A DNA stretch of 64,000 nt from Planctomycetota bacterium. GTDB lineage: Bacteria > Planctomycetota > SZUA-567 > H5-PLA8. The stretch is taken from contig JBBRPR010000032.1 of assembly GCA_038227875.1 (NCBI GenBank), forward strand, positions 31,428 through 95,427, read 5' to 3'. The notes beneath the pieces were generated by a model that was given only the letters and a program-made list of their open reading frames with translations, did no database searches and was not told the origin of the DNA. The translations under genes and the position numbers were made by a program. Of this stretch, positions 1 to 64,000 are shown piece by piece; position 1 is the stretch's first letter, and each line of letters opens with the position of its first letter.

Positions 1-171
1 ATGAAAGTCGAAAAGCAGCGCACGGGCAGCAGCACGCTGGTGAAAGTCGAGGTCGTCGACGGTGAAAAGCGCATCGACGAGCTGGCGATGATGCTCCGCG
101 GCGCCGATGCCAACGCTCACACCCGCGCCGAAGCGGCCGCGATGCTCAAGGAAGCGCAAGCGTCGCTGTAA
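1..171 (+). CDS. recN: DNA repair protein RecN, C-terminal end (partial, continues upstream of window)
   Basis: Frame 1 reads MKVEKQRTGSSTLVKVEVVDGEKRIDELAMMLRGADANAHTRAEAAAMLKEAQASL*, resembling the RecN tail (V.K...T...V..L....R..E.A.ML.G). Confidence 0.75.
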   Translation: MKVEKQRTGSSTLVKVEVVDGEKRIDELAMMLRGADANAHTRAEAAAMLKEAQASL

Positions 172-236
172 TCAGCCTAACCTTTGTGCCTTTGGGTACA
201 CAGGTTCTACACGTACAACAAAAGCATATATTTTAG

Positions 237-258
237 CTTAGGGACTGTAGTCCCTAAG
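237..258. repeat. Short palindrome between convergent recN and lpxD
   Basis: cttagggact-gt-agtccctaag, perfect 10-bp arms. Confidence 0.5.
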
Positions 259-272
259 GTCGGAAACGGGTA

Positions 273-1328
273 TTACTCGTCTTCCTTGAGCGCTTTCAAC
301 TCCCGCTCCAGATCGCGCACGCGTTCGATCAAGTCTGGTAGCCGCCGGTACGCGGCGAGTTGCTTGAACGCGTCTTTCGCCTCGACGGCGTAGAGTCCGA
401 AGACTTCGACACCCGGCGGCACGTCCTTGCCGATGCCGGCCTTCGCAGCGGCCTTTGCACCCTTGCCGAGAAAGACGTGATCGGCGACACCGGCGTTGCC
501 GCCGAGGACGGCGTAGTCGTCCATGCCCGACGATCCGGCCAGCGCCGACTGACCGCAGAGAATGCAGTGGTTGCCCACGCGCACGCCATGGCCGATCTGG
601 ACGAGGTTGTCGATCTTCGTGCCGTTGCCGACTTTCGTCGCGTCCAGCGCGCCGCGGTCGATGCAGGCGTTGGCGCCAATCTCGACGTCGTCACCGATCA
701 CCACCGTGCCCACCTGCGGCACTTTGATGTACTTTCCGCCGCGGAATTTGTAGCCGAAACCATCGGCGCCCAGCACCGCGCCGGCATGGACGGTGACGCG
801 TTGCCCGAGCGTCGTGTTGTCGTACAGAACCACGTTGGGAAAGATGCGCGAATCGTCGCCGACGGCGCAATTCCGGCCGATCACCACATGCGGCATGATC
901 ACCGCGCGCGCGCCAATTTTCGTGCCGCTGCGGATCACGGCATACGGGCCGACATGGGCACCCAGTCCGATTTCCGCGCCCGGTTCGATCACGGCCCGCG
1001 CGTCGATGCCCGGCTTCTCAGCGGTTTCCGGGAAGAACAGCGCCAGCGCCTTGATGAAAGCGATTTCCGGATCGGGGCTCAGCAGCAGCGCCGTCCCGCC
1101 CGGCAGATTCGCCGGTTCGGTCTTGGCGATTACGGCGCCGGCCTTGGTTTTTTCAAGCTGAGGCTGGTATTTTGGATCGCTGAACGGAGCGATCTGCGAG
1201 GCGTCCGCCGCGGCCAGATTCGACAGGCCCGTCACGACCAGGCTGCCGTCGCCGCGGGCGAGTGTGGCGCCCAGCTTCTCGGCCAGAATTTGAAGAGTGA
1301 TGGGTGGGGGAGGGGTCATAGCGCTCAT
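273..1328 (-). CDS. lpxD: UDP-3-O-(3-hydroxyacyl)glucosamine N-acyltransferase
   Basis: Hexapeptide repeats; GADGFGY, PQVGTVVIGDDVEIGAN, IDRGALDAT, KIDNLVQIGHGV; downstream of bamA-skp. Start placed at MSAMTP. Confidence 0.95.
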   Translation of the reverse strand: MSAMTPPPPITLQILAEKLGATLARGDGSLVVTGLSNLAAADASQIAPFSDPKYQPQLEKTKAGAVIAKTEPANLPGGTALLLSPDPEIAFIKALALFFPETAEKPGIDARAVIEPGAEIGLGAHVGPYAVIRSGTKIGARAVIMPHVVIGRNCAVGDDSRIFPNVVLYDNTTLGQRVTVHAGAVLGADGFGYKFRGGKYIKVPQVGTVVIGDDVEIGANACIDRGALDATKVGNGTKIDNLVQIGHGVRVGNHCILCGQSALAGSSGMDDYAVLGGNAGVADHVFLGKGAKAAAKAGIGKDVPPGVEVFGLYAVEAKDAFKQLAAYRRLPDLIERVRDLERELKALKEDE

Positions 1329-1339
1329 CCTGATGTAAC

Positions 1340-1393
1340 TTGTGGTGCAGCTTCTCCGCATTGAGCTTTAGCGCGGAGAAGTCTGCACCACAA
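1340..1393. repeat. REP-like imperfect inverted repeat
   Basis: ttgtggtgcag-cttctccgc ... gcggagaag-t-ctgcaccacaa between skp and lpxD. Confidence 0.6.
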
Positions 1394-1428
1394 AATGGTT
1401 GGACGATTCGGTACGTACGACTGCCAGC

Positions 1429-2094
1429 TTACTTCTTGTTTTCGGCGCCGAGCGTGTTCTTGTAATCGTCGTTGAGCTTGGAGATGACCTTGTCGGTGAC
1501 TTCCACGCCCTGCGAGAAGTACATCACGGGATTTTCGCGGAAGCGGCGGACGAGGTCGGCGGCCGACTTGGGTTCATCCTTCTTTTCTTCACCCTTCTTT
1601 TCGGCGTCGAATTCGTCGTCGAATTCCGGAGCGCGGAGGATGAGGTCGAACTTCTCGGCGGTGCCGACGGTGCGGATCGCGGCCTTGATCTCGTTGAGCA
1701 CCTTCTTCATCTCTTCCTTGCGCTTCTCTTCAACGCGCACGTAGAGCTCCTGAAACTTCATTTCCAGCTCGGCCTTGTGCAGTTCGAACTGCTGAATCTG
1801 CTTGAAGAAATTGATGTCCTTCTTCGGGTCGGACGGATTGAGGCGGATGATGTCTTCCTGCTTCTTCAGATCCGCGTTCTCCTTCTCGATCACCTTGCGG
1901 TCGGGTTCGAAAAGAGATTCCATCTTCTGCTGCACATCCTTGACGCGCTGGTACGCGGCGAAAACGCGCGAGACGTTGACGACGGCGATGCGCTTGGAGT
2001 CCTCGGCTTTCACCGCCGACGGCACGAGCATGAGACCGGCAACGAACAGCACCAGAACCGCCATGAAACCACGACCGAAATTCATCGTTATCAC
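1429..2094 (-). CDS. skp: OmpH/Skp family periplasmic chaperone
   Basis: Signal peptide, RIAVVNVSRVF, long coiled coil, FDLIL...VEVTDKVISKLN; bamA-lpxD context. Confidence 0.85.
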   Translation of the reverse strand: MITMNFGRGFMAVLVLFVAGLMLVPSAVKAEDSKRIAVVNVSRVFAAYQRVKDVQQKMESLFEPDRKVIEKENADLKKQEDIIRLNPSDPKKDINFFKQIQQFELHKAELEMKFQELYVRVEEKRKEEMKKVLNEIKAAIRTVGTAEKFDLILRAPEFDDEFDAEKKGEEKKDEPKSAADLVRRFRENPVMYFSQGVEVTDKVISKLNDDYKNTLGAENKK

Positions 2095-2172
2095 TCCTTT
2101 AAGTCACAACCGCGCAATCCGCGCGTTCTTCCCGGGCGGCCACAGGAGCCGCCAAGCCGTTCAACAGATCTT

Positions 2173-2898
2173 CTACTTGCCGCCGTTATTAGCTGGGGCA
2201 ACCAGGGTGGAAGCGCCCTTCGAGCGCTTCAGGTAATCGTCATTCAGGCGCGTCAACACGTCCTTGGTGATATCCACGGGCTTGGCGCCGTAGAGCACCG
2301 GATTGCGGTTGAAGCGCTCGATCAATTCGCCGACCGATTTCGGGCCGTTCAATTCCAGCCAGGTCTTGTTGTCGCCGGCCGCCGGATCGCGCGGGCCGTT
2401 CTTGTCGCCTTCGGTCACGTTCGGGTCGTCGGCGTCGGGCGAACGCAGCACCAGGTCGAAGTGCCCCGAATCGGCCACGGTACGGATCGCGACGCGGATG
2501 TCGGTCAGGATATCCTTCATCCCCTTGGTGTATTCCTGCTGGATGCCTTCGTCGTAGCGGCGGCGATCGCGGTCGAACATGTACTGATCGCGGCGCAGCT
2601 GCTGAATCTTGTCGAAGATGTCGGGGCTGGCATCCGGGTTGTTCATGAACTGGTCGAGATCTTTATTGCGCTGCGCCAATTCCTTGAAGCGCTGCTGCAA
2701 GGTGTTTTCTTCGCCCTTATGCGTTTCATCGATCTTGCGCTGCAGGTCGGGCACCTTGGTGTAGTTTTCGAAGATGAACGAGACGTTCACGATCGCCAGC
2801 TTCTGCGGGGCAAGGTCGGCCGCCGACGCGTGACGGCAGAGCGGCAATCCGGAAACGAGCACGGACACGAGCAGAAAAAGCGCAACAGACAACTTCAC
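2173..2898 (-). CDS. skp: OmpH/Skp family periplasmic chaperone (second paralog)
   Basis: KLAIVNVSFIF, coiled coil, FDLVL...VDITKDVLTRLN; GTG start chosen after a GGAGG RBS. Confidence 0.85.
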   Translation of the reverse strand: MKLSVALFLLVSVLVSGLPLCRHASAADLAPQKLAIVNVSFIFENYTKVPDLQRKIDETHKGEENTLQQRFKELAQRNKDLDQFMNNPDASPDIFDKIQQLRRDQYMFDRDRRRYDEGIQQEYTKGMKDILTDIRVAIRTVADSGHFDLVLRSPDADDPNVTEGDKNGPRDPAAGDNKTWLELNGPKSVGELIERFNRNPVLYGAKPVDITKDVLTRLNDDYLKRSKGASTLVAPANNGGK

Positions 2899-3036
2899 CA
2901 CGAACCTCCTCCAGCTTTCATTCCACGCACCGAAATGGGAAGGTGACATTCTGTCATCCCCGTTCCGGTTGGCAACTCTCAAAAGACAGCGGTGAGCGCT
3001 GAACCTTCAATGTTCACGCAGGCAATTGCACGGTCT

Positions 3037-5589
3037 TTAGAAACGCGTGCCGAACGTGAAGTCGATCGTCTTGGTGCGGTCCTGTTCGGTATGGGCCAGC
3101 GGGTGCGAGAAATAAATGCGCACCGGCAGCGGCGAAATAGGCGTGCGGATCGCCAGTCCCATGCCGACGGACGTGCGCCAGGAACCCGTGTTGGTAACGG
3201 TCGTGCGCGGATCGGTCTGGCCCGCGTCGAAGACATTGCCGGCGTCCGCGAAGACGCTGCCGCGGACCACTTCTTCGTACAGCGGCAGCGAGTATTCCGC
3301 CGACGCGAGAAGTTCCTTCTTGCCGCCGATCTGGAAACCGTTCTCCAACGGCGTGAGCGTGCGGTACTGGAAGCCGCGGACAGTGTCGATACCGCCGGCA
3401 TAGTAGCGCAGGAAGGGCGGGGGATCGGAGGTCTTGCCGTAGCCTTCGATGTCGCCGGCCTTGCCGTGCAGTTCGAGGATGTGCTTGCCGCCGCCGGCCG
3501 TCTTGTAGACGGTCAGGTAGCGGGCGATGTCCAGTTCGGCGCGGGCGTAATCCCAATCGCCCAGCAGCGGTCCGCCGCCCAGTTCCACCGACGCCTGCAT
3601 GATCATGCCGCGGCTGGGGAGCAGACGGGAATCGCGGCTGTCGTAGACCAGGCGCGGGGTGATGCTGCTGATCAGGCTCTGCCCTTCCTGTTCGCGCAGG
3701 ATCGGCGGGAAGCGGTGGCTGATCTTGCCAATGTCGGTGAAGCTGAAGCGGTAGTCGATTTCGCCGTCCCAGCGCGGTCCCCACAGGCGCTTGCCGACGC
3801 TGATGTTGATGCCGGTGTTGGTCTCGCTGAAATTCTGGTAATTGTCGACGTTGCGGAAGAGCGAGCCGCCGAGGCGGATCGGGCGGTCGAAGGCCCACGG
3901 TTCGGTGAAGGCCAGCAGGTAGTTCTGGCGCTTCTTGCCGCCGCTGGCTTCCAGGCTGGCCGTTTCGCCGGCGCCGGTGAAGGCGTTGCCGCCGAACAGG
4001 TCGCGCCAGCTCTTGGGCATGTTGCGGTAATCGAAATTGCGCTGCGTCACCTTCACATTGCCGACGACCGAATCGACCGAGGAGACGCCGACGCCGAAGT
4101 TGAATTCGCCGGTGTTCTTTTCGGTCACGTCGATGATCAGGTTCGCTTCTTCCGGATTGTCAGTCGCTTCCGGCGTGATGCGCACGTCGTCGTTGAAGTA
4201 ATTGAGATTCTTCAGGCGCTGGATGGCGATCTTCATCTTGGTCGTGTCGATGCGGTCGCCGGGGAACAGTTCCATCTGGCGGATGATGACCTTGTCGCGC
4301 GTCTTGACGTTGCCGCGCGTGATCACTTCCCGCAGCGTGACTTCGGCGCCTTCACGGACTTCGACCTGGACGTCGTAGAGATTGGGCTGCTTCTTCGTGC
4401 GTTCCGGATCGGTCACGAACTTGCTCGACGCATAGACCTTCGTGAAGACGCGGCCGCGTTCGCCGTAGAGATCGACGATGCGGTCGTGATCGTCGCGCAG
4501 CAGCAGGAAGTCGGAGTAGACCGCGCCGGGCTTGATCTTCATCACGGCGATGATCTCTTCCTTCGGAATCGATTCGTTGCCGGTGATGGTCACGGTGCCG
4601 GTGTGGTATTGCGGGCCTTCGCTGACGTGGATGACCAGCTCCGCCAGGCGCTTGCGTTTGCGGAACCAGTTCCAGTACGTTTCCTGCGAGACGTTGACGT
4701 CGACGGTTTCGACCTTGGCGTCCATGTAGCCGTGCTGCCAGTAGAATTGCTGAATGCGGTTCTTGTCGTTATCGAGTTCCTCGTCCTTCAGGTCGCCGGC
4801 GCGGAAGAGGCGGCGGTACTTGGTGGCCATGACGTTGCGCAGCGCCGTTTCGCTGAAGGCCTTGTTGCCGACGAAATGAATCGCGCGCACGCCGACCGGG
4901 CTGCCTTCGTCGAGCGTAAAGGCGATCAGCACTTCGTCCTGAACTTCGACTTCCTTGTTGGCGATGACCTGCCGGTGGCTGGAGATCGTTTCGATGCGGT
5001 ATTCGACCTTCACGCCGCGGAAGGCGTGGTCGCGGTAATACTGCTCGATCTTGGTGCGGTCCTTGTGGACTTCACCCGGGTCGTAGCGGCCGCCTTCGTG
5101 CGATTGCATCTGCTCGAGCAGCTTCGAATCGCTGACGGACTTGGTGCCGCGGAAGGTGATCTTGCTGATCACGCCTTTTTCCTGCAGGTCGATGGCCAGC
5201 ATCACGCCGCCGGGCCAGGGCTGAGGTTCGGTGGTGCGGACGTTGAGGAAGTAGCCGGAATCGTAGAGACGGTGGAAGTCTTCGTCCCAGATCTTGCGGT
5301 TGAACGGACGGCCCTTGCGCGTGCGGATCAGGCGCAGCACCGTGCCTTCGTCGACGCGGGTCAGACCGCGGATGTCGATGTTCTGGACGGTCTGGCCTTC
5401 GAACTGTTCGGTTTCGTCCTGAGGCGGGCCGGCCCGTTCTTCCGCGCGTAAGCCCGGAGCGGCGAAGGCGAAAAGAACGACCGATAATATCAGACCCAAC
5501 ACCGTACTGAGTGTTCCTGGCCATCGGGTCGTGGCTCTCAAGCTGCCGGGGCAGCGTGAGCTGAGAAGCGGAGAGGAGATCAGGCGCAA
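3037..5589 (-). CDS. bamA: Outer membrane protein assembly factor BamA
   Basis: POTRA repeats (ITGNESI, GNVKTRDKVIIRQ), YYAGGIDTVRGF motif, C-terminal FTFGTRF beta-signal. Exact start uncertain. Confidence 0.95.
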   Translation of the reverse strand: MRLISSPLLSSRCPGSLRATTRWPGTLSTVLGLILSVVLFAFAAPGLRAEERAGPPQDETEQFEGQTVQNIDIRGLTRVDEGTVLRLIRTRKGRPFNRKIWDEDFHRLYDSGYFLNVRTTEPQPWPGGVMLAIDLQEKGVISKITFRGTKSVSDSKLLEQMQSHEGGRYDPGEVHKDRTKIEQYYRDHAFRGVKVEYRIETISSHRQVIANKEVEVQDEVLIAFTLDEGSPVGVRAIHFVGNKAFSETALRNVMATKYRRLFRAGDLKDEELDNDKNRIQQFYWQHGYMDAKVETVDVNVSQETYWNWFRKRKRLAELVIHVSEGPQYHTGTVTITGNESIPKEEIIAVMKIKPGAVYSDFLLLRDDHDRIVDLYGERGRVFTKVYASSKFVTDPERTKKQPNLYDVQVEVREGAEVTLREVITRGNVKTRDKVIIRQMELFPGDRIDTTKMKIAIQRLKNLNYFNDDVRITPEATDNPEEANLIIDVTEKNTGEFNFGVGVSSVDSVVGNVKVTQRNFDYRNMPKSWRDLFGGNAFTGAGETASLEASGGKKRQNYLLAFTEPWAFDRPIRLGGSLFRNVDNYQNFSETNTGINISVGKRLWGPRWDGEIDYRFSFTDIGKISHRFPPILREQEGQSLISSITPRLVYDSRDSRLLPSRGMIMQASVELGGGPLLGDWDYARAELDIARYLTVYKTAGGGKHILELHGKAGDIEGYGKTSDPPPFLRYYAGGIDTVRGFQYRTLTPLENGFQIGGKKELLASAEYSLPLYEEVVRGSVFADAGNVFDAGQTDPRTTVTNTGSWRTSVGMGLAIRTPISPLPVRIYFSHPLAHTEQDRTKTIDFTFGTRF

Positions 5590-5595
5590 GCGATC

Positions 5596-7056
5596 CTATT
5601 CCCCCGCCGCCTGTTGGTCAGGCGTATAACTGACAAAGCGCAGAATGTCTTTCTGAAACGTCAGCTTCACGTTTCCGACCGGGCCGTTTCGGTTCTTCAA
5701 CACCATCGCGTCGCCCACATTGATGTGCTCCGCGTTCTTCTCGAGGTTGTAGTACTCCTCGCGGTACAGCATGATCACCACGTCGGCGTCCTGTTCGATC
5801 GACCCCGATTCGCGCAAGTCGGACAGCTGCGGGCGCTTGTCGTTGTCGCGCTTTTCCGCGGAGCGGTTGAGCTGCGACAGGACGATCACGGGAATTTCCA
5901 TTTCACGTGCGATCGCCTTCAGGCCACGCGAGATTTCCGCGACTTCCTGTTCGCGGTTGTCACGCTTGCCCGGCGGCCCCTGCATCAGCTGCAGGTAGTC
6001 GATGACGACAAGACGAATATCCTGGCGCTGGCGTAGCCGCCGGACTCGTGCACGTAGTGCGTTAATGGAAATCCCTGAAGTGTCATCGATATAAATCGGT
6101 GCACTCTGTAGAACTTTTCCCCAGAAGCGCATGTCTTCGAACTCTTTTTCGTCGAAATCGTAGCGGCGCATGCGCTGCGCAGAGAGCCCCGCCTGCGCGC
6201 ACAGAATGTTCTTGGCGACCTGCTCGCGCGGCATTTCCAAGCTGAAGATGGCAGTGGGTTTAACCGTCTTTTCGTGGCCCACGGAAATCTGTCGCGCGAT
6301 GTTGATCGCGAACGTGGTTTTACCCATCGACGGGCGGCCGGCGATAATAATTAATTCTCCCGGCCACAATCCGCCGGACATCAAACGATCCAGGTCGACG
6401 AAGTGGGTCGGCAGCGCCGGCGATTCGATCTCACGCCCTTCGCGCTTGGCGGCCTGAACTTTTTCGGCGTTCTCGAGCGCCTTGGTCATCATGTCGACCA
6501 TCGGCACGGCGTCGTTGTTGGACCGCTTGTCGGAGATCTTGAAGATGATCTGCTCGGCTTCTTCGATCAGCTCGTCGCTGCGCAGCGCGCCGGGCGTCTG
6601 CACGCGCTGCAGAATCGTGGCCGCGGCGACGAGCAATTCGCGCTCAACGGCGCGTTCGCGGACGAGGCGGCAGTAGTTTTCGATGCCCGCGGCGCTGGGC
6701 GTGTCCATCATCAGCTTGCCGACTTCATCGCGGCCGCCGACGGAATCCAACAGGCCCTGACGCGTCAGTTCGGAGACGGCGACGAGCTCGTCGAGATTCT
6801 CGGACTTCTGGAAGAGTTCGCTTAAGACTTTGAAGAGCGTGCGGTGCCGCGGCAGGTAGAAATCGTCGGGCTTGAGTTCTTCGATGGCGACATAAGCGGC
6901 CTGAGACTCGATGAGCATCGAGCCTAAAACGCCACGCTCGGCCTGTTCATCGAACGGAGGGACTTTCTCCAGATTCGATTCGGGCTTGCGTAATGCGTCA
7001 TTTGCAGCACTGCCGCGTGATTCCTCACGCTCAGCAGAGCCACGGCCGGTCGCCAT
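5596..7056 (-). CDS. dnaB: Replicative DNA helicase
   Basis: PPFDEQAERGVLGS, Walker A GRPSMGKT, VIDYLQLM, LSQLNR, SDLRESGSIEQDAD, KNRNGPVG; no intein. Confidence 0.98.
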   Translation of the reverse strand: MATGRGSAEREESRGSAANDALRKPESNLEKVPPFDEQAERGVLGSMLIESQAAYVAIEELKPDDFYLPRHRTLFKVLSELFQKSENLDELVAVSELTRQGLLDSVGGRDEVGKLMMDTPSAAGIENYCRLVRERAVERELLVAAATILQRVQTPGALRSDELIEEAEQIIFKISDKRSNNDAVPMVDMMTKALENAEKVQAAKREGREIESPALPTHFVDLDRLMSGGLWPGELIIIAGRPSMGKTTFAINIARQISVGHEKTVKPTAIFSLEMPREQVAKNILCAQAGLSAQRMRRYDFDEKEFEDMRFWGKVLQSAPIYIDDTSGISINALRARVRRLRQRQDIRLVVIDYLQLMQGPPGKRDNREQEVAEISRGLKAIAREMEIPVIVLSQLNRSAEKRDNDKRPQLSDLRESGSIEQDADVVIMLYREEYYNLEKNAEHINVGDAMVLKNRNGPVGNVKLTFQKDILRFVSYTPDQQAAGE

Positions 7057-7370
7057 GGATCCCCCCCAACCCCATTGCGTACTTATCGCGATGTTTGCCT
7101 GCAGCCAGAGCAGTCCTTGACCGACGCCGCCAACGCCTTTACAGCCAGGCGTTCACGGAGAACAGTGGCGGAACGGACTTCGTTGTGGCTGCGAACTTGA
7201 ATTAAACGCCCAAGCGACAAAAACCTTCGTGGAAATGCCTGTCGATAAAGGCTTTTCCACGCAGGTCGGGCTATTTCTTAATTCAGGCTCTTGGACCCAG
7301 ATGCTAACCGGACCGGTTAAATTTTCCATCGAAAGCACAGGGAATGTGAAGGGTTGTTATATTCGTGCAA

Positions 7371-7417
7371 TCCGTTTTCGTTCAATGAGTTATAACATAA
7401 ATTGAACGAAAAACGGA
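7371..7417. terminator. Inverted repeat downstream of rplI, possible terminator or binding site
   Basis: tccgttttcgttcaat ... attgaacgaaaaacgga around an AT-rich loop. Confidence 0.45.
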
Positions 7418-7443
7418 TGCAGCGCTTCACCTGTGCACGGCTT

Positions 7444-7893
7444 TTAGTCGCCTTCGGCCACGATCCAGACCTTGATCACGGCTTCCGCGCCCGGGGCCAG
7501 CTTCAACGTAACATCAGGCGTGCCCAAGGTTTTGAAGGGCGCTTCAATGGCGACGGCAGCGGCGGGAACGTGGATCTTGTGTTCGGCCAGAATCGCTTTC
7601 GCAATTTCTTCTTGGCCCACCGATCCATACAACTTTTCTTCCTGCGCCTTGGCGGAGATCGTCACCGAGCGGCCGTTCAGCATTTCAGCCACCGATTTGA
7701 GCTCTTCCACGCGCTTCTGTTCGCGGACCAGGCGGCGCTTGCGTTCCGCTTCGATCTGCTTTTCAGAATCGGCGGTGCAGAGGTAGGCCATCTGGCGGGG
7801 CAGCAGGTAGTTGCGCGCAAATCCGTCGCGCACTTCGACCACTTCACCCAGCTTGCCCAGCTTCTCAATGTCGTCGCGCAAAATGACTTTCAT
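7444..7893 (-). CDS. rplI: 50S ribosomal protein L9
   Basis: MKVILRDDIEKLGKLGEVVEVRDGFARNYLLP, KLYGSV; GGAG RBS. Confidence 0.98.
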   Translation of the reverse strand: MKVILRDDIEKLGKLGEVVEVRDGFARNYLLPRQMAYLCTADSEKQIEAERKRRLVREQKRVEELKSVAEMLNGRSVTISAKAQEEKLYGSVGQEEIAKAILAEHKIHVPAAAVAIEAPFKTLGTPDVTLKLAPGAEAVIKVWIVAEGD

Positions 7894-8009
7894 GTCGTTC
7901 TCTCCACTAAAAATGCATGCTTTAGCACAACAGCAATTCAACAATTCGCTGATTTGAGCCACCCGCTGCGCTCAAATCCCGGTCATTCGACTTTCGCCGC
8001 TCAACTTTC

Positions 8010-8276
8010 TTAGCGTCCAACGAACGGCAACAACGCCAGCAATCGCGCGCGCTTGACGGCGATCTGGATGCGGCGCTGACAGAACGCGCAGGCGCCCGAC
8101 CGCTTGCGGGAGAACAGCTTGCCCTGCGGGGTCACCAGCTTCATCAGCATGCGGGTGTCCTTGTAGTCGACGTTGCACTTGCCGTCCTTCATGAAGCGGC
8201 ACGCGCCACGCCGGCCGCGGAATCCGCCCATGCCGCCGTCGCGATCTTCTCTGCTCTGGAATTCTCGTTCAGCCAC
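8010..8276 (-). CDS. rpsR: 30S ribosomal protein S18
   Basis: VDYKDTRML..GKLFSRKRSGACAFCQRRIQIAVKRARLLALLPF. Confidence 0.97.
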   Translation of the reverse strand: MAEREFQSREDRDGGMGGFRGRRGACRFMKDGKCNVDYKDTRMLMKLVTPQGKLFSRKRSGACAFCQRRIQIAVKRARLLALLPFVGR

Positions 8277-8351
8277 GTGTCTTGCTCCTTATGCTTATGT
8301 GTTCTGGTCGTAACCTTCGTACTGTTTTGAAACTCTAAACGTCTCGACGTC

Positions 8352-8870
8352 TTAAAACGGAATGTTCTCTTCGGGAATGTCCAGGTCTTCCGGTTCCGGA
8401 CCGGAGTCCATGTCGTTGGGCTGCTGATGCTGCGGCGGAGCCTGACGCTGCTGCGGGGGACGCGGAGGACGATTGGCCGGCGCGCCGCCGCCCTGTCCAC
8501 CACCACCACCACCGCTGCCACCGGGACCACCCTGTCCGCCACCGACGAATTGAATGCGATCGGCGACGACCTTCAACTTCGAACGCTTCTGGCCGGTGGT
8601 CTTGTCGTCCCACTGGTCCAGCTTGAGCCGGCCTTCGACGAAAATCGGCCGGCCTTTGCTCAGGTACTGATGCGCCGTCTCGGCGGTTTTGCCGAAGGCG
8701 TCGATGTCCACGAACGTGACTTCTTCGCGCAGCTCGTTGGTCTTCGTGTCGCGGAACTTGCGGTTGACCGCCAGCCCCAACTGCGCCACGGCCATGCCCG
8801 AGGGCGTATAGCGCATCTCAATATCGCGCGTCAGGTTTCCCATGAGCAGTACTTTGTTCAGGCTCGCCAT
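8352..8870 (-). CDS. ssb: Single-stranded DNA-binding protein
   Basis: [36 protein letters not shown], Gly-rich linker, acidic tail EENIPF. Confidence 0.98.
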
Positions 8871-8932
8871 GTTTATAGTTCTCCACACTGGCTTTCCAGA
8901 GGTCCTGCACTCACCCATTCCGCTGAACCGAT

Positions 8933-9088
8933 AGGGGTCAGGGGTCAGGGGCCAGGGGTCAGCGATCGTTCATCGCTGACATCCTACATGAACTCCACTT
9001 TCACTTTCGATCGCACAAGCAACGTCTTCAAGCCGAGTCACTAAGCCAAGGGTGCTTTTTCTGTTCTGACCCCTGACTCCTGACCCCT
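8933..9088. repeat. Inverted pair of heptamer tandem arrays (AGGGGTC)n ... (GACCCCT)n
   Basis: About 4 units at 8933-8962 and about 3 inverted units at 9066-9088 in the rpsF-ssb gap. Confidence 0.75.
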
Positions 9089-9094
9089 GCAGTA

Positions 9095-9679
9095 CTAGTG
9101 CCGGGGACCCGAGGACGAACCGCCGCTCGATCCACCCGGACGCGGGCCACGGCGATCGCCGCCGCCACCACCGCCGAAGAACCGGCGTTCGCCGCCGCCG
9201 CCACCACCACCGCCGCCACCGAAGCCGCCGCCGAAATCGTCATCGTCCAGCGCGCGCACCGGCGGAGAGGTCGTCAGACCGTCTTCGTCCACGGTGATCA
9301 TGTGGCGCAGCACGACTTCCGAGAGGCGCGCGTTACGGTCAATCTTGATCACGGCTTCCGTCGGAGCGGAGAAGTGATTGATGATGTACAGACCGCGCTT
9401 GCGCTTCTTGATCTGGTAGGCCAGGCGGCGTTCTTCCCACTTGTCCGCGTTGAGCCACGTGCCGCCGCCCTTCTCGACGATCTCCTTCAGCGCCACGATT
9501 ACCTTGTTGTAGTCTTCGCGGCCCGTGTTCGCGTCGACCACCCACATGCACTCGTACAAGCGCACGCCGGTGGGCAGTTCCGGAGTCGGCATCACCGGAG
9601 CGGGTGCCGCAACAGGAGCGGCCGCTGCCGGAGTCGCCGCAGCTGCGGGAGCCGCCGGGGGTGTTGTGCTGTCGGACAT
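9095..9679 (-). CDS. rpsF: 30S ribosomal protein S6 with N- and C-terminal low-complexity extensions
   Basis: YECMWVV, WEERRLAYQIKK..GLY, RLSEVVLRHMI; position between pth and ssb. Confidence 0.93.
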   Translation of the reverse strand: MSDSTTPPAAPAAAATPAAAAPVAAPAPVMPTPELPTGVRLYECMWVVDANTGREDYNKVIVALKEIVEKGGGTWLNADKWEERRLAYQIKKRKRGLYIINHFSAPTEAVIKIDRNARLSEVVLRHMITVDEDGLTTSPPVRALDDDDFGGGFGGGGGGGGGGERRFFGGGGGGDRRGPRPGGSSGGSSSGPRH

Positions 9680-9741
9680 AGTCTGTGTCTCCTTTTTCGT
9701 TTCTGCTTTTCTGCGTTCGTCGTTTCTTTTTTGGTACTGCC

Positions 9742-10383
9742 TCAATCCTGCTTACTGCTCCTGCCGTCTGCCTTCTTGCCTTTTTCCGGCGCGTTGAATT
9801 TGTTCATCGCCGCTTCGATGCCCTGCGCGGCCCAGTACAAACTCGCTTCGCACGCCACGTCCATCGACTTCGCCAGCACCGTCTCTTCTTCCTGCGAGAA
9901 CCGGCCCAGCACGTGGCCGGCAAGGTTCTCGGGCTGGCGTTCGGTACTCGAATCCCGTCCGCCGACCCCCAGCCGCAGGCGCGCGTAATCCTGCGTCGCC
10001 AGCGTGCGGGTGATGTCCTTCAGGCCATTGTGTCCGCCATCCGAACCGCCACGCCGCATGCGGATGGCGCCCACCGGCAGCGCCACGTCGTCCACGATCA
10101 CCAGCACATCCTGCACGGCAACTTTGAAGTACCCGGTAAAGCTCACCACTGTTTCGCCGGACAGATTCATGAACGTCTGCGGCTTGACCAGCAGCAACTT
10201 TCCGTCGTCGCCATCCTTCAATCTGCCAGTCTGTTCGGCGCTGGCATATTCGCCTTTGAACTTGTTCCGGTCGACCTGCACGCCCAGCTTTCCGGCGAGC
10301 AGATCGATGACGCGAAACCCAACGTTATGCCGCGTCTTTGCGTACTGCGCGCCAGGATTGCCAAGTCCCACAATCAATTTCAT
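9742..10383 (-). CDS. pth: Peptidyl-tRNA hydrolase
   Basis: LIVGLGNPG..Y..TRHNVGF, KPQTFMNLSG, GGHNGL, RLRLGVG. Confidence 0.98.
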   Translation of the reverse strand: MKLIVGLGNPGAQYAKTRHNVGFRVIDLLAGKLGVQVDRNKFKGEYASAEQTGRLKDGDDGKLLLVKPQTFMNLSGETVVSFTGYFKVAVQDVLVIVDDVALPVGAIRMRRGGSDGGHNGLKDITRTLATQDYARLRLGVGGRDSSTERQPENLAGHVLGRFSQEEETVLAKSMDVACEASLYWAAQGIEAAMNKFNAPEKGKKADGRSSKQD

Positions 10384-10412
10384 GGCGCGCTTCCCAGCTC
10401 TTGATCAAGCCG

Positions 10413-11093
10413 CTATTTCTTCGCGTCTTTCTTCTCTTCTTTTTTCTCGGGGACCTTCGGTCCACCTTCGGCCGCCGCGCCTTCTTCGTCCTTCTTCGCG
10501 GTGAGCACAATCGGTTCGGTCGGCGCGCCTTCGGCCGGTGCGGCTTCTTCCGTGCGCGGTTCGTGCACGGCCACGACGACGATGTCGCCATTGTCCGTCG
10601 CGGTCACGCCGTCGGGCAGCTTGATTTCGCGGACGTGGAGCGCGTCGTCAACGTCCAGCGGTTCGACATCGACAATGATTTTGTCGGGAATCTGCGTCGG
10701 CAGACATTCCACGTGCATGGTGTGCAGGGGCTGATGGAGCACGCCGCCCTTGCCGTGGCCCTTGGGCACGCCCTTGAGCACCACCGAGATGGCGACGCGG
10801 ACCTTCTGGCCTTCCTTCAGTTCGTTGAAGTCGACGTGGAGCGTGTCGTCGCCCATCGGACCGTACTGCACGTCCTTGATCAGGACCTGCTTGGGGCCGC
10901 CGTCGAGCTTCAGGGTGACCACGCGTTCGCCGGAGGCCAGGACCTTCTTCCATTCGTTCAACGGAACGGAAAGGTTCGTGCCTTCCTTGCCTTCGCGGTA
11001 CATCACCGCCGGAACGCGGTCCTCGCGGCGCAGCCGCGCGGCGGCATGGCGTCCCTTTTCGGTTCGAAGTGTGGCTGACAGTTCACGGGCCAT
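10413..11093 (-). CDS. rplY: 50S ribosomal protein L25/CTC
   Basis: ARLRREDRVPAVMY, VLIKDVQ..HVDF, CTC C-terminal domain (GGVL, ECLPTQIPD). Confidence 0.96.
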   Translation of the reverse strand: MARELSATLRTEKGRHAAARLRREDRVPAVMYREGKEGTNLSVPLNEWKKVLASGERVVTLKLDGGPKQVLIKDVQYGPMGDDTLHVDFNELKEGQKVRVAISVVLKGVPKGHGKGGVLHQPLHTMHVECLPTQIPDKIIVDVEPLDVDDALHVREIKLPDGVTATDNGDIVVVAVHEPRTEEAAPAEGAPTEPIVLTAKKDEEGAAAEGGPKVPEKKEEKKDAKK

Positions 11094-11132
11094 AGTCGTT
11101 CTCCTTACGCTTTACGCTCTGCTTTTTCGCGT

Positions 11133-12857
11133 TCAAACAAACAATTCGCTGACGCTCAGGTTCCGATGGGTGCGCATGATCGCCTCGCCCAACAGCGGCG
11201 CGACGCTCAGCACTTTCAAGTTCACGTTTTCAGGACGCTTCTTCAATTCAATCGTGTCGCAGACGGCCAGTTCCGACACGTTCATGCCGTTGAGCCGCTC
11301 GAAGGCGCGGCCGCAGAAGACCGGGTGCGTGGCCATCAAAATCACGCTCCGCGCACCGTACTCCAGCGCAGTTTCCACCGCCTGCTTGACCGAACCGGCC
11401 GTGGAAATCATGTCGTCGACGATCAGCGTGTTGCGCCCCTTGATCTCACCGACCACGTGGCCCTTCACGACTTCCGAATCGCCGACGCGGCGCTTGTCGA
11501 TCACCGCCAGCGTGCCGTTGAGGCGACGCGCGAAATTGTTCGCCATCTTGATGCGGCCCGGATCGGGGCTCAGGATGGTCAGGTCGGGCAGATTCAATTC
11601 CTGCATGTGCTTGAGCTGCACGCGCGTGGCGTAGAGATGGTCCACCGGCAGGTCGAAGAACCCTTGAATCTGTTCGGCGTGCAATTCGACGCACATCACC
11701 CGGTCCGCGCCGGCCTGCGTGATCAGATTGGCGACGAGCTTCGCCGTGATCGGCACGCGGCCTTCGTGCTTGCGGTCCTGGCGCGCATAGCCAAAGTACG
11801 GCATCACCGCCGTGATCCGCTGCGCCGAAGCGCGGCGGCAGGCGTCGATCAGCACCAGCAGTTCCATCAGGTGATCGTTCACCGGAGGACTCGTCGGCTG
11901 GACGATGTACACGTCGCGGCCGCGGATGTCTTCTTCGATGCGGATCTTCGTTTCGCCGTCGGGGAAGTGGCTGACTTCGGCCTTGCCCAGCGGAATGCCC
12001 AGGTAGGCGCAGATGTCGTCGGCCAGCTTCGGGTTGGCGTTGCCGGTGAAGATGCGCAGGTTGTGGTAGAGCTCCGCCGAAAAATCCATCGAGCCATCGC
12101 TGCCGGCCGTGGCGTAACGGTCGGAGAGCAGCTTGTCGGCCGTCTGCAGCTCGGCCGGAGTGTTGATGCCCAGCACTTCCACCGCGCTGTGCGCCTTTAC
12201 CGCGACCACGGACAGGCCGTTCTTAACCAGCATGCCGATGGTGTCGGTGAGGTAAAATTCTTCCTGCGCGTTGTCGTTGCGCAGCTGGCTGAGCGCCGGA
12301 AAGAGCTTGCCGGGCCCGAAGACGTACGTGCCGGAATTGATCTCGTCGATCTTGCGCTGATCGGGCGTCGCGTCGCGATTTTCGACGATCGACTTCACGT
12401 TGCCCTTTTCGTCGCGCAGGATGCGGCCGTAGGCGTGATCGCCGGCGACCTTGCCCGTCAGCACCACCGCGCCGGCCTTCGTCTCTGCCTGCTTGTCGAC
12501 CAGCTGGCGGATCGTTCCCGCGCGGAGCAGCGGCACGTCACCGGAGAGCACCGCGATCGGGCCCTTCCAGCTTCCCAGCAGCGCTTCGGTGCAGCGCGCG
12601 GCATGGCCGGTGCCCAGCTGTTTTTCCTGGACGCAGTGATCCACGTCCGGATCGAGCACCTTTACGACCTGTTCGCGGCCATAGCCGAGAACCACGACAA
12701 TCTTGGACGCGCCGGCCGCCTTGGCGGACTTGACGACCCAGTCAATCAGGGGACGGCCGCGGAGCATGTGGAGCACTTTGGGAATGTCCGACCCCATGCG
12801 CTTGCCCTGTCCGGCAGCCATGATGATCGCAGCAAAACCCGTCTTTGATCCAGCCAT
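11133..12857 (-). CDS. prs: Fusion of GlmU-type nucleotidyltransferase domain and ribose-phosphate pyrophosphokinase (Prs)
   Basis: N-half MAAGQGKRMGSDIPKVLH, QLGTGHA, YGRI, EINSGTY, NAQEEFYLTD; C-half FPDGE, PYFGYARQDRK, IVDDMISTAGS, ATHPVF; one uninterrupted frame. Confidence 0.9.
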   Translation of the reverse strand: MAGSKTGFAAIIMAAGQGKRMGSDIPKVLHMLRGRPLIDWVVKSAKAAGASKIVVVLGYGREQVVKVLDPDVDHCVQEKQLGTGHAARCTEALLGSWKGPIAVLSGDVPLLRAGTIRQLVDKQAETKAGAVVLTGKVAGDHAYGRILRDEKGNVKSIVENRDATPDQRKIDEINSGTYVFGPGKLFPALSQLRNDNAQEEFYLTDTIGMLVKNGLSVVAVKAHSAVEVLGINTPAELQTADKLLSDRYATAGSDGSMDFSAELYHNLRIFTGNANPKLADDICAYLGIPLGKAEVSHFPDGETKIRIEEDIRGRDVYIVQPTSPPVNDHLMELLVLIDACRRASAQRITAVMPYFGYARQDRKHEGRVPITAKLVANLITQAGADRVMCVELHAEQIQGFFDLPVDHLYATRVQLKHMQELNLPDLTILSPDPGRIKMANNFARRLNGTLAVIDKRRVGDSEVVKGHVVGEIKGRNTLIVDDMISTAGSVKQAVETALEYGARSVILMATHPVFCGRAFERLNGMNVSELAVCDTIELKKRPENVNLKVLSVAPLLGEAIMRTHRNLSVSELFV

Positions 12858-12960
12858 GTTTGATCCTGTTCCAGAAAATGCGATCACCGTCAGCGGGCGA
12901 ATCTGCGCGCTGAGAGCATCGCAACCCCGAACACATCAACATCTAGAGTGAAAAGTGCCC

Positions 12961-13117
12961 AACTACTTCAACAACGTTGTCCTCTGGCGAGAGTCTCGGT
13001 CCGCATCCCTTATATGGAGCTTTAAGGAACGCAGTGCCTCTCTAAGCATGGCTTGGAATTGCTGCCTCCAACCGTGCTCTGTCCATCCGTCACGTCAGGG
13101 GGACACCTGAAGCGACC
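12961..13117 (-). ncRNA. Candidate structured RNA (5' leader or independent ncRNA), family unknown
   Basis: Hand folding gives a three-way junction with 5'/3' closing stems; G-U pairs form only on the minus strand; starts just after a sigma70 promoter. Confidence 0.6.
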
Positions 13118-13122
13118 GGGGG

Positions 13123-13151
13123 TTTATAGGGGAGGGCAGTGGTGATGTCAA
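13123..13151 (-). promoter_or_regulatory. sigma70-type promoter
   Basis: Minus strand TTGACA (13151-13146), 17-nt spacer, TATAAA (13128-13123). Confidence 0.8.
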
Positions 13152-13164
13152 ATCAGAATGCAGT

Positions 13165-13349
13165 TTCGTAGTCCGGGCGTCCCGCCCGGTCAAATCTCAG
13201 AAAAGGCGAACAGGTCAAATTCGTTCGATAGACGAGCTATCGTGCGAAGCCATCGCCCTTCGCTCTCGCGGTAAAGAACGCGCCGCTCGGAAAGCATGTT
13301 GTTCTCGACGTGGATGAAGTCTGACCGGGCGGGACGCCCGGACTACGAA
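13165..13349. mobile_element. REPIN/MITE-like element, copy 1 (inverted GTAG-type REP pair)
   Basis: Perfect 28-bp terminal inverted repeats ttcgtagtccgggcgtcccgcccggtca / tgaccgggcgggacgcccggactacgaa; related copy at 30598. Confidence 0.8.
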
Positions 13350-13381
13350 CCGCCCGCTCGATCGCGCAAAAAAGATACACA

Positions 13382-14362
13382 TCACTTCTCTTCATCGTTC
13401 ATCATTTCCTTCATCACCACGCCCGTGCCGCCGGGAATCTGCACGCCGAGGATCGCGCCCATCGTCGTCGCCACGTCGATCTGCTCCCGCTTGGTCTCCA
13501 GGACGGCGTTTTTCTTGAAGTCCGGCCCCGCTGCGAAGCAGAGAATGTGGCGGCAGCTCGGGCAGTCGTCGCCGTGGCTGATGAATCCGTCGAAGTGCCC
13601 ATCCGCATGGCGCCCGTGATCGTCGCTGATGAAAAACGCCGTCTTGTTGGCGTAAAACGGATCCTTCTGCAGCAGCTGCCACAATTCCCACGCGTAGCCG
13701 TCGCACTCCCGGATTGCCGCGAGGTACCCGTCCCAATTGCGCGCGTGGCCGTTGGCATCGGGCCCCTTCAGGTTGATCACCACCAGCCGCGGATGATCGC
13801 GCGGCAGAATCGTTTTGATCGCGTCGAACGTTTTGGAATCCTCGCGGTACGCGCTGCCCAACCCTTTCGTGCCGCAGTCGGTGCTGCAGCGGAATTTGCC
13901 CTTCCATTCCGGATCGGCGCAGTCGGCGAGCACCTCCAGCTTGTCTTTGGAGCAGATCAGCCACGCCGACGACGCCGGCTGCCCGGAGGATTTCATCCAG
14001 AGCTGCAGCAGCGTCGGGAACTTCGGCAATTCCTTGCCCGCATTGTCGATCATCTGGTACTTCCCGGACGTCAGCGCCGCATGCCCCGGGTTGGTCACCG
14101 TCGGCCCGTTGTTCTTGAAGTCCGTGTAGACGCAGCCTTCCTTGGCCAGGTCGTTGAAGATGTGCGGAATGTATTTGTGCTCCGGCTCGCCCCACGTCTC
14201 CGACCAGCGCGGCCCGTCGATCACCAGCAGCACGACATTCTCCGCCTTGAATTTCCGCGTCGCCATCGCCGCCGGAGTCGACGGTGTAGCGGGAGTCGCC
14301 GGCGTCTCCGCCGCGCAAACCGCGCTAACGAGCAGCGCGAACACCAGGCAGAATCGTTTCAT
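13382..14362 (-). CDS. Secreted alkaline phosphatase/sulfatase superfamily protein
   Basis: Signal peptide; VVLLVIDG, TNPGHAAL.SG, GPDANGH, SDDHGRH, QIDVATT metal-site motifs. Confidence 0.8.
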   Translation of the reverse strand: MKRFCLVFALLVSAVCAAETPATPATPSTPAAMATRKFKAENVVLLVIDGPRWSETWGEPEHKYIPHIFNDLAKEGCVYTDFKNNGPTVTNPGHAALTSGKYQMIDNAGKELPKFPTLLQLWMKSSGQPASSAWLICSKDKLEVLADCADPEWKGKFRCSTDCGTKGLGSAYREDSKTFDAIKTILPRDHPRLVVINLKGPDANGHARNWDGYLAAIRECDGYAWELWQLLQKDPFYANKTAFFISDDHGRHADGHFDGFISHGDDCPSCRHILCFAAGPDFKKNAVLETKREQIDVATTMGAILGVQIPGGTGVVMKEMMNDEEK

Positions 14363-14649
14363 GAATTCACCACCACATTCCGGACGCGCTGATCAAAGCC
14401 ATCGCCGTGCAGTCCGCCGCTGACGCGGATGCGCCAGTGTCCTCGTCCATCATGTAGCACGTCAATGGTTCCTGACGCGTCCGGCTCCAAATCTCGAATC
14501 AGCCGCACCAGCGTATCCGCCGGAATTCCCGGCGTGCGCCCCACCGCCAGAACCTGCACGCCCGACCCCGAAGCGCAAACCCGCACCCGAATCCCCCCAT
14601 GCCACCGCACAGCAAACGAATCAGTCCATCGGTTCAGCGCAGCAATCAT
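14359..14649 (-). CDS. Small hypothetical protein (possibly DUF3634-like)
   Basis: GGAGG RBS, 96 aa ending SG...DQRVRNV; stop overlaps next start (ATGA..TGA junction). Confidence 0.5.
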   Translation of the reverse strand: MIAALNRWTDSFAVRWHGGIRVRVCASGSGVQVLAVGRTPGIPADTLVRLIRDLEPDASGTIDVLHDGRGHWRIRVSGGLHGDGFDQRVRNVVVNS

Positions 14650-14742
14650 AGCGCCCTCCATCGTACCGAACGGAAGAGCGATTGCACGCCCCAGCCAAAA
14701 AACTCCCCCCATTATCTTGCTCCCCCTCACACGCGAGGGTGC

Positions 14743-15010
14743 CACTCGTCTGAAGCAGTTCTCAGACGAGTGCCTGCCCTGAGCTTGTCGAACGGGCGAG
14801 ACGGACGCCGCGCTTGCAATTTGGACCATCCCGTCTCTCTTGCAATCAAACCGCTGCAGTGTGCCACTGGTGGCTCGTCCACCAGTGCCGAGCTCGCAGA
14901 CTGAGAAGGATGGTTCGTTAAGCGTTGAAAGCGCGAGACGCATGCAGTTGCGGTTCATGCCGTTGCATTTGCCGTTGAAGCCGTTGCTTGCCACCGCCTT
15001 TAGGCGGTGG
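14743..15010. repeat. Cluster of REP-like hairpins
   Basis: cactcgtctga/tcagacgagtg (14743-14772), cactggtgg/ccaccagtg (14865-14887), ccaccgcct/aggcggtgg (14991-15010); the first two are preceded by gtgc. Confidence 0.65.
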
Positions 15011-15096
15011 TGGCTGTTGATGCTGTTGCTGGCAGCCGGCTGGATGGAATACCTAGCCCTTCTTCGCGCCCTTGCGACTTGCTGCAGGCTCACCCC

Positions 15097-15508
15097 GTGC
15101 ACTGCTACACATCATGTATTATAAAATCTTTTTAAATAAATTTAAAGAAAACACTGTATTTTGGAGTTTCTCGACCGCATAGATACTATAGAGAAAACCC
15201 ATTTCCGAATCGCGCGCCCGCCCCCGCAGTCCAAGTCCGAAGCCCGTCGCAGTTTCAGAACTGCCCTAAAATTGCGCCCCAGAAGCCTGTAAACGATGCT
15301 AAAGATCCCAACCCGATCGAAAGGTCATTCCGATGCCCGACTCATCCACAGCCCCACAGAACGCAAATGGACGGAGTGCGCCCAAATCCCGGAAAAGGTC
15401 GCACGCAGTGCACTGCTGCACGACATGTATTATAAAATCTTTTTAATAAATATAAAGAATAACACTTGACTTTTGGGTTCGAGAGTTGCTTAATACTATT
15501 GGAAAAAA
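15097..15508. repeat. Direct repeat of a ~100-bp AT-rich promoter-like unit (15097-15197 and 15408-15508)
   Basis: Identical 23-bp core catgtattataaaatctttttaa; shared gtgcactgct and atactat flanks. Confidence 0.8.
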
Positions 15509-15831
15509 TGCAATCCCCTGTTGATGCCGCACCTCGCCTATACCGACGACTTTTAGCCGGATCGATATTCGAACTCGCCATCGCGCACCATCTCATACCG
15601 CCGGACTGAACTCCCATGACGCCCCCAACCGACCACCGACTACTTTTAGCCGGACTGACCCTGCCGGAGCGAACACCCTCAATTCGCGCCCCATGTGCAC
15701 CTATGAAAGGAGGCCCCGCCCCTGTAACATTTGGTAACATTTTGAAACATCCACATTCCACAAAATTGAACGCCAAATCGCCCCACCGAGTAGCATACCT
15801 ATACGGACGAGACCACTTTCTGGGAGATGAC

Positions 15832-16362
15832 GTGACCGATTCCGGCACCGACGCGCGAGGCAGAGCGATGCAGTTGGCGGTCACTCACCGCCGCACCATC
15901 GAAGCCTACGCCTTCATGATGACGCGCGACTTCCATCTCGCCGACGACGTCTACCAGGAAGTCGCCACCGTCCTGATCGCGCAATGGCAACAGGTGCCCA
16001 CCAACGACGAAGCTCTGCCGTGGCTGAAGGAAGTGACCCGGCGTAAAGCGCTCGAACTCCTCCGCAAGCAAGGCCGCTCGCAGCGCATGCTCTCTCCGGA
16101 AGCCATCGAAAAAGTCGAAGCCGCATTCCCCGTCGAACCCGAAAACGGACTCGCCGAATCCCTGGCCAGTTGCGTCGACAAACTCTCCGACGTCGCCCGC
16201 CAGGCCGTGCTCTGCCGCTACGTCGAGAACCTCGACGTGCCGCAGATCGCCAAGAAGCTCGGCCGGACGCTCCAAGGCACCTACGCCGTCCTCAAGCGCG
16301 CGCGCCTGGCGCTGGAAGAATGCGTCGCCCGGTCGCAGCGGCAGAGCGGAGAAGTCTCATGA
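15832..16362 (+). CDS. ECF RNA polymerase sigma-70 factor
   Basis: Region 2 ADDVYQEV..WL..VTRRKAL; region 4 CVDKLS..RY..IAKKLGR..LKRARLALEECV; GTG start after GGAG. Confidence 0.9.
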   Translation: MTDSGTDARGRAMQLAVTHRRTIEAYAFMMTRDFHLADDVYQEVATVLIAQWQQVPTNDEALPWLKEVTRRKALELLRKQGRSQRMLSPEAIEKVEAAFPVEPENGLAESLASCVDKLSDVARQAVLCRYVENLDVPQIAKKLGRTLQGTYAVLKRARLALEECVARSQRQSGEVS

Positions 16363-17732
16363 GCGAGCCGCTGAACAAGGACGTCGACGCGGCCATCATG
16401 GCCTACCTGGTCGGCGACATTGAGGACGCCGACTTGGCGGAGCTCGACCGCCGCGTGCGCGAAGACCCCGCCGCCGCGCGCCGCATGGCCCAGCTCTGCG
16501 ACCACGAGATGGCACTGGCGACGATGCTGAACATGCGCCAGGGACGCCAAATCTCCGCGCGCTCCAAGCCCGTCCCGAAGAAGCTCCAGCGCGCAACGCG
16601 CCGGACCTCGCAGTCGCGACTCTGGATGGCCGCGGTGGCCGCGCTGATCGTCATCGGCGTGGCGTGGGTGGCGCTCCACAATTCCTCAGTGAAGCCTGCG
16701 CCCGCGACGCGCGTCGCGACAGTGACGGAAATCGCCGGCACCGTTGAGGTGAACCGGCCCGACGGCAAGTCGGCTCTGAAACTCAAAGCGCCCCTGAATG
16801 CCGGCGACCGCATCGCAGTCGGCGCGCAATCCCGCCTCGCGCTCAGTTTCGACGACGGCACGACGCTGACGCTCGACGCCGGCACGACGCTGGCGCTCCC
16901 CAGCGCCGCGGACCAGCCGCTGCACCTCGAATCCGGCGCGCTGACGGCCAGCGTCGCCCATCAGCCCGCCGGCAAGCCGCTGCGCATCCACACTGCGCAG
17001 GCCGAGGCGGAAATCGTGGGCACCCAGTTCCGCCTGGCCATCGAGAACAATGCCACGCGTCTGGACGTGAGCGAAGGCCGCGTGCGTCTGACGCGCGCCG
17101 CGGACAAGGCCGTCGCGCTGGTCGATGCCGGCTTCGCCACGGTAGCCACAGGCGGAACGGAAGCGCCGCTGTACTTGCGCAGACTTCAAACGCTGGCCGA
17201 CGGCCTGCCCGCTCAATCTAAAGTCCTGGTCGGCTCAACAGCCCCCTGGAGCGGCTGGGAAGGCGATGTCTCCGCGCCGCCGGGAACTCCAGCGGGAACG
17301 CTGGCGATCGGTTCGCATCTACCGCAGCCCGGCACGCGCTTTTATGGCGAAATCCGCTCGCCGCTCTTTTCCCCGGAAGTCCCATCGGGCGACCATACCT
17401 ACCTGCGCTTCCGCTACCGCGCCGACGACTTCAAGCCCGGCGATCTGATCAAATTCATGCTGAAGAAAAAGGACGGCACGATCTTCCATGGATTCCTCAA
17501 GCCAGAAGTCGGCAACTGGACCGTCGCCACCGTACGCTTCGATGGCGCGTTCCTCAATTTGGGAGACCATGCCCTGCCCATGAAACCCGGCGAGTCGCTC
17601 AATCAATGCGTCTTCCTGGGCGCCGCGCCCGACGGTGAACTCGCGCGAACGGGCCCGAAGCTCTGGCTTGATGATGTGATCGTCTTCAGCGCGCCCGGCG
17701 ATATTCCAGTGAGCAAACTCGAATCAAATTAA
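16359..17732 (+). CDS. FecR-domain anti-sigma factor
   Basis: ATGA overlap with sigma stop; one TM helix; FDDGTTLTL, AEIVGTQF, LDVSEGRV; extra C-terminal domain. Confidence 0.88.
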   Translation: MSEPLNKDVDAAIMAYLVGDIEDADLAELDRRVREDPAAARRMAQLCDHEMALATMLNMRQGRQISARSKPVPKKLQRATRRTSQSRLWMAAVAALIVIGVAWVALHNSSVKPAPATRVATVTEIAGTVEVNRPDGKSALKLKAPLNAGDRIAVGAQSRLALSFDDGTTLTLDAGTTLALPSAADQPLHLESGALTASVAHQPAGKPLRIHTAQAEAEIVGTQFRLAIENNATRLDVSEGRVRLTRAADKAVALVDAGFATVATGGTEAPLYLRRLQTLADGLPAQSKVLVGSTAPWSGWEGDVSAPPGTPAGTLAIGSHLPQPGTRFYGEIRSPLFSPEVPSGDHTYLRFRYRADDFKPGDLIKFMLKKKDGTIFHGFLKPEVGNWTVATVRFDGAFLNLGDHALPMKPGESLNQCVFLGAAPDGELARTGPKLWLDDVIVFSAPGDIPVSKLESN

Positions 17733-17826
17733 TTCAATAAAGGTTCAATTCTTTTCCACTATTTCGCGCCAAATCAATCCTCGCTCCTGCATCTACAAGT
17801 AGCACCCCGCGGGAGGAAATAAACCA

Positions 17827-20800
17827 ATGCCAACGACACCCATCAATCCACCGATGCGAAAAACGAGCCTGCTGCTCAGCGCAGCGCTGCTCCTGGCAAC
17901 GACCTGCGGCACCGCACGCGCCGCCGCCAACCCGGTCGTCGTCTACACCGACGTGGTCTCCGGACCGACGACCGGCGGCGAAAACAACCTGGGCGGATAC
18001 GTCTCGATTTTCGGCCTGCATTTCGGTTCGAGTCTGGCCAACGTGCACGTCTATTTCGGCACTACCGAAGTCGCCGCCTATCGCTACTTTGGCGCCTCCA
18101 ACGGCCGCTCGGATATGCAGCAGATTACCGTGCAGCCCGGCGCGCTGGGTGGAGCCTCAGGCACGCTGCCGATCAAAGTGACCGTCAGCGGCGTGGACTC
18201 CAATACGGACAAAACCTTCCGCGTCAATCCGGGGCGCGTCCTGTTTGTCGACAACGTCAACGGCAACGATACCACGGCCGTCGCCAACGACATCACGCAT
18301 CCGTGGCGGCACGTTCAGACGCCGTCACTGGGCGGGGCCTACGGCACGGTCTTGCCGGGCGATTTTATCGTCATGCGCGGCACGGGTACGACGTGGACCG
18401 ATCTGGGAAGCAACAATTCATTTCTGCGCTTCATCAGCAAAGGCGGCACGGCGCCGACGGGATCCGCGGGCGCCGGTCCAATTACGGTCATGGCCTATCC
18501 GGGTGAAAATGTACAAATCCTCAATACCGCCAATTATGGAATTTCCGGCGTCGATCGCTCGAACACTTCCTTCGCAGCCTTCGCCACGTGGATCACCATC
18601 TCGGGTCTGCATATCGAAGGCGATGGCGGAGCCGGGCCGATCGCGCTCCAGGTTTACGCCGACTACTGGCGCATCGTGAACAACGAACTGACCGCGCCAA
18701 CCGCCACGACCGCCAAGGCCGGCGGCGTGAATGGCAATGGCGGCTACATCGCCGTCTACGGCAACAGCATCCATGACATCGCCGGCGGCCAGCAGGAAAA
18801 CCACGGCATCTACATCGATGGCGGCAGCGACATCGCCGCCGGCAGCGCCGACCTGGCCTATAATCACATTTATAATATTTCCGGAGGCAACGGGATTCAG
18901 CAGTACAACAATGGATCTAATGGAAACTTTTATCCGACTAACAATATTCTCATTCATCACAATATTATTCACGACGTCACCGACAAGCACGGAATCAATA
19001 TCGCCGACGGCTCGGGCAGCGGTTTCCTGATTTATAATAATAGTGTGTACAATACCTATTACTCCGGCATTCGCTTCAATACCACCGACCTGAACAACGC
19101 CAAGATATATAACAATACTTTTTACAATACCAATACGGCGTCCAACCCCAATCATGCCGCCATTAGTAACGATTGGACGCTGGCCAGCAATGCCGTCGAT
19201 ATCAGAAATAATATCTTCTGGCCGCACACCAACACCAAATACAACGGCGGCTCCGTCGGCATGTCGGCCGGTTTGGGCACGGTCACCAACAATCTCTGGT
19301 ACGGCGGTTCAGATGCCGTGCCGACCTTCGATAGCGCACCGAAGACCGGCAACCCGAGTTTCGTCTCCGCGGGCACGGACTTTCACATAAGCTCCGCCGC
19401 CAGTCCCGCCGTCGATGCCGGCTCCAGCGGCGTATCCGCAGTCGTGACCAACGACTACGACATCTCGACGCTCCGTCCGCAGGGATCTGGCTTCGACATC
19501 GGCGCGTACGAATTCACCGTCGCCGCGCCGCTGACACTCACGACCCCCTCGCCCTTGCCGCAAGCCACCGCCACCGCAAATTACGCGCAGACCTTCGCCG
19601 CCAGCGGAGGCACCGCGCCCTACACGTACAGTGTCACCGCGGGAACGCTTCCGTCCGGGCTTACGCTCGCCAGTTCCGGCGCCTTGAGCGGCACGCCGAG
19701 CGCCGCCGGAACGTCAACATTCACCGTGCAAGTCAAAGACAGTGTGAACGCCACGTTCAGCAAGCAGTACCAGCTCACCGTCAACGCCGCCGTAGGAATC
19801 TCAACGACCACGCTGCCTTCAGGCACCGTGAACGTCGCCTACCTACAAACACTCGCTTCGACCGGTGGAACCACTCCCCTGACGTGGTCCATCACCAGCG
19901 GCACATTGCCATCGGGCTTGGCGTTGAGCGCCAGCACCGGCGCGCTGAGCGGCACACCCACTTCGGCTTCATCGGGAAGCATCACCTTCAAAGTCACCGA
20001 CAAGAATGGCGCCAGCGCATCACATTCCTTCACGCTCACGATCAGTGCCGCGCTGGTGTTGACCAAGATCGTGGTGACGCCGAGCGTCGTGACGGTCAAG
20101 GAAGATTCGACGCAGCTCTTCAGCGCCGTAGCCCTGGACCAATTCGGAAACGCACTCGCCGTACAGCCGACTTTTTTGTGGGCCGTCATGGGAGGTGGCA
20201 CGATCAACGCAACGGGCCTGTTTACCGCCACTCGCGGCGGCACGTTTCCCGTCTCGGCCTCCAGCGGCGCCGTCACCGGCACCGCGAGCGTGAAGGTCAC
20301 GCGCGTGCCCAACATCACTCAGCCGGCAACATCCAGCGCCTCGCAGACGGTCGTCAACCTTCCCGTCACGTTCAGCGTGAGCGCTACCGATCCAGACGGC
20401 GGAGCGATCATCTATCTCTGGAATTTCGGCGACGGCACGACGGCCAACACCGGCAGCGCGTCACACACGTACACAACCCCGGGCAACTACACCGTGACGG
20501 TGACCCTCTCCGATGCGTCCGGCGATGCCGTGACCTCGACGTTATCGATCAGCGTCGGGGCTGGCGCGTCGCCGACCGATCCAACCACGCCTCCGCCACC
20601 GCCGATTCCGATGACCATTCTGAAACTGACCGGCACCGCCAGCTTCAAAACATCCGGCCACGACAAATGCGCGATCAGCGGCGTCCTGCCCGCGCTCCCC
20701 GCCGGGCTGACCACGGCCGGACAGACGCTGGTGCTGAATATCGGCGGAGTGCTGGCGACCTTTACCTTGGACAAGAACGGCCACGCGAAATCGGCCAATG

Positions 20801-21060
20801 GCACGTTTGCGTTGAAACTAAAATCGCATCGCGATCCCAAAACGCACAAGGCCGTGTTTCAAGGAGGCAACGGACCGTTCACGGCGACCCTGCACAACGG
20901 CATGTGGTCTGCGGCGTGGGGTCTCGATGCGACCACGTCGGTAACGAAGGCGTCGTTGCCGATGACCGTCTCGATTCAGTTCATCAACAATACGTACGCT
21001 CAGAACTTGACGCTGACGTACACGTCAAAAGCGCACGCCGCAGGGACATTCAAGAAATAG
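17827..21060 (+). CDS. Large secreted protein: parallel beta-helix, Ig-like repeats, PKD domain, C-terminal domain
   Basis: Signal peptide; Asn-rich IHD/NHIY/NNTFY repeats; SPAVDAG..DIGAYE; two GTLPSGL.L..G.LSGTP repeats; WNFGDG..HTYTTPGNY. Confidence 0.85.
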   Translation: MPTTPINPPMRKTSLLLSAALLLATTCGTARAAANPVVVYTDVVSGPTTGGENNLGGYVSIFGLHFGSSLANVHVYFGTTEVAAYRYFGASNGRSDMQQITVQPGALGGASGTLPIKVTVSGVDSNTDKTFRVNPGRVLFVDNVNGNDTTAVANDITHPWRHVQTPSLGGAYGTVLPGDFIVMRGTGTTWTDLGSNNSFLRFISKGGTAPTGSAGAGPITVMAYPGENVQILNTANYGISGVDRSNTSFAAFATWITISGLHIEGDGGAGPIALQVYADYWRIVNNELTAPTATTAKAGGVNGNGGYIAVYGNSIHDIAGGQQENHGIYIDGGSDIAAGSADLAYNHIYNISGGNGIQQYNNGSNGNFYPTNNILIHHNIIHDVTDKHGINIADGSGSGFLIYNNSVYNTYYSGIRFNTTDLNNAKIYNNTFYNTNTASNPNHAAISNDWTLASNAVDIRNNIFWPHTNTKYNGGSVGMSAGLGTVTNNLWYGGSDAVPTFDSAPKTGNPSFVSAGTDFHISSAASPAVDAGSSGVSAVVTNDYDISTLRPQGSGFDIGAYEFTVAAPLTLTTPSPLPQATATANYAQTFAASGGTAPYTYSVTAGTLPSGLTLASSGALSGTPSAAGTSTFTVQVKDSVNATFSKQYQLTVNAAVGISTTTLPSGTVNVAYLQTLASTGGTTPLTWSITSGTLPSGLALSASTGALSGTPTSASSGSITFKVTDKNGASASHSFTLTISAALVLTKIVVTPSVVTVKEDSTQLFSAVALDQFGNALAVQPTFLWAVMGGGTINATGLFTATRGGTFPVSASSGAVTGTASVKVTRVPNITQPATSSASQTVVNLPVTFSVSATDPDGGAIIYLWNFGDGTTANTGSASHTYTTPGNYTVTVTLSDASGDAVTSTLSISVGAGASPTDPTTPPPPPIPMTILKLTGTASFKTSGHDKCAISGVLPALPAGLTTAGQTLVLNIGGVLATFTLDKNGHAKSANGTFALKLKSHRDPKTHKAVFQGGNGPFTATLHNGMWSAAWGLDATTSVTKASLPMTVSIQFINNTYAQNLTLTYTSKAHAAGTFKK

Positions 21061-21081
21061 AAAGGAGGGATTCGAAGACAA

Positions 21082-21111
21082 TTTTGAATTGCTGCCAAAT
21101 GCAATTCAAAA
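21082..21111. terminator. Hairpin between convergent genes
   Basis: ttttgaattgc ... gcaattcaaaa. Confidence 0.5.
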
Positions 21112-21126
21112 CTCAAAACTCCAGCC

Positions 21127-21504
21127 TCAGTCGTCTTCCCGCACCCGGACGAGCTTCCAATCGTCGTCCAGCTTTTCGATCTTCACTTTGTAGACCGTTT
21201 CGGACTTGGCCTTTTTCAGGACGTCTTTGCTTTCGTCGTCCAAATCGGCCCAGACCACCTTTATCTTAAACTTGTCTTCACTATCACCTTTGCGGTGGCC
21301 TTCCAGGCGTCGGACCCGGTCTTTTTCGTCATCGTCGCGGACGATCTTGGTCACATTGACCTTGGTCTCCATGTCATCCCCGACCTTCACCTTTGTCCCA
21401 TGGATATGCACCGGTCCCACATCCACTCCAAAGGCAAAAGCCCGGTCGGAAAAAGTCACGGCGGCGAAGGCGGCCAACAACATCCATAGGCTTGCAGTAC
21501 GCAT
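21127..21504 (-). CDS. Secreted hypothetical protein
   Basis: GAGGAG RBS, signal peptide ending AFA, charged 125-aa ORF. Confidence 0.7.
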   Translation of the reverse strand: MRTASLWMLLAAFAAVTFSDRAFAFGVDVGPVHIHGTKVKVGDDMETKVNVTKIVRDDDEKDRVRRLEGHRKGDSEDKFKIKVVWADLDDESKDVLKKAKSETVYKVKIEKLDDDWKLVRVREDD

Positions 21505-21724
21505 GGTTACAAGTCTCCTCGTAGGTCTTTATGACGTGCTTGGCGCTACCTTTATTCGTCTGTATGATACGAAGAGTCCCTGCACAGTGCAAGCATGCCG
21601 TTGGAATACAGTTTGCTTCCGGCGCAGTACTACAGGACCGGCGTGAAGGAATTCGACACACGGAGCGTCATACTGTCAGCGACTTAGGAAATAGCGCGAT
21701 CGAACCCAGATAGGAATCCCAACC

Positions 21725-22912
21725 ATGAGCATCAAACGCAGCACGTCCATGACCCTCTCCATCTGCCTCGGCGTGATCGTCGGCGTCGTGGTCAGCAAGG
21801 CCCTCGACCACTGGCCCACACCCGTGATGGCCGACTCCCAGGCCACCGACGCCAAGAAGGTGGTCAATGAGCAGGCGATGACTTTCCGAATCGCCTCCAA
21901 AAAGATTGCGCCTTCCGTAGTCAACGTCTTCACCATCCAGAAAGTCCGCCAGCAGGTCGGCGGCGGTCTGGCCTTCGACAACGACGGCGTGCCGTTCTTC
22001 CGCCGCCCCAAGATCAAAGAAGGCTCGGCGCTGGCCGGCATTGGCTCGGGCTTCGTCTTCGATGACAAGAACGGCTACATCCTCACCAACAACCATGTCG
22101 TCTCCTCGGGCGAAGCCTGGCGCGTCCGCCTGGCCGACAAGCGGGAATTCGACGCGAAGCTCGTCGGCACCGATCCTCAGACCGACGTCGCCGTCCTGAA
22201 GATCGAAGCCCCGGATCTGACCGCCGCGCAGCTCGGCGATTCCGATGACCTGGAAGTCGGCGACTGGGTCCTGGCCGTCGGCAATCCCTTCGGCATGCTG
22301 GAACAGACCGTCACTGCCGGCATCATCTCCGCCAAGGGCCGCAAGGGTCTGAATCTCTCGAACTACGAAAACTTCCTCCAGACCGACGCCGCGATCAACC
22401 CGGGCAATTCCGGCGGACCGCTGGTTAACGTCAACGGGGACGTGGTCGGTATCAACACCGCGATCATCTCCAAGAACGCCGGTTACCAGGGCGTCGGTTT
22501 CTCGATTCCCATCAATCAGGCCAAGCGCATCGCGACGAAGCTGATCAAGGGCGGCACCGTGGTCCGCGGCTGGATGGGCGTGCAGGTCAAACCGCTGACC
22601 GCCGCCGACTTCAAGCAACTGGAACTGCCCGCCGGCGAAGGCGTGAGTGTCGAAGCCGTGGTCCTGCGCGGACCAGCGCACAAAGCCGGCCTGCTTCCCG
22701 GCGACATCCTGATGGAAGTCAACGGCAAGCCCGTCCGCAACCCCGACGACATCCACGACGCCGTCGCCGACATGGAACCCGGCTCGAAAGTGAATCTGGT
22801 CCTCAAGCGCAAAGACGACCGCAAAGGCATTCTCGAGACGTTGAAAGAAACCATGACCATCGGCACCCAGCCGAAGGACTGGAACACGAACGTGTCGGAA
22901 GACCAGGAGTGA
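21725..22912 (+). CDS. HtrA/DegP-family serine protease with one PDZ domain
   Basis: GSGFV, TNNHVV, DPQTDVAVLKI, QTDAAINPGNSGGPL, RGWMGV PDZ. Confidence 0.95.
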   Translation: MSIKRSTSMTLSICLGVIVGVVVSKALDHWPTPVMADSQATDAKKVVNEQAMTFRIASKKIAPSVVNVFTIQKVRQQVGGGLAFDNDGVPFFRRPKIKEGSALAGIGSGFVFDDKNGYILTNNHVVSSGEAWRVRLADKREFDAKLVGTDPQTDVAVLKIEAPDLTAAQLGDSDDLEVGDWVLAVGNPFGMLEQTVTAGIISAKGRKGLNLSNYENFLQTDAAINPGNSGGPLVNVNGDVVGINTAIISKNAGYQGVGFSIPINQAKRIATKLIKGGTVVRGWMGVQVKPLTAADFKQLELPAGEGVSVEAVVLRGPAHKAGLLPGDILMEVNGKPVRNPDDIHDAVADMEPGSKVNLVLKRKDDRKGILETLKETMTIGTQPKDWNTNVSEDQE

Positions 22913-22993
22913 GGAAGAGCAGGACTGAGGCTTCCAAGTTCAATACGCAATGTATATGTCCCTGACGCATTGAGTGTCAGGGGAGAGTGAGCT

Positions 22994-23139
22994 CCAGCGA
23001 ACAAGAATCCCGGCCGTGCTGCGGAACAGACCCTGCAATGGTCTAGCAAGCGCGGATGTGAACATCAGTCGACTCCCCATCCGTGTTCGGCACCGTGAAA
23101 TAGCCGACTCCGTTTGCCAACGCGATTCTTGTTCGCTGG
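22994..23139 (+). ncRNA. Candidate multi-branched ncRNA, family unknown
   Basis: Perfect 16-bp closing stem ccagcgaacaagaatc/gattcttgttcgctgg enclosing three hairpins; G-U pairs favour the + strand; terminator follows. Confidence 0.6.
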
Positions 23140-23150
23140 TCCCTTCCAAT

Positions 23151-23182
23151 AAAAAACCCCCGCGGTAAAGCGGGGATTTTTT
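23151..23182. terminator. Bidirectional Rho-independent terminator
   Basis: aaaaaac-ccccgc-ggtaaa-gcgggg-atttttt. Confidence 0.85.
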
Positions 23183-23204
23183 CCTCAGTCCTCAGTCCTA
23201 TCCG

Positions 23205-24293
23205 TCAATACCCCGCCGGCTCATCCTTATGATCATGCTCAATCGTCGGGTCCGCCGGGCGGGCGTCCATCGAGCCGCTGGCCATGTTGGCCATCATGCT
23301 CGCGGCGTACTGGCTCTGCTTTGTCCGCTCTTCTTTCGTCAACAGCGCAGCGCAGGGCGTGCCGAACTTCGGGTGCGCAAACGGGAGATGCGTGTCGCCG
23401 CGCGCCAGGATGTGCGAGCCGTTCGTGCCGCCGTTGACGGGGTCGACCGTCGGGAATTCGCCGGGACGCGTCGGGCGTTCGTCATAGCCCCATTGCGTGA
23501 ACGAGCGCGCGTTGCAGTAGTGGCTCACGAACGAGCGGCGGAAGCGGTCGGTGGAGTAATTCTGCTTGCTGCGGTGCAGGACATGTCCGTTGAAGAACAC
23601 GACGTCGCCGGCCTTCGCGGGGACCAGCAGCTGCGGATAGCGGTCGGCGATCTTCGACAGATCGTTCTTGCTGTCGTCGACATCGCTGACGCCGTTGACG
23701 TGCAGAATCTCCGAGAGGTTCTTGTTGCCGTGGAAGTGTCCATCGGCGGAGGGATAAATCGGCTCCGCGCCGCTGCCGGCGGCCATCCACATCGCGCCGT
23801 TGAGTTCATCGCAGTCGTCAACGGCAATCCACGCGCCGCAGAGCGTGTCGGGATGTGTGGGGATGTAAAACGTGTCCTGGTGCCAGCCCTGACCGGGTTT
23901 GCCGGGCGGCTTCAAAAAAAGCATCGTCTGCAGCGCGAGCACGTCGGGTCCGATCAGGCATTCCAGCACGTCCAGGACGCGGGGGTGAAGCAGGTAGCGT
24001 TCGTGCAGTCCCAGTACGCGGTGGAGCATGTGGATGCGCAGGTAGTGCTGCGCTTTTTCGTGGGGCGGAAGATGGGGCGGCGGAGCGCTCAGCCCGAAGG
24101 CCTTCGCCGACTCCAGTTGCTGTTCGGGCAGGCGGCCCTGCATCAGGTCTTCGGTGTGCTGCTTGAGTTCCGCGATCTCTTCCGGCGAGACCAGATTTCG
24201 GACCACCAGGAAGCCCTGCTGGCGGAAGAGCGTATACTGCTCCGCTTTGACCGCGTAGCGTTCGACCGTCTTCTGCGTTTCGGTGGCCAGCAT
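23205..24293 (-). CDS. Phytanoyl-CoA dioxygenase (PhyH) family Fe(II)/2OG oxygenase
   Basis: WHQD, AWIAVDD...NG, AGDVVFFNGHVLHRS..N..R. Confidence 0.9.
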   Translation of the reverse strand: MLATETQKTVERYAVKAEQYTLFRQQGFLVVRNLVSPEEIAELKQHTEDLMQGRLPEQQLESAKAFGLSAPPPHLPPHEKAQHYLRIHMLHRVLGLHERYLLHPRVLDVLECLIGPDVLALQTMLFLKPPGKPGQGWHQDTFYIPTHPDTLCGAWIAVDDCDELNGAMWMAAGSGAEPIYPSADGHFHGNKNLSEILHVNGVSDVDDSKNDLSKIADRYPQLLVPAKAGDVVFFNGHVLHRSKQNYSTDRFRRSFVSHYCNARSFTQWGYDERPTRPGEFPTVDPVNGGTNGSHILARGDTHLPFAHPKFGTPCAALLTKEERTKQSQYAASMMANMASGSMDARPADPTIEHDHKDEPAGY

Positions 24294-24415
24294 GAAAGCT
24301 CCCGGGCTCAGGTTTCAGAGTTCAAACTGCGAGCAGGGATTATGGCCTAAACGGCCGGAATGAACATGGCGGGGATTAGCAGATACATATCTGAAATTGA
24401 TATTGCTGCGCCGGC

Positions 24416-26290
24416 TCAGAAGCCGTTGCCGTTCTTCTCGGCCGTCGCGTCGTCTTTTGGATTGCCATTCGGAGCGGGGTCGCTTTTCGGTACCAGCACA
24501 ATCGCGCCCAGCTGGATGCTCCACGCCGCGTTCACTTTCGCGGCGAGATCGTCGAGCAGTTCGCGGACGGTGTGCCGGCCCGGCGGCAGCAACGCGGCGT
24601 CGCGAGTCGTGAGCTGGAAGTTTGGCGCGCGGCCGTCGGGAGATTCCTCCATCAGGAAATTCATCCCGGACAACTCGGTCAGCTTCGCCAGGACGCGTCC
24701 GCCACCCAGTCCGCTGCCGTCCCAATCGACCGTGGATGCAAGTCGCGCTTCGGATTTCGCATACCATTCAGGCGGGCCCGGCGGCTTGCCGCTTTCGCGC
24801 CACTGGCGGATGAGCTCGATGGCGCGCTGCGCCGTTGCCCACGGCGCGGAGATCAACATGCGGCCGTGAATCACGGCCAGTCCACGCGGCATCGTGAACG
24901 AGGGGAACAATTCGAGATGCGGTTCGAGCACCTTCCAGATCTTGTCGCTGACGTCCTTGTCGTGGCTCCACGAGAACTTCGCGTCGGCCGGGTAAAGGAA
25001 CGCGACGTCGGCGCCGCCGATGGCATTCTCCAATTCCGGCCGCGGCTTGGGTTGCACGCGGAACTGCACCCGGGCCTGCGGACCGATGTCGTAGCTGAAC
25101 ATGCGCGGAAATTGATTGTCATTGAGAAACTTCGCGCGCCGTTCGATCCAGCGCAGCGCCAGACCCAGCGGAACGTTGCGCAGCTTCAGGCGGATATCGG
25201 AGAGGTCCTGAAATTCCTGCACGACCCTGTCATTGCGCTCGGCAACCAGCGCCCGCCGCAGCCACTTCAGATCGACCGGATCGCCCTGCGGATCGGTGTT
25301 GCTGACCAGGACCACCGGATGGAGGTTCTCGGAAAGTTGCCCCAGCGCCAGCAACGGCGATTCGGTGGAGAGCGTAATCGAAACTGGCGCACACAAGTCG
25401 TCCTCGAGCGCCTGCGCCGTTTCGGGAGCGGCATCGGGCGCCGGCCAGGCGGCATCGGGCGCGCCGGGTGTCAGCAGCGCAATCACGCGCGCCATGCGCG
25501 GGATCGTGCCCTCGATGCCTTGCAGCACCAGCATCTCGCCGCCGGCGTGCATCTCCGTCGATTGCTGCGGAAAGAGCGCCTGCAGCGAGGCCACCAGGTC
25601 CGTCGCGCCATCGCGGTTGAGCTGCAAGGCGCTCCAATCAAACGTCCGCCGCGCCCGGCTGAGCCGATCGGCGGTTTCCGGCGTCGCAAACAGAAAGACA
25701 TCGCCGCGCGGCAAGCCCACCCCGCCGGCCAACGCCGCCGAGAGCTTCAGCAAATCGCCCAGCCGCATCGTCACGTCAGGCTGCTTCTGGTCGAGTTCCA
25801 GGGGCGCGTAGTTCAATTTGGCGTCGAATACGAGCGTAACGTTGTGCTCTTTCGCCAGCGCGGTGAGATCGTCGCGCGTCGGCGGATAGTGCGCGGTGCC
25901 TTTTTCATTCAGCGCTTTGCGCAGCGCGGGATTGAGCGGGAGGTAACCGTCGTAACTGCAGATAATCCGGTCATAGAGGCTACGGGCCTGAGCCGCGACT
26001 TCCGTGTCGGCGTCTTTGGTGAATTCAGTGGCCAGCGGCAGCACCGCCGGTCCGCGCGAGATCAATTGGTTCAAGGCCTGGTCGCGGGCATCGAAATCGT
26101 CACTGGCCAGTTGTTTGAAAAGTTCGCGGCAAGTTTTCTGCTCGGCTGCCGTTAAGGTGGTGGGTTTTTGTTCCAATTCGGCGGCGGGATCGGGCGGAGT
26201 ACTGCTCTTTGTGTCGTTCTCGCTACTTTGCACATTGAGAGTGGCGAGGATGAGGACGAGAACAGAAACTCTGAACGAAGCGGACGCCAT
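24416..26290 (-). CDS. Exported hypothetical protein with an N-terminal HEAT-like helix pair
   Basis: Hydrophobic N-terminus; QLASDDFDARDQA..L...GPAVLP; long GC3-rich frame. Confidence 0.7.
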   Translation of the reverse strand: MASASFRVSVLVLILATLNVQSSENDTKSSTPPDPAAELEQKPTTLTAAEQKTCRELFKQLASDDFDARDQALNQLISRGPAVLPLATEFTKDADTEVAAQARSLYDRIICSYDGYLPLNPALRKALNEKGTAHYPPTRDDLTALAKEHNVTLVFDAKLNYAPLELDQKQPDVTMRLGDLLKLSAALAGGVGLPRGDVFLFATPETADRLSRARRTFDWSALQLNRDGATDLVASLQALFPQQSTEMHAGGEMLVLQGIEGTIPRMARVIALLTPGAPDAAWPAPDAAPETAQALEDDLCAPVSITLSTESPLLALGQLSENLHPVVLVSNTDPQGDPVDLKWLRRALVAERNDRVVQEFQDLSDIRLKLRNVPLGLALRWIERRAKFLNDNQFPRMFSYDIGPQARVQFRVQPKPRPELENAIGGADVAFLYPADAKFSWSHDKDVSDKIWKVLEPHLELFPSFTMPRGLAVIHGRMLISAPWATAQRAIELIRQWRESGKPPGPPEWYAKSEARLASTVDWDGSGLGGGRVLAKLTELSGMNFLMEESPDGRAPNFQLTTRDAALLPPGRHTVRELLDDLAAKVNAAWSIQLGAIVLVPKSDPAPNGNPKDDATAEKNGNGF

Positions 26291-26493
26291 TGATTCAAAC
26301 CTTGACCAGCACACGGAGTACAACGACCGAGTCATCCTGTCACCCATCTCAGTGTACAGAAGTCACAGGAATATCTCTGTTAAAAAAGTTAGGAGCACGT
26401 CCCACTTGAATTCGAGGGCTTTGGAGGTATCTCTTACTACTCGGTGTTCCTCATCAGCGCGCGTCGTGCATCGAGTTTCGAGAGGTCGTCCAA

Positions 26494-27786
26494 GTGGCCA
26501 GTGAGAATTGCGCAGTGTGTGGTTGCGATCTGTCCTTGCTCCCCACCAGAGGGGTGAAGCCGGTTCGCCATCAAGCCAAGATCTACTGCGGAGAATGTGC
26601 CGGATTGGTGTTGGACCCGGATACCGACAGGGGCTCTGAGGAAATTGAAGTCCCCGATCCGGATGAGGACCTGAAAATTTCGAAGGAGATCTCCAACACG
26701 ACCACGCCGATTTCCGTAAGCGCTGTGCGCCGCGGGGCGGGGATTGAAGTTGTGGAAGAGTTCAAGATCAAGGCCACGGGCACCAAACCCGCTCAACCCA
26801 GGGAGCGCAAATTGGACGACGACGAATGGTTCAAGCCGGGCAGCAGTCCCAAAATCGGCGCAGCCGCCCCGGCCGCCGTGGCCGTGCAACCTAAGAAGGG
26901 CGGAACGTCCATCTCCAAGCGCGCCGCCGAACCGGCCAAGCGCCCGTCCAATCGGATGAATGCGGTCAAGCCCTCCGACCGCATGCAGACGCCTAAACCC
27001 GGCGCCAAGCCCTCTGGACGCATGGCCGCCGCGCCCGCTGCGAAGGAAGAGGACATCAAGAAGCCCTCGCGCCGCATCGATCGACCGGGCGTAAAACCCA
27101 GCGGCCGATTGGGCAAGCCTTCCCCCTCGCGAGCCCGCATGAACGCCGCCCCGGCTGAAGCGCCTGAAGAGGCGCCGGAGCTGGTCGACGAAGAGAAACT
27201 CGACGGCGCCTTGCCGGATGGCGAAATTGCGCTCGATGGAGCTGAAGGTGGCGACGACGCGCCCGAAGCGATCGCGCCGGCAAAGAAGAAGGGCGACAGT
27301 TCGCGCCGCATGGCCGCGGCGGGCACGTCGCAGAAATCGTCGCGCACGATGAAGTCGGCCAAGCGCGGCAGCAGCAGCGCCAAGTCCGGCCGCTCGGAGC
27401 GCTCCGATCGCGAAGATCGCAACGACAAGAGCGAACGCGGTCGCGGAGGAAAGGGCCGCGGCAGTGCGAACAATAACAATACGATGATGATCGGCTTGGG
27501 CGTCGCCGGTGTGATCCTGCTGGTGATTATCGTGGCGTGTTTGGGCGGCGGCAATGCCGCAACCAAGGCCAAGGCAGTCAATTCCACGCCGGAAGTGCTG
27601 ACCAGCGCGTCGGAGTACGCTGAAAAAGGCCGCCAGTTGGAAGCGGCTGGCGACCGTCTCGGTGCCGCAGATATGTTCGGCCGCGCCGCTGAAGCCGCCG
27701 GTAGCGACGATGCCGCGCAAAAGTACAACATGCACGCCTACGAACTGCGTAAGTTCACGACGCTCAACATGAGCCACGGTCGGTGA
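26494..27786 (+). CDS. Membrane-anchored hypothetical protein: N-terminal Cys4 zinc finger and low-complexity linker
   Basis: CAVC...CGEC; Lys/Pro/Ser/Arg-rich region; one TM helix near the C-terminus; terminator downstream. Confidence 0.75.
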   Translation: MASENCAVCGCDLSLLPTRGVKPVRHQAKIYCGECAGLVLDPDTDRGSEEIEVPDPDEDLKISKEISNTTTPISVSAVRRGAGIEVVEEFKIKATGTKPAQPRERKLDDDEWFKPGSSPKIGAAAPAAVAVQPKKGGTSISKRAAEPAKRPSNRMNAVKPSDRMQTPKPGAKPSGRMAAAPAAKEEDIKKPSRRIDRPGVKPSGRLGKPSPSRARMNAAPAEAPEEAPELVDEEKLDGALPDGEIALDGAEGGDDAPEAIAPAKKKGDSSRRMAAAGTSQKSSRTMKSAKRGSSSAKSGRSERSDREDRNDKSERGRGGKGRGSANNNNTMMIGLGVAGVILLVIIVACLGGGNAATKAKAVNSTPEVLTSASEYAEKGRQLEAAGDRLGAADMFGRAAEAAGSDDAAQKYNMHAYELRKFTTLNMSHGR

Positions 27787-27823
27787 ACTACGAGTAGGCG
27801 GAAGGCAGGAGCATAGCAGTCAA

Positions 27824-27852
27824 AAAACGCGCCGCTCAATGCGGCGCGTTTT
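27824..27852 (+). terminator. Rho-independent terminator
   Basis: aaaacgcgccgc-tcaat-gcggcgcgtttt followed by attt. Confidence 0.85.
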
Positions 27853-28000
27853 ATTTCACATTGGGCACTCCATAAATAATTTGTCCTCGCAAAAGAAAGT
27901 AAGGCGCCAAGTCTTTCGGCGGTGTATTAAGTAGTCAGATAGGTAGTCACACGGTGGTCAGAAGGCTGGTGGCGCGGTTGTTCCCGGGAGGTGTTGGGTC

Positions 28001-30592
28001 ATGAAATGCCTGATCGCGATGCTGAGCGTGCTGAGCGTGCTGACCGTATCCGCGGTCGCGTTGGGGGGTGAGGCTGCGGTTCCGTCCGCTGGATCCAAAC
28101 TCTTCGACAAGATTTCGCAGACGGACGTGAACGCATGGGTCAAGCTGGACGAAGCGGGACTGGCGGAGGGCAGAAGCCTGGGGTGCGGCCTGACCTACCT
28201 GCCCACCGCGGGAAAGTTCCTGCAGACCGGTGTTAATAACAAGACCGCGGAGATGCTGTTCGATCCGGCTACGGGTAAGTGGGAAGAAGCCAAACCCGGT
28301 CTGCCGCCGGAGAAGCTGCTCAATGAATCCGCATCGTGTTTTCTCGCCTGGGATCACGCGACGAATCGGGGCTATGGTTACATTGGGTCCGATGTGTGGT
28401 CGAAAAATCTGCTCTGTTTTGATTATGCCCAGAAGACCTGGACCAATCCCAACCCCAAAAATCCACCCCCGATGCTCCGAGAATCGTTTATCCGCTGGTC
28501 CTCGGTGTGTTGGTTGCCCGACAGCGGCGAGATGATGCTGGCCAACGGTTCCGCTCCATACGGCGGTTCGGGCACGTGGCTCTACAATCCCAAATCCAAC
28601 GAATGGCGGCAGTTGAAGTTCGGCAGCCCGCTGATCAATGGCCAGCGTGACGCGCTGCAAAAGCTTTTCACCCAGACGCAGGATCTGGTCGCGGCCTGCC
28701 GCAACCGGCACTATCGCTCGGAAACGCCGGACGCAGCGAAAGTGGATCTCGCGAAGTCCGCATCCGATCTGATGAGCGCGATCAAGTCCGCTAGTTCGGC
28801 CGTGGCGGCGGCCAAGAGCGACGACAAATACGAAGCGCAGCAATTGACGCGCTGCAAGGCCGCGCTGGAAACGGCGGCCAAACTCCTCGACGAGCAGTCG
28901 AAGAAGCTGGGCAGCTCGCTCAACGCAAGCCTGCTGACGGCGATGGAAGACGGATTATTGGAGACGGTTCGCGGCGCGCGCGATGAGCTGGCCGTCGAGC
29001 CGCCGCCGCGCTGCAACAGCCCGCTGGTCTGGAATCCCGAAGCGAAACGCGTCGTCTGCTTTGGCGGCGACGGCCACAACCGCACCTACGCTGACACGTG
29101 GACGTTTGACCCGGCCTCCAGCCGCTGGAACCAGATGCACCCGGCCATCGGTCCGGAGCCCAAAGCCGGTCATGCGCTGGTCTGGCTGCCCAAGGCCAAA
29201 ACGGTTCTCCTTGTTGGACACGCGTATGCTCCCAATCAGGGGCGTGGAAAAGATGGCGTGTACGAAACGCTCCCGTTTGAAATGTGGACCTACGACCTCA
29301 AGGCCGACCGCTGGTCGCTGTTGAAACATGTTGAAAAGGATACCGATGCGCCGTCGGCCGAAATGCGCGCCACCGATTGTTCCACGTTCGCGGCCGGAGC
29401 CGACGACCTGGTAGTGGGGATGGGGCGGACCGGCTTCTATGGAGGCGAGGTGAAGCTCAGCACCTGGGCCTGCCGGGTCGATGCGTCAAAGATCGACGCC
29501 GAAGGCACGCAGAAGTATGGTGTCAAACCCGGCACGCTGTACTTCTTTGGCGGACCCGCGGGCTATGACCACGATCCGGTCGACGATGTCCCGGCCGCCG
29601 AAGCCCGTTTGAAAAACCTGCCCGCCAATACCTGGACCGCGCTGCTGCCCAAGGGTGCTTTCGTCCCGAATGCCTACGGCAGTTGGGGCACCTGCGTGAT
29701 GGACACCGATTCCGATCAGATTCTCTGGTGGCGCGGCGGTCACGCCGGTTACTGCGGCAATGACGTCGGCCACTATTCACTTAAGGCTAATACCTGGAGC
29801 ATCAGCTACCGGCCGTCGCATCCGCTGAATCAGGAGAGCAGTTGCGGCGGGCTCATCGGTACCGACTTCGAAGGTCACCCGTGGGTGTGGATGCATTCGT
29901 ACCATCGTTACGGTTACGATCAGACGGCGAAGCGGATGGTGCTGAGCGTCTCCAATACGTTCACCTACGATCCCGCGCGCCAGGCGTGGGACAAGATCTA
30001 CTATCCGCCCAAGGTCGGAAATTTTGTGGCAACGCCGCACGGCATGATGGCCGGCAGCCGGGGCGACGCGCCGCAGTTTTTCCAGTTCGATTGCAGTAAA
30101 GGCTGGCAGGGCCTGCCAACGCAGGGCGCGTGGCCGGCGTTCTGCGGGTACTCCGGTTCGTACAGTTACGACAGCAAGCGCGACCGCGTGCTCTGTGCTT
30201 CCGGCAAAGGTTACACTGAAGTGAAAGAGGGCTCGGTCTGGAGTTACGATGTCAAGACCGGTGCGGCCGTGGACCTCAAGGCCGCCAACGCCGAGAAGGT
30301 GAAGTTTGAAACCGAGACGGCACGCGAATCGGTTTACCTGCCCGACGCCGACATGATCCTCTTTATGGCCGGCGGCAAGGACAGCCACTACGTCTACGAC
30401 GTGGCGAAGAACGCGTGGAAATCCGTTCGTCTGAAGCCGAACAATGTCGCCGCCTCAAACTTGATCGGCAGCGGACTTGTCTACGATCCCAAGCGCAAGA
30501 TCGCCTTTATCGTTGGCGCTGACGCCAACGGGTGGAACGTCTTTGCGATGCGTTTCGATCCCGCCACGGCGGAATTCGTGGAGCTGAAATAG
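28001..30592 (+). CDS. Secreted Kelch/beta-propeller-like protein
   Basis: Signal peptide; repeated TW.YDP...W and FGG motifs. Confidence 0.8.
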   Translation: MKCLIAMLSVLSVLTVSAVALGGEAAVPSAGSKLFDKISQTDVNAWVKLDEAGLAEGRSLGCGLTYLPTAGKFLQTGVNNKTAEMLFDPATGKWEEAKPGLPPEKLLNESASCFLAWDHATNRGYGYIGSDVWSKNLLCFDYAQKTWTNPNPKNPPPMLRESFIRWSSVCWLPDSGEMMLANGSAPYGGSGTWLYNPKSNEWRQLKFGSPLINGQRDALQKLFTQTQDLVAACRNRHYRSETPDAAKVDLAKSASDLMSAIKSASSAVAAAKSDDKYEAQQLTRCKAALETAAKLLDEQSKKLGSSLNASLLTAMEDGLLETVRGARDELAVEPPPRCNSPLVWNPEAKRVVCFGGDGHNRTYADTWTFDPASSRWNQMHPAIGPEPKAGHALVWLPKAKTVLLVGHAYAPNQGRGKDGVYETLPFEMWTYDLKADRWSLLKHVEKDTDAPSAEMRATDCSTFAAGADDLVVGMGRTGFYGGEVKLSTWACRVDASKIDAEGTQKYGVKPGTLYFFGGPAGYDHDPVDDVPAAEARLKNLPANTWTALLPKGAFVPNAYGSWGTCVMDTDSDQILWWRGGHAGYCGNDVGHYSLKANTWSISYRPSHPLNQESSCGGLIGTDFEGHPWVWMHSYHRYGYDQTAKRMVLSVSNTFTYDPARQAWDKIYYPPKVGNFVATPHGMMAGSRGDAPQFFQFDCSKGWQGLPTQGAWPAFCGYSGSYSYDSKRDRVLCASGKGYTEVKEGSVWSYDVKTGAAVDLKAANAEKVKFETETARESVYLPDADMILFMAGGKDSHYVYDVAKNAWKSVRLKPNNVAASNLIGSGLVYDPKRKIAFIVGADANGWNVFAMRFDPATAEFVELK

Positions 30593-30597
30593 AGCCG

Positions 30598-30779
30598 TTT
30601 GTAGTCCGGGCGGCTCGCCCGGTCTAACCTCGGAGAAAGCAAGCCGGGAATTTCGTTCGATGGTCTTGCTCTTTTGCGAAGCAAGCCGTTTGCTTTCGCG
30701 GTAGAGAAAGCGCTTCTCGGAAGCATACCCTTCCATACTTGGGCGTCGTCTGACCGGGCGAGACGCCCGGACTACGAAA
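30598..30779. mobile_element. REPIN/MITE-like element, copy 2
   Basis: gtagtccgggcggctcgcccggtc ... gaccgggcgagacgcccggactac; interior shares ttcgttcgat, tgcgaagc, tcgcggta, ctcggaa with copy 1. Confidence 0.8.
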
Positions 30780-30783
30780 CAGC

Positions 30784-31689
30784 CTACCCCAGCAACTCAA
30801 AATCCATCCGCTTCGCCAGGTTCCGCAGGTACACGGCGCATTCCGAGAAGCGCTTCCCCAAGTTCGGCAGGCTGCCCAGATCGATGCCGAGCGGGCCGTC
30901 GTACTTCTGGCGGATCAGTTCCTTGAACAGGCCTTCGAAATCGATGTTGCCCTCACCGGGAAAAAGATGGCGGTTGTCGGTGCCGTCGTTGTCGGCCAGA
31001 TGCAGACCGGCGATGCGGCCGTCGAGCTTGCGGGCGGAGAGCGGCAGAATTTCCTTCTGCGCGTTTAGGTGCGCGCAGTCGAAGTTGGCCTTGAAGTTCG
31101 GGCGCTGAACGTGGTCCATCAGGCGCAGCATCGCATCGGTCGACGAGATCATCTCGCCGACGCGGGGTTCGATGATCAAGGTCAGGCCGTACTCCTTGGC
31201 GATGTCCGAGCACGTCTGCACGCTCTCGACCAGCGCCTCCCACTGCGCCTGCCAGGAGAACGAATCGGGCATGCGGACTTTGTAGCTCTCGCCGAAATTC
31301 AATTTGCCGACGTAGGGTTTGGCGCCGACGAATTCGATCGGCGGAACATACGTCGCCACATGGACCGTCTTCGCGCCGAAGTATTGCGCCGTCTCCGCGC
31401 CGAGCCGGAAGATCGGGTACGCGGCCTTGCGTTCGGCGGCATCCATGCTCACCAGCGGGCGCAACACGGGGCAGAAATTGACGCACGACATGCCACGGTC
31501 GTCGAGCGCCTTCTTGAAGCGCGCGCGCTGCTCGTAGACGGCGCGAATGTGCTCCGCACCGACGCCTTCCAATTCGATGTAGGTGAAACCCATCTCGCGC
31601 AGATCATCGATCGCGCGCAATCCGTCTTCGATGGACGGCGGATAGCCGTAGGTGTCGATGGTGTAGAGGTAGCAGGCGGTCAGGAGCAT
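30784..31689 (-). CDS. Sugar phosphate isomerase/epimerase (xylose isomerase-like TIM barrel)
   Basis: GFTYIELEG, IEP, NFDCAHL, LHLADNDG..HLFPGEGNIDF. Confidence 0.88.
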   Translation of the reverse strand: MLLTACYLYTIDTYGYPPSIEDGLRAIDDLREMGFTYIELEGVGAEHIRAVYEQRARFKKALDDRGMSCVNFCPVLRPLVSMDAAERKAAYPIFRLGAETAQYFGAKTVHVATYVPPIEFVGAKPYVGKLNFGESYKVRMPDSFSWQAQWEALVESVQTCSDIAKEYGLTLIIEPRVGEMISSTDAMLRLMDHVQRPNFKANFDCAHLNAQKEILPLSARKLDGRIAGLHLADNDGTDNRHLFPGEGNIDFEGLFKELIRQKYDGPLGIDLGSLPNLGKRFSECAVYLRNLAKRMDFELLG

Positions 31690-31717
31690 GGTGTTCCTTT
31701 CTCAAAAAGTGACGCGA

Positions 31718-33055
31718 TCAAATTTTCTTAAACTGGGGCAGCCACGCACGGTTTAGTTCGATCATCTCTTTCAACATCGCGCGCGCGTCGGTGATCGTGC
31801 GGATGCACGGATCGCTGGCGAGCAGTCCGACGGCGAGTTTGAAATCGCCGCTGATCGCCGCGTCAATCGCGCCTTCCTGGCGCTGGATGTGCGGCCGCAG
31901 GATGGCCTCGAGGGCGCGCGGCAACGGACGGTTGATCGCGAGCGGATGGATGCCGAGCTTGTCGACGCGGCAGAGCGTCTCGACGTTGGCGCGCGCGGGG
32001 AGCTCGGGAATCTGTCCGGCATTCTCGACATTCAGCGTGGTGAGCAGATCGGCGCGGCCTTCGAGCGCATCGACCATCTGGATCACCGGCGCGTGCGTGT
32101 TGGGAATCGTCAGCTCTTCGGGCTTGTTGATGAATGTGCGGACGCGGCTCTTGTGAAGTTCCAGATTCCTGCGCCGGTCGGCGATGCTGGTGCGCACGAT
32201 GCCGTACTTTTCCATCTGCTGCTTGTCGGTGATAAAGCAACCGAAGTTCTCAACCATGTGCCGGTCGCCGATGCCCGGCAGAAATCCGATCTCCTTCCAC
32301 AGCGCAAAGCCCGCGCGCGTGCCGACCAGGCAGCCGAGATGGCCATCGGTGCTGTTCTTCACGGAATCCTGCTGAAGTTCGGAACTGCACAGTCCCTTCT
32401 CGCGCAGCAGTTGAATGCCATCGCGTCCGTTGATCGAGAGCGCCAGCAGCCATGGGCAGTGATCGATGCCGGCGGTGACGAAGCGAATGTCCGCGCCCGG
32501 TTTTTCGCCGAGCAATTCGACGAGGTAATCGACGTGTTCGACCACGCCCTGGCAGAGGCCGGCGGTGCGGATCTTCGTTTCGCGCGAGACGGCGCGCGTC
32601 AGCGTCGAGAGCGGGTTGGAGAGATTGAGCAGCCACGCCTGCGGGCAGTATTGCTCCATCTGATGAGCCAGGTCGAGCATCACCGGCACATTGCGGAGCG
32701 CGCGCGACATGCCGCCGGGTCCGACGGTGTCGCCGACGGTGTGGAAGATGCCGAACTTTTCCGGCACTTCCACATCGACGCGCATCGCGTCCAGCCCGCC
32801 GGTGGAAATCGTCAGCGAGACGTAGTTGGCGCCATCGAGCGCCGCCGCCAGATCGGTGGTGCGCGAGATGCCCAGCGTCGATTTGAAGCGCTTGCGCAGT
32901 CCCAGCGCGAGCTGGTAGATGTCCTCCGCGGCTTCCGCGTTGACATCCATGATTACGATTTCATCGTCCTGGCATGACGGCGTCTGCATCAGCCGTCCGA
33001 GGATGGAAGGCATCCAGCCGTAACTTCCTCCACCCACAAATGCGATTCTGGCCAT
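31718..33055 (-). CDS. Glycoside hydrolase family 4 (NAD-dependent, alpha-galactosidase-like)
   Basis: IAFVGGGS Rossmann start, GDTVGPGGMSRALRNVP, LLNLSNPL, GLC, NVENAGQI. Confidence 0.9.
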   Translation of the reverse strand: MARIAFVGGGSYGWMPSILGRLMQTPSCQDDEIVIMDVNAEAAEDIYQLALGLRKRFKSTLGISRTTDLAAALDGANYVSLTISTGGLDAMRVDVEVPEKFGIFHTVGDTVGPGGMSRALRNVPVMLDLAHQMEQYCPQAWLLNLSNPLSTLTRAVSRETKIRTAGLCQGVVEHVDYLVELLGEKPGADIRFVTAGIDHCPWLLALSINGRDGIQLLREKGLCSSELQQDSVKNSTDGHLGCLVGTRAGFALWKEIGFLPGIGDRHMVENFGCFITDKQQMEKYGIVRTSIADRRRNLELHKSRVRTFINKPEELTIPNTHAPVIQMVDALEGRADLLTTLNVENAGQIPELPARANVETLCRVDKLGIHPLAINRPLPRALEAILRPHIQRQEGAIDAAISGDFKLAVGLLASDPCIRTITDARAMLKEMIELNRAWLPQFKKI

Positions 33056-33180
33056 GGCGTGTGTCTCTCCGTTGCCGCGTTTCAGTTGTGTGAAATGTAC
33101 GCCGCGGGAACGACAAATGCGTTGCGATTAGCGACCGCCAATTTATCATTATCAACCGGATTACCTGAACTGGAGCCGCA

Positions 33181-34053
33181 TTGATGCGCACGTGGCAGCC
33201 GCCGGATCACATTCGCCAGGCCTTCAAAGACGGCTGGGCGGTCGTGCACCGCAAGCACAAGCGCCGCCAGCGTACGTTCGGCCCGGCCACGGCGCTGGTC
33301 GATGAACTGTTCGTCGTGATCGACGGGCAACTGGAAATCCTGGCTGAAGGAAAATGGTGGCCGGCCCCCGCGCGGACGTTTGCGTGCTTCCGCCGTGGCG
33401 TATTTTACGGCGTGCGGCAGAAGCCCGGCTACGACGGCCCCGCGCAGATCGTGAACATTCTTTTCCGTGCGCCGCAGGACTGGAGTTCCGGCCTGCCGCG
33501 CCCGCCGCTGATTTTATCCGCACCGTGGTGGCGGCGCTTCATGGACCTGGAAGCGCGCTGCGATTTCGACGCGTCCGGCCAGCGCGTGCTGCGCGTGGAG
33601 GAACTCACTGCGTTCGTGGAGAAGCTCGCGCGCGCGGCCGTTCCCAAGCCGGCCAGCGTCGCGAAAGGAAAACGAAAAGTGCAGGGCAGGGGAGGGCTCC
33701 CCGAAGGCCCGCGCCGCCCGGACACGGGAGCGGAGTGGATGGAAGTCTGGGCGCGCGCCGAAGACGTGATCCGCCAGCGCGCCGGCGAGGGCCTGACCGC
33801 CGACGAACTCGCCGCGGCCGTTCATGTTTCGCCGACGCAACTGCGCCGCGTCTTTCAAAGCGCCCGCGGCATTCCGCCGAAAGCCGCGCTGACGCAATGG
33901 CGCGTCGACGAAGCAAAAAAACTGCTGACCGCCGGAAAATGGAACGCGACGCAAGTCTCCGAAAAAGTCGGCTTCACCACGCTGCAGCGCTTCAGCGCCG
34001 TCTTCAAAGAAGCGACCGGCGAGTCGCCCAGCGCGTTTGCACGGAAGGTATGA
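33181..34053 (+). CDS. AraC family transcriptional regulator
   Basis: Cupin-like N-terminus; LAAAVHVSPTQLRRVF, VSEKVGF..FSAVFK..TGESPSAF; divergent from GH4. Confidence 0.9.
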   Translation: MMRTWQPPDHIRQAFKDGWAVVHRKHKRRQRTFGPATALVDELFVVIDGQLEILAEGKWWPAPARTFACFRRGVFYGVRQKPGYDGPAQIVNILFRAPQDWSSGLPRPPLILSAPWWRRFMDLEARCDFDASGQRVLRVEELTAFVEKLARAAVPKPASVAKGKRKVQGRGGLPEGPRRPDTGAEWMEVWARAEDVIRQRAGEGLTADELAAAVHVSPTQLRRVFQSARGIPPKAALTQWRVDEAKKLLTAGKWNATQVSEKVGFTTLQRFSAVFKEATGESPSAFARKV

Positions 34054-34088
34054 GTGAATTATGGTTCGCTCATCCAAGGAGGAACTCG

Positions 34089-34382
34089 ATGGAGATGATG
34101 GGGTGTTTGACGTTGTTGGCGTTCATTGCGATTGGCGGCGTAGTCGTGATTAAAATTATCAATTCCAGCCAAAAATACGATTTGGAAGTAAAACGGTTGG
34201 AGCAGGAAAAGTCGAACGCTGCATCCCCGCAACTTACGGCGCGCTGCGAAGCTCTCGAAAAGCGCTGCACCGCACTGGAGGAACAGTTGCACCTGACACA
34301 GATGCAGCTGGTCGACGAACAACGCGCGCTCGACAAGAAACTCACTCACCTGCTTCCGGAAAATACATCTCCAAAACAGTAA
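34089..34382 (+). CDS. Small membrane-anchored coiled-coil protein
   Basis: AAGGAGG RBS; N-terminal TM helix then heptad repeats. Confidence 0.7.
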   Translation: MEMMGCLTLLAFIAIGGVVVIKIINSSQKYDLEVKRLEQEKSNAASPQLTARCEALEKRCTALEEQLHLTQMQLVDEQRALDKKLTHLLPENTSPKQ

Positions 34383-34535
34383 CGACCTCGCGAGTCGCGC
34401 ATTCGAATCAGTTTCGACGCGTGAGCAGGGAACAAGCAAACGGCCCTTTACTCCCTGACACACGATTGCGTGTTTGCATCCGGCGCATGACCCGATCCGC
34501 GTGCGTTTTTGAATTTTTAATTTTGAATTTCCGTT

Positions 34536-35867
34536 CTACACGTTCAGCGTTTCCGCCGTACCCGTCGCGATGATGCCCTTGGCTTCATAGATCGGCCCGA
34601 TGATTTTCCGCAGTGCCGGGAGCCGCGTCAGAAATACAATTCCGCAGACCACTACCACTGCGCCGCCGATCAGCGCGGTGTCCGCCTCGCCGATGCGGCT
34701 GGCGACCTGGCCGCCGAGCAGATTTCCCAGCGGCGCCACGCCCATGATCGTAATGCCGAACAAGCTCATCACGCGCCCGCGCTTGTCGTCGGGGATGATC
34801 GTCTGCAGGACGGTGTTGAGCGACGCGAACATCAGCAGCATGCCGCAGCCCCACGCGAACATGCAGCCCATTCTCGCACCGAGATGCTGCGAGAGACCAA
34901 ATCCGACCACCCCGAGGCCCAGCAGTATCGCCGCGAGGCCAATGACCTTACCCAGCCCGCGCACGTTTTTGCGCGACGCCAGGTACAGGCCTCCAAAGAC
35001 CGCGCCGACGCCCGACGCCGCCTGCAGGAAGGTGAAAATGCGCGCGCCCGGGTCGGCGTTGGGCGTACCGGGGTGGACGAGCACTGGCGCAAGTTCGCCG
35101 GCCATCCTGCCCGCGAAAATCGGCAGCAACAACGCGACGGCAAATGTCATCAAGCTCACCGCCGTCGCCATGATCAGCGCCGTGCGGACCGGCGGAAACG
35201 AGAACGCGTACTCCAGGCCGTGGTAGAGCTCCACCAGCACCGAATGTCCGCTCCTTTTTTTATCCGCGATGTTCAGCGACATGGCCACCAGCGCGACAAT
35301 GACCGCCAAAAAGCTGAAGGCATCGAAGACGAAGCAATAGGCCACGCCGAACTGATCGATGATCATGCCGGCAATCACGGGGCCCAGCACGCGCGCGCCG
35401 TTGAACATGGCGGAATTGAGCGCGATGGCGTTGGGCAGATCTTCGCGCTGCTCGATCATCTCCACCGTCAGTCGCTGGCGCGCGGGCATGTCGAACGCGT
35501 TCACGACGCCCTGGAAGATGCTGAGAAGCACGATCCACTTGATGGTGACGAGGTTGGTCAGCGCCAGCCACGCCAGCAGGCCGCTCTGGATCATCGACAG
35601 CGCCTGCGTGACGATCAGCACCCGCCGCGCATTCCAGCGGTCGGCGAGGACTCCGCCGAACGGCCCGACGACGAGGATCGGCAGTTGCGATGCGAAGGCC
35701 GCCCAGCCCATGGTCTCCGCCGCTTCGCCGGGCCGGTCTTTGGGGGCGAGAAGGTAGATGAGCCAACTGGTGGCGACGATGGTCAGCCACGTCCCGATCA
35801 GCGAGAATCCCTGACCGACAAAGAAGAGGCGATAATTCCGATTTCGAAACGCGCGCAGGATTGACAT
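34536..35867 (-). CDS. MFS transporter
   Basis: RNYRLFFVGQGFSLIGTW, GGVLADRWNARR, NAIALNS..FN.AR..GP, RGRVMS. Confidence 0.92.
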   Translation of the reverse strand: MSILRAFRNRNYRLFFVGQGFSLIGTWLTIVATSWLIYLLAPKDRPGEAAETMGWAAFASQLPILVVGPFGGVLADRWNARRVLIVTQALSMIQSGLLAWLALTNLVTIKWIVLLSIFQGVVNAFDMPARQRLTVEMIEQREDLPNAIALNSAMFNGARVLGPVIAGMIIDQFGVAYCFVFDAFSFLAVIVALVAMSLNIADKKRSGHSVLVELYHGLEYAFSFPPVRTALIMATAVSLMTFAVALLLPIFAGRMAGELAPVLVHPGTPNADPGARIFTFLQAASGVGAVFGGLYLASRKNVRGLGKVIGLAAILLGLGVVGFGLSQHLGARMGCMFAWGCGMLLMFASLNTVLQTIIPDDKRGRVMSLFGITIMGVAPLGNLLGGQVASRIGEADTALIGGAVVVVCGIVFLTRLPALRKIIGPIYEAKGIIATGTAETLNV

Positions 35868-35969
35868 CGTTAAACGGATTATGCGCGCGGGATTTTGCAG
35901 CGCCAGTCCCGAGTGACCGGGCGTTCAGTCAGTCCTCAGTCCTTTTGTTTTTCGACATTCGACATCCCC

Positions 35970-37115
35970 TCATCCCTTCGCCGCCAGCAACGACTGCAGC
36001 GCCACGGTGCAGCGGTTGACCATGCGCCGGGTCAAGCTGCGCGGCGCGGATGGGATCGCCACCGGTGCGCTGACCACTCGACGTTTCTGCAGCGCCTTTT
36101 CAACTTCGCCCAGCGCCTGGCGCGCGGTGACGTAGCGCGCGTCGGGATCCTTGCTCATCAGTTTGGCGATGATGCGCAGCGTGTCGGCCTGCGGCTCGGG
36201 TGTCAATCCGGCCAGCGCGTCGGGCGTGTCGCGGACATGCGCGCGCAGCACTTCGGAATTCGACGTGCGCACGAACGGCACGCGCCCGGAGAGCGCATGA
36301 TAAAGCGTCGCGCCCAGTGAATACAGATCGGCGCGCCAGTCGATCGTCGGCTTGCAGCGGATCTGTTCGGGCGCCATGTAATTGGGTGTGCCGACGATCG
36401 TGTTGAAGTCGTGGAACTCCGCGTGCGCCATCCGCGCGCTGCCGAAGTCGCTGATCTTCACCGCGCCGCCGTGAGCGATCAGGATGTTCGACGGCTTGAT
36501 GTCGCGGTGAATCACCCCGCGGTCGTGAATGTACGCCAGCCCGCGCAGTACTTCCGCGGCGACGTGCAGGACTTCGCTTTCCGGCAGCCGGCCGCGGCGT
36601 TCGAGCCGCTCCTGCAGCGATTCGCCGTCGATGTATTCCATCACCAGGAACCGCGCGCCGTGCGCCAGCGCTGTGGTGTGGCAGGCAACAATGTTGGGAT
36701 GCTCCATCATTCCCGCGATCTGCGCTTCCAATTGAAAGCGTGCCGCGATGGCCGGGGACTCAGCCTTGTCTTTGCGCAGCATTTTCAGCACGACCTGCCG
36801 CAGCTGCTTGTCTTCCTGAGCGAGAAAGACTTCGCCCATGCCGCCTTCGCCGAGCTTTTTGACGATCAAATAATCCTTGTAGTACGGGAACGCGGGCGCC
36901 GGCGGTTCTTCCACGCCGCGCCGCCGCTGCTGTTCGGCGAGGATCTGTTCGACCTGCAGCCCGTCGAGGGCTTCCATCAGGATCAGCACTTCGCCCAAGC
37001 GCGAGTTGGCCCAGATTTCCTTGAGCGCCGACTGCCGCTCCAGCGCCGTCTCGACGTGGTGCGGCTTTAGCAAGCCGAGCTCAATGCCAATTTCGCCGAA
37101 CTGGTGACCAGGCAT
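35970..37115 (-). CDS. Ser/Thr protein kinase with N-terminal MshEN-like motif
   Basis: LGEGGMGEVF, HRDIKPSN, DFG, GTPNYMAPEQ; start at MPGHQFGEIG (the upstream part of the ORF-track ORF is a shadow). Confidence 0.92.
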   Translation of the reverse strand: MPGHQFGEIGIELGLLKPHHVETALERQSALKEIWANSRLGEVLILMEALDGLQVEQILAEQQRRRGVEEPPAPAFPYYKDYLIVKKLGEGGMGEVFLAQEDKQLRQVVLKMLRKDKAESPAIAARFQLEAQIAGMMEHPNIVACHTTALAHGARFLVMEYIDGESLQERLERRGRLPESEVLHVAAEVLRGLAYIHDRGVIHRDIKPSNILIAHGGAVKISDFGSARMAHAEFHDFNTIVGTPNYMAPEQIRCKPTIDWRADLYSLGATLYHALSGRVPFVRTSNSEVLRAHVRDTPDALAGLTPEPQADTLRIIAKLMSKDPDARYVTARQALGEVEKALQKRRVVSAPVAIPSAPRSLTRRMVNRCTVALQSLLAAKG

Positions 37116-37300
37116 GCCGTGGCTCCCGAACGAAAAACGGATCTCCGGAAGTTGAATGGCAAAACGCAGGCCAGTGTGCGGTTTCGGGATCAATTTTGCG
37201 CGACGCAGGGAGGCGACTGGCATTTCCAGCGCGACCCATGGGAAATTGCGTACGCGGACCCTTTCCCGTGCGCATTTTTTGTACAACCGCGTGACGCCGA

Positions 37301-39667
37301 TTAATGCGTCGGCGGATTCAGCTCGATCAGGAACTTCGCGATCGTCTTCCGCCAGTCGTCGACGTGCGTCCGTGCTTCGTCCTGAATGCCCATGCCCACC
37401 GCCGGTCCATCGTTGGCGGAAGCCAGGCCCTTCACGTCCGGAAACTGCGGCATCGCGCGTTCCAGGGCGTTCAAGAAAGCGCGCGCGTCGGCGGCGACTT
37501 TCGTGTTCTTGCTCGCCGCGTCCGACTTCAGCGCCTCTTCCAGCGTGTAGATATACGTGTAGTCGGTGATGCCTTCGGCCATGCTGAAAAAACGCGAGAC
37601 GAACAGCAGCCCGCCCTTGTACTTGGAGTACGGCGCGAGACTCGTGGCGCTGCTCAGCGAGGTGAACGGGTTGTACCAATCGCGGCCGGGATAGCCGCCG
37701 ACGGCATCGTCCTCCGGCCAGCCAAAGTGCCACTCGAATTTCCCCGACGATTTCGAACGCCAGTTGTAGAAGCCCCACGAATACCGATCCTGCCCGCAGT
37801 TGTACAACCAGAGCGTCTTCTTCTTCTCGATCGTCTGGTTCATGAACTTCTCGGAATTCTTCCAACCGTGCGTCGAGAGCACGTCGACGTGGTCGATCAG
37901 CGGCGTGTAATCCTTGCCGTGCGTGGTGTCGTACATGGGATTGCAGCAGCACGTCAGCTTCGCATCGCGGATCATGTCGCAATAGACCAGCGTGTCGGCG
38001 AGGTTGCGGTTCCACGAATTGATTGCGCGCTCGCGTGGTTCGTCCACCGCTGTGACCACGACGGGAACTTTCGTCTTCTCGAGAAAATCGTGGTACTGGC
38101 GGAGCATCGACGTGAAATATTTCTTGAAGTCCGGCTGGCGCAGTTCGATGCCGGGATTTTTGTACACGCCCGCGCTGCCCGGAAGTATGCTCCCCAATTT
38201 GCGCCCCGGCCCGGCCATGATGTTCGCGAGCAACAGTCCTTGCTCCGGCCGCCGCGCCATGCCGGTCTCTTTCGCCAGTTCGTACGGCTCCGGATCGATC
38301 TCGACGACCGCCTCGTCGCCGCTGACGGATTTGATCTGCGGCGCTTCGATCTCGAACGACGTGAAGCCGATTTCGCGCATCCACTCCAGGCGGTCCTTGA
38401 AGACCTTGCGCTTCACTTCCTTGGTCAGAAATGGCGGAAAGTATCCCGTCCCCCACATTCCGTACGCGACGGGAACGTTGCTTTGCAATTTGAACGGATA
38501 CACGTCGAGCTCGACCGGCACATCGACCGCCGCGCCCTTTTCCGGCTTGAAGGAAAACGTCCCTTTATAGAGCCCTGCCTTCGCGTCTTCGGGGAGATGC
38601 AGCCACAGCCAGAACGTCTGCGTCAGTCCCGCTTCGACGTTTAGTTTCAGCGACGGCACCAGCGACAGCTCATCGACGCCCGTGCCTTCTCCGCCGCCGC
38701 GGTAGCGCCAGTTCTTGAAGTAGCCACTGATCGCCGCCGCCGGAATCGTTCCCGGGCCTTTCAAATCGTTGAGCACCAGCGACGACGCACCGCACTCCAC
38801 AAACGGCACGACCGCCAGCACGATCGCGACGCGCTGTCCCGGTGCGCCGGAGTAGTTCAGCGTCGTGCGCTTGCGCTCGTCGTCGCTCGGAACGCTCCAC
38901 GGCTGCACGCCCGCCGGATCCAGCGGCGCGTAGACCAGCACATCGCCGTCGCCGGGCTTCTTCTCGGGCGGCTTGGGGCGCGTGTCCTTCAGCGTTTTCT
39001 CGAACAGTTCCAGCCGCTTGTCGTGAATCGCCGTCAGCAGCGCGTCGAAGTCTGCCTTCTTCTCCGCTGGCACCGCGATCATGGCGCTCAGGAAGTGGTT
39101 CGCCGCACTCAGTGACAACATTCCGTCCGTGACCGTGACGGTCTGTACCGACGACGGGTACATTTTGTCGATGTAGTTCTCCCACAGCGCGTGCGGTTTG
39201 TTTGAATACTGAGTGAACAGAAACCGGCAGAGGTACTTTTCGCCGAGCAGCGCGTCGTCGTTCGGTGTCTCATCGCACAGCGCCGTGCCGTTGAGTTTCA
39301 ACAAATAGTGCCGACTCTGTAAATCCGCGCGGATCAGTTTCCCCGCGCAGAGCCAAACGAGGTACGTGCCATTGGGCACCTTCGCGTGGAATTCGATCTC
39401 CTTGTTGTTCCCATACACAAACGTCCCGCTGAGCGGATCGGGCCACTGCCCGCCGCCCTGCACGAGCCCCTCGCCGGACGTGAAGCCAAACCCGTTCTTC
39501 TCATTGAAAACCGTCTGAGACGTGACCGTGTTGAGCCCGGGAATGATCAAGTTTCCGAAGTTGAACCCCGCGCCGCCCTCCGGCAGCGACATTTTCCACT
39601 CCGCGTGCGCCGCCCCCGAGCCAGCCAGCCCCGCGACGAGTACCAGAGCAGCAATGAAGTTCTTCAT
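37301..39667 (-). CDS. Secreted putative glycoside hydrolase-like protein
   Basis: Signal peptide; FWLWLHLPEDAKAGLYKG, VDEP, LWLYN..RYSWGFY.W, EGITDY pattern seen in GH123/DUF4091-like proteins. Confidence 0.6.
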   Translation of the reverse strand: MKNFIAALVLVAGLAGSGAAHAEWKMSLPEGGAGFNFGNLIIPGLNTVTSQTVFNEKNGFGFTSGEGLVQGGGQWPDPLSGTFVYGNNKEIEFHAKVPNGTYLVWLCAGKLIRADLQSRHYLLKLNGTALCDETPNDDALLGEKYLCRFLFTQYSNKPHALWENYIDKMYPSSVQTVTVTDGMLSLSAANHFLSAMIAVPAEKKADFDALLTAIHDKRLELFEKTLKDTRPKPPEKKPGDGDVLVYAPLDPAGVQPWSVPSDDERKRTTLNYSGAPGQRVAIVLAVVPFVECGASSLVLNDLKGPGTIPAAAISGYFKNWRYRGGGEGTGVDELSLVPSLKLNVEAGLTQTFWLWLHLPEDAKAGLYKGTFSFKPEKGAAVDVPVELDVYPFKLQSNVPVAYGMWGTGYFPPFLTKEVKRKVFKDRLEWMREIGFTSFEIEAPQIKSVSGDEAVVEIDPEPYELAKETGMARRPEQGLLLANIMAGPGRKLGSILPGSAGVYKNPGIELRQPDFKKYFTSMLRQYHDFLEKTKVPVVVTAVDEPRERAINSWNRNLADTLVYCDMIRDAKLTCCCNPMYDTTHGKDYTPLIDHVDVLSTHGWKNSEKFMNQTIEKKKTLWLYNCGQDRYSWGFYNWRSKSSGKFEWHFGWPEDDAVGGYPGRDWYNPFTSLSSATSLAPYSKYKGGLLFVSRFFSMAEGITDYTYIYTLEEALKSDAASKNTKVAADARAFLNALERAMPQFPDVKGLASANDGPAVGMGIQDEARTHVDDWRKTIAKFLIELNPPTH

Positions 39668-39788
39668 GAGCAGACCTCGCAGAATAGGGTGGGGCACCGT
39701 CGCCTACTTCCGGTACACCGAAGGTTCGAACGGGCGGGGTTGCAATATTGGTCAGTGGCAAAGATTGAAAGCGAACGATCGCATGAAA

Positions 39789-40278
39789 TTAAACGTCGTC
39801 CACGGGCAGGCGGCCAAAGGTCCAATTTGAATAGTGCTCAAGGTCGTTCACCTTGCATGCGGCCCGGATGAAGAACCAGCGCTGCTCTCGTAGAATCGAA
39901 ATAACATCACCGTGTTTGGGTAGCAAGTCTGGTGGAACATTCGTAATCGAGGCGTCCATTTTGAATACATCCGCAGAACGTACATTTGGATTTGAGGCGG
40001 CATTCCTCGCTATTTCCGCGGCCCAGATCAGCGCCTCATTTTTGTCGACAACTCGAGATCATCACTCGATCAACGAACCAAATTAAGAGCAGAAAAAAGA
40101 GATACGCCAGCAGTGAATACACCTTTAAGACCATCAGGGTCATGTAGCCGCCAAACAACAGGCAGTATGTAAGTCCGTGCACCCGCCGAAAGACGGCTAG
40201 CAGGTCTGCCTTGCATTCCGGACATTCGTAGACCCGGGCAAATCGGTGTCGAAAATTCCAGCAGTGCAAATGCCCCAA
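39789..40278 (-). pseudogene. Possible frameshifted lower-GC membrane-protein gene
   Basis: An 80-aa frame (CPEC plus TM helices) overlaps near 40040-40060 a second open frame (RVVDKNEALIW...LPVDDV*) that has no start codon at its beginning. Confidence 0.3.
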
Positions 40279-40306
40279 ATGTTACATCCGAACCAGCATC
40301 CCATCA

Positions 40307-42934
40307 TCATTTGATCGCGCACGCCGCTTCGCATTTCCACGTCTTGTCGGCGCGCAGGACGCGCTTGTTGTAGGTGTCGTTCACGTAGATGTACTTGTCG
40401 CTGGAACCCGCGCCACTAGGCCAGGCGAGCGGGAATTCGGGAAAGCCGATCACCGGCTTGCCCGATTTTGCGGTGTCGCCCGGCGAGCCCGCGCCAGCAG
40501 GTCCCGCGCCGCTGACGTACTGCGAATCGAAATTTCCGTACGCTCCAAATTCCAGCATCTTGTTTCCTGCGTTGTCGATCATCGTTGCCGAACAGGTCGT
40601 CACGTTGGTGTAGACAATGCGCCCGTAACGGTCGACGCCGAAGCGCGGCACGCGGCAGACACAGCAGCTGGAATTTCCGCCGTACCCGCCGCCGCTGAAC
40701 GGCGCGACTCCGGGATAGACATTCAGCGCGCCCACCACTGTCAGGTTGCCGCCGCAGACAGTCTTCGTGCCTTCGGCATTCGCCGGATCGTCAGCGGCCA
40801 CCGCGCCGAGCACCGTGCCGCCCGACGGCGGAAATTTGACGATGCTGCCCGTCCACGTGTTGTAAGCCGGATCCTTTTCAAAGCCGGCCTCCGGAGTAAA
40901 CGTCTTCGGCTGCACCAGCATTCCCACATAGATGTTGCCGCTGGCGTCGACGGCAATGCCGCCGCTCGACGCGGGAATCGGGCCGACGACCGCGGAGGTC
41001 ACCCAGCGGTCCGCCGAAAGTTTGCCGGCCCATGACGCGGGCTCGGGCTTCTTCATCTTGCCGTCGAGGTACTTGCCTTTGATCGCTTTGCCGTCGCCGC
41101 CGAATCCGGCGACGAAGTACTTGTTCCAGTCGTACATGTAGCTGACGTAGCATTCGCCGTTGGGTCCGGCGCCCAGACCCTTGTCACAGAAGCCAATGCC
41201 CATGCGGCTGTAAATTTCCCACAGGCGGTTGGTGCCCGTGGCGAAGGGCAGCGGTTCCAGTTCGCGCGTGAAGCGTTCCAGCGGGCCGACGTGACTTTCG
41301 CCGGTCCGGATGTACAGCGAGTCGTCGTAGCCGATCGCCATGTCGACGCCGTAGAACGGCTTGCCATTTTTCTTCAGCAGTCCGCCCTGCCCCGTTTTGC
41401 CGTCGTAGCGGTAGAGACATTTATGAGCGTTGTTCGTGTAGACCTCGTCGTGCACGGAGTCCACAAAGATGCGTCCAAAGTCGAGTTGCGCATCGGGGGC
41501 GGGCTTGAACGCCGACTCGATCAGCGCGAGCTTCGCGCCGTCGTCCTTCACGCAGAGCAGTGTCGTTCCCGCGCCGATCCAGAGCACCGGCGCTTCGCCC
41601 ATGTGGCCCAGGCACGTTCCGAAACCGGCGCGGTTCACGTTCATCGTCAGCGGCAGCTCGGTCGCAATTTTGGCGTCGGCGCCGCGGCCGACAATCTTCA
41701 GCAACTTGATTGGAGAACCTTCGTTGGGCAGCGGCGTCACGCGGCTGAAGACGTAGTAGTTGCCTGTCTTCTGATCGACCTGGACCTGCTCGGGCCAGGG
41801 GACCTTGGTGGCGCTGACTTTCTTCCCGTCGGCATCGACTTCCACGATCTCCTGATTGACCAGGTCGCAGATGTACACGTGGCCCTTGGCATCGGTCACG
41901 ATGTGGTAGGCGGCGGTGCGGCAATTCCAGGCATTGGGCAGCCAGAACTTGGTCTTCTCCCAATCGGGAAGTTCAAGGTCGTAGAACTTCACCGGATCGC
42001 TGCCGGGCTTCGACGTGTCCTGGCGGTAGACGCGGCCCTGTGGCCACGCCGGGTTGGTGTCGGAGAACTTCTTCGGTTCGTACTGAGTGCCCGCCACGTT
42101 GGAATAGTAGATGTACTTTCCATCGGGCGAGACGGCCAGCTGCGGCTTGTTCCATCCCGCGTTGACCAGCTTGGCCCCCGGCGACCACATCGCGTTGGGT
42201 CCCTTCAGGTTGCTGCCATCGAGGTCCATGTGCCAGAGGGTCGTCTCGGCGGTCATCACCAGCCCCGTCTGTTTCGACGCGCTGACCAGCCGGATGTTGC
42301 CGGGGAACGGATAGAGCGTCGGGTTGCCAGACGAGTAGTTCTTGGGACTGAAGGTCTTCGTCGCGGCGTTCCACGTGGCCAGCCCGCTGATCGATTCAGG
42401 CTTCAGGTCCGCCGCGAACGGGATCAGCGTGCGCAGGTATTTCCCTTCCGGATTGAAGACGCGCAGGATCTGCGCCGACTGGTAGCACTCACTCGAGGAC
42501 GCCGTGATATACAGATTTCCGTCCTGGTCTGTGGTGATCGAATCGATCGCGCCGAAGGTGTATGGGTCCTCGCCGATCATGCGCCCGAATTTGACACCGA
42601 TCCCCGCGCACGCGCGAACCTTGAACGGACCGCCGTCCACGGCCTTGCCGAAATCGTCCTTGCCGTCCCACGTCAGCGACTGTGAGAGGCCCGGCTTGAG
42701 CGGCTCCGGCGGCGGCTTCTCGCCACCCAGCACGCCCGCGGCGAGATGGCGCACGACCTCGCCTTTGGCGTTGAGCACCGACACTTCAACGTCTGTCTTC
42801 GCCGACACAGCGAACGTGATGACCGTTCCGTCCTTGGTCTTCGCGGCCGACAACGGCGCAGCAAAGTTCACGTCCGAACACAAACCGCTCCCCGCCGTGA
42901 CCAGGGTGAGAATGGAGAGAACCAGAATGCGCAT
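40307..42934 (-). CDS. Large secreted protein: FlgD-Ig-like N-terminal module plus NHL/beta-propeller repeats
   Basis: AAGGAG RBS, signal peptide, VVRHLAAGVLG..LTWDGKDDFGK, D..G..YV repeats. Confidence 0.75.
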   Translation of the reverse strand: MRILVLSILTLVTAGSGLCSDVNFAAPLSAAKTKDGTVITFAVSAKTDVEVSVLNAKGEVVRHLAAGVLGGEKPPPEPLKPGLSQSLTWDGKDDFGKAVDGGPFKVRACAGIGVKFGRMIGEDPYTFGAIDSITTDQDGNLYITASSSECYQSAQILRVFNPEGKYLRTLIPFAADLKPESISGLATWNAATKTFSPKNYSSGNPTLYPFPGNIRLVSASKQTGLVMTAETTLWHMDLDGSNLKGPNAMWSPGAKLVNAGWNKPQLAVSPDGKYIYYSNVAGTQYEPKKFSDTNPAWPQGRVYRQDTSKPGSDPVKFYDLELPDWEKTKFWLPNAWNCRTAAYHIVTDAKGHVYICDLVNQEIVEVDADGKKVSATKVPWPEQVQVDQKTGNYYVFSRVTPLPNEGSPIKLLKIVGRGADAKIATELPLTMNVNRAGFGTCLGHMGEAPVLWIGAGTTLLCVKDDGAKLALIESAFKPAPDAQLDFGRIFVDSVHDEVYTNNAHKCLYRYDGKTGQGGLLKKNGKPFYGVDMAIGYDDSLYIRTGESHVGPLERFTRELEPLPFATGTNRLWEIYSRMGIGFCDKGLGAGPNGECYVSYMYDWNKYFVAGFGGDGKAIKGKYLDGKMKKPEPASWAGKLSADRWVTSAVVGPIPASSGGIAVDASGNIYVGMLVQPKTFTPEAGFEKDPAYNTWTGSIVKFPPSGGTVLGAVAADDPANAEGTKTVCGGNLTVVGALNVYPGVAPFSGGGYGGNSSCCVCRVPRFGVDRYGRIVYTNVTTCSATMIDNAGNKMLEFGAYGNFDSQYVSGAGPAGAGSPGDTAKSGKPVIGFPEFPLAWPSGAGSSDKYIYVNDTYNKRVLRADKTWKCEAACAIK

Positions 42935-43031
42935 GAACAGTGCTCCTTTAATTTGTGCAGGCCGCGCGAAACCATTCACGACTGCGCACGCTAAATATTC
43001 GACATTCGACTTTCGTCGCTCGACATTCCAC

Positions 43032-45887
43032 TCATTTCGCCAGCGGCACGATCTCCTGCGCGTGGTAATTCAGCTTCACGCTCAAGATCCGCGCGTTGCC
43101 GGCGTCGGCGATGAAGACGCGATGGTCGGTGTCCGAGCTTACGTAACAGGCGTAGTGCAGCGCCGTCTCATCGCCGCCAATGGAGTGCGTATTCTGCGGA
43201 CCGCCGTCGGGAATCAGTGGCTTGCCGTCGTCGACGTTGCCATACGTGCCGATGCGCAGAATCAGATTGCCGCCGCCGTCCACGATCGCCACGCTGTCGT
43301 GCAGAGGCTCGGGGGCGATCGAGCGGTTGAAGTAGTCCTTCGAAAAACGGCTGTTCCAGCAGATGCAGCCGCCCGCGCCCGGCGCGCCGTAGCCGACGCC
43401 GCCGAACAGCCAGTCGGCGTTCTCGACCCAGCCGGTCACGCCGCCGGAATGCTCCGCCAGATCCATCGACCGCGTCGGCTGCGCCTCCGACGGCAACGGC
43501 ACGGGGATCGATCCCGATCCGCCCGCGTTGCCGCCGGAGCTGATCACTTTCACCTTGCCCGGCTGCGCTTTCACCAGCGTGCAGGAGGCATCATTCTCGA
43601 GCTTGGGATCGCTGTTCTTGCCGTTAATGATGCGCCGGGACGTGGTCATCATGTAGAGGTTGTCGTCCTGGTCGATGCCGATGCCGTCGAGATGCGTCAT
43701 GCCCGGCACTGCGTCGGAGATCACCAGCTTGCCGTGCTTGTCGAAGATGTGAATTTCGCCCCAGCGCATGCGGCCAGGGTAGACGGCCGGTGTGTACGGC
43801 TTGCCTTCGTATTTGAAATGCGCTTCGCCGCGCTTCCAGACATCGGCGCCGCCCAGTCCCGCGCCATTGCAGGTGGTGATCACCAGATGACCCTTGACCG
43901 ACACATCCATGCCGCCCAGCTGCCAGAAATTGAACGAGCGATGCCCTGGCGTCGGCAATCCGGACGTCAAATTGTAACCCGTGGCGCCCATGCCGAAGCT
44001 GTGGTTGTCACGCTCCTCGCCGTAGTCCCACGGGATTTCCCGCCATGTGGTCGGATCGAAGCGCCCCACCATGGTGTCGGTGCGCAGATAGATCATCCCG
44101 GCTTTGTCGAAGCACAAATCCTCGGCGCCCATTGGCAGATCGACCAGCGCGATCTTGCCAGTCTCGGGCGTGATCTCGACGAGCTGGTTGACCGACTTCA
44201 TCACGCCGGAATCGCCTTCAGCGACGTAGACCTTTCCGTTGACCGGATTGGTGATCAGGCGCTGCCGCCAGAGAATCGGCGGCGTCAGCCGTGTGACCGA
44301 TTTGATCGCCTCTTCAGCAAAATTGAATTTGGGAACCAGCTTCCCGCCGTCTTCTTCATATCCCACCACGCAACCCGCTTCGAATTCGCGCGTCGGATTG
44401 TCGGTGCTGCCGTCGTCGTGACCGCCCGCGGCGCCCACGCTGCCGTTGATCGTCCAGATCGTCGGCTTCTCGGTCCACGAATCCAGATCGACGCGGAACT
44501 GATAACCGCCGGGAACATTCCAAGAGGTTGTCTTGGAGCACTTCGGCAGCGGCAGCGGGCACTTCAGCTTCACGGCCGGATTGTCGAAAGGCCCAAGATG
44601 AGTCATGGTCGGTTCAACGTCCGGTTGCGGTTCGCCGTACCGTTGCTCGATCATCATCCAGGAGAAGACGTAGATGTCGCCGGTCTTCTGATGAATCGAG
44701 ACGCTCACCGGTCGCGAAACGGGAATCGACTTCGCCAGCTTGCCGTCCTCTCCGAACACCTGAACGCGGTCGTTGAGGTAATCGGTGACGTACACGCGGC
44801 CCGACGGATCGCACGCCACGGACGTCGCCATCCGGAATTTGCCGGCTTCAGTGGTATTGTTGGGGTTGTCCTGCTTGAGTTCCCCTGCGAACAGCGTCGG
44901 CGCTTCGCTGCCGTCAAACGGCATGCGCATCACGCCGTTCATGCGCAGATGCGGTGCCCAGCCTCCGTTGGCGTGGTAGCCGCAAAGGTAGAGCCACTTG
45001 CCATCCGCGCTGATGGCAGTGCTCAGCGGCGAGAGAAACTTGGTCTCCGCTCCGGCGATCGGAATGCCGACTTGCGGACCGGTAAACGGCAATCCGCCGC
45101 TGGAACCATCCGACGACAAACGGTTGAGCTTGATGTCAGTCAGCGCCACGCGCCCGTTGGCGGCGGCGATGGCAGTGATTCCGCCTTCGTCGTAATTGCC
45201 GCTCTTACAGGTCAGCAACGTGGCCTGCGTGTAACCGCGCTTCAGCGGCAATGTCTTTCCATCTTGAATGAACGTATGCGTCTGCAGTCCCTGCACCGCG
45301 CTGATCTTGTCGGCCGGAAACGGATAGACGGTGCGGACGTACTGCCCCTTGTGGTCGAAGAGCCGGACCTGATCAACTTCGCAGCTTTCGGCGACGTAGA
45401 GTCCCTCCGGCGCCACACGCAGCACCGGACACGAGAACCCCAACCGCTTCTTCGGCGACCAGAACAGCGTGCGCTCAAACTGCGGCTTTAGTCCCAGCGA
45501 GACGCGGACGTTGTACTCCGCGCGGTTCTTGAGGTACTCGCCCTGATCGTCTTTGCCGTCCCAAATCAGTTCCTGCTTCAATTGATTTTTCTGAAACGGT
45601 GCCGGCGCATTCGCTCCCAGAACGCCGCTGGCCAGATGCCGGACAATGTTGGACTTGGCATCTTCAATCGCCACCGTGGCATCGCAGAACGCTTTCGATT
45701 CGAACGTGATCCGCGTTTCCGTTTCAGTGCCGGTCACCACTGGTTTCTGGACGAACTCGAAGACCTCCTGCCGCTTGACCGACATCTCATTGGCAGCGTC
45801 TGCAGCCATCAATGAACTCAGCGGCAGCACCAACGCGACCCTGATCAAGTGGGACCACCGGATTCGTCTGCGCATGGTTGGAGTCAT
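43032..45887 (-). CDS. Large secreted protein, paralog of 40307-42934
   Basis: IVRHLASGVLG..LIWDGKDDQG; NHL-like GKFRMATSVACDPSGRVYVTDYLNDRVQVF. Start uncertain (45887 or 45875). Confidence 0.75.
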   Translation of the reverse strand: MTPTMRRRIRWSHLIRVALVLPLSSLMAADAANEMSVKRQEVFEFVQKPVVTGTETETRITFESKAFCDATVAIEDAKSNIVRHLASGVLGANAPAPFQKNQLKQELIWDGKDDQGEYLKNRAEYNVRVSLGLKPQFERTLFWSPKKRLGFSCPVLRVAPEGLYVAESCEVDQVRLFDHKGQYVRTVYPFPADKISAVQGLQTHTFIQDGKTLPLKRGYTQATLLTCKSGNYDEGGITAIAAANGRVALTDIKLNRLSSDGSSGGLPFTGPQVGIPIAGAETKFLSPLSTAISADGKWLYLCGYHANGGWAPHLRMNGVMRMPFDGSEAPTLFAGELKQDNPNNTTEAGKFRMATSVACDPSGRVYVTDYLNDRVQVFGEDGKLAKSIPVSRPVSVSIHQKTGDIYVFSWMMIEQRYGEPQPDVEPTMTHLGPFDNPAVKLKCPLPLPKCSKTTSWNVPGGYQFRVDLDSWTEKPTIWTINGSVGAAGGHDDGSTDNPTREFEAGCVVGYEEDGGKLVPKFNFAEEAIKSVTRLTPPILWRQRLITNPVNGKVYVAEGDSGVMKSVNQLVEITPETGKIALVDLPMGAEDLCFDKAGMIYLRTDTMVGRFDPTTWREIPWDYGEERDNHSFGMGATGYNLTSGLPTPGHRSFNFWQLGGMDVSVKGHLVITTCNGAGLGGADVWKRGEAHFKYEGKPYTPAVYPGRMRWGEIHIFDKHGKLVISDAVPGMTHLDGIGIDQDDNLYMMTTSRRIINGKNSDPKLENDASCTLVKAQPGKVKVISSGGNAGGSGSIPVPLPSEAQPTRSMDLAEHSGGVTGWVENADWLFGGVGYGAPGAGGCICWNSRFSKDYFNRSIAPEPLHDSVAIVDGGGNLILRIGTYGNVDDGKPLIPDGGPQNTHSIGGDETALHYACYVSSDTDHRVFIADAGNARILSVKLNYHAQEIVPLAK

Positions 45888-46014
45888 CCGAAAGAGAATC
45901 TGAGTTACTTGTGTTCTACTTCTGATTATACACCGAACCGGTCCCAATTTGTTACTGAATTTAGAGTAAGAATTTGTCTTTCCTTTTTCCCTCGAACGCG
46001 CTAAAAGAGAACAC

Positions 46015-47166
46015 ATGAACACAGCAAATGAAACAGAGAGATATCACGCTAGATCAGAGACATTCGCCGAGCGTCTGCGTCAGGAGATCGCCGCCGGGAA
46101 GTATCCGACCGATCGTTTTCTCCCTTCTGTGCGGCAGATCAGCCACGATCAAAACCTCGCGCCACAGACCATTCTCAGAGCATTGAAGCAGCTGGAAAGC
46201 GAAGGTCTGATTGCCGCCAAGCCCCGACAGGGTTTTCGCGTGCTCATGCAGAACTCCAGCAACCGGACCAACTTTGCCGGCGTGCCGCAGCGCTCCAACC
46301 AGCCCAACCTGACCGGTCCGTTGGCGTACATCGTCAAGGTCGAGGCTTCCGGTGAATGGTCGCGCCGCCAGCAGATCATCCTCGAGACGCTTCAAGCCTG
46401 CGCCGCGAAGCGCGGCTGGTCGGTGCTTGGCGTTCCCGCCAACAACCAGTCACCCAGCGTCGTCGCCGAACAACTGCAGCGCGCGCACGCATTCGGCGCG
46501 GTGCTCGATTCGTTCGATCTGTTGTACGTCGCCGAAATCCGGCGGGCTGGAATTCCCGCCATCCTCTTCGACGTCTGGACGGAGTACCTGGATTCCGATT
46601 CGATCTCCCGCGACGAATTCCACGGCGGTCATCTGGCCGCGGAGTACCTGATCCAGCGCGGCCACCGAGAAATCCACTGGTTCGGCGCGCTCAAGCAAAA
46701 TCCCAACGCCGCCACGCGCTTCGGCGGTGCGATCGCCGCGATGATCTCAGCCGGTCTTGAATTCCCCGTCGCGCGTCCGGTACACGTCGACAGTGAAAAC
46801 GGCGCGCAGCACGCGCACGAACTGCTTGACCGCCTCGCGCGAATGAATGGGCCGGTGGCCGTGCTCGCGTTGTGGCGGGACCTGGCCGTGATGCTCGCCC
46901 GCGCCGCGCGCGAACGCGGCATGGTGCTGGGACGCGATCTGGATCTGGTCGGTTGGTGCATGGAAGAGGAACTGGCATCCGGCTACGAAGCGCTCTGTCC
47001 CGACATTCTCGCCCAGAGCGCGACGGTCGTCTGGGGCGCGCGTCCCGTGATCGAAGCCGCGTTGGACCGCCTGCACGCCCGCCGCGATCCCGCCGTCTTC
47101 CACCCCATCCGCATCCAGCTTCCGATGAGCATCCGCCCGCCGGGCAAGCTGGCGCTGCATTCTTAA
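46015..47166 (+). CDS. GntR-HTH regulator with LacI-type ligand-binding domain
   Basis: LRQEIAAGKY..FLPSVRQI..TILRALKQLESEGLI; D.FHGGHLAAEYLIQRGHREI. Confidence 0.9.
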   Translation: MNTANETERYHARSETFAERLRQEIAAGKYPTDRFLPSVRQISHDQNLAPQTILRALKQLESEGLIAAKPRQGFRVLMQNSSNRTNFAGVPQRSNQPNLTGPLAYIVKVEASGEWSRRQQIILETLQACAAKRGWSVLGVPANNQSPSVVAEQLQRAHAFGAVLDSFDLLYVAEIRRAGIPAILFDVWTEYLDSDSISRDEFHGGHLAAEYLIQRGHREIHWFGALKQNPNAATRFGGAIAAMISAGLEFPVARPVHVDSENGAQHAHELLDRLARMNGPVAVLALWRDLAVMLARAARERGMVLGRDLDLVGWCMEEELASGYEALCPDILAQSATVVWGARPVIEAALDRLHARRDPAVFHPIRIQLPMSIRPPGKLALHS

Positions 47167-47233
47167 ACACACTCGTGCAGCAATATCCGCGGCGCGCCAA
47201 CGAATTTGGGAATACCGAATCGCCATAAAACGC

Positions 47234-47264
47234 AACATCGCCGCGCGGGTTCAGCGGCGATGTT
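47234..47264. terminator. Hairpin between convergent genes
   Basis: aacatcgccgc ... gcggcgatgtt. Confidence 0.55.
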
Positions 47265-47285
47265 ACATGTGCAAATCGGAAACGA

Positions 47286-47558
47286 TCAATCGACTTTCTT
47301 GTGCCCGCCAGAATTGAAATCGGCGGCGCGATACTTCACCTTCTTGGGCGCGCCGGCGGTCGCCGGATTCTGTTGGGCCTCTTCCTCACACAACTTACGG
47401 TATGCGGCGAGGCGCGCTTCCTTCACTTCGTCGGTCTCCGCGGGCTTCGCGGCCTGCACCGGTATGGGCGCCTCGTCCTTTTTCGGACTGCGCTTGAAAA
47501 TCTGCGTCACCACTTCGGTCAGACTTTTCTTACCCGGGTTTGGAGCGGCTTCTGGCAT
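47286..47558 (-). CDS. Small hypothetical protein
   Basis: 90 aa from MPEAAPNPG after AGGGGG; GC3-rich codons. Confidence 0.55.
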   Translation of the reverse strand: MPEAAPNPGKKSLTEVVTQIFKRSPKKDEAPIPVQAAKPAETDEVKEARLAAYRKLCEEEAQQNPATAGAPKKVKYRAADFNSGGHKKVD

Positions 47559-47791
47559 GATTCCCCCTATAAGGCTGCGGGCCGGTGTCGCAAAAATCTC
47601 CAGCAAAATGCGATGGGATACTCTTGCGCAAAAGGCAAGCCGGGTGGCATATATTTGAAGATCAGAATTTTTTTCCCGGAGGTGGGAATGCTCACTGGGC
47701 CGCACAGAAAATGCTGGAGGTGAGACACCTTCGACGCCGATCGAGTCGGGTCGAAAGCAACAAACCAAAATCTCAATATGCGGGCACTACA

Positions 47792-48880
47792 CTAGTGCTT
47801 TGTGTTCACCGCCAGCTTCAGCGCGTCCACGGAGCTCTTCGCCACATCCGCGTAGCGCGTATCACCGTAGGCTTTCAAATAACTGTCGAGCAGCGGACCC
47901 ATGTTCTTGTCGAACAATGCCGGAGTGATGGTGCGCTTCATCACCGGCACCATGATCTGCTGGAAGCCCGCCTCGGCGGCCAGTTCGCGCTGTACTTTCG
48001 CATCGGTGGACAGCTTGCTTCCAACCGTGCGCAGCGCCGGCATCTCCGGCGATTTCGGGAACGCTTCCATGAAGGCCACCGCGTCGCGGTACGCCTGCAC
48101 CGGATCGGTTTTCGAGAGCGCGACGATCTGCCCCATGCGCTGCTTGCGCAGTTCGCCCACTTTGCTCCGGAGCAGCGCCGCAAAATCCTTCTGCTCGACG
48201 GTGGCGTCTGCCGGCACGACCTTGTTTAGTTCTGTCTCCATCAGTTCGAACTGCTGCAGGTCGAAAAGATGCGCGGCGTATTTCAGCGTCGCGGGAATCG
48301 CCGCTTCGTTCAGCAGGCCTTTGCTCTTGCCAAAGCTTTCTTCCAATTGCGTCTGGAACACCGTCTTGCCCGTGTTCGGACCGCTGGTCCAATGCCAGCC
48401 CATGCCCGCATCGTTGTAGGCGATCTTGCCCTCGCCATCGAGCAGGACGAGCCAGAACTTCGCGTTCTTCGGCACCCCGTACGCCGCGCTGGTGACGCCG
48501 CCGGCGTCGAGCATGTTGGCGAACGGCTTGAGCCCGAACGTGCCGACTTGAGCGGCCATCGATTTGGTGGTCGCCGTGCTGGATGTGCAAATACCGATGA
48601 AGGTGATGTTGCGGGTGTTCTTGTACGTCGAATAGTCGCTGACCAGACCGGCCAGCAGCATCGCCGGGCCGCCTCAACAGGCGACGTCGGCATTCCAGAA
48701 CGCCAGCACCACGGCATTGCCGCGGACGGCGTCGAGCGCCACGGGAGTGCCCGTCCAGCCGACAGCACGGAGCTGCGGACCTTCCTTGCCCAGATCCTTC
48801 TTCCACGTCTCTTCAGAGGCTGACGCCGCAACGCAGATAAAAAGCGCCAACGCCATTCCAATCCAGGCCTGCTTAGTCAT
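47792..48880 (-). CDS. Candidate selenoprotein: secreted redoxin/thioredoxin-like protein with in-frame UGA at codon 69 and helical C-terminal domain
   Basis: ORFs 48674-48880 and 47792-48661 share one frame, separated only by TGA plus 4 codons; ..RGNAVVLAFWNADVAC-U-GGP..ITFIGI..D.GG....AYGV....LLDGEGKIAY is redoxin-like. Confidence 0.75.
48638..48656 (-). promoter_or_regulatory. Putative bacterial SECIS hairpin
   Basis: GCUGGCC-GGUCU-GGUCAGC; loop begins 24 nt after the UGA. Confidence 0.65.
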
Positions 48881-48996
48881 GCTGATCTCCCATGGATAAC
48901 CATAATAAAGGTGGAACTGATATTAATGAAAGGACACCCGATTTTCAATTATTCTTACGGCTTGAATTCGATTATTTCAGCACTTCTCATGTTGTT

Positions 48997-49458
48997 TTAC
49001 TTCACCTTCGCGTTCACTTCGTCGCGCTGCAACGCGGCGTGGTAGCCGGCGCTGAGAATTTTGACCTTCGCCAGCAGCTCGGTTTTCTCGGGGAGCTTCA
49101 TCAGAAAATCCGTGGCGCCGAGCGTGAAGGCTTCGACGCGGAGCTTCGGGTCTTCCTTCGTCGTGAGAATGATGATGGGCACTTCTTTCAGCTTGCGGTT
49201 GGCGCGCATGAATTTCAGCAGCGTCATGCCGTCGATTTCGGGCATCACCAGGTCGAGCAGAATTACCGACGGCAGCGTCTGCATCGCCGTCGCGATCGCT
49301 TGCGTGGAGTCGACGCAATGATGGAACGCAATCTCCGTATCGCCCTCCAGCAGCTTGCGCACGGCCGCGCCGATGATCGCCTGATCATCGATCAGCAGCA
49401 CCGTCACTGGACGCGGTGTCCAGTGGCAAGGCTGATTGGCGGGTGCGGGCAGGGCCAT
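48997..49458 (-). CDS. WspR-like receiver protein lacking the GGDEF domain
   Basis: VLLIDDQAIIG, DLVMPEIDG, TKEDP, KLP..EL..., ends just after QRDE. Confidence 0.88.
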   Translation of the reverse strand: MALPAPANQPCHWTPRPVTVLLIDDQAIIGAAVRKLLEGDTEIAFHHCVDSTQAIATAMQTLPSVILLDLVMPEIDGMTLLKFMRANRKLKEVPIIILTTKEDPKLRVEAFTLGATDFLMKLPEKTELLAKVKILSAGYHAALQRDEVNAKVK

Positions 49459-49469
49459 GGAGATCCTTC

Positions 49470-50543
49470 CTACTTACCTGGCGTTTTTGGAAACATTCCC
49501 GACGGCAACGGCGGGAATTGTCCGGGCGGCAACGACCCCGTGCCCGGCACGGGCGCATGCCGCTTGAGAATCGCCGGCGCGATGTCGTTCAACGTGAGAA
49601 CCTGCGACGCCGCACCCAGCTCCGCGGCGGCCTTGGGCATGCCGTAGACGACGCAGGATTCCTTATCTTGAGCCAGCGTGCGCCAGCCGGCGGTTTTCAG
49701 CGCGAGCAATCCTTCCGCGCCGTCGCGGCCCATCCCCGTGAGCAGCACCGCGGTGCCGCGTTCCGGCCAGTACTTCACCAGGCTGCGGAAGAAAACGTCG
49801 ACCGACGGACGGTACGGATAGTCGAGCGGCTCGCGCGTGTAATGGAGCAGCAGCGCGCTATTGATCACGAGATGATCGTTGCTCGCCGCGACGTAGACGC
49901 GGCCGGCTTCCGGCGCGTCACCTTCTTTGGCGGCGGAGACAGGCAAGCCTGTCTTTTCACCCAGCCAGGTCGCGAGTCCCGGCGCGAACTCCACGGCGAC
50001 GTGTTGAATCACCACGATGGCGCACTTGAGGTCCCTGCCCAACCCGGAGAGCACCGTGGCCACGGCGTTGGGTCCGCCGGTCGAGGCGCCGATCGTCAGC
50101 AGCGGCGGGCGGGTATCGCGCGTCAGGATGCGCGTCGCCGGCGAACGGGACGGTGCGGCACTCACGGGATTGGCCAGCGACTTCACCAGGTTGATGCGCC
50201 GCACCAGGCTCGCTTCCTGTCCCGGCGCCGGCGTGTTGACCGCGTCCAGCGCGCCGTGGCTCATCGCGTCGAAGACTTCGCGGTAATGCGCGTCGACGCT
50301 GGAGGTCACCAGCAGGATCGCGCACGGCGAGGCCTTCATGATCTGGCGCGTGGCTTCGACGCCGTTCATCACCGGCATCATCAGGTCCATCAGGATCAAC
50401 GACGGCGTATCGGCGGCGCATTTCTGCACGGCCTCCTCGCCATCCTGCGCCACCCAGGCCACGTCGCAGCCTTCCACGCCCTTCACGGCACGGCGCAGCG
50501 TCTCCACGGCCAGCGCGGAATCGTTTACGATGGCGATGCGCAT
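49470..50543 (-). CDS. cheB: Chemotaxis methylesterase CheB (WspF-like)
   Basis: MRIAIVNDS receiver; IGASTGGP, IQHV, YRPSVD, LLTGMGRDGA, VVYGMP. Confidence 0.95.
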   Translation of the reverse strand: MRIAIVNDSALAVETLRRAVKGVEGCDVAWVAQDGEEAVQKCAADTPSLILMDLMMPVMNGVEATRQIMKASPCAILLVTSSVDAHYREVFDAMSHGALDAVNTPAPGQEASLVRRINLVKSLANPVSAAPSRSPATRILTRDTRPPLLTIGASTGGPNAVATVLSGLGRDLKCAIVVIQHVAVEFAPGLATWLGEKTGLPVSAAKEGDAPEAGRVYVAASNDHLVINSALLLHYTREPLDYPYRPSVDVFFRSLVKYWPERGTAVLLTGMGRDGAEGLLALKTAGWRTLAQDKESCVVYGMPKAAAELGAASQVLTLNDIAPAILKRHAPVPGTGSLPPGQFPPLPSGMFPKTPGK

Positions 50544-53422
50544 CGGGCCTCACCAATCAAGTCCACGACCGCCCGGATCAGCGTATCGTCGTTGAAACTG
50601 CTCTTGGCCAGGTAGTAATTGGCACCGGCTTCCAAACCGCGCAGCCGGTCCTCTTCGCGATCCTTGTACGAAACCATCATCACCGGGATGTTCTTGAGGC
50701 GCTCGTCGTTCTTGATCAGCCGGACCAGTTCCAGCCCATTCATGCGCGGCATATCCACGTCGCTGATGATCAGATCGAAGTTCGACGTTCGCGCGGCGTT
50801 CCAGCCGTCGACGCCGTCAACGGCGGTCTTGACGTCGTAGCCGTGGCGTTCGAGCAGCTTGCGTTCCGTCTCGCGCACTGTGAAAGAATCGTCGACGACC
50901 AGCACGCGCCGCACTTTCTGCGCGACAATCGTGGCGCCTGGCGCGCCGACCTTGCGCAGCGTGTTGCCGCTGAGCAGATTGTCGGTGCAGCGGACGAGGT
51001 CTTCCACATCGACGACGAGCACCGGCGCGCCGTCTTCCAGAATCGCGGCGGCGGCGATCGCGGGAACTTTGCCCAGCCGTGGATCGAGCGGCTTGACGAC
51101 GACTTCGCGTTCTCCGGCGAAGCGCTCGACGGCCAGCGCGTAGCGGTTGGACCGGTCGCTGACGACGATCAGAGAGAGCGTCTTGGCGACCGCGCTTGAA
51201 TGCGGAAGTTCCAGCACCTGCGCGGCGGCAACGACGCCGACGTTCTCTCCTTCAATGGTCACGAACTGGCGGTTCTCCAGCGTCTGCACCGAGTCCGCCG
51301 GGACGCTGACCAGCCGTTCGATGCGCGAGATGGGGAACGCGAACGTTTCGCTCCCGACTTCCGCCAGCAGCGCGTGAATGACCGAGAGCGTGATCGGCAG
51401 CTGGAGCTGAAACATCGTCCCCTGCCCGAATTTGGAGATGATGCGCACGGTCCCCGACGATTCCTGGATCATCGTCTGCACTACGTCGAGCCCCACGCCG
51501 CGGCCAGAGATCTCCGTCACCTGCTTGGCAGTGGAGAAGCCCGGCAGGAAGAGAAATTCCAGCAACTCGGGTTCGGTCATCTTCGCGACCATTTCCGGTG
51601 CGGCGAGTTTCCGCTCGAGAATCTTCTCGCGCAGCCGGTCAAGATTCACGCCGCGGCCGTCGTCGCTGACGCTGACGAAGAGCATCCCGGCGCGGTGGCG
51701 CGCTTCCAGCGTCAACACGCCGGTTGGATTCTTGCCGGCCGACTGCCGTTCGTCGGGCGATTCCAGGCCGTGATCAACAGCATTACGGATGAGGTGATTG
51801 AGCGGCGCTTCGAGTTTCTCGAGAATGTCGCGGTCCACTTCCGTCGCGCGGCCGAGCACATCGAAGCGGATCGACTTGCCCATCTGGCGGGCCAGGTCAC
51901 GGACCAGGCGCGGGAAGCCCTGGATGCCGTCGTCGAACGGACGCATGCGGCTGGTCACGGCTTCCTGGTGCAGGCGCATCGCCAGCGTGCTGGTGCGGTG
52001 TGAGAAAAGTTCAAATTCGGCCAGGCGTTCGGCGGCGGAGCGGGAGCACTCTTCGCTGCGCTGCTCCAGATCGCCGATCATCGGTTCAAGCTGCTCGCGC
52101 ACCGCGCCGGCTTCCATCGCGTTGCGCAGACGGCGGATCGCAGCGCTGAGCTTGTTCTGAGCCCGGCGCACTTGCAGCAGCGAATCGGAGAAGCGCGATC
52201 GCCAGTGGGTTTCGACCAGCGATTCGCCGGCAAGGCCCAGCAGCCGGTTGAGGTTGTCGGCATTGACGCGGACCACCCGCGCGCCAGTCGTATTTCGAGT
52301 CGTCGTGGCCGCCGGCAGCACAGAAGCACCGGTCACCGGCCGCGGTGCAAGCGCCAGCGAACCGCCGACCATCGACGGCATCCCCAGCGCGTCCGGTTGC
52401 GTGTGCGTCTGCGGCGGCGGAGGCACTGAAACCGGAGACGGCGGACGCGGCGGTGGCGCCGTGACCGTCGGCGCAGCGCTTTGCGCAGGCGGCGCGGCAG
52501 GTGTGGGTACTGGATTCTGGCCGCACGCAGCAATCTGTCCAGCCAGACCGCTAATCATCGATTTGTGTACTTTCAGCCACGTCAGGATTTCGGGTTCTGA
52601 CGTCTGTGCCAGCTGCACAAACAAGTCCACGCCTTGCAGCAGCAGGTCGATGTGTTCGGGCGTCAGCCGCGTGCGCCCTTCCTGGGCGGCGACGAAACAG
52701 TCTTCCAATTCGTGCGCCAGTTTCACGCCGGCTTCGAGTCCAACGATTCGCGATGCACCCTTGATCGAATGCGCCGCGCGCATCAGCGACTGCAGGCTCT
52801 CCGTGTTGGTCGGATTGCTCTCCAGCGCGATCAGGCCGTCGTTGAGCGTCGCGGCGTGTGCTTCAACTTCCACGCGGAACATGTCGAACATCGACATGTC
52901 GAGATCGATGCTGCTGAGTTCCTGCGCGCTCACTTCCGCGGTCGCGGGTGGCGGTGGCTGCGGTGCCGGTGTTGGCGGGGAAGACTGAGCGGATCCGGCA
53001 GAGGCGGCGGCCGGACCTTTCGCCAGACCGCCGATCTGCTTGGCCAGCGCCTCGATCTCAGGTATTTGCGCGTCGAGCCACGCTTCGAGTTCCGTGTCGG
53101 GACTTTCCGCCAGCCGCGAAAAGACGTCCACGCCCTGCAGCAGAAAATCCATGTGCCAGGGTTCGAGCTTCAACCGCCCTTCCTGCGCGGCGACGAAGCA
53201 GTCTTCCATTTCATGCGCCAACTGCACGCCAATTTCCAGACCGACGATGCGCGACGCGCCCTTGATCGAATGGGCCGCGCGCATCAGGTTCTGCAGCTCT
53301 TCTTTCGAGGTCGGATTGCCTTCCAGCGCCACGATGCCCGCATTGAGCGTCTCGGTCCGGTCGTGAACTTCGACGCGGAACATCTCCAGCATGGAAAGAT
53401 CGACGGGCGCGCGGTCACTCAT
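50525..53422 (-). CDS. cheA: Hybrid histidine kinase CheA (WspE-like) with two Hpt domains and C-terminal receiver
   Basis: Two MRAAHSIKGASRIVG; HLIRNAVDHG, DDGRG, GFST..SGRGVGLDVV; CheW domain; VDDS..DVDMPRMNG. Confidence 0.95.
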   Translation of the reverse strand: MSDRAPVDLSMLEMFRVEVHDRTETLNAGIVALEGNPTSKEELQNLMRAAHSIKGASRIVGLEIGVQLAHEMEDCFVAAQEGRLKLEPWHMDFLLQGVDVFSRLAESPDTELEAWLDAQIPEIEALAKQIGGLAKGPAAASAGSAQSSPPTPAPQPPPPATAEVSAQELSSIDLDMSMFDMFRVEVEAHAATLNDGLIALESNPTNTESLQSLMRAAHSIKGASRIVGLEAGVKLAHELEDCFVAAQEGRTRLTPEHIDLLLQGVDLFVQLAQTSEPEILTWLKVHKSMISGLAGQIAACGQNPVPTPAAPPAQSAAPTVTAPPPRPPSPVSVPPPPQTHTQPDALGMPSMVGGSLALAPRPVTGASVLPAATTTRNTTGARVVRVNADNLNRLLGLAGESLVETHWRSRFSDSLLQVRRAQNKLSAAIRRLRNAMEAGAVREQLEPMIGDLEQRSEECSRSAAERLAEFELFSHRTSTLAMRLHQEAVTSRMRPFDDGIQGFPRLVRDLARQMGKSIRFDVLGRATEVDRDILEKLEAPLNHLIRNAVDHGLESPDERQSAGKNPTGVLTLEARHRAGMLFVSVSDDGRGVNLDRLREKILERKLAAPEMVAKMTEPELLEFLFLPGFSTAKQVTEISGRGVGLDVVQTMIQESSGTVRIISKFGQGTMFQLQLPITLSVIHALLAEVGSETFAFPISRIERLVSVPADSVQTLENRQFVTIEGENVGVVAAAQVLELPHSSAVAKTLSLIVVSDRSNRYALAVERFAGEREVVVKPLDPRLGKVPAIAAAAILEDGAPVLVVDVEDLVRCTDNLLSGNTLRKVGAPGATIVAQKVRRVLVVDDSFTVRETERKLLERHGYDVKTAVDGVDGWNAARTSNFDLIISDVDMPRMNGLELVRLIKNDERLKNIPVMMVSYKDREEDRLRGLEAGANYYLAKSSFNDDTLIRAVVDLIGEARCASPS

Positions 53423-54192
53423 TGCACGCTCCTCACCAGCTGATAACAGACCAGCTCGTCATCGAGGATGCCGGCATGATGGCCATCAAATTGGAAGGAA
53501 CCCTTGATGTGCGACGCCGACGCTTTTGAAAGCGTGACCGGCGTCTTTGCGATGTCGCCGGGTTTAACCCGCGCCAGGCCGTACACTTCGTCCACCGGAA
53601 ACGCCCAGCGCACGCCGTCCTTGGCGATGACCATGATGCGCGGCTTGTCCGTCAAGCCGTGCGGCTCGTCGGGAATTTTCAGGAGGTACTGCAGCGAAAC
53701 GCACAGCTGCAGTTCACCGCGGATGTTCACCAGCCCCTGGCAGACGGGATCCTTGCGGAACGGAATCGGCCGGAAGCGCCGCATCTCCGCGACTTCCACA
53801 AAGAGCGTGGTGGGCAGCGCCAGCCATTCCGACTTCAAGCGGAACAAGAACAGCGCCAGCGTTCCACGTTCGATCACATCTTTGGGCTTGGCCAGCAGCG
53901 AAGTCCATTCGTCGCGGTAATCTTCTGGCAAGCGGCGTTCAAGCAGGCTGCGCCCCGCTTCGACGTAGACGTGGCAGTTGCGGCAGTGAACATGCTTGAC
54001 CAGTTCCGGGCACGAACCGTCGCCGCGTACGCCGATGGTCTTCCAACAATCGGCGACCGTCGGCTGCAAGGGAATGAAACTGGTCAGTCCGCTGCTGACC
54101 CGCGGCTTCTGCGACGCCGAGGACGGCTTGCGAGGCCCGCGGGAATCGCCAGGGGGCAGAGAAGGCTGCGTGGGCGGCGGCGTGTCGCTCAT
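53419..54192 (-). CDS. cheW: CheW-like adaptor (WspD-like)
   Basis: CWKTIGVRGDGSCPEL..HCRNC signature; GLVNIRGEL; start overlaps cheR stop. Confidence 0.92.
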   Translation of the reverse strand: MSDTPPPTQPSLPPGDSRGPRKPSSASQKPRVSSGLTSFIPLQPTVADCWKTIGVRGDGSCPELVKHVHCRNCHVYVEAGRSLLERRLPEDYRDEWTSLLAKPKDVIERGTLALFLFRLKSEWLALPTTLFVEVAEMRRFRPIPFRKDPVCQGLVNIRGELQLCVSLQYLLKIPDEPHGLTDKPRIMVIAKDGVRWAFPVDEVYGLARVKPGDIAKTPVTLSKASASHIKGSFQFDGHHAGILDDELVCYQLVRSVQ

Positions 54193-55496
54193 ACAGCCCT
54201 CCGCTTCTGTTCCATGCGCAGCGCGCGGGAGCGCATCGCCGCGGCGTCGCGGCGGCGGCCCTGGCTCTCGTAAATCAGCGCCAGGTGCGTCATTGACTCC
54301 ACGCATTCCGGCTGGAGATACAGCGACTTGGTCAGCGCCGCCTCGGCCGGCGCTTCCTCGCCGCGCGAATGGAAGATCATCCCCAGCAGCCGCCATGCTT
54401 CCGCGCTGGCCGGGTCGCGCTTGAGCGCTTCCTGCAAACGCGCCTCGGCTTCTTTGAGCTTCCCCGCGTCCGCCAGCGCCGCCGACTCGCTTACCAGCTC
54501 GCGCACGGCCTCGGCCTTGCGTGAAGTCGCCGGCGCGGCTGTCGCCACTGGACCCGGCGCGACGGCGGTGCGCAGACCCGATTTCGCCGCCGTACGCGCG
54601 CGACTCTGACTGTGCGGCCGCGCGGCCGGAACAACGGGCGCCGCGGCTTTCGCCAGCGCGGATGCGCGGCCGTAGGCAAACGAGCGCGCGTGCGCCAGCG
54701 GCGCAAAGCGGGGACTCAAGTGCTGCGTCGGATCGGCGTGGCCCAGGTAGAGCACGCCGGTCTCCGTGAGCAATCGGTCGATCATCGCCGCGACGACCTT
54801 GCGCGCGGGCGCGTCGAAATAAATCAGCGCGTTGCGGCAGAAGATCGCGTCGTACGGATCCTGCGCGGCCAGGAATTTCGGATCGACGATGTTGCCGTAA
54901 TGAAAATGGACCGCCGAGAGCACATTCGGGCTGAGCGCAAAGTCGCCGCCGTGCGGTTCGAAAAATCCCTTCCGCACCGGCGCTTCGCCACGGAACGCGC
55001 GTGGGCGGAAAATTCCCGCGCGCGCTTTCTTCAGCGCCGCGTGGCTGATGTCGACGGCATCGATGTGAAAGTCGCGCGCCGAATATCCCGCGTCGAGCAG
55101 CACCATCGCAATCGAGTACGGTTCCTCGCCGGTCGCGCAGGGCGCGCTTAAAATCCGCAGTCGCCGCCGGGTCCACTGCTTTCGGTTTTCCCCGTCCAGC
55201 GCCCAGCGCCGAAAATGCTTGAACGGCTCGACGTCGCGGAAAAACCAGGTCTCGGGCACGACAATCTCGTCGACGAACGCATCCCACTCGCGGACGGAAT
55301 TTTTCAGCCGGTCGACGTACTCCTCCGGGTCCACGTGCAGCGCCAGCTGCCGCCGTTCCAGCGCTCCGGTCACCGCCGACGAATTCAGCGCCTCGGCCAT
55401 CAGCCCGGTGTGGCGGCGGAGCAACTCCACGACCTCCGGCAAGCGCGCCGCGAAGCCTGCCGCGCCGGGCTTGAGGCGTTCGGCTTCAGACTTCAT
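54189..55496 (-). CDS. cheR: CheR methyltransferase with C-terminal TPR (WspC-like)
   Basis: VPETWFFRD, SAPCATGEEPYSIAM, IFCRNALIYFD; TPR ALTKSLYLQP. Confidence 0.95.
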   Translation of the reverse strand: MKSEAERLKPGAAGFAARLPEVVELLRRHTGLMAEALNSSAVTGALERRQLALHVDPEEYVDRLKNSVREWDAFVDEIVVPETWFFRDVEPFKHFRRWALDGENRKQWTRRRLRILSAPCATGEEPYSIAMVLLDAGYSARDFHIDAVDISHAALKKARAGIFRPRAFRGEAPVRKGFFEPHGGDFALSPNVLSAVHFHYGNIVDPKFLAAQDPYDAIFCRNALIYFDAPARKVVAAMIDRLLTETGVLYLGHADPTQHLSPRFAPLAHARSFAYGRASALAKAAAPVVPAARPHSQSRARTAAKSGLRTAVAPGPVATAAPATSRKAEAVRELVSESAALADAGKLKEAEARLQEALKRDPASAEAWRLLGMIFHSRGEEAPAEAALTKSLYLQPECVESMTHLALIYESQGRRRDAAAMRSRALRMEQKRRAV

Positions 55497-55962
55497 GCGG
55501 GCGCTCCGGACTGGAGAAGAGCATCTCCTGCAATTCCGGCGGCAGAATTTCCTCGATCACCAGCATCTGCGTGAAGCCCTTCTGCGCCGCCGCAATCTCG
55601 CCCAAATATGGCGCGCCCGGCGCGGAGACCACCGGCGCTTTCAGCTGCGTGGGATCGATCGAACGCATTTCCGTCACCGATTCGGCCATCAGCCCCAGCA
55701 GCCGCGACGCGCTGCCCGCCAGCTTGGGCGTGTAATGGACCAGCACGATACGGGTGCTCAGCCGCATGCGGCCAGGCGTTCCGTTGAGCAACCGGCAGAG
55801 ATCCACGACCGGCACGGCCGCTTCTCGAAAATTAAAGACGCCCGCGACGTACTCCGGCGCGCGCGGCACCGGCTGCAAGCTCACCGCCGGCACGATCTCC
55901 GCGATCTTACGGGCGTCCAGCGCGTAGCGATTGGGACCGGCACTGAAGATCAACGTCAGCAT
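55486..55962 (-). CDS. cheW: CheW adaptor (WspB-like)
   Basis: RYALDARKIAEIVP, APEYVAGVFNFR...VPVVDL, STRIVLV, APYLG. Confidence 0.92.
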   Translation of the reverse strand: MLTLIFSAGPNRYALDARKIAEIVPAVSLQPVPRAPEYVAGVFNFREAAVPVVDLCRLLNGTPGRMRLSTRIVLVHYTPKLAGSASRLLGLMAESVTEMRSIDPTQLKAPVVSAPGAPYLGEIAAAQKGFTQMLVIEEILPPELQEMLFSSPERPHEV

Positions 55963-55997
55963 CGCTAACTCCCAGATTTGTTCATAACGCAGCGTAG

Positions 55998-57842
55998 TTA
56001 CGCCGCGACTTTGAAGCGCGCGATTTCGTCGTTCAGGCCCTTCACCGCGGAGTGCAGATTCTCCGACGCCCGCGTGAATTCCTCCAGCGTGGCGGCCGTG
56101 CGGCGCGCGCCGTCGCTGAGCTGAATCATCGCATCGCTGATCTGCTCGGCGCCCTGCGATTGCGAGTGCATGCCTTCATTCACCGACTTGAAGCGCGGCA
56201 GCAGCGCCTGCACCTGCTCGATGATCTGCGACTGCTGCGTGCCGATGCGCGCCACTTCCTCGACGCCGCGTTTGACGTCCTGCGAGAAGCGGTCCATCTC
56301 CATCACGCCGGCCGAGACGGCCGATTGCATCTCCTTCACCATCTGCTCGATGTCCAGGGTCGCCACGGCCGTCTGGTCGGCCAGGCGCCGGATTTCACGC
56401 GCGACGACGGCGAAGCCGAGGCCGTACTCGCCGGCTTTTTCGGCTTCGATCGCGGCGTTGAGCGACAACAGATTGGTCTGGTCGGCGACCTTGGTGATCG
56501 TGGTCACGACCACATTGATTTCGTCGGCCTTCTCGCGGATCGCCGAGAGCTTCGAGGAAATCGAGACCGTGGCCTTGCCCAGCTGGCCGATGGTCGATTC
56601 CATCTCCTGCAAACTTCCGCGGCCCATGTCGGCCAGTCCTGCCGTGCCGCTGGCCACGGTCGTAACGTCGTTCATCGTCTGCAGGAGTTCCTTCGACGTG
56701 GCGGAAATCTCCTTCACCGCCGCGGCGATCTGCGTGGTCGACGAACCGAAATCGTTGACGGTAACCTGCTGCTGCTTGACGTTCGCCGCGATGCCCGTGG
56801 CCGTCGAGACGAGCTGAATACTGGAATGCTTGACCCGCGTGACCAATGAATTGAGGCTGCTGGTCATCGACTGGATCGCCTGGAGCAGCTGTCCGGTCTC
56901 GTCGGTGCTGGTGGCCGTGATGCTTTCGGTCAGGTCGCCGTCGGCCACGCTGCGCGCGGCGCGCACCGCGGTGTGAATCGGCAGGATGATCGTGTTGGCA
57001 ATGAACGCCAGCAGCAGCACCGTGCCCAGGAAGCCGCCCAGCGCCAGCAGCGTCACCGTGCGGATCGCCCGCGACGTGCCGGTGCTTTTGTTCTCTTCCA
57101 GCTTGTTTTTGAAGTCCACAAACCCCGCGGCCGTGTTGTTCTCCAGCGTGGTGAAATCCTGTTCGATCTTCGCCTTCTGCGCGAGGATATCGGCCTTGGA
57201 AATCAGCAGCACCGTCTTGCCCACATTGCCCAGCGTCGTCGAAAATTCGAAGATGTCGTGCGCGCTGTCGTTGGCCAGATCGTAGGGGTCGGCCTTGATG
57301 CGGTCGTCCTGCCTGGTGATACGGCTCCTGAGCGCCTCCACCGCGGCGGTGGGATCTTTGCGCACGGACTCGGGCAGGTTTTTAACGATGGGGCTCGTGT
57401 CGTTGACTTCGCCGGTGAGAATGCTGCCCTTATCGCTGATCGCGTAGCTCAACACAATCTCCGGCTCGCTGGTCATCAGCCGGCACTGTTCGTGAAGCTG
57501 CTCGGTGTCGAAGGAGGCGAAAGGCGTGGCGGCCATCTTGGCGAACAGGCGGGAGATATTCTCGCCCTTGGTCATCAGCGAACGCGTGGCGGCGACGACT
57601 TCGGACTTCTTCACGTTATCCAGCGACTGCTGCTGCTGCCGCTGGATGTTGGCCGAGAGATCCTGCGTGGTCTGCGAGAGGTCCGAGAGCACCAGCGATC
57701 CGATGCCCAGGAGTGTGATAGTGATACCGGCCGATAATAAAAGGGTCAGCACCGCCATCGTGCCGACCAGTCTCCAACGCAGACCTAATGAACTCCACGA
57801 ATGCCACAGCCCCCGCGCTTCGCGGGCTTGATTATTTTGCAT
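55998..57842 (-). CDS. Methyl-accepting chemotaxis protein (WspA-like)
   Basis: Two TM helices, HAMP, VADQTNLLSLNAAIEAEKAGEYGLGFAVVAREIRRLADQT. Confidence 0.95.
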   Translation of the reverse strand: MQNNQAREARGLWHSWSSLGLRWRLVGTMAVLTLLLSAGITITLLGIGSLVLSDLSQTTQDLSANIQRQQQQSLDNVKKSEVVAATRSLMTKGENISRLFAKMAATPFASFDTEQLHEQCRLMTSEPEIVLSYAISDKGSILTGEVNDTSPIVKNLPESVRKDPTAAVEALRSRITRQDDRIKADPYDLANDSAHDIFEFSTTLGNVGKTVLLISKADILAQKAKIEQDFTTLENNTAAGFVDFKNKLEENKSTGTSRAIRTVTLLALGGFLGTVLLLAFIANTIILPIHTAVRAARSVADGDLTESITATSTDETGQLLQAIQSMTSSLNSLVTRVKHSSIQLVSTATGIAANVKQQQVTVNDFGSSTTQIAAAVKEISATSKELLQTMNDVTTVASGTAGLADMGRGSLQEMESTIGQLGKATVSISSKLSAIREKADEINVVVTTITKVADQTNLLSLNAAIEAEKAGEYGLGFAVVAREIRRLADQTAVATLDIEQMVKEMQSAVSAGVMEMDRFSQDVKRGVEEVARIGTQQSQIIEQVQALLPRFKSVNEGMHSQSQGAEQISDAMIQLSDGARRTAATLEEFTRASENLHSAVKGLNDEIARFKVAA

Positions 57843-57990
57843 ATTCCCCCACCTTACAGCCTGCCAGAAAACATTATTACGCTAAGTGTTCCGTGAAACG
57901 CCTGGCTGTAGAGGCGGTTCATGGCGCCGGCCAGGGAGCAATCAACAGGCTGTACTGCTCGTACCGTTTCAAACTGAGCAGCAGTATCGT

Positions 57991-59052
57991 CTATTTTCTG
58001 ATTTCGTTCAACTCTTTGCTGCCACTATCACCTGGCTTGATCGTATTCTTCTCCCCGCTCTGCGCCGCGACGTCGGCGGCATTCTCGGAGACGCGCTTGC
58101 GTTCGAAGGCCAGCGCCTTGTCGCCGAGCTCGGCAAAGGTCTTCGCCAGTTCGACCAGCTTCTGTTTTTCCTTCTCGTCGGCGACGCCGGAAAGACCCGT
58201 GTCCTTGTTCTTGGGCGGCATCAGGTTCGACTGCAGTTCGTTGACGATGGTCAGGCGTGCGTTGAGCGCCTGGTTGGGGAAGGTCAGCAGCACCAGCTTC
58301 TTGGCATGCGCCGCGTTGTCCGGGCTGTGGCAGGACATGCAGTTGTTCTGGCGCGCGGCTGATTCGAGATTGCGGTACGCCGTCTCCAGGTCCTTCGCGT
58401 GCGGATTGTCCTTCGAGAAAATGCGTGTGTAGAGCGACACCGCCGGCTGCGTCTGGTCCTTCTCCGACCAGTGCCAGTTGCCATCGAACGTCTTCTCGAC
58501 CAGCGGGCGGCTGGCGTCCTGTTCCGGCGACCGGTACGAAGCGGTCAGATGGCCCTTCTCGAACAGGAACATCAGGTTGGTCGTGCGCTGATACGAATCC
58601 CATTTCTTCTTCGAATGCCAGAACGGATACGGGTAATCGCCAGCGTCGAGCTTGTTGCGGTAGGCGCAGTCCATGAAGAGAACGGTGTAGCCGTCCTTCT
58701 TCTCAACCGTGTGCTTGCCGGTGAACATGAAGCCGGCGAGATACTCGGCGCGCCACACCCGTGGATCGAACTCCGTGAGCATGTGGTTATCCGGATTGAG
58801 CGGCTTTCCGGCGTTGTATCCGCCCCACAGAATCGTTTCGTCGCAGACGCCTTGAAGCACATGTGAATCTGCAAGCTTCCGGCTCGCCGTATTGTAAGCA
58901 GCGAGATCGTCGGCCTTGGCCAGCGGCGCACAGGTGGCCAGATTGCTCGCCACGCTTTCGATCAACGCCATATCGGAGGTGTCGTCTGCGCCAAACGCAC
59001 ACGTTCCCACCACCAAACATAGCGCTGCAAGAATCACCGGAAATTGTCGCAT
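57991..59052 (-). CDS. Secreted protein with a single CxxCH (putative c-type cytochrome domain)
   Basis: Signal peptide; NCMSCHSP followed by NLMPP (possible distal Met). Confidence 0.7.
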   Translation of the reverse strand: MRQFPVILAALCLVVGTCAFGADDTSDMALIESVASNLATCAPLAKADDLAAYNTASRKLADSHVLQGVCDETILWGGYNAGKPLNPDNHMLTEFDPRVWRAEYLAGFMFTGKHTVEKKDGYTVLFMDCAYRNKLDAGDYPYPFWHSKKKWDSYQRTTNLMFLFEKGHLTASYRSPEQDASRPLVEKTFDGNWHWSEKDQTQPAVSLYTRIFSKDNPHAKDLETAYRNLESAARQNNCMSCHSPDNAAHAKKLVLLTFPNQALNARLTIVNELQSNLMPPKNKDTGLSGVADEKEKQKLVELAKTFAELGDKALAFERKRVSENAADVAAQSGEKNTIKPGDSGSKELNEIRK

Positions 59053-59359
59053 GTTGTTTCCTCAGAGTTGAATCCCGTATTAGAAATGCAACTCAGATGC
59101 CACCGGGAATCTTCTCGAATCGACAAGAGTTAGCTCGATCCGTGTTGTACTATTGAACGCAACAACGCGTGACTGTCCGAGGCATGAGTCATATTGTGTA
59201 ACTAAAATTGTCATACATCTGTAGCATTAAGCATCGCAATGATTTCCGACCCCTGTTTCGAACCGCCAGTTCACATGGGAGCTTCGCAGTAATGGCACTT
59301 TTTTGCAGGATTGGTCATTGAATTGCCGTACGATGGGCCGATGAAAAATTATCCGGAGG

Positions 59360-60244
59360 ATGCTCATGTTCAGTAAAGCTCTCGTCGCTGTGCTGCTGTC
59401 CGTGATTACCTTAATGGGCGCCGCGCGCGCTGCTGAAACCATCGTTGGCACCGGCGCCACGACCGTTCAGCCCATCGTCCAGGCCGCCGGCAAGGAATTC
59501 AAAACCGCGCATCCGGATGTCGACTTCACCTTCGGCGGCGGCGGCTCCAACAACGGCGTCGAATCCCTGGCCTCCGGCAAAGTTCAGATCGGCCTCGTCG
59601 GCCGCGAACTCAAGGCCGACGAAAAGGAGAAGAACAAGGACTTCGTTCCTGTCACCATCGGCTACGACGGCATCGGCATTCTCGTCAGCAATGCCCAGCC
59701 CATCGACAAGATCACCAAGGACCAGGTCCACGACATCTACACCGGAAAAATCAAGAACTGGAAGGACCTCGGCGGCAAGGACGCGCCCATCAATTTGACC
59801 TCCCGCACCGAAGGCCACGCGCAGCTGGAACTGTTCGCCAACTACTTCGGCCTGGAAGTGAAATTCGACGCCGGCAAGGCGCTCTACAAGAACAAGGGCG
59901 ACGCCGATTACGCCATCAAGGCCGCGCCGAAAACCAACAACAATGAAATGCTCGCCGCCGTCACCACCGATGAAAATTGCCTCTCCTACATCCCCATCGG
60001 CTTCGCCCTCGCCCGCATCGAAAAAGGCGCACCGCTCAAGCTGCTGCCTCTTGACGGCACCCCCGCCACGCGCGAAAACGTAGGTAACGGTAAATACCCG
60101 CTCTGCCGGCCGCTCCTGGTCGTCACCAAGGGCGAACCCCAGGGCAACGTCAAGGCCTTCATCTCGTACCTGGTCAGCGACGCCGGCCAGAAAATCGTGA
60201 GCGATCAGGATTACATTCCGTTCAAGGCCAAGTCCTCGAACTGA
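59360..60244 (+). CDS. PstS-like periplasmic phosphate-binding protein
   Basis: GATTVQP, GGGSNNG, IGYDGIGILV, IYTGKIKNWKDLGG, GKYPLCRPL. Confidence 0.85.
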   Translation: MLMFSKALVAVLLSVITLMGAARAAETIVGTGATTVQPIVQAAGKEFKTAHPDVDFTFGGGGSNNGVESLASGKVQIGLVGRELKADEKEKNKDFVPVTIGYDGIGILVSNAQPIDKITKDQVHDIYTGKIKNWKDLGGKDAPINLTSRTEGHAQLELFANYFGLEVKFDAGKALYKNKGDADYAIKAAPKTNNNEMLAAVTTDENCLSYIPIGFALARIEKGAPLKLLPLDGTPATRENVGNGKYPLCRPLLVVTKGEPQGNVKAFISYLVSDAGQKIVSDQDYIPFKAKSSN

Positions 60245-60272
60245 AAGTCGCAGCCGTACCGGGAAGGCGTTT

Positions 60273-62624
60273 ATGGCAGGAAAAGAAAACGAATCGGAGC
60301 CGACGCTCAAGGATCCGAAACTCTCGGAAGTGACGCAGATCGTCACGCCTCCGCCGGGAGTTACCGGGGCTCCGATCGCTCCCGCGCCGCGTCCACCGGA
60401 CATGATCGGCGGACATGCGCTCTCGCGCCCGGTCGAAGATCTCTCCGGCGACAAGCTGCTCCGCAACGCCCCGCGCATGGATTACCACGGCCGCCAGTTG
60501 CCCTCGCTGGGCGGCATTCCCCTCACCGCCAAGCTCGGTCAGGGCGGCATGGGCGCCGTTTATCTCGGCCTGCATCTGCGCCTGAACAAGGAAGTCGCCG
60601 TTAAAGTCCTGCCGGTGGATCTGGCGTCGAACCAGCCTGAAATGGTGGGACGCTTCTTCCGCGAAGCCCAGATCGCCGGCATGGTCCACTCCTCGCATCT
60701 CGTCAACGTCATGGACGTCAACGAGGACAAGGGCGTCGTCTACCTGGTCATGGAGTATATTTTCGGCACGTCGGCCGGCTCGCATCTGCGGGACGTCAAG
60801 AACAATGGCGGTGTCGGACTGAGCGAACACGTCGCGCTGGAAATCTGCATTGCTGCCTGCGACGGCCTGGCCGCTGCGCACGCCGAGAACATTATTCACC
60901 GCGACATCAAGCCCGACAACGTGATGATCCCCTTCGCCCGCCACGGCGGAGAATTGCTCTTCAAAAATTCCAAGCTCGCCGACCTGGGGCTGGCCCGCGG
61001 CGAAGACCTCGGCGGACAATCCCTGACCATGGCGCAGGCCTGCATGGGCACGCCCGGTTACATGTCCCCCGAACAGGCTGTCGACGCCAAAACTGCCGGC
61101 AAGCCCGCGGACGTCTTCAGCATGGGCGCGATGCTCTACGCGTTGCTCACCGGCCGCGCGCCGTTCACCGGCACTTCGGCGATGAAGATCCTGATTGACA
61201 CCGCGCAGGCCGCGCACACGCCCGTGCAGCAGCTCGTGCCGACCGTCTCGTCGTACAGCTCCGTGGTGATCGACCGCTGCATGGAAAAGAATCCCGCCCG
61301 GCGCTTTGCCGATGGCACGTTGCTGCTGGAAGCGCTCAAGGGCTGCCTGGAAGCGCTGACCCAGTCGCAAGGCAACGCCCGCGACGCGATGACCCTGATC
61401 GTCCGCGAAGCCGAAGACGAGCAGCGCGTCCGCACGCGGCGCAAGGAAGACATCGAGCACTTGATCGACGAAGCCAAGCGGATGGTTGTCAGCGACCCCA
61501 ATGCCGCCATGTCCAAGCTCAACGAAGCCGAACGCCGCGTCAAAGGCGATGCCGAGCAGGGCCAGACCAATCTGATGGAAGGTTTCGGCGCCGTGCTCGC
61601 CCAGTTGCGCGACGCTGCCGTGAGCTCCAGCGACCGCAAAAACCGCGAACACGAAGTTAACCAGGCGCTGACCGCCGGGCTCTCCATCGCCGCCGAAGCC
61701 AAGCGCAACGGCGAATGGGACATCGTCTGCGCCGCGCTCAGCGGACCGTTGCAGGCGATCGGTGATTCCTCCCATCCCAGCCGCGCGCTGGCCGAGATGC
61801 TGCTCAAGCAGGCGCGCGAAGCCAAGAGCATTCCGCCCGCTCCCGCGCATCCCGCTCCTGCCGCGCAACCCGCGCACGTCGCTCCGGCCGGACCGCTGCC
61901 GCCGGTCTTGAGCATCGACTTGGGCAACGGCGTGAAACTGGATTCAGTGCTGCTCAAGGCCGACACGTTTACGATGGGCAGCCCCGCAACGGAGGAAGGC
62001 CGCAGCAGCAACGAAATTCAGCGCCGCGTCACGCTCACACGACCGTTCTACATGAGCAAGTACACGGTCACGCAGTCGCAGTGGGAACGGGTGATGGGCA
62101 GCAACCCCAGCGAATTCAAAGACCCCAACAATCCCGCCGAGAATTTCACCTACGACGACTGCCTGACGTTCTGCACCAAATTCAGCCAGATTGCCGGCCG
62201 CCCCGTGCGCCTGCCCACCGAAGCCGAATGGGAATACGCCTGCCGCGCCGGCACCGGCAGCGCCTTCAACTTCGGCAACCAGATCAGCGTCGAGCAGGCC
62301 AACTACGACGGCAACTTCATCTACGCGCACGGCTCGAAAGGCATCTACCGCCAGCGCACCACGCCCGTCGGTTCCTTCCCGCCGAACGCGTGGGGCCTCT
62401 ACGACATGCACGGCAACGTCTGGGAGTGGTGCCAGGACTGGTACGCGCCGTACCCTCCCGGCGACGCCACCGATCCGCAGGGCCCCGAGAAGGGCCGCCT
62501 GCGCGTCCTCCGCGGCGGCTCCTGGAACTACCGTCCCGCCCTCTGCCGCTCCGCCACCCGCTACATGGACGACCCCAACACCAGAAGCTCCCGCCGCGGC
62601 CTCCGCCTCGTCATCCCCGCATAA
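60273..62624 (+). CDS. Ser/Thr protein kinase fused to a formylglycine-generating-enzyme (SUMF1)-like domain
   Basis: LGQGGMGAVY, HRDIKPDN, DLG, GTPGYMSPEQ; FTMGS, RLPTEAEWEYACRAG, NAWGLYDMHGNVWEWC, RGGSW. Confidence 0.93.
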   Translation: MAGKENESEPTLKDPKLSEVTQIVTPPPGVTGAPIAPAPRPPDMIGGHALSRPVEDLSGDKLLRNAPRMDYHGRQLPSLGGIPLTAKLGQGGMGAVYLGLHLRLNKEVAVKVLPVDLASNQPEMVGRFFREAQIAGMVHSSHLVNVMDVNEDKGVVYLVMEYIFGTSAGSHLRDVKNNGGVGLSEHVALEICIAACDGLAAAHAENIIHRDIKPDNVMIPFARHGGELLFKNSKLADLGLARGEDLGGQSLTMAQACMGTPGYMSPEQAVDAKTAGKPADVFSMGAMLYALLTGRAPFTGTSAMKILIDTAQAAHTPVQQLVPTVSSYSSVVIDRCMEKNPARRFADGTLLLEALKGCLEALTQSQGNARDAMTLIVREAEDEQRVRTRRKEDIEHLIDEAKRMVVSDPNAAMSKLNEAERRVKGDAEQGQTNLMEGFGAVLAQLRDAAVSSSDRKNREHEVNQALTAGLSIAAEAKRNGEWDIVCAALSGPLQAIGDSSHPSRALAEMLLKQAREAKSIPPAPAHPAPAAQPAHVAPAGPLPPVLSIDLGNGVKLDSVLLKADTFTMGSPATEEGRSSNEIQRRVTLTRPFYMSKYTVTQSQWERVMGSNPSEFKDPNNPAENFTYDDCLTFCTKFSQIAGRPVRLPTEAEWEYACRAGTGSAFNFGNQISVEQANYDGNFIYAHGSKGIYRQRTTPVGSFPPNAWGLYDMHGNVWEWCQDWYAPYPPGDATDPQGPEKGRLRVLRGGSWNYRPALCRSATRYMDDPNTRSSRRGLRLVIPA

Positions 62625-62804
62625 TCTCTACTCGCCCCCTGGAAAAGTTCGCGTGATCTCCGGAGCTCTGAAGGCGAGACCGGCGCGCATCACTTTCCGT
62701 CGGCAGGTCTCCACCGTTCCTGGGAGTAGCGATTGCAATTTAGACGGTTTAAAGTGATTCATCATTTTATTATATAAACCGACGTCGATGACTCGAAAGG
62801 AACT

Positions 62805-63608
62805 ATGGAATTGGACCAAGCGGAATGGGCCTACTATGCCGCGGGACGGCAGTATTTCGCCCTTCAACATGGCTTTCAGACCATCCGCGGGCTGACTGGC
62901 TGCGCAGTCAATCTTCATCCGGAAGAGGAGGTCGTTTTTAGCAAGCGATGGGATAAAAATGCTGCTGCGCAGCGTATCCTTGTCGCGAAATTCTTTTTAA
63001 TTGGCCCTATTATGCTCGCGAAGTGGATGGGTCGGCCCGTGACATTTGGATCTTGCTATCAAAATGACATTTGCCGCTCTGATTTTCAAAAGGCCGAATA
63101 TTTAATGGGGCAGGATTTTCCAAATGAAAGCGAGCGACTGTCGGCACTGTCTGCATGTTTTGACGATATTTCGAAAGAACTGGATGGAGCTGAAACGCGA
63201 GCAACAATTGAACGATGGAAGGCATCGTTCAACTCCCCAAAAGGGGACGTGCCGGCTAGCTCGATTAAGTACGCAAGTGCTGCAAGTCCCGCTGGCTTTG
63301 TTTTGTTCCTGATTATGGCGGGTCTAATGCTCGTCGGATCCGGTACGGGGGACATTCTTAGTGTTGTCGTCGAGCACGGCCATATTTTAAACAAAGGCCA
63401 CGGACGTTGCGTGGAAGTTGCCTGGCCACGCGTGTTGACATCAGCGATCGCCTTATCAATCTGGTTCCTGATTGTGGTTATTGGAGCAGTAGCGACATTG
63501 ATTTCAGAAAAGCAAAACCGGATATTTTATGTGGGATTGGCCCTGTTCGGCCTCCTGGCTATTTTTTGCATTGTAGTTAGAGCATTACAAATTTCAGCGC
63601 AGCTGTGA
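62805..63608 (+). CDS. Hypothetical membrane protein, visibly lower GC
   Basis: AAGGA RBS, 267 aa, about three C-terminal TM helices. Confidence 0.55.
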   Translation: MELDQAEWAYYAAGRQYFALQHGFQTIRGLTGCAVNLHPEEEVVFSKRWDKNAAAQRILVAKFFLIGPIMLAKWMGRPVTFGSCYQNDICRSDFQKAEYLMGQDFPNESERLSALSACFDDISKELDGAETRATIERWKASFNSPKGDVPASSIKYASAASPAGFVLFLIMAGLMLVGSGTGDILSVVVEHGHILNKGHGRCVEVAWPRVLTSAIALSIWFLIVVIGAVATLISEKQNRIFYVGLALFGLLAIFCIVVRALQISAQL

Positions 63609-63640
63609 CGTTGTGTTCTCCGAGGCGGGTGGCAGTTACC

Positions 63641-63727
63641 GTTGCAGTTCATGCCGTTGCTTGCCACCACTTTCAAGTGGTGGTTGCTGCCTGAATGACG
63701 CTACACCAGCCGGCTTCAGCCGGCTTT
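63641..63727. repeat. REP-like element related to 14947-15050
   Basis: gttcatgccgttgc, gccgttgcttgccacc hairpin and downstream agccggct shared with the 15-kb copy. Confidence 0.65.
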
Positions 63728-63830
63728 CCAGCCGTTGCTGAAAGACTCAACCCAACCCGCAGCGCCCAATTCCAATCCCTGCCGGTTATCACTTAATCGC
63801 GTAGCACAAAAACACTTCCCAGTAGCAATT

Positions 63831-63960
63831 GCTCATTTCAGCTCATTTCAGCTCATTTTCGCTCATTCCTGCTCAAACACGCTCATTTTGAATCATTCCT
63901 GCTCATTCGCGCTCATTTGCTATCATTCGCTCTCATTCCTGCTCAAATTAGCTCATCCAC
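63831..63960. repeat. Tandem array of 13 x 10-bp units (consensus GCTCATTnnn)
   Basis: Exact 10-bp register; TCA invariant at unit positions 3-5. Confidence 0.9.
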
Positions 63961-64000
63961 CAGATTTCCCTTGATTTTCAGTGTCGAGAGTTGCTTTATA

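Follow-up and report, generated by a model that had tools for sequence, protein, structure and literature searches.

The DNA upstream of a fused glmU/prs gene in this planctomycete holds what is, on comparative evidence, a genuine promoter-proximal, pseudoknotted 5′ leader RNA, uncatalogued until now: it is absent from Rfam 15, and as a structured RNA it is well supported. It probably lets ribosomal proteins, or some other growth signal, control the operon that it heads. The reading tentatively preferred here is that of a lineage-specific leader (operator) for ribosomal feedback of the S6:S18 type, whose binding we infer. To our knowledge, no regulatory RNAs have been described from the order-level uncultured Planctomycetota lineage that carries the element. 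The window is the whole 64,000-nt stretch of DNA analyzed, and positions are given in its coordinates (Table 1).

Table 1. Promoter, leader element, and operon genes in the query genome, in window coordinates.
Feature	Position	Strand	Remarks
-35 box TTGACA	13146..13151	-	read directly; similar box at the equivalent place in relatives
-10 box TATAAA	13123..13128	-	read directly; 17-nt spacer separates it from the -35 box
Entire conserved RNA element, ~150 nt	12967..13116	-	covariance model R1 match, 76.5 bits, E 1.6e-16
P1, 5′ strand UCGCUUCA	13108..13115	-	alignment A4 columns 2-9
Pseudoknot, 5′ strand GUCCCC	13099..13104	-	inside P1 loop
P1, 3′ strand UGACGUGA	13090..13097	-	one U.C mismatch in the query
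P2, variable arm AGCACGG..CCAUGCU	13044..13079	-	22-45 nt in relatives, sequences unrelated
P3, 5′ strand	13036..13042	-	GAGAG (13042-13038), one unpaired base, C13036
P4 hairpin GCGUUCCUUA..UAAGGGAUGC	13000..13035	-	variable length
Invariant CCG	12997..12999	-	in the 3′ bulge separating P4 from P3
P3, 3′ strand	12989..12995	-	G12995, one unpaired base, CUCUC (12993-12989)
Pseudoknot, 3′ strand GAGGAC	12979..12984	-	
Query-specific hairpin (12923-12879) and UUUU (12878-12875)	12875..12923	-	between element and RBS
First gene, GlmU-type nucleotidyltransferase domain fused to ribose-phosphate pyrophosphokinase	11133..12857	-	574 aa
rplY (L25/Ctc)	10413..11093	-	Pfam
pth (peptidyl-tRNA hydrolase)	9742..10383	-	Pfam
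rpsF (S6)	9095..9679	-	ATG at 9679
ssb	8352..8918	-	
rpsR (S18), 88-aa ORF	8010..8276	-	named by reading the sequence; counterpart found in G005
rplI (L9)	7444..7962	-	
dnaB	5596-7056	-	downstream of rplI
bamA	3037-5589	-	downstream of dnaB

The limits of the element were converted from its match to covariance model R1 (G000:C32:44394-44543), which was built without the pseudoknot. Read from its 5′ end, it comprises helix P1, with one pseudoknot strand in its loop; a linker, of about 10 nt in the query; the variable arm P2, which in 16 of 17 sequences forms, folded by itself, one hairpin with its closing pairs close to the ends of the arm; a GCUUAG junction; and P3, in which C13036 pairs with G12995, surmounted by the P4 hairpin. 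P3 and P4 jointly span 31-70 nt across the 17 sequences. The CCG is present in every one of these, and its columns are invariant in the separate alignment A1 (described below) too. A four-base linker, GCNA in 16 of 17 (GCCA in the query), then leads to the 3′ strand of the pseudoknot, beyond which the tail is semi-conserved. A K-turn reading of the CCG bulge was ruled out, the necessary G.A pairs not being conserved.

The first-pass annotation had drawn this RNA as a three-way junction, its ends paired (GCUUCAG with UUGAAGU, and GUCC with GGAC) around two arms. The arms are real and conserved: AGCACGG..CCAUGCU corresponds to P2, and GAGAG..CUCUC with its inner GCGUUCCUUA..UAAGGGAUGC to P3 plus P4, the latter two covarying in the 17 sequences. 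The outer stems fared unevenly: the GUCC/GGAC part covaries, but the GCUUCAG/UUGAAGU part is found in the query alone. In all relatives the GCUUCAG strand has a local partner, a 3′ strand 8-9 nt downstream with which it forms P1. The fold is therefore an H-type pseudoknot and not a simply nested one: pairing between the P1 loop and the 3′ tail closes a three-way junction of P2 and the P3-P4 arm. The pseudoknot helix, P2, and P3 thus do form a three-way junction, closed by the pseudoknot. Across relatives the pseudoknot pairings are GUCCGC/GCGGAC, GUUCGC/GCGAAC, AUCCGC/GCGGAU, and AUUCGC/GCGAAU. The query's P1 loop sits one column off in the model alignment, which counts two of the query's pseudoknot pairs as unpaired and another two as gaps; in the proper register, its pseudoknot has one C.A mismatch.

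The query sequence alone is no evidence for structure: its 264-nt leader has a minimum free energy of -93.4 kcal/mol with a z of -1.20, and 21 of 200 shuffles fold equally well or better. The minimum free energy fold contains a local 5′ hairpin, the two arms, and a hairpin preceding the start codon, and lacks the long-range outer stems. The case is made by the relatives, whose evidence greatly exceeds chance. RNAalifold, run on a MAFFT alignment of 15 sequences (A1), returned helices P1, P3, and P4, in which 15 of 19 pairs show compensatory changes; the pairing of the P1 loop with the 3′ tail was added to these by eye. In A1, 93.5% of cells pair, vs. 31-49% with the partners slid by 1-3 columns. 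In alignment A4, of 17 sequences (16 from family genomes plus the metagenome locus L173), the corresponding figures are 94.1% and 31-49%, there are double changes at 20 of 29 pairs, and none of 500 shuffles matches any of five measures. A4 was fitted to R1 for P1-P4, a bias against which the independent A1 result is a guard. The pseudoknot helix is outside R1, and its pairing count (98% of cells in A4) was therefore not fitted to the model; two of its pairs have changed on both sides, from G-C to A-U in six sequences and from C-G to U-A in five. Double changes occur at 7 of the 8 pairs of P1, where 94% of A4 cells pair; P3 closes in every one of the 17 sequences, with 100% of cells paired, double changes in 4 of 6 pairs, and a 3′ strand reading CUCUC, CUUCC, or CCCUC. 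All five closing pairs of P4 have double changes, and 82% of cells pair in the closing helix of P2. The first-pass annotation had staked its RNA on structural conservation in relatives, and the structure is conserved there, with clear covariation in 17 sequences.

The TTGACA-17-TATAAA promoter proposed for the minus strand was confirmed by direct reading (13151-13123). A promoter scan of the window did not list it, because the scan requires T at position 6 of the second hexamer. The best-scoring -35/-10 pair (scores of 7-11 of 12) ends 4-8 nt 5′ of the R1 model start in 16 of the 17 sequences, and in the remaining one, L173, an equal-scoring pair is visible at that distance; in the query, the element begins 6 nt past TATAAA, and the promoter gives way to a GC-rich stretch. 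From this spacing, the RNA should begin at, or adjoin, the transcription start.

Just upstream of the -35 box is an inverted pair of a 22-nt arm (13165-13190 and 13320-13345, ~155 nt apart). At two or fewer mismatches the arm has 125 copies in the genome (63 forward, 62 reverse; 0 for a reversed control), many of them in inverted pairs separated by 90-160 nt, and is a MITE/REP-like repeat family. One DNA sequencing run contains a form skipping from 13191 to 13321. A contig of the sole RNA library among 20 listed runs covers 13122-13255, which is the upstream repeat and not the element. Among contigs of four sequencing runs none spans 12944-13113, and no inference about expression is drawn from them.

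A blastn search with the leader found no match in 40 relatives. The fused GlmU/Prs protein, or its two halves, was found in 40 of 41 genomes, and homologous leaders were located through this downstream protein and then by reading the upstream DNA of genomes in the same family. A search of the query genome with R1 gave one match only, the element itself. R1 matches occur in 16 of the 17 genomes of the query's family, with one intact copy in each; in the other, G003, glmU is cut by the contig end, so that the leader would be off the contig. None of 45 other genomes of the class matches, and there was no credible match in 148 further genomes sampled from the phylum, three matches of 21-27 bits being rejected as interior to ORFs of more than 500 aa. 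A pattern scan of metagenomes gave at least 120 stretches, from which 80 loci were retrieved for R1; L173 (92.9 bits, before a glmU-type gene) is the sole true homolog among these, and four further matches (18-26 bits) show neither a promoter nor a gene start within the 350 nt inspected. The tallies for the protein (40/41), the class (0/45), and gene order in the class include one genome marked unpublished, G017, on which no claim depends.

A divergent copy was recognized by eye in G018, from a second family of the order (L025 234-510). Its 5′ part has a promoter, 7 nt, P1 with a GUCCGC loop, a long P2, and GCUUAG; its 3′ part has P3 (GAGAAG/CUUCUC), a long P4, the CCG bulge, GCGGGC pairing with the P1 loop, and U6. 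P2 and P4 carry long insertions, and R1 scored P1 alone, at 6.6 bits. The motif is thus probably order-wide, and under-counted by R1. G009 (L048 300-1750, minus strand) has, ~1 kb upstream of its intact copy, a truncated second one that consists of the promoter and the element's 5′ half; the ~0.9 kb between them has small ORFs on the opposite strand, one of which (L048 1222-1536, plus strand, 104 aa) we take to resemble a HigA/XRE antitoxin. The arrangement looks like an insertion into P4 with duplication. In G015 (L006), palindromes of the type GCCGGCGTCCCGCCGGC are found inside P4 and in the spacer past the element, so that repeat elements appear to colonize its variable parts and leave the core undisturbed.

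In other families of the class, glmU is preceded by a different conserved leader (L017, L018, L020-L022, L028, L031). It comprises a promoter, a hairpin followed by U7 (L018, L031; the tail in L028 is U-poorer), GCGAACCGGUUCCAUAnUGUGCGAG with a 10-nt palindrome, and an RBS hairpin, and might serve either as a protein operator or as an attenuator sensitive to UTP.

By Pfam, the first gene of the query operon has NTP_transf_3 / NTP_transferase and Pribosyltran_N / Pribosyl_synth domains (ATG at 12857); the Pfam result for 11133-12857 did not show the acetyltransferase half that canonical GlmU has. Most family genomes have the two domains fused, whereas G007, G010, G018, and most of the class have them as adjacent separate genes. 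Throughout the class, with the exception of G005, the genes run in the order glmU, prs, rplY, pth, rpsF, and no hairpin is evident by reading in the 63-nt A-rich pth-rpsF spacer of the window. The element is always at the operon head and on the operon strand. Its distance to the first start codon ranges from 38 to 264 nt, and no hairpin, U-run, or RBS pairing is common to the spacers of relatives: there is no conserved terminator or anti-terminator. The hairpin with UUUU that the first-pass annotation placed before the start codon is present in the query, but it is not conserved in relatives and was unflagged by the terminator scan. Complementarities noted by eye between spacer hairpins and P3/P4 were dropped, as they differ between genomes.

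U-runs directly follow the tail in some relatives (U6 in G013 and G016, UUGUUUU in G009). Together with the hairpin and U-run of the query, that of G005, and the U6 of G018, the runs in G013 and G016 could be taken to end a separate or 5′-UTR-derived small RNA with a housekeeping role and a strong promoter of its own, for which the operon would be incidental. Such an RNA would fit with the near-consensus promoter, the single intact copy in each genome, and the high conservation of unpaired bases, and the 6S slot is nominally open: RF00013 has no match in the window or in five family genomes. That model detects only 5 of 14 control genomes, and missing nine it has little power here. 6S RNA is moreover a ~180-nt rod with a central bubble, unlike this covarying pseudoknotted junction, and SRP RNA was found elsewhere in all five genomes. 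In G013, G009, and G016 just 38-45 nt separate the element from the start codon, too little to fit another promoter, which forces membership in the mRNA there. With an invariable position at the operon head and on its strand, and no conserved terminator, a separate small RNA seems distinctly unlikely.

The most informative exception in gene order is G005, a 3.1-Mb, 83%-complete MAG. Here the element (contig C152, 52 bits) follows a TTGACA-17-TATAAG promoter and is succeeded by a weak hairpin with U9, by rpsF ~100 nt downstream, and then by a GTPase gene; the hairpin has only two G-C pairs, which is why the terminator scan did not flag it. The glmU/prs and rplY genes lack the element: they are on contig C281, where a different promoter-like sequence precedes them and where the ORF after rplY is pth by position. 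The rpsR gene is on contig C161. When the operon split, the element therefore stayed with the promoter and rpsF, and not with glmU/prs or rplY. This is a single event.

The split bears on what the leader might sense. Known riboswitches often use folds of this kind, in which a compact junction has a pseudoknot and numerous unpaired bases are invariant, and the element precedes glmU/prs in 16 of 17 sequences (and, by eye, in G018); it could accordingly belong to a new riboswitch class sensing a growth-state small molecule such as ppGpp, PRPP, UTP, or UDP-GlcNAc. In G005, however, the element goes with rpsF and glmU/prs has none, which speaks against any ligand connected with the reaction of Prs or of GlmU. 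Each genome also has just a single intact copy, the element is not associated with a second gene family, it is confined to one order-level lineage, and no conserved terminator or RBS sequestering accompanies it. The faint resemblance to ykkC-family (PRPP) aptamers raised in the first-pass annotation was not borne out: the Rfam ykkC-type models (guanidine-I, PRPP, ppGpp) have no match at gathering score in the 64 kb, and none on the element even at E<=10. The same annotation suggested checks for the glmS ribozyme, 6S, and L25 leader, and these likewise gave no match on the element at that threshold; the glmS ribozyme precedes glmS, and the gene downstream here is a GlmU-type transferase fused to Prs. 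A new riboswitch is accordingly judged quite improbable.

G005 weighs as well against another product of the operon as the ligand. L25, L9, and Pth are all encoded there (rplY, rplI, pth), but in G005 rplY and the gene after it have lost company with the element, and the Rfam L25 leader model does not match it. Alternatively, the RNA might be a plain mRNA-stabilizing 5′ structure, since 5′-terminal structures can protect mRNA; a covarying pseudoknot and ~25 near-invariant unpaired bases are not needed for that. Either version of this explanation is highly improbable.

More generally, Rfam 15 has no match in the 64-kb window at gathering score, and at E<=10 over 12600-13500 nothing falls on the element, the matches being on the repeat arms, plus one C/D-box chance match. 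There were none in 13 homologous loci, and seven scattered chance matches at E<=10 in 14 loci. Full-text literature searches on planctomycete motifs, r-protein leaders, and rpsF/S6:S18 yielded no described motif of this kind; PMC7247131, in the portion available, presents 20 r-leader candidates and does not mention Planctomycetes.

From the range of functions first suggested for the region (riboswitch, attenuator, r-protein leader, co-transcribed ncRNA), what stands is a conserved promoter-proximal structured RNA, with an r-protein leader now the leading choice. The ~150-nt RNA would form the 5′ leader of the mRNA glmU/prs-rplY-pth-rpsF-ssb-rpsR-rplI(-dnaB-bamA), with transcription starting a few bases past the conserved -10 box and P1 hence at the extreme 5′ end. 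The P3-P4 arm would be the operator for the S6:S18 pair, both encoded further down the operon; S6:S18 in excess of free 16S rRNA would bind the leader and lower operon expression. Because there is no conserved terminator or RBS pairing, the output step could be Rho-dependent or pause-dependent termination, or mRNA decay. The narrow distribution counts in favor, since r-protein leaders are usually restricted in this way. So do the G005 split, the hairpin-free pth-rpsF spacer of the window, and the outcome of an Rfam search of 20 rpsF loci of the class, none of which has an rpsF leader.

The known S6:S18 motif (S6S18CBM; PMC3854524 and PMC3895269) mimics the 16S rRNA residues that S18 contacts, C719-G721; it is directly 5′ of rpsF, and its stem contains the Shine-Dalgarno sequence 2-3 nt after CCR. 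Like that motif (RF02893; PMC3854524), the present element has its CCG in a bulge on the 3′ side, flanked by a stem and a variable-length hairpin, and this is so in all 17 sequences. Its operon encodes S6 and S18, and in G005 it is directly before rpsF. The differences are several: the 3′ strand of P3 is pyrimidine-rich and without a Shine-Dalgarno sequence; the bulge is 4 nt, vs. the 8-23 nt printed for S6S18CBM; in 16 of 17 sequences the element is at the operon head, three genes and more than 3 kb before rpsF, the fourth gene; and the CCG arm is embedded in a larger pseudoknotted three-way junction. RF02893 (RpsF_leader), which scores the E. coli leader at 110.1 bits, has no match to the element at E<=10 and none in 14 homologous loci. 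Given these differences in Shine-Dalgarno sequence, adjacency, RF02893 match, and likeness to 16S, the element is not filed as a member of S6S18CBM; it is proposed to work alike.

The comparison can be extended to 16S rRNA itself. In G006 the relevant segment reads GGAAGG-CCG-...-UCCUUCU, with CCG directly after the 3′ strand of a hairpin and before the pyrimidine strand of a purine/pyrimidine helix. The order of helices in the central domain (h20-h21-h22 and h22-h23 junctions; the S15/S6/S18 platform) matches that of the element: a closing helix (the pseudoknot), a first arm (P2), and then a purine-5′ arm with an inner hairpin and CCG. GCUU-AG precedes P3 much as GCUUGAG precedes the corresponding helix in G006 16S. 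The element has no counterpart of h23a, however, and its closing helix is a pseudoknot. Local alignment with 16S gives a score of 34, against a shuffle mean of 36, and R1 run with filters off on the 16S central domains of G006 and G014 gave no sense-strand match and a 6.1-bit match antisense.

Other points also count against S6:S18. A CCG bulge is poor in information; S6:S18 binding alone leaves P1, P2, and the pseudoknot unexplained; and the G005 split is one event in an 83%-complete MAG, where retention of the promoter could have carried the leader along. A further system to compare is the E. coli S10-operon leader, a structured 5′ leader regulated by L4, encoded several genes downstream. 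The element resembles it in being the structured 5′ end of a long operon with the putative regulator several genes downstream, and in that the control proposed would act on transcription elongation rather than by local RBS masking. There is no likeness of sequence or structure, however, and L4 is not in the operon.

The freely varying spacer (38-264 nt) and missing expression platform also suit an RNA acting on the polymerase itself. Processive antitermination RNAs include the put sites of phage HK022, which are two stem-loops, and the Bacillus EAR element. Like these, the element is promoter-proximal (at or adjoining the transcription start in all 17 sequences), heads a long operon, and has no expression platform. 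Folded at the 5′ end of the transcript and acting in cis, a leader of this sort might let the polymerase pass hairpins and U-runs along the ~10-kb, ten-gene operon. Several genomes have terminator-like signals or palindromes downstream of it: the hairpin with UUUU in the query, U6 in G013, G016, and G018, the repeat palindromes of G015, and in G005 a hairpin with U9 before the essential rpsF, with no room for a second promoter. In G005, too, the element is kept with its promoter whatever gene follows. These signals are inconsistent, however, the G005 hairpin in particular being the two-G-C-pair one passed over by the terminator scan. A pseudoknotted junction is unlike put, and the element has no match among the Rfam models of catalogued antitermination RNAs. 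Such elements are rare, moreover, and we know of none for ribosomal-protein operons. Antitermination is judged unlikely; a new class of promoter-proximal, polymerase-acting (antitermination) RNA, perhaps gated by S6:S18 on the CCG arm, is decidedly doubtful.

If the element is an S6:S18 operator, the CCG-bulge mimic of 16S can be rebuilt in a quite different scaffold and moved to the head of a mixed operon, and genes of envelope and nucleotide precursor synthesis, replication, and outer-membrane assembly would come under ribosomal feedback in these bacteria. If it is not, it would be an orphan RNA with clean covariation, either riboswitch-like or directed at the polymerase. Were S6:S18-gated antitermination to prove true, whether a ten-gene operon is read through would depend, by way of a single 5′ RNA, on the status of ribosome assembly; that operon brings together PRPP and UDP-GlcNAc synthesis, Pth, four ribosomal proteins, SSB, DnaB, and BamA.
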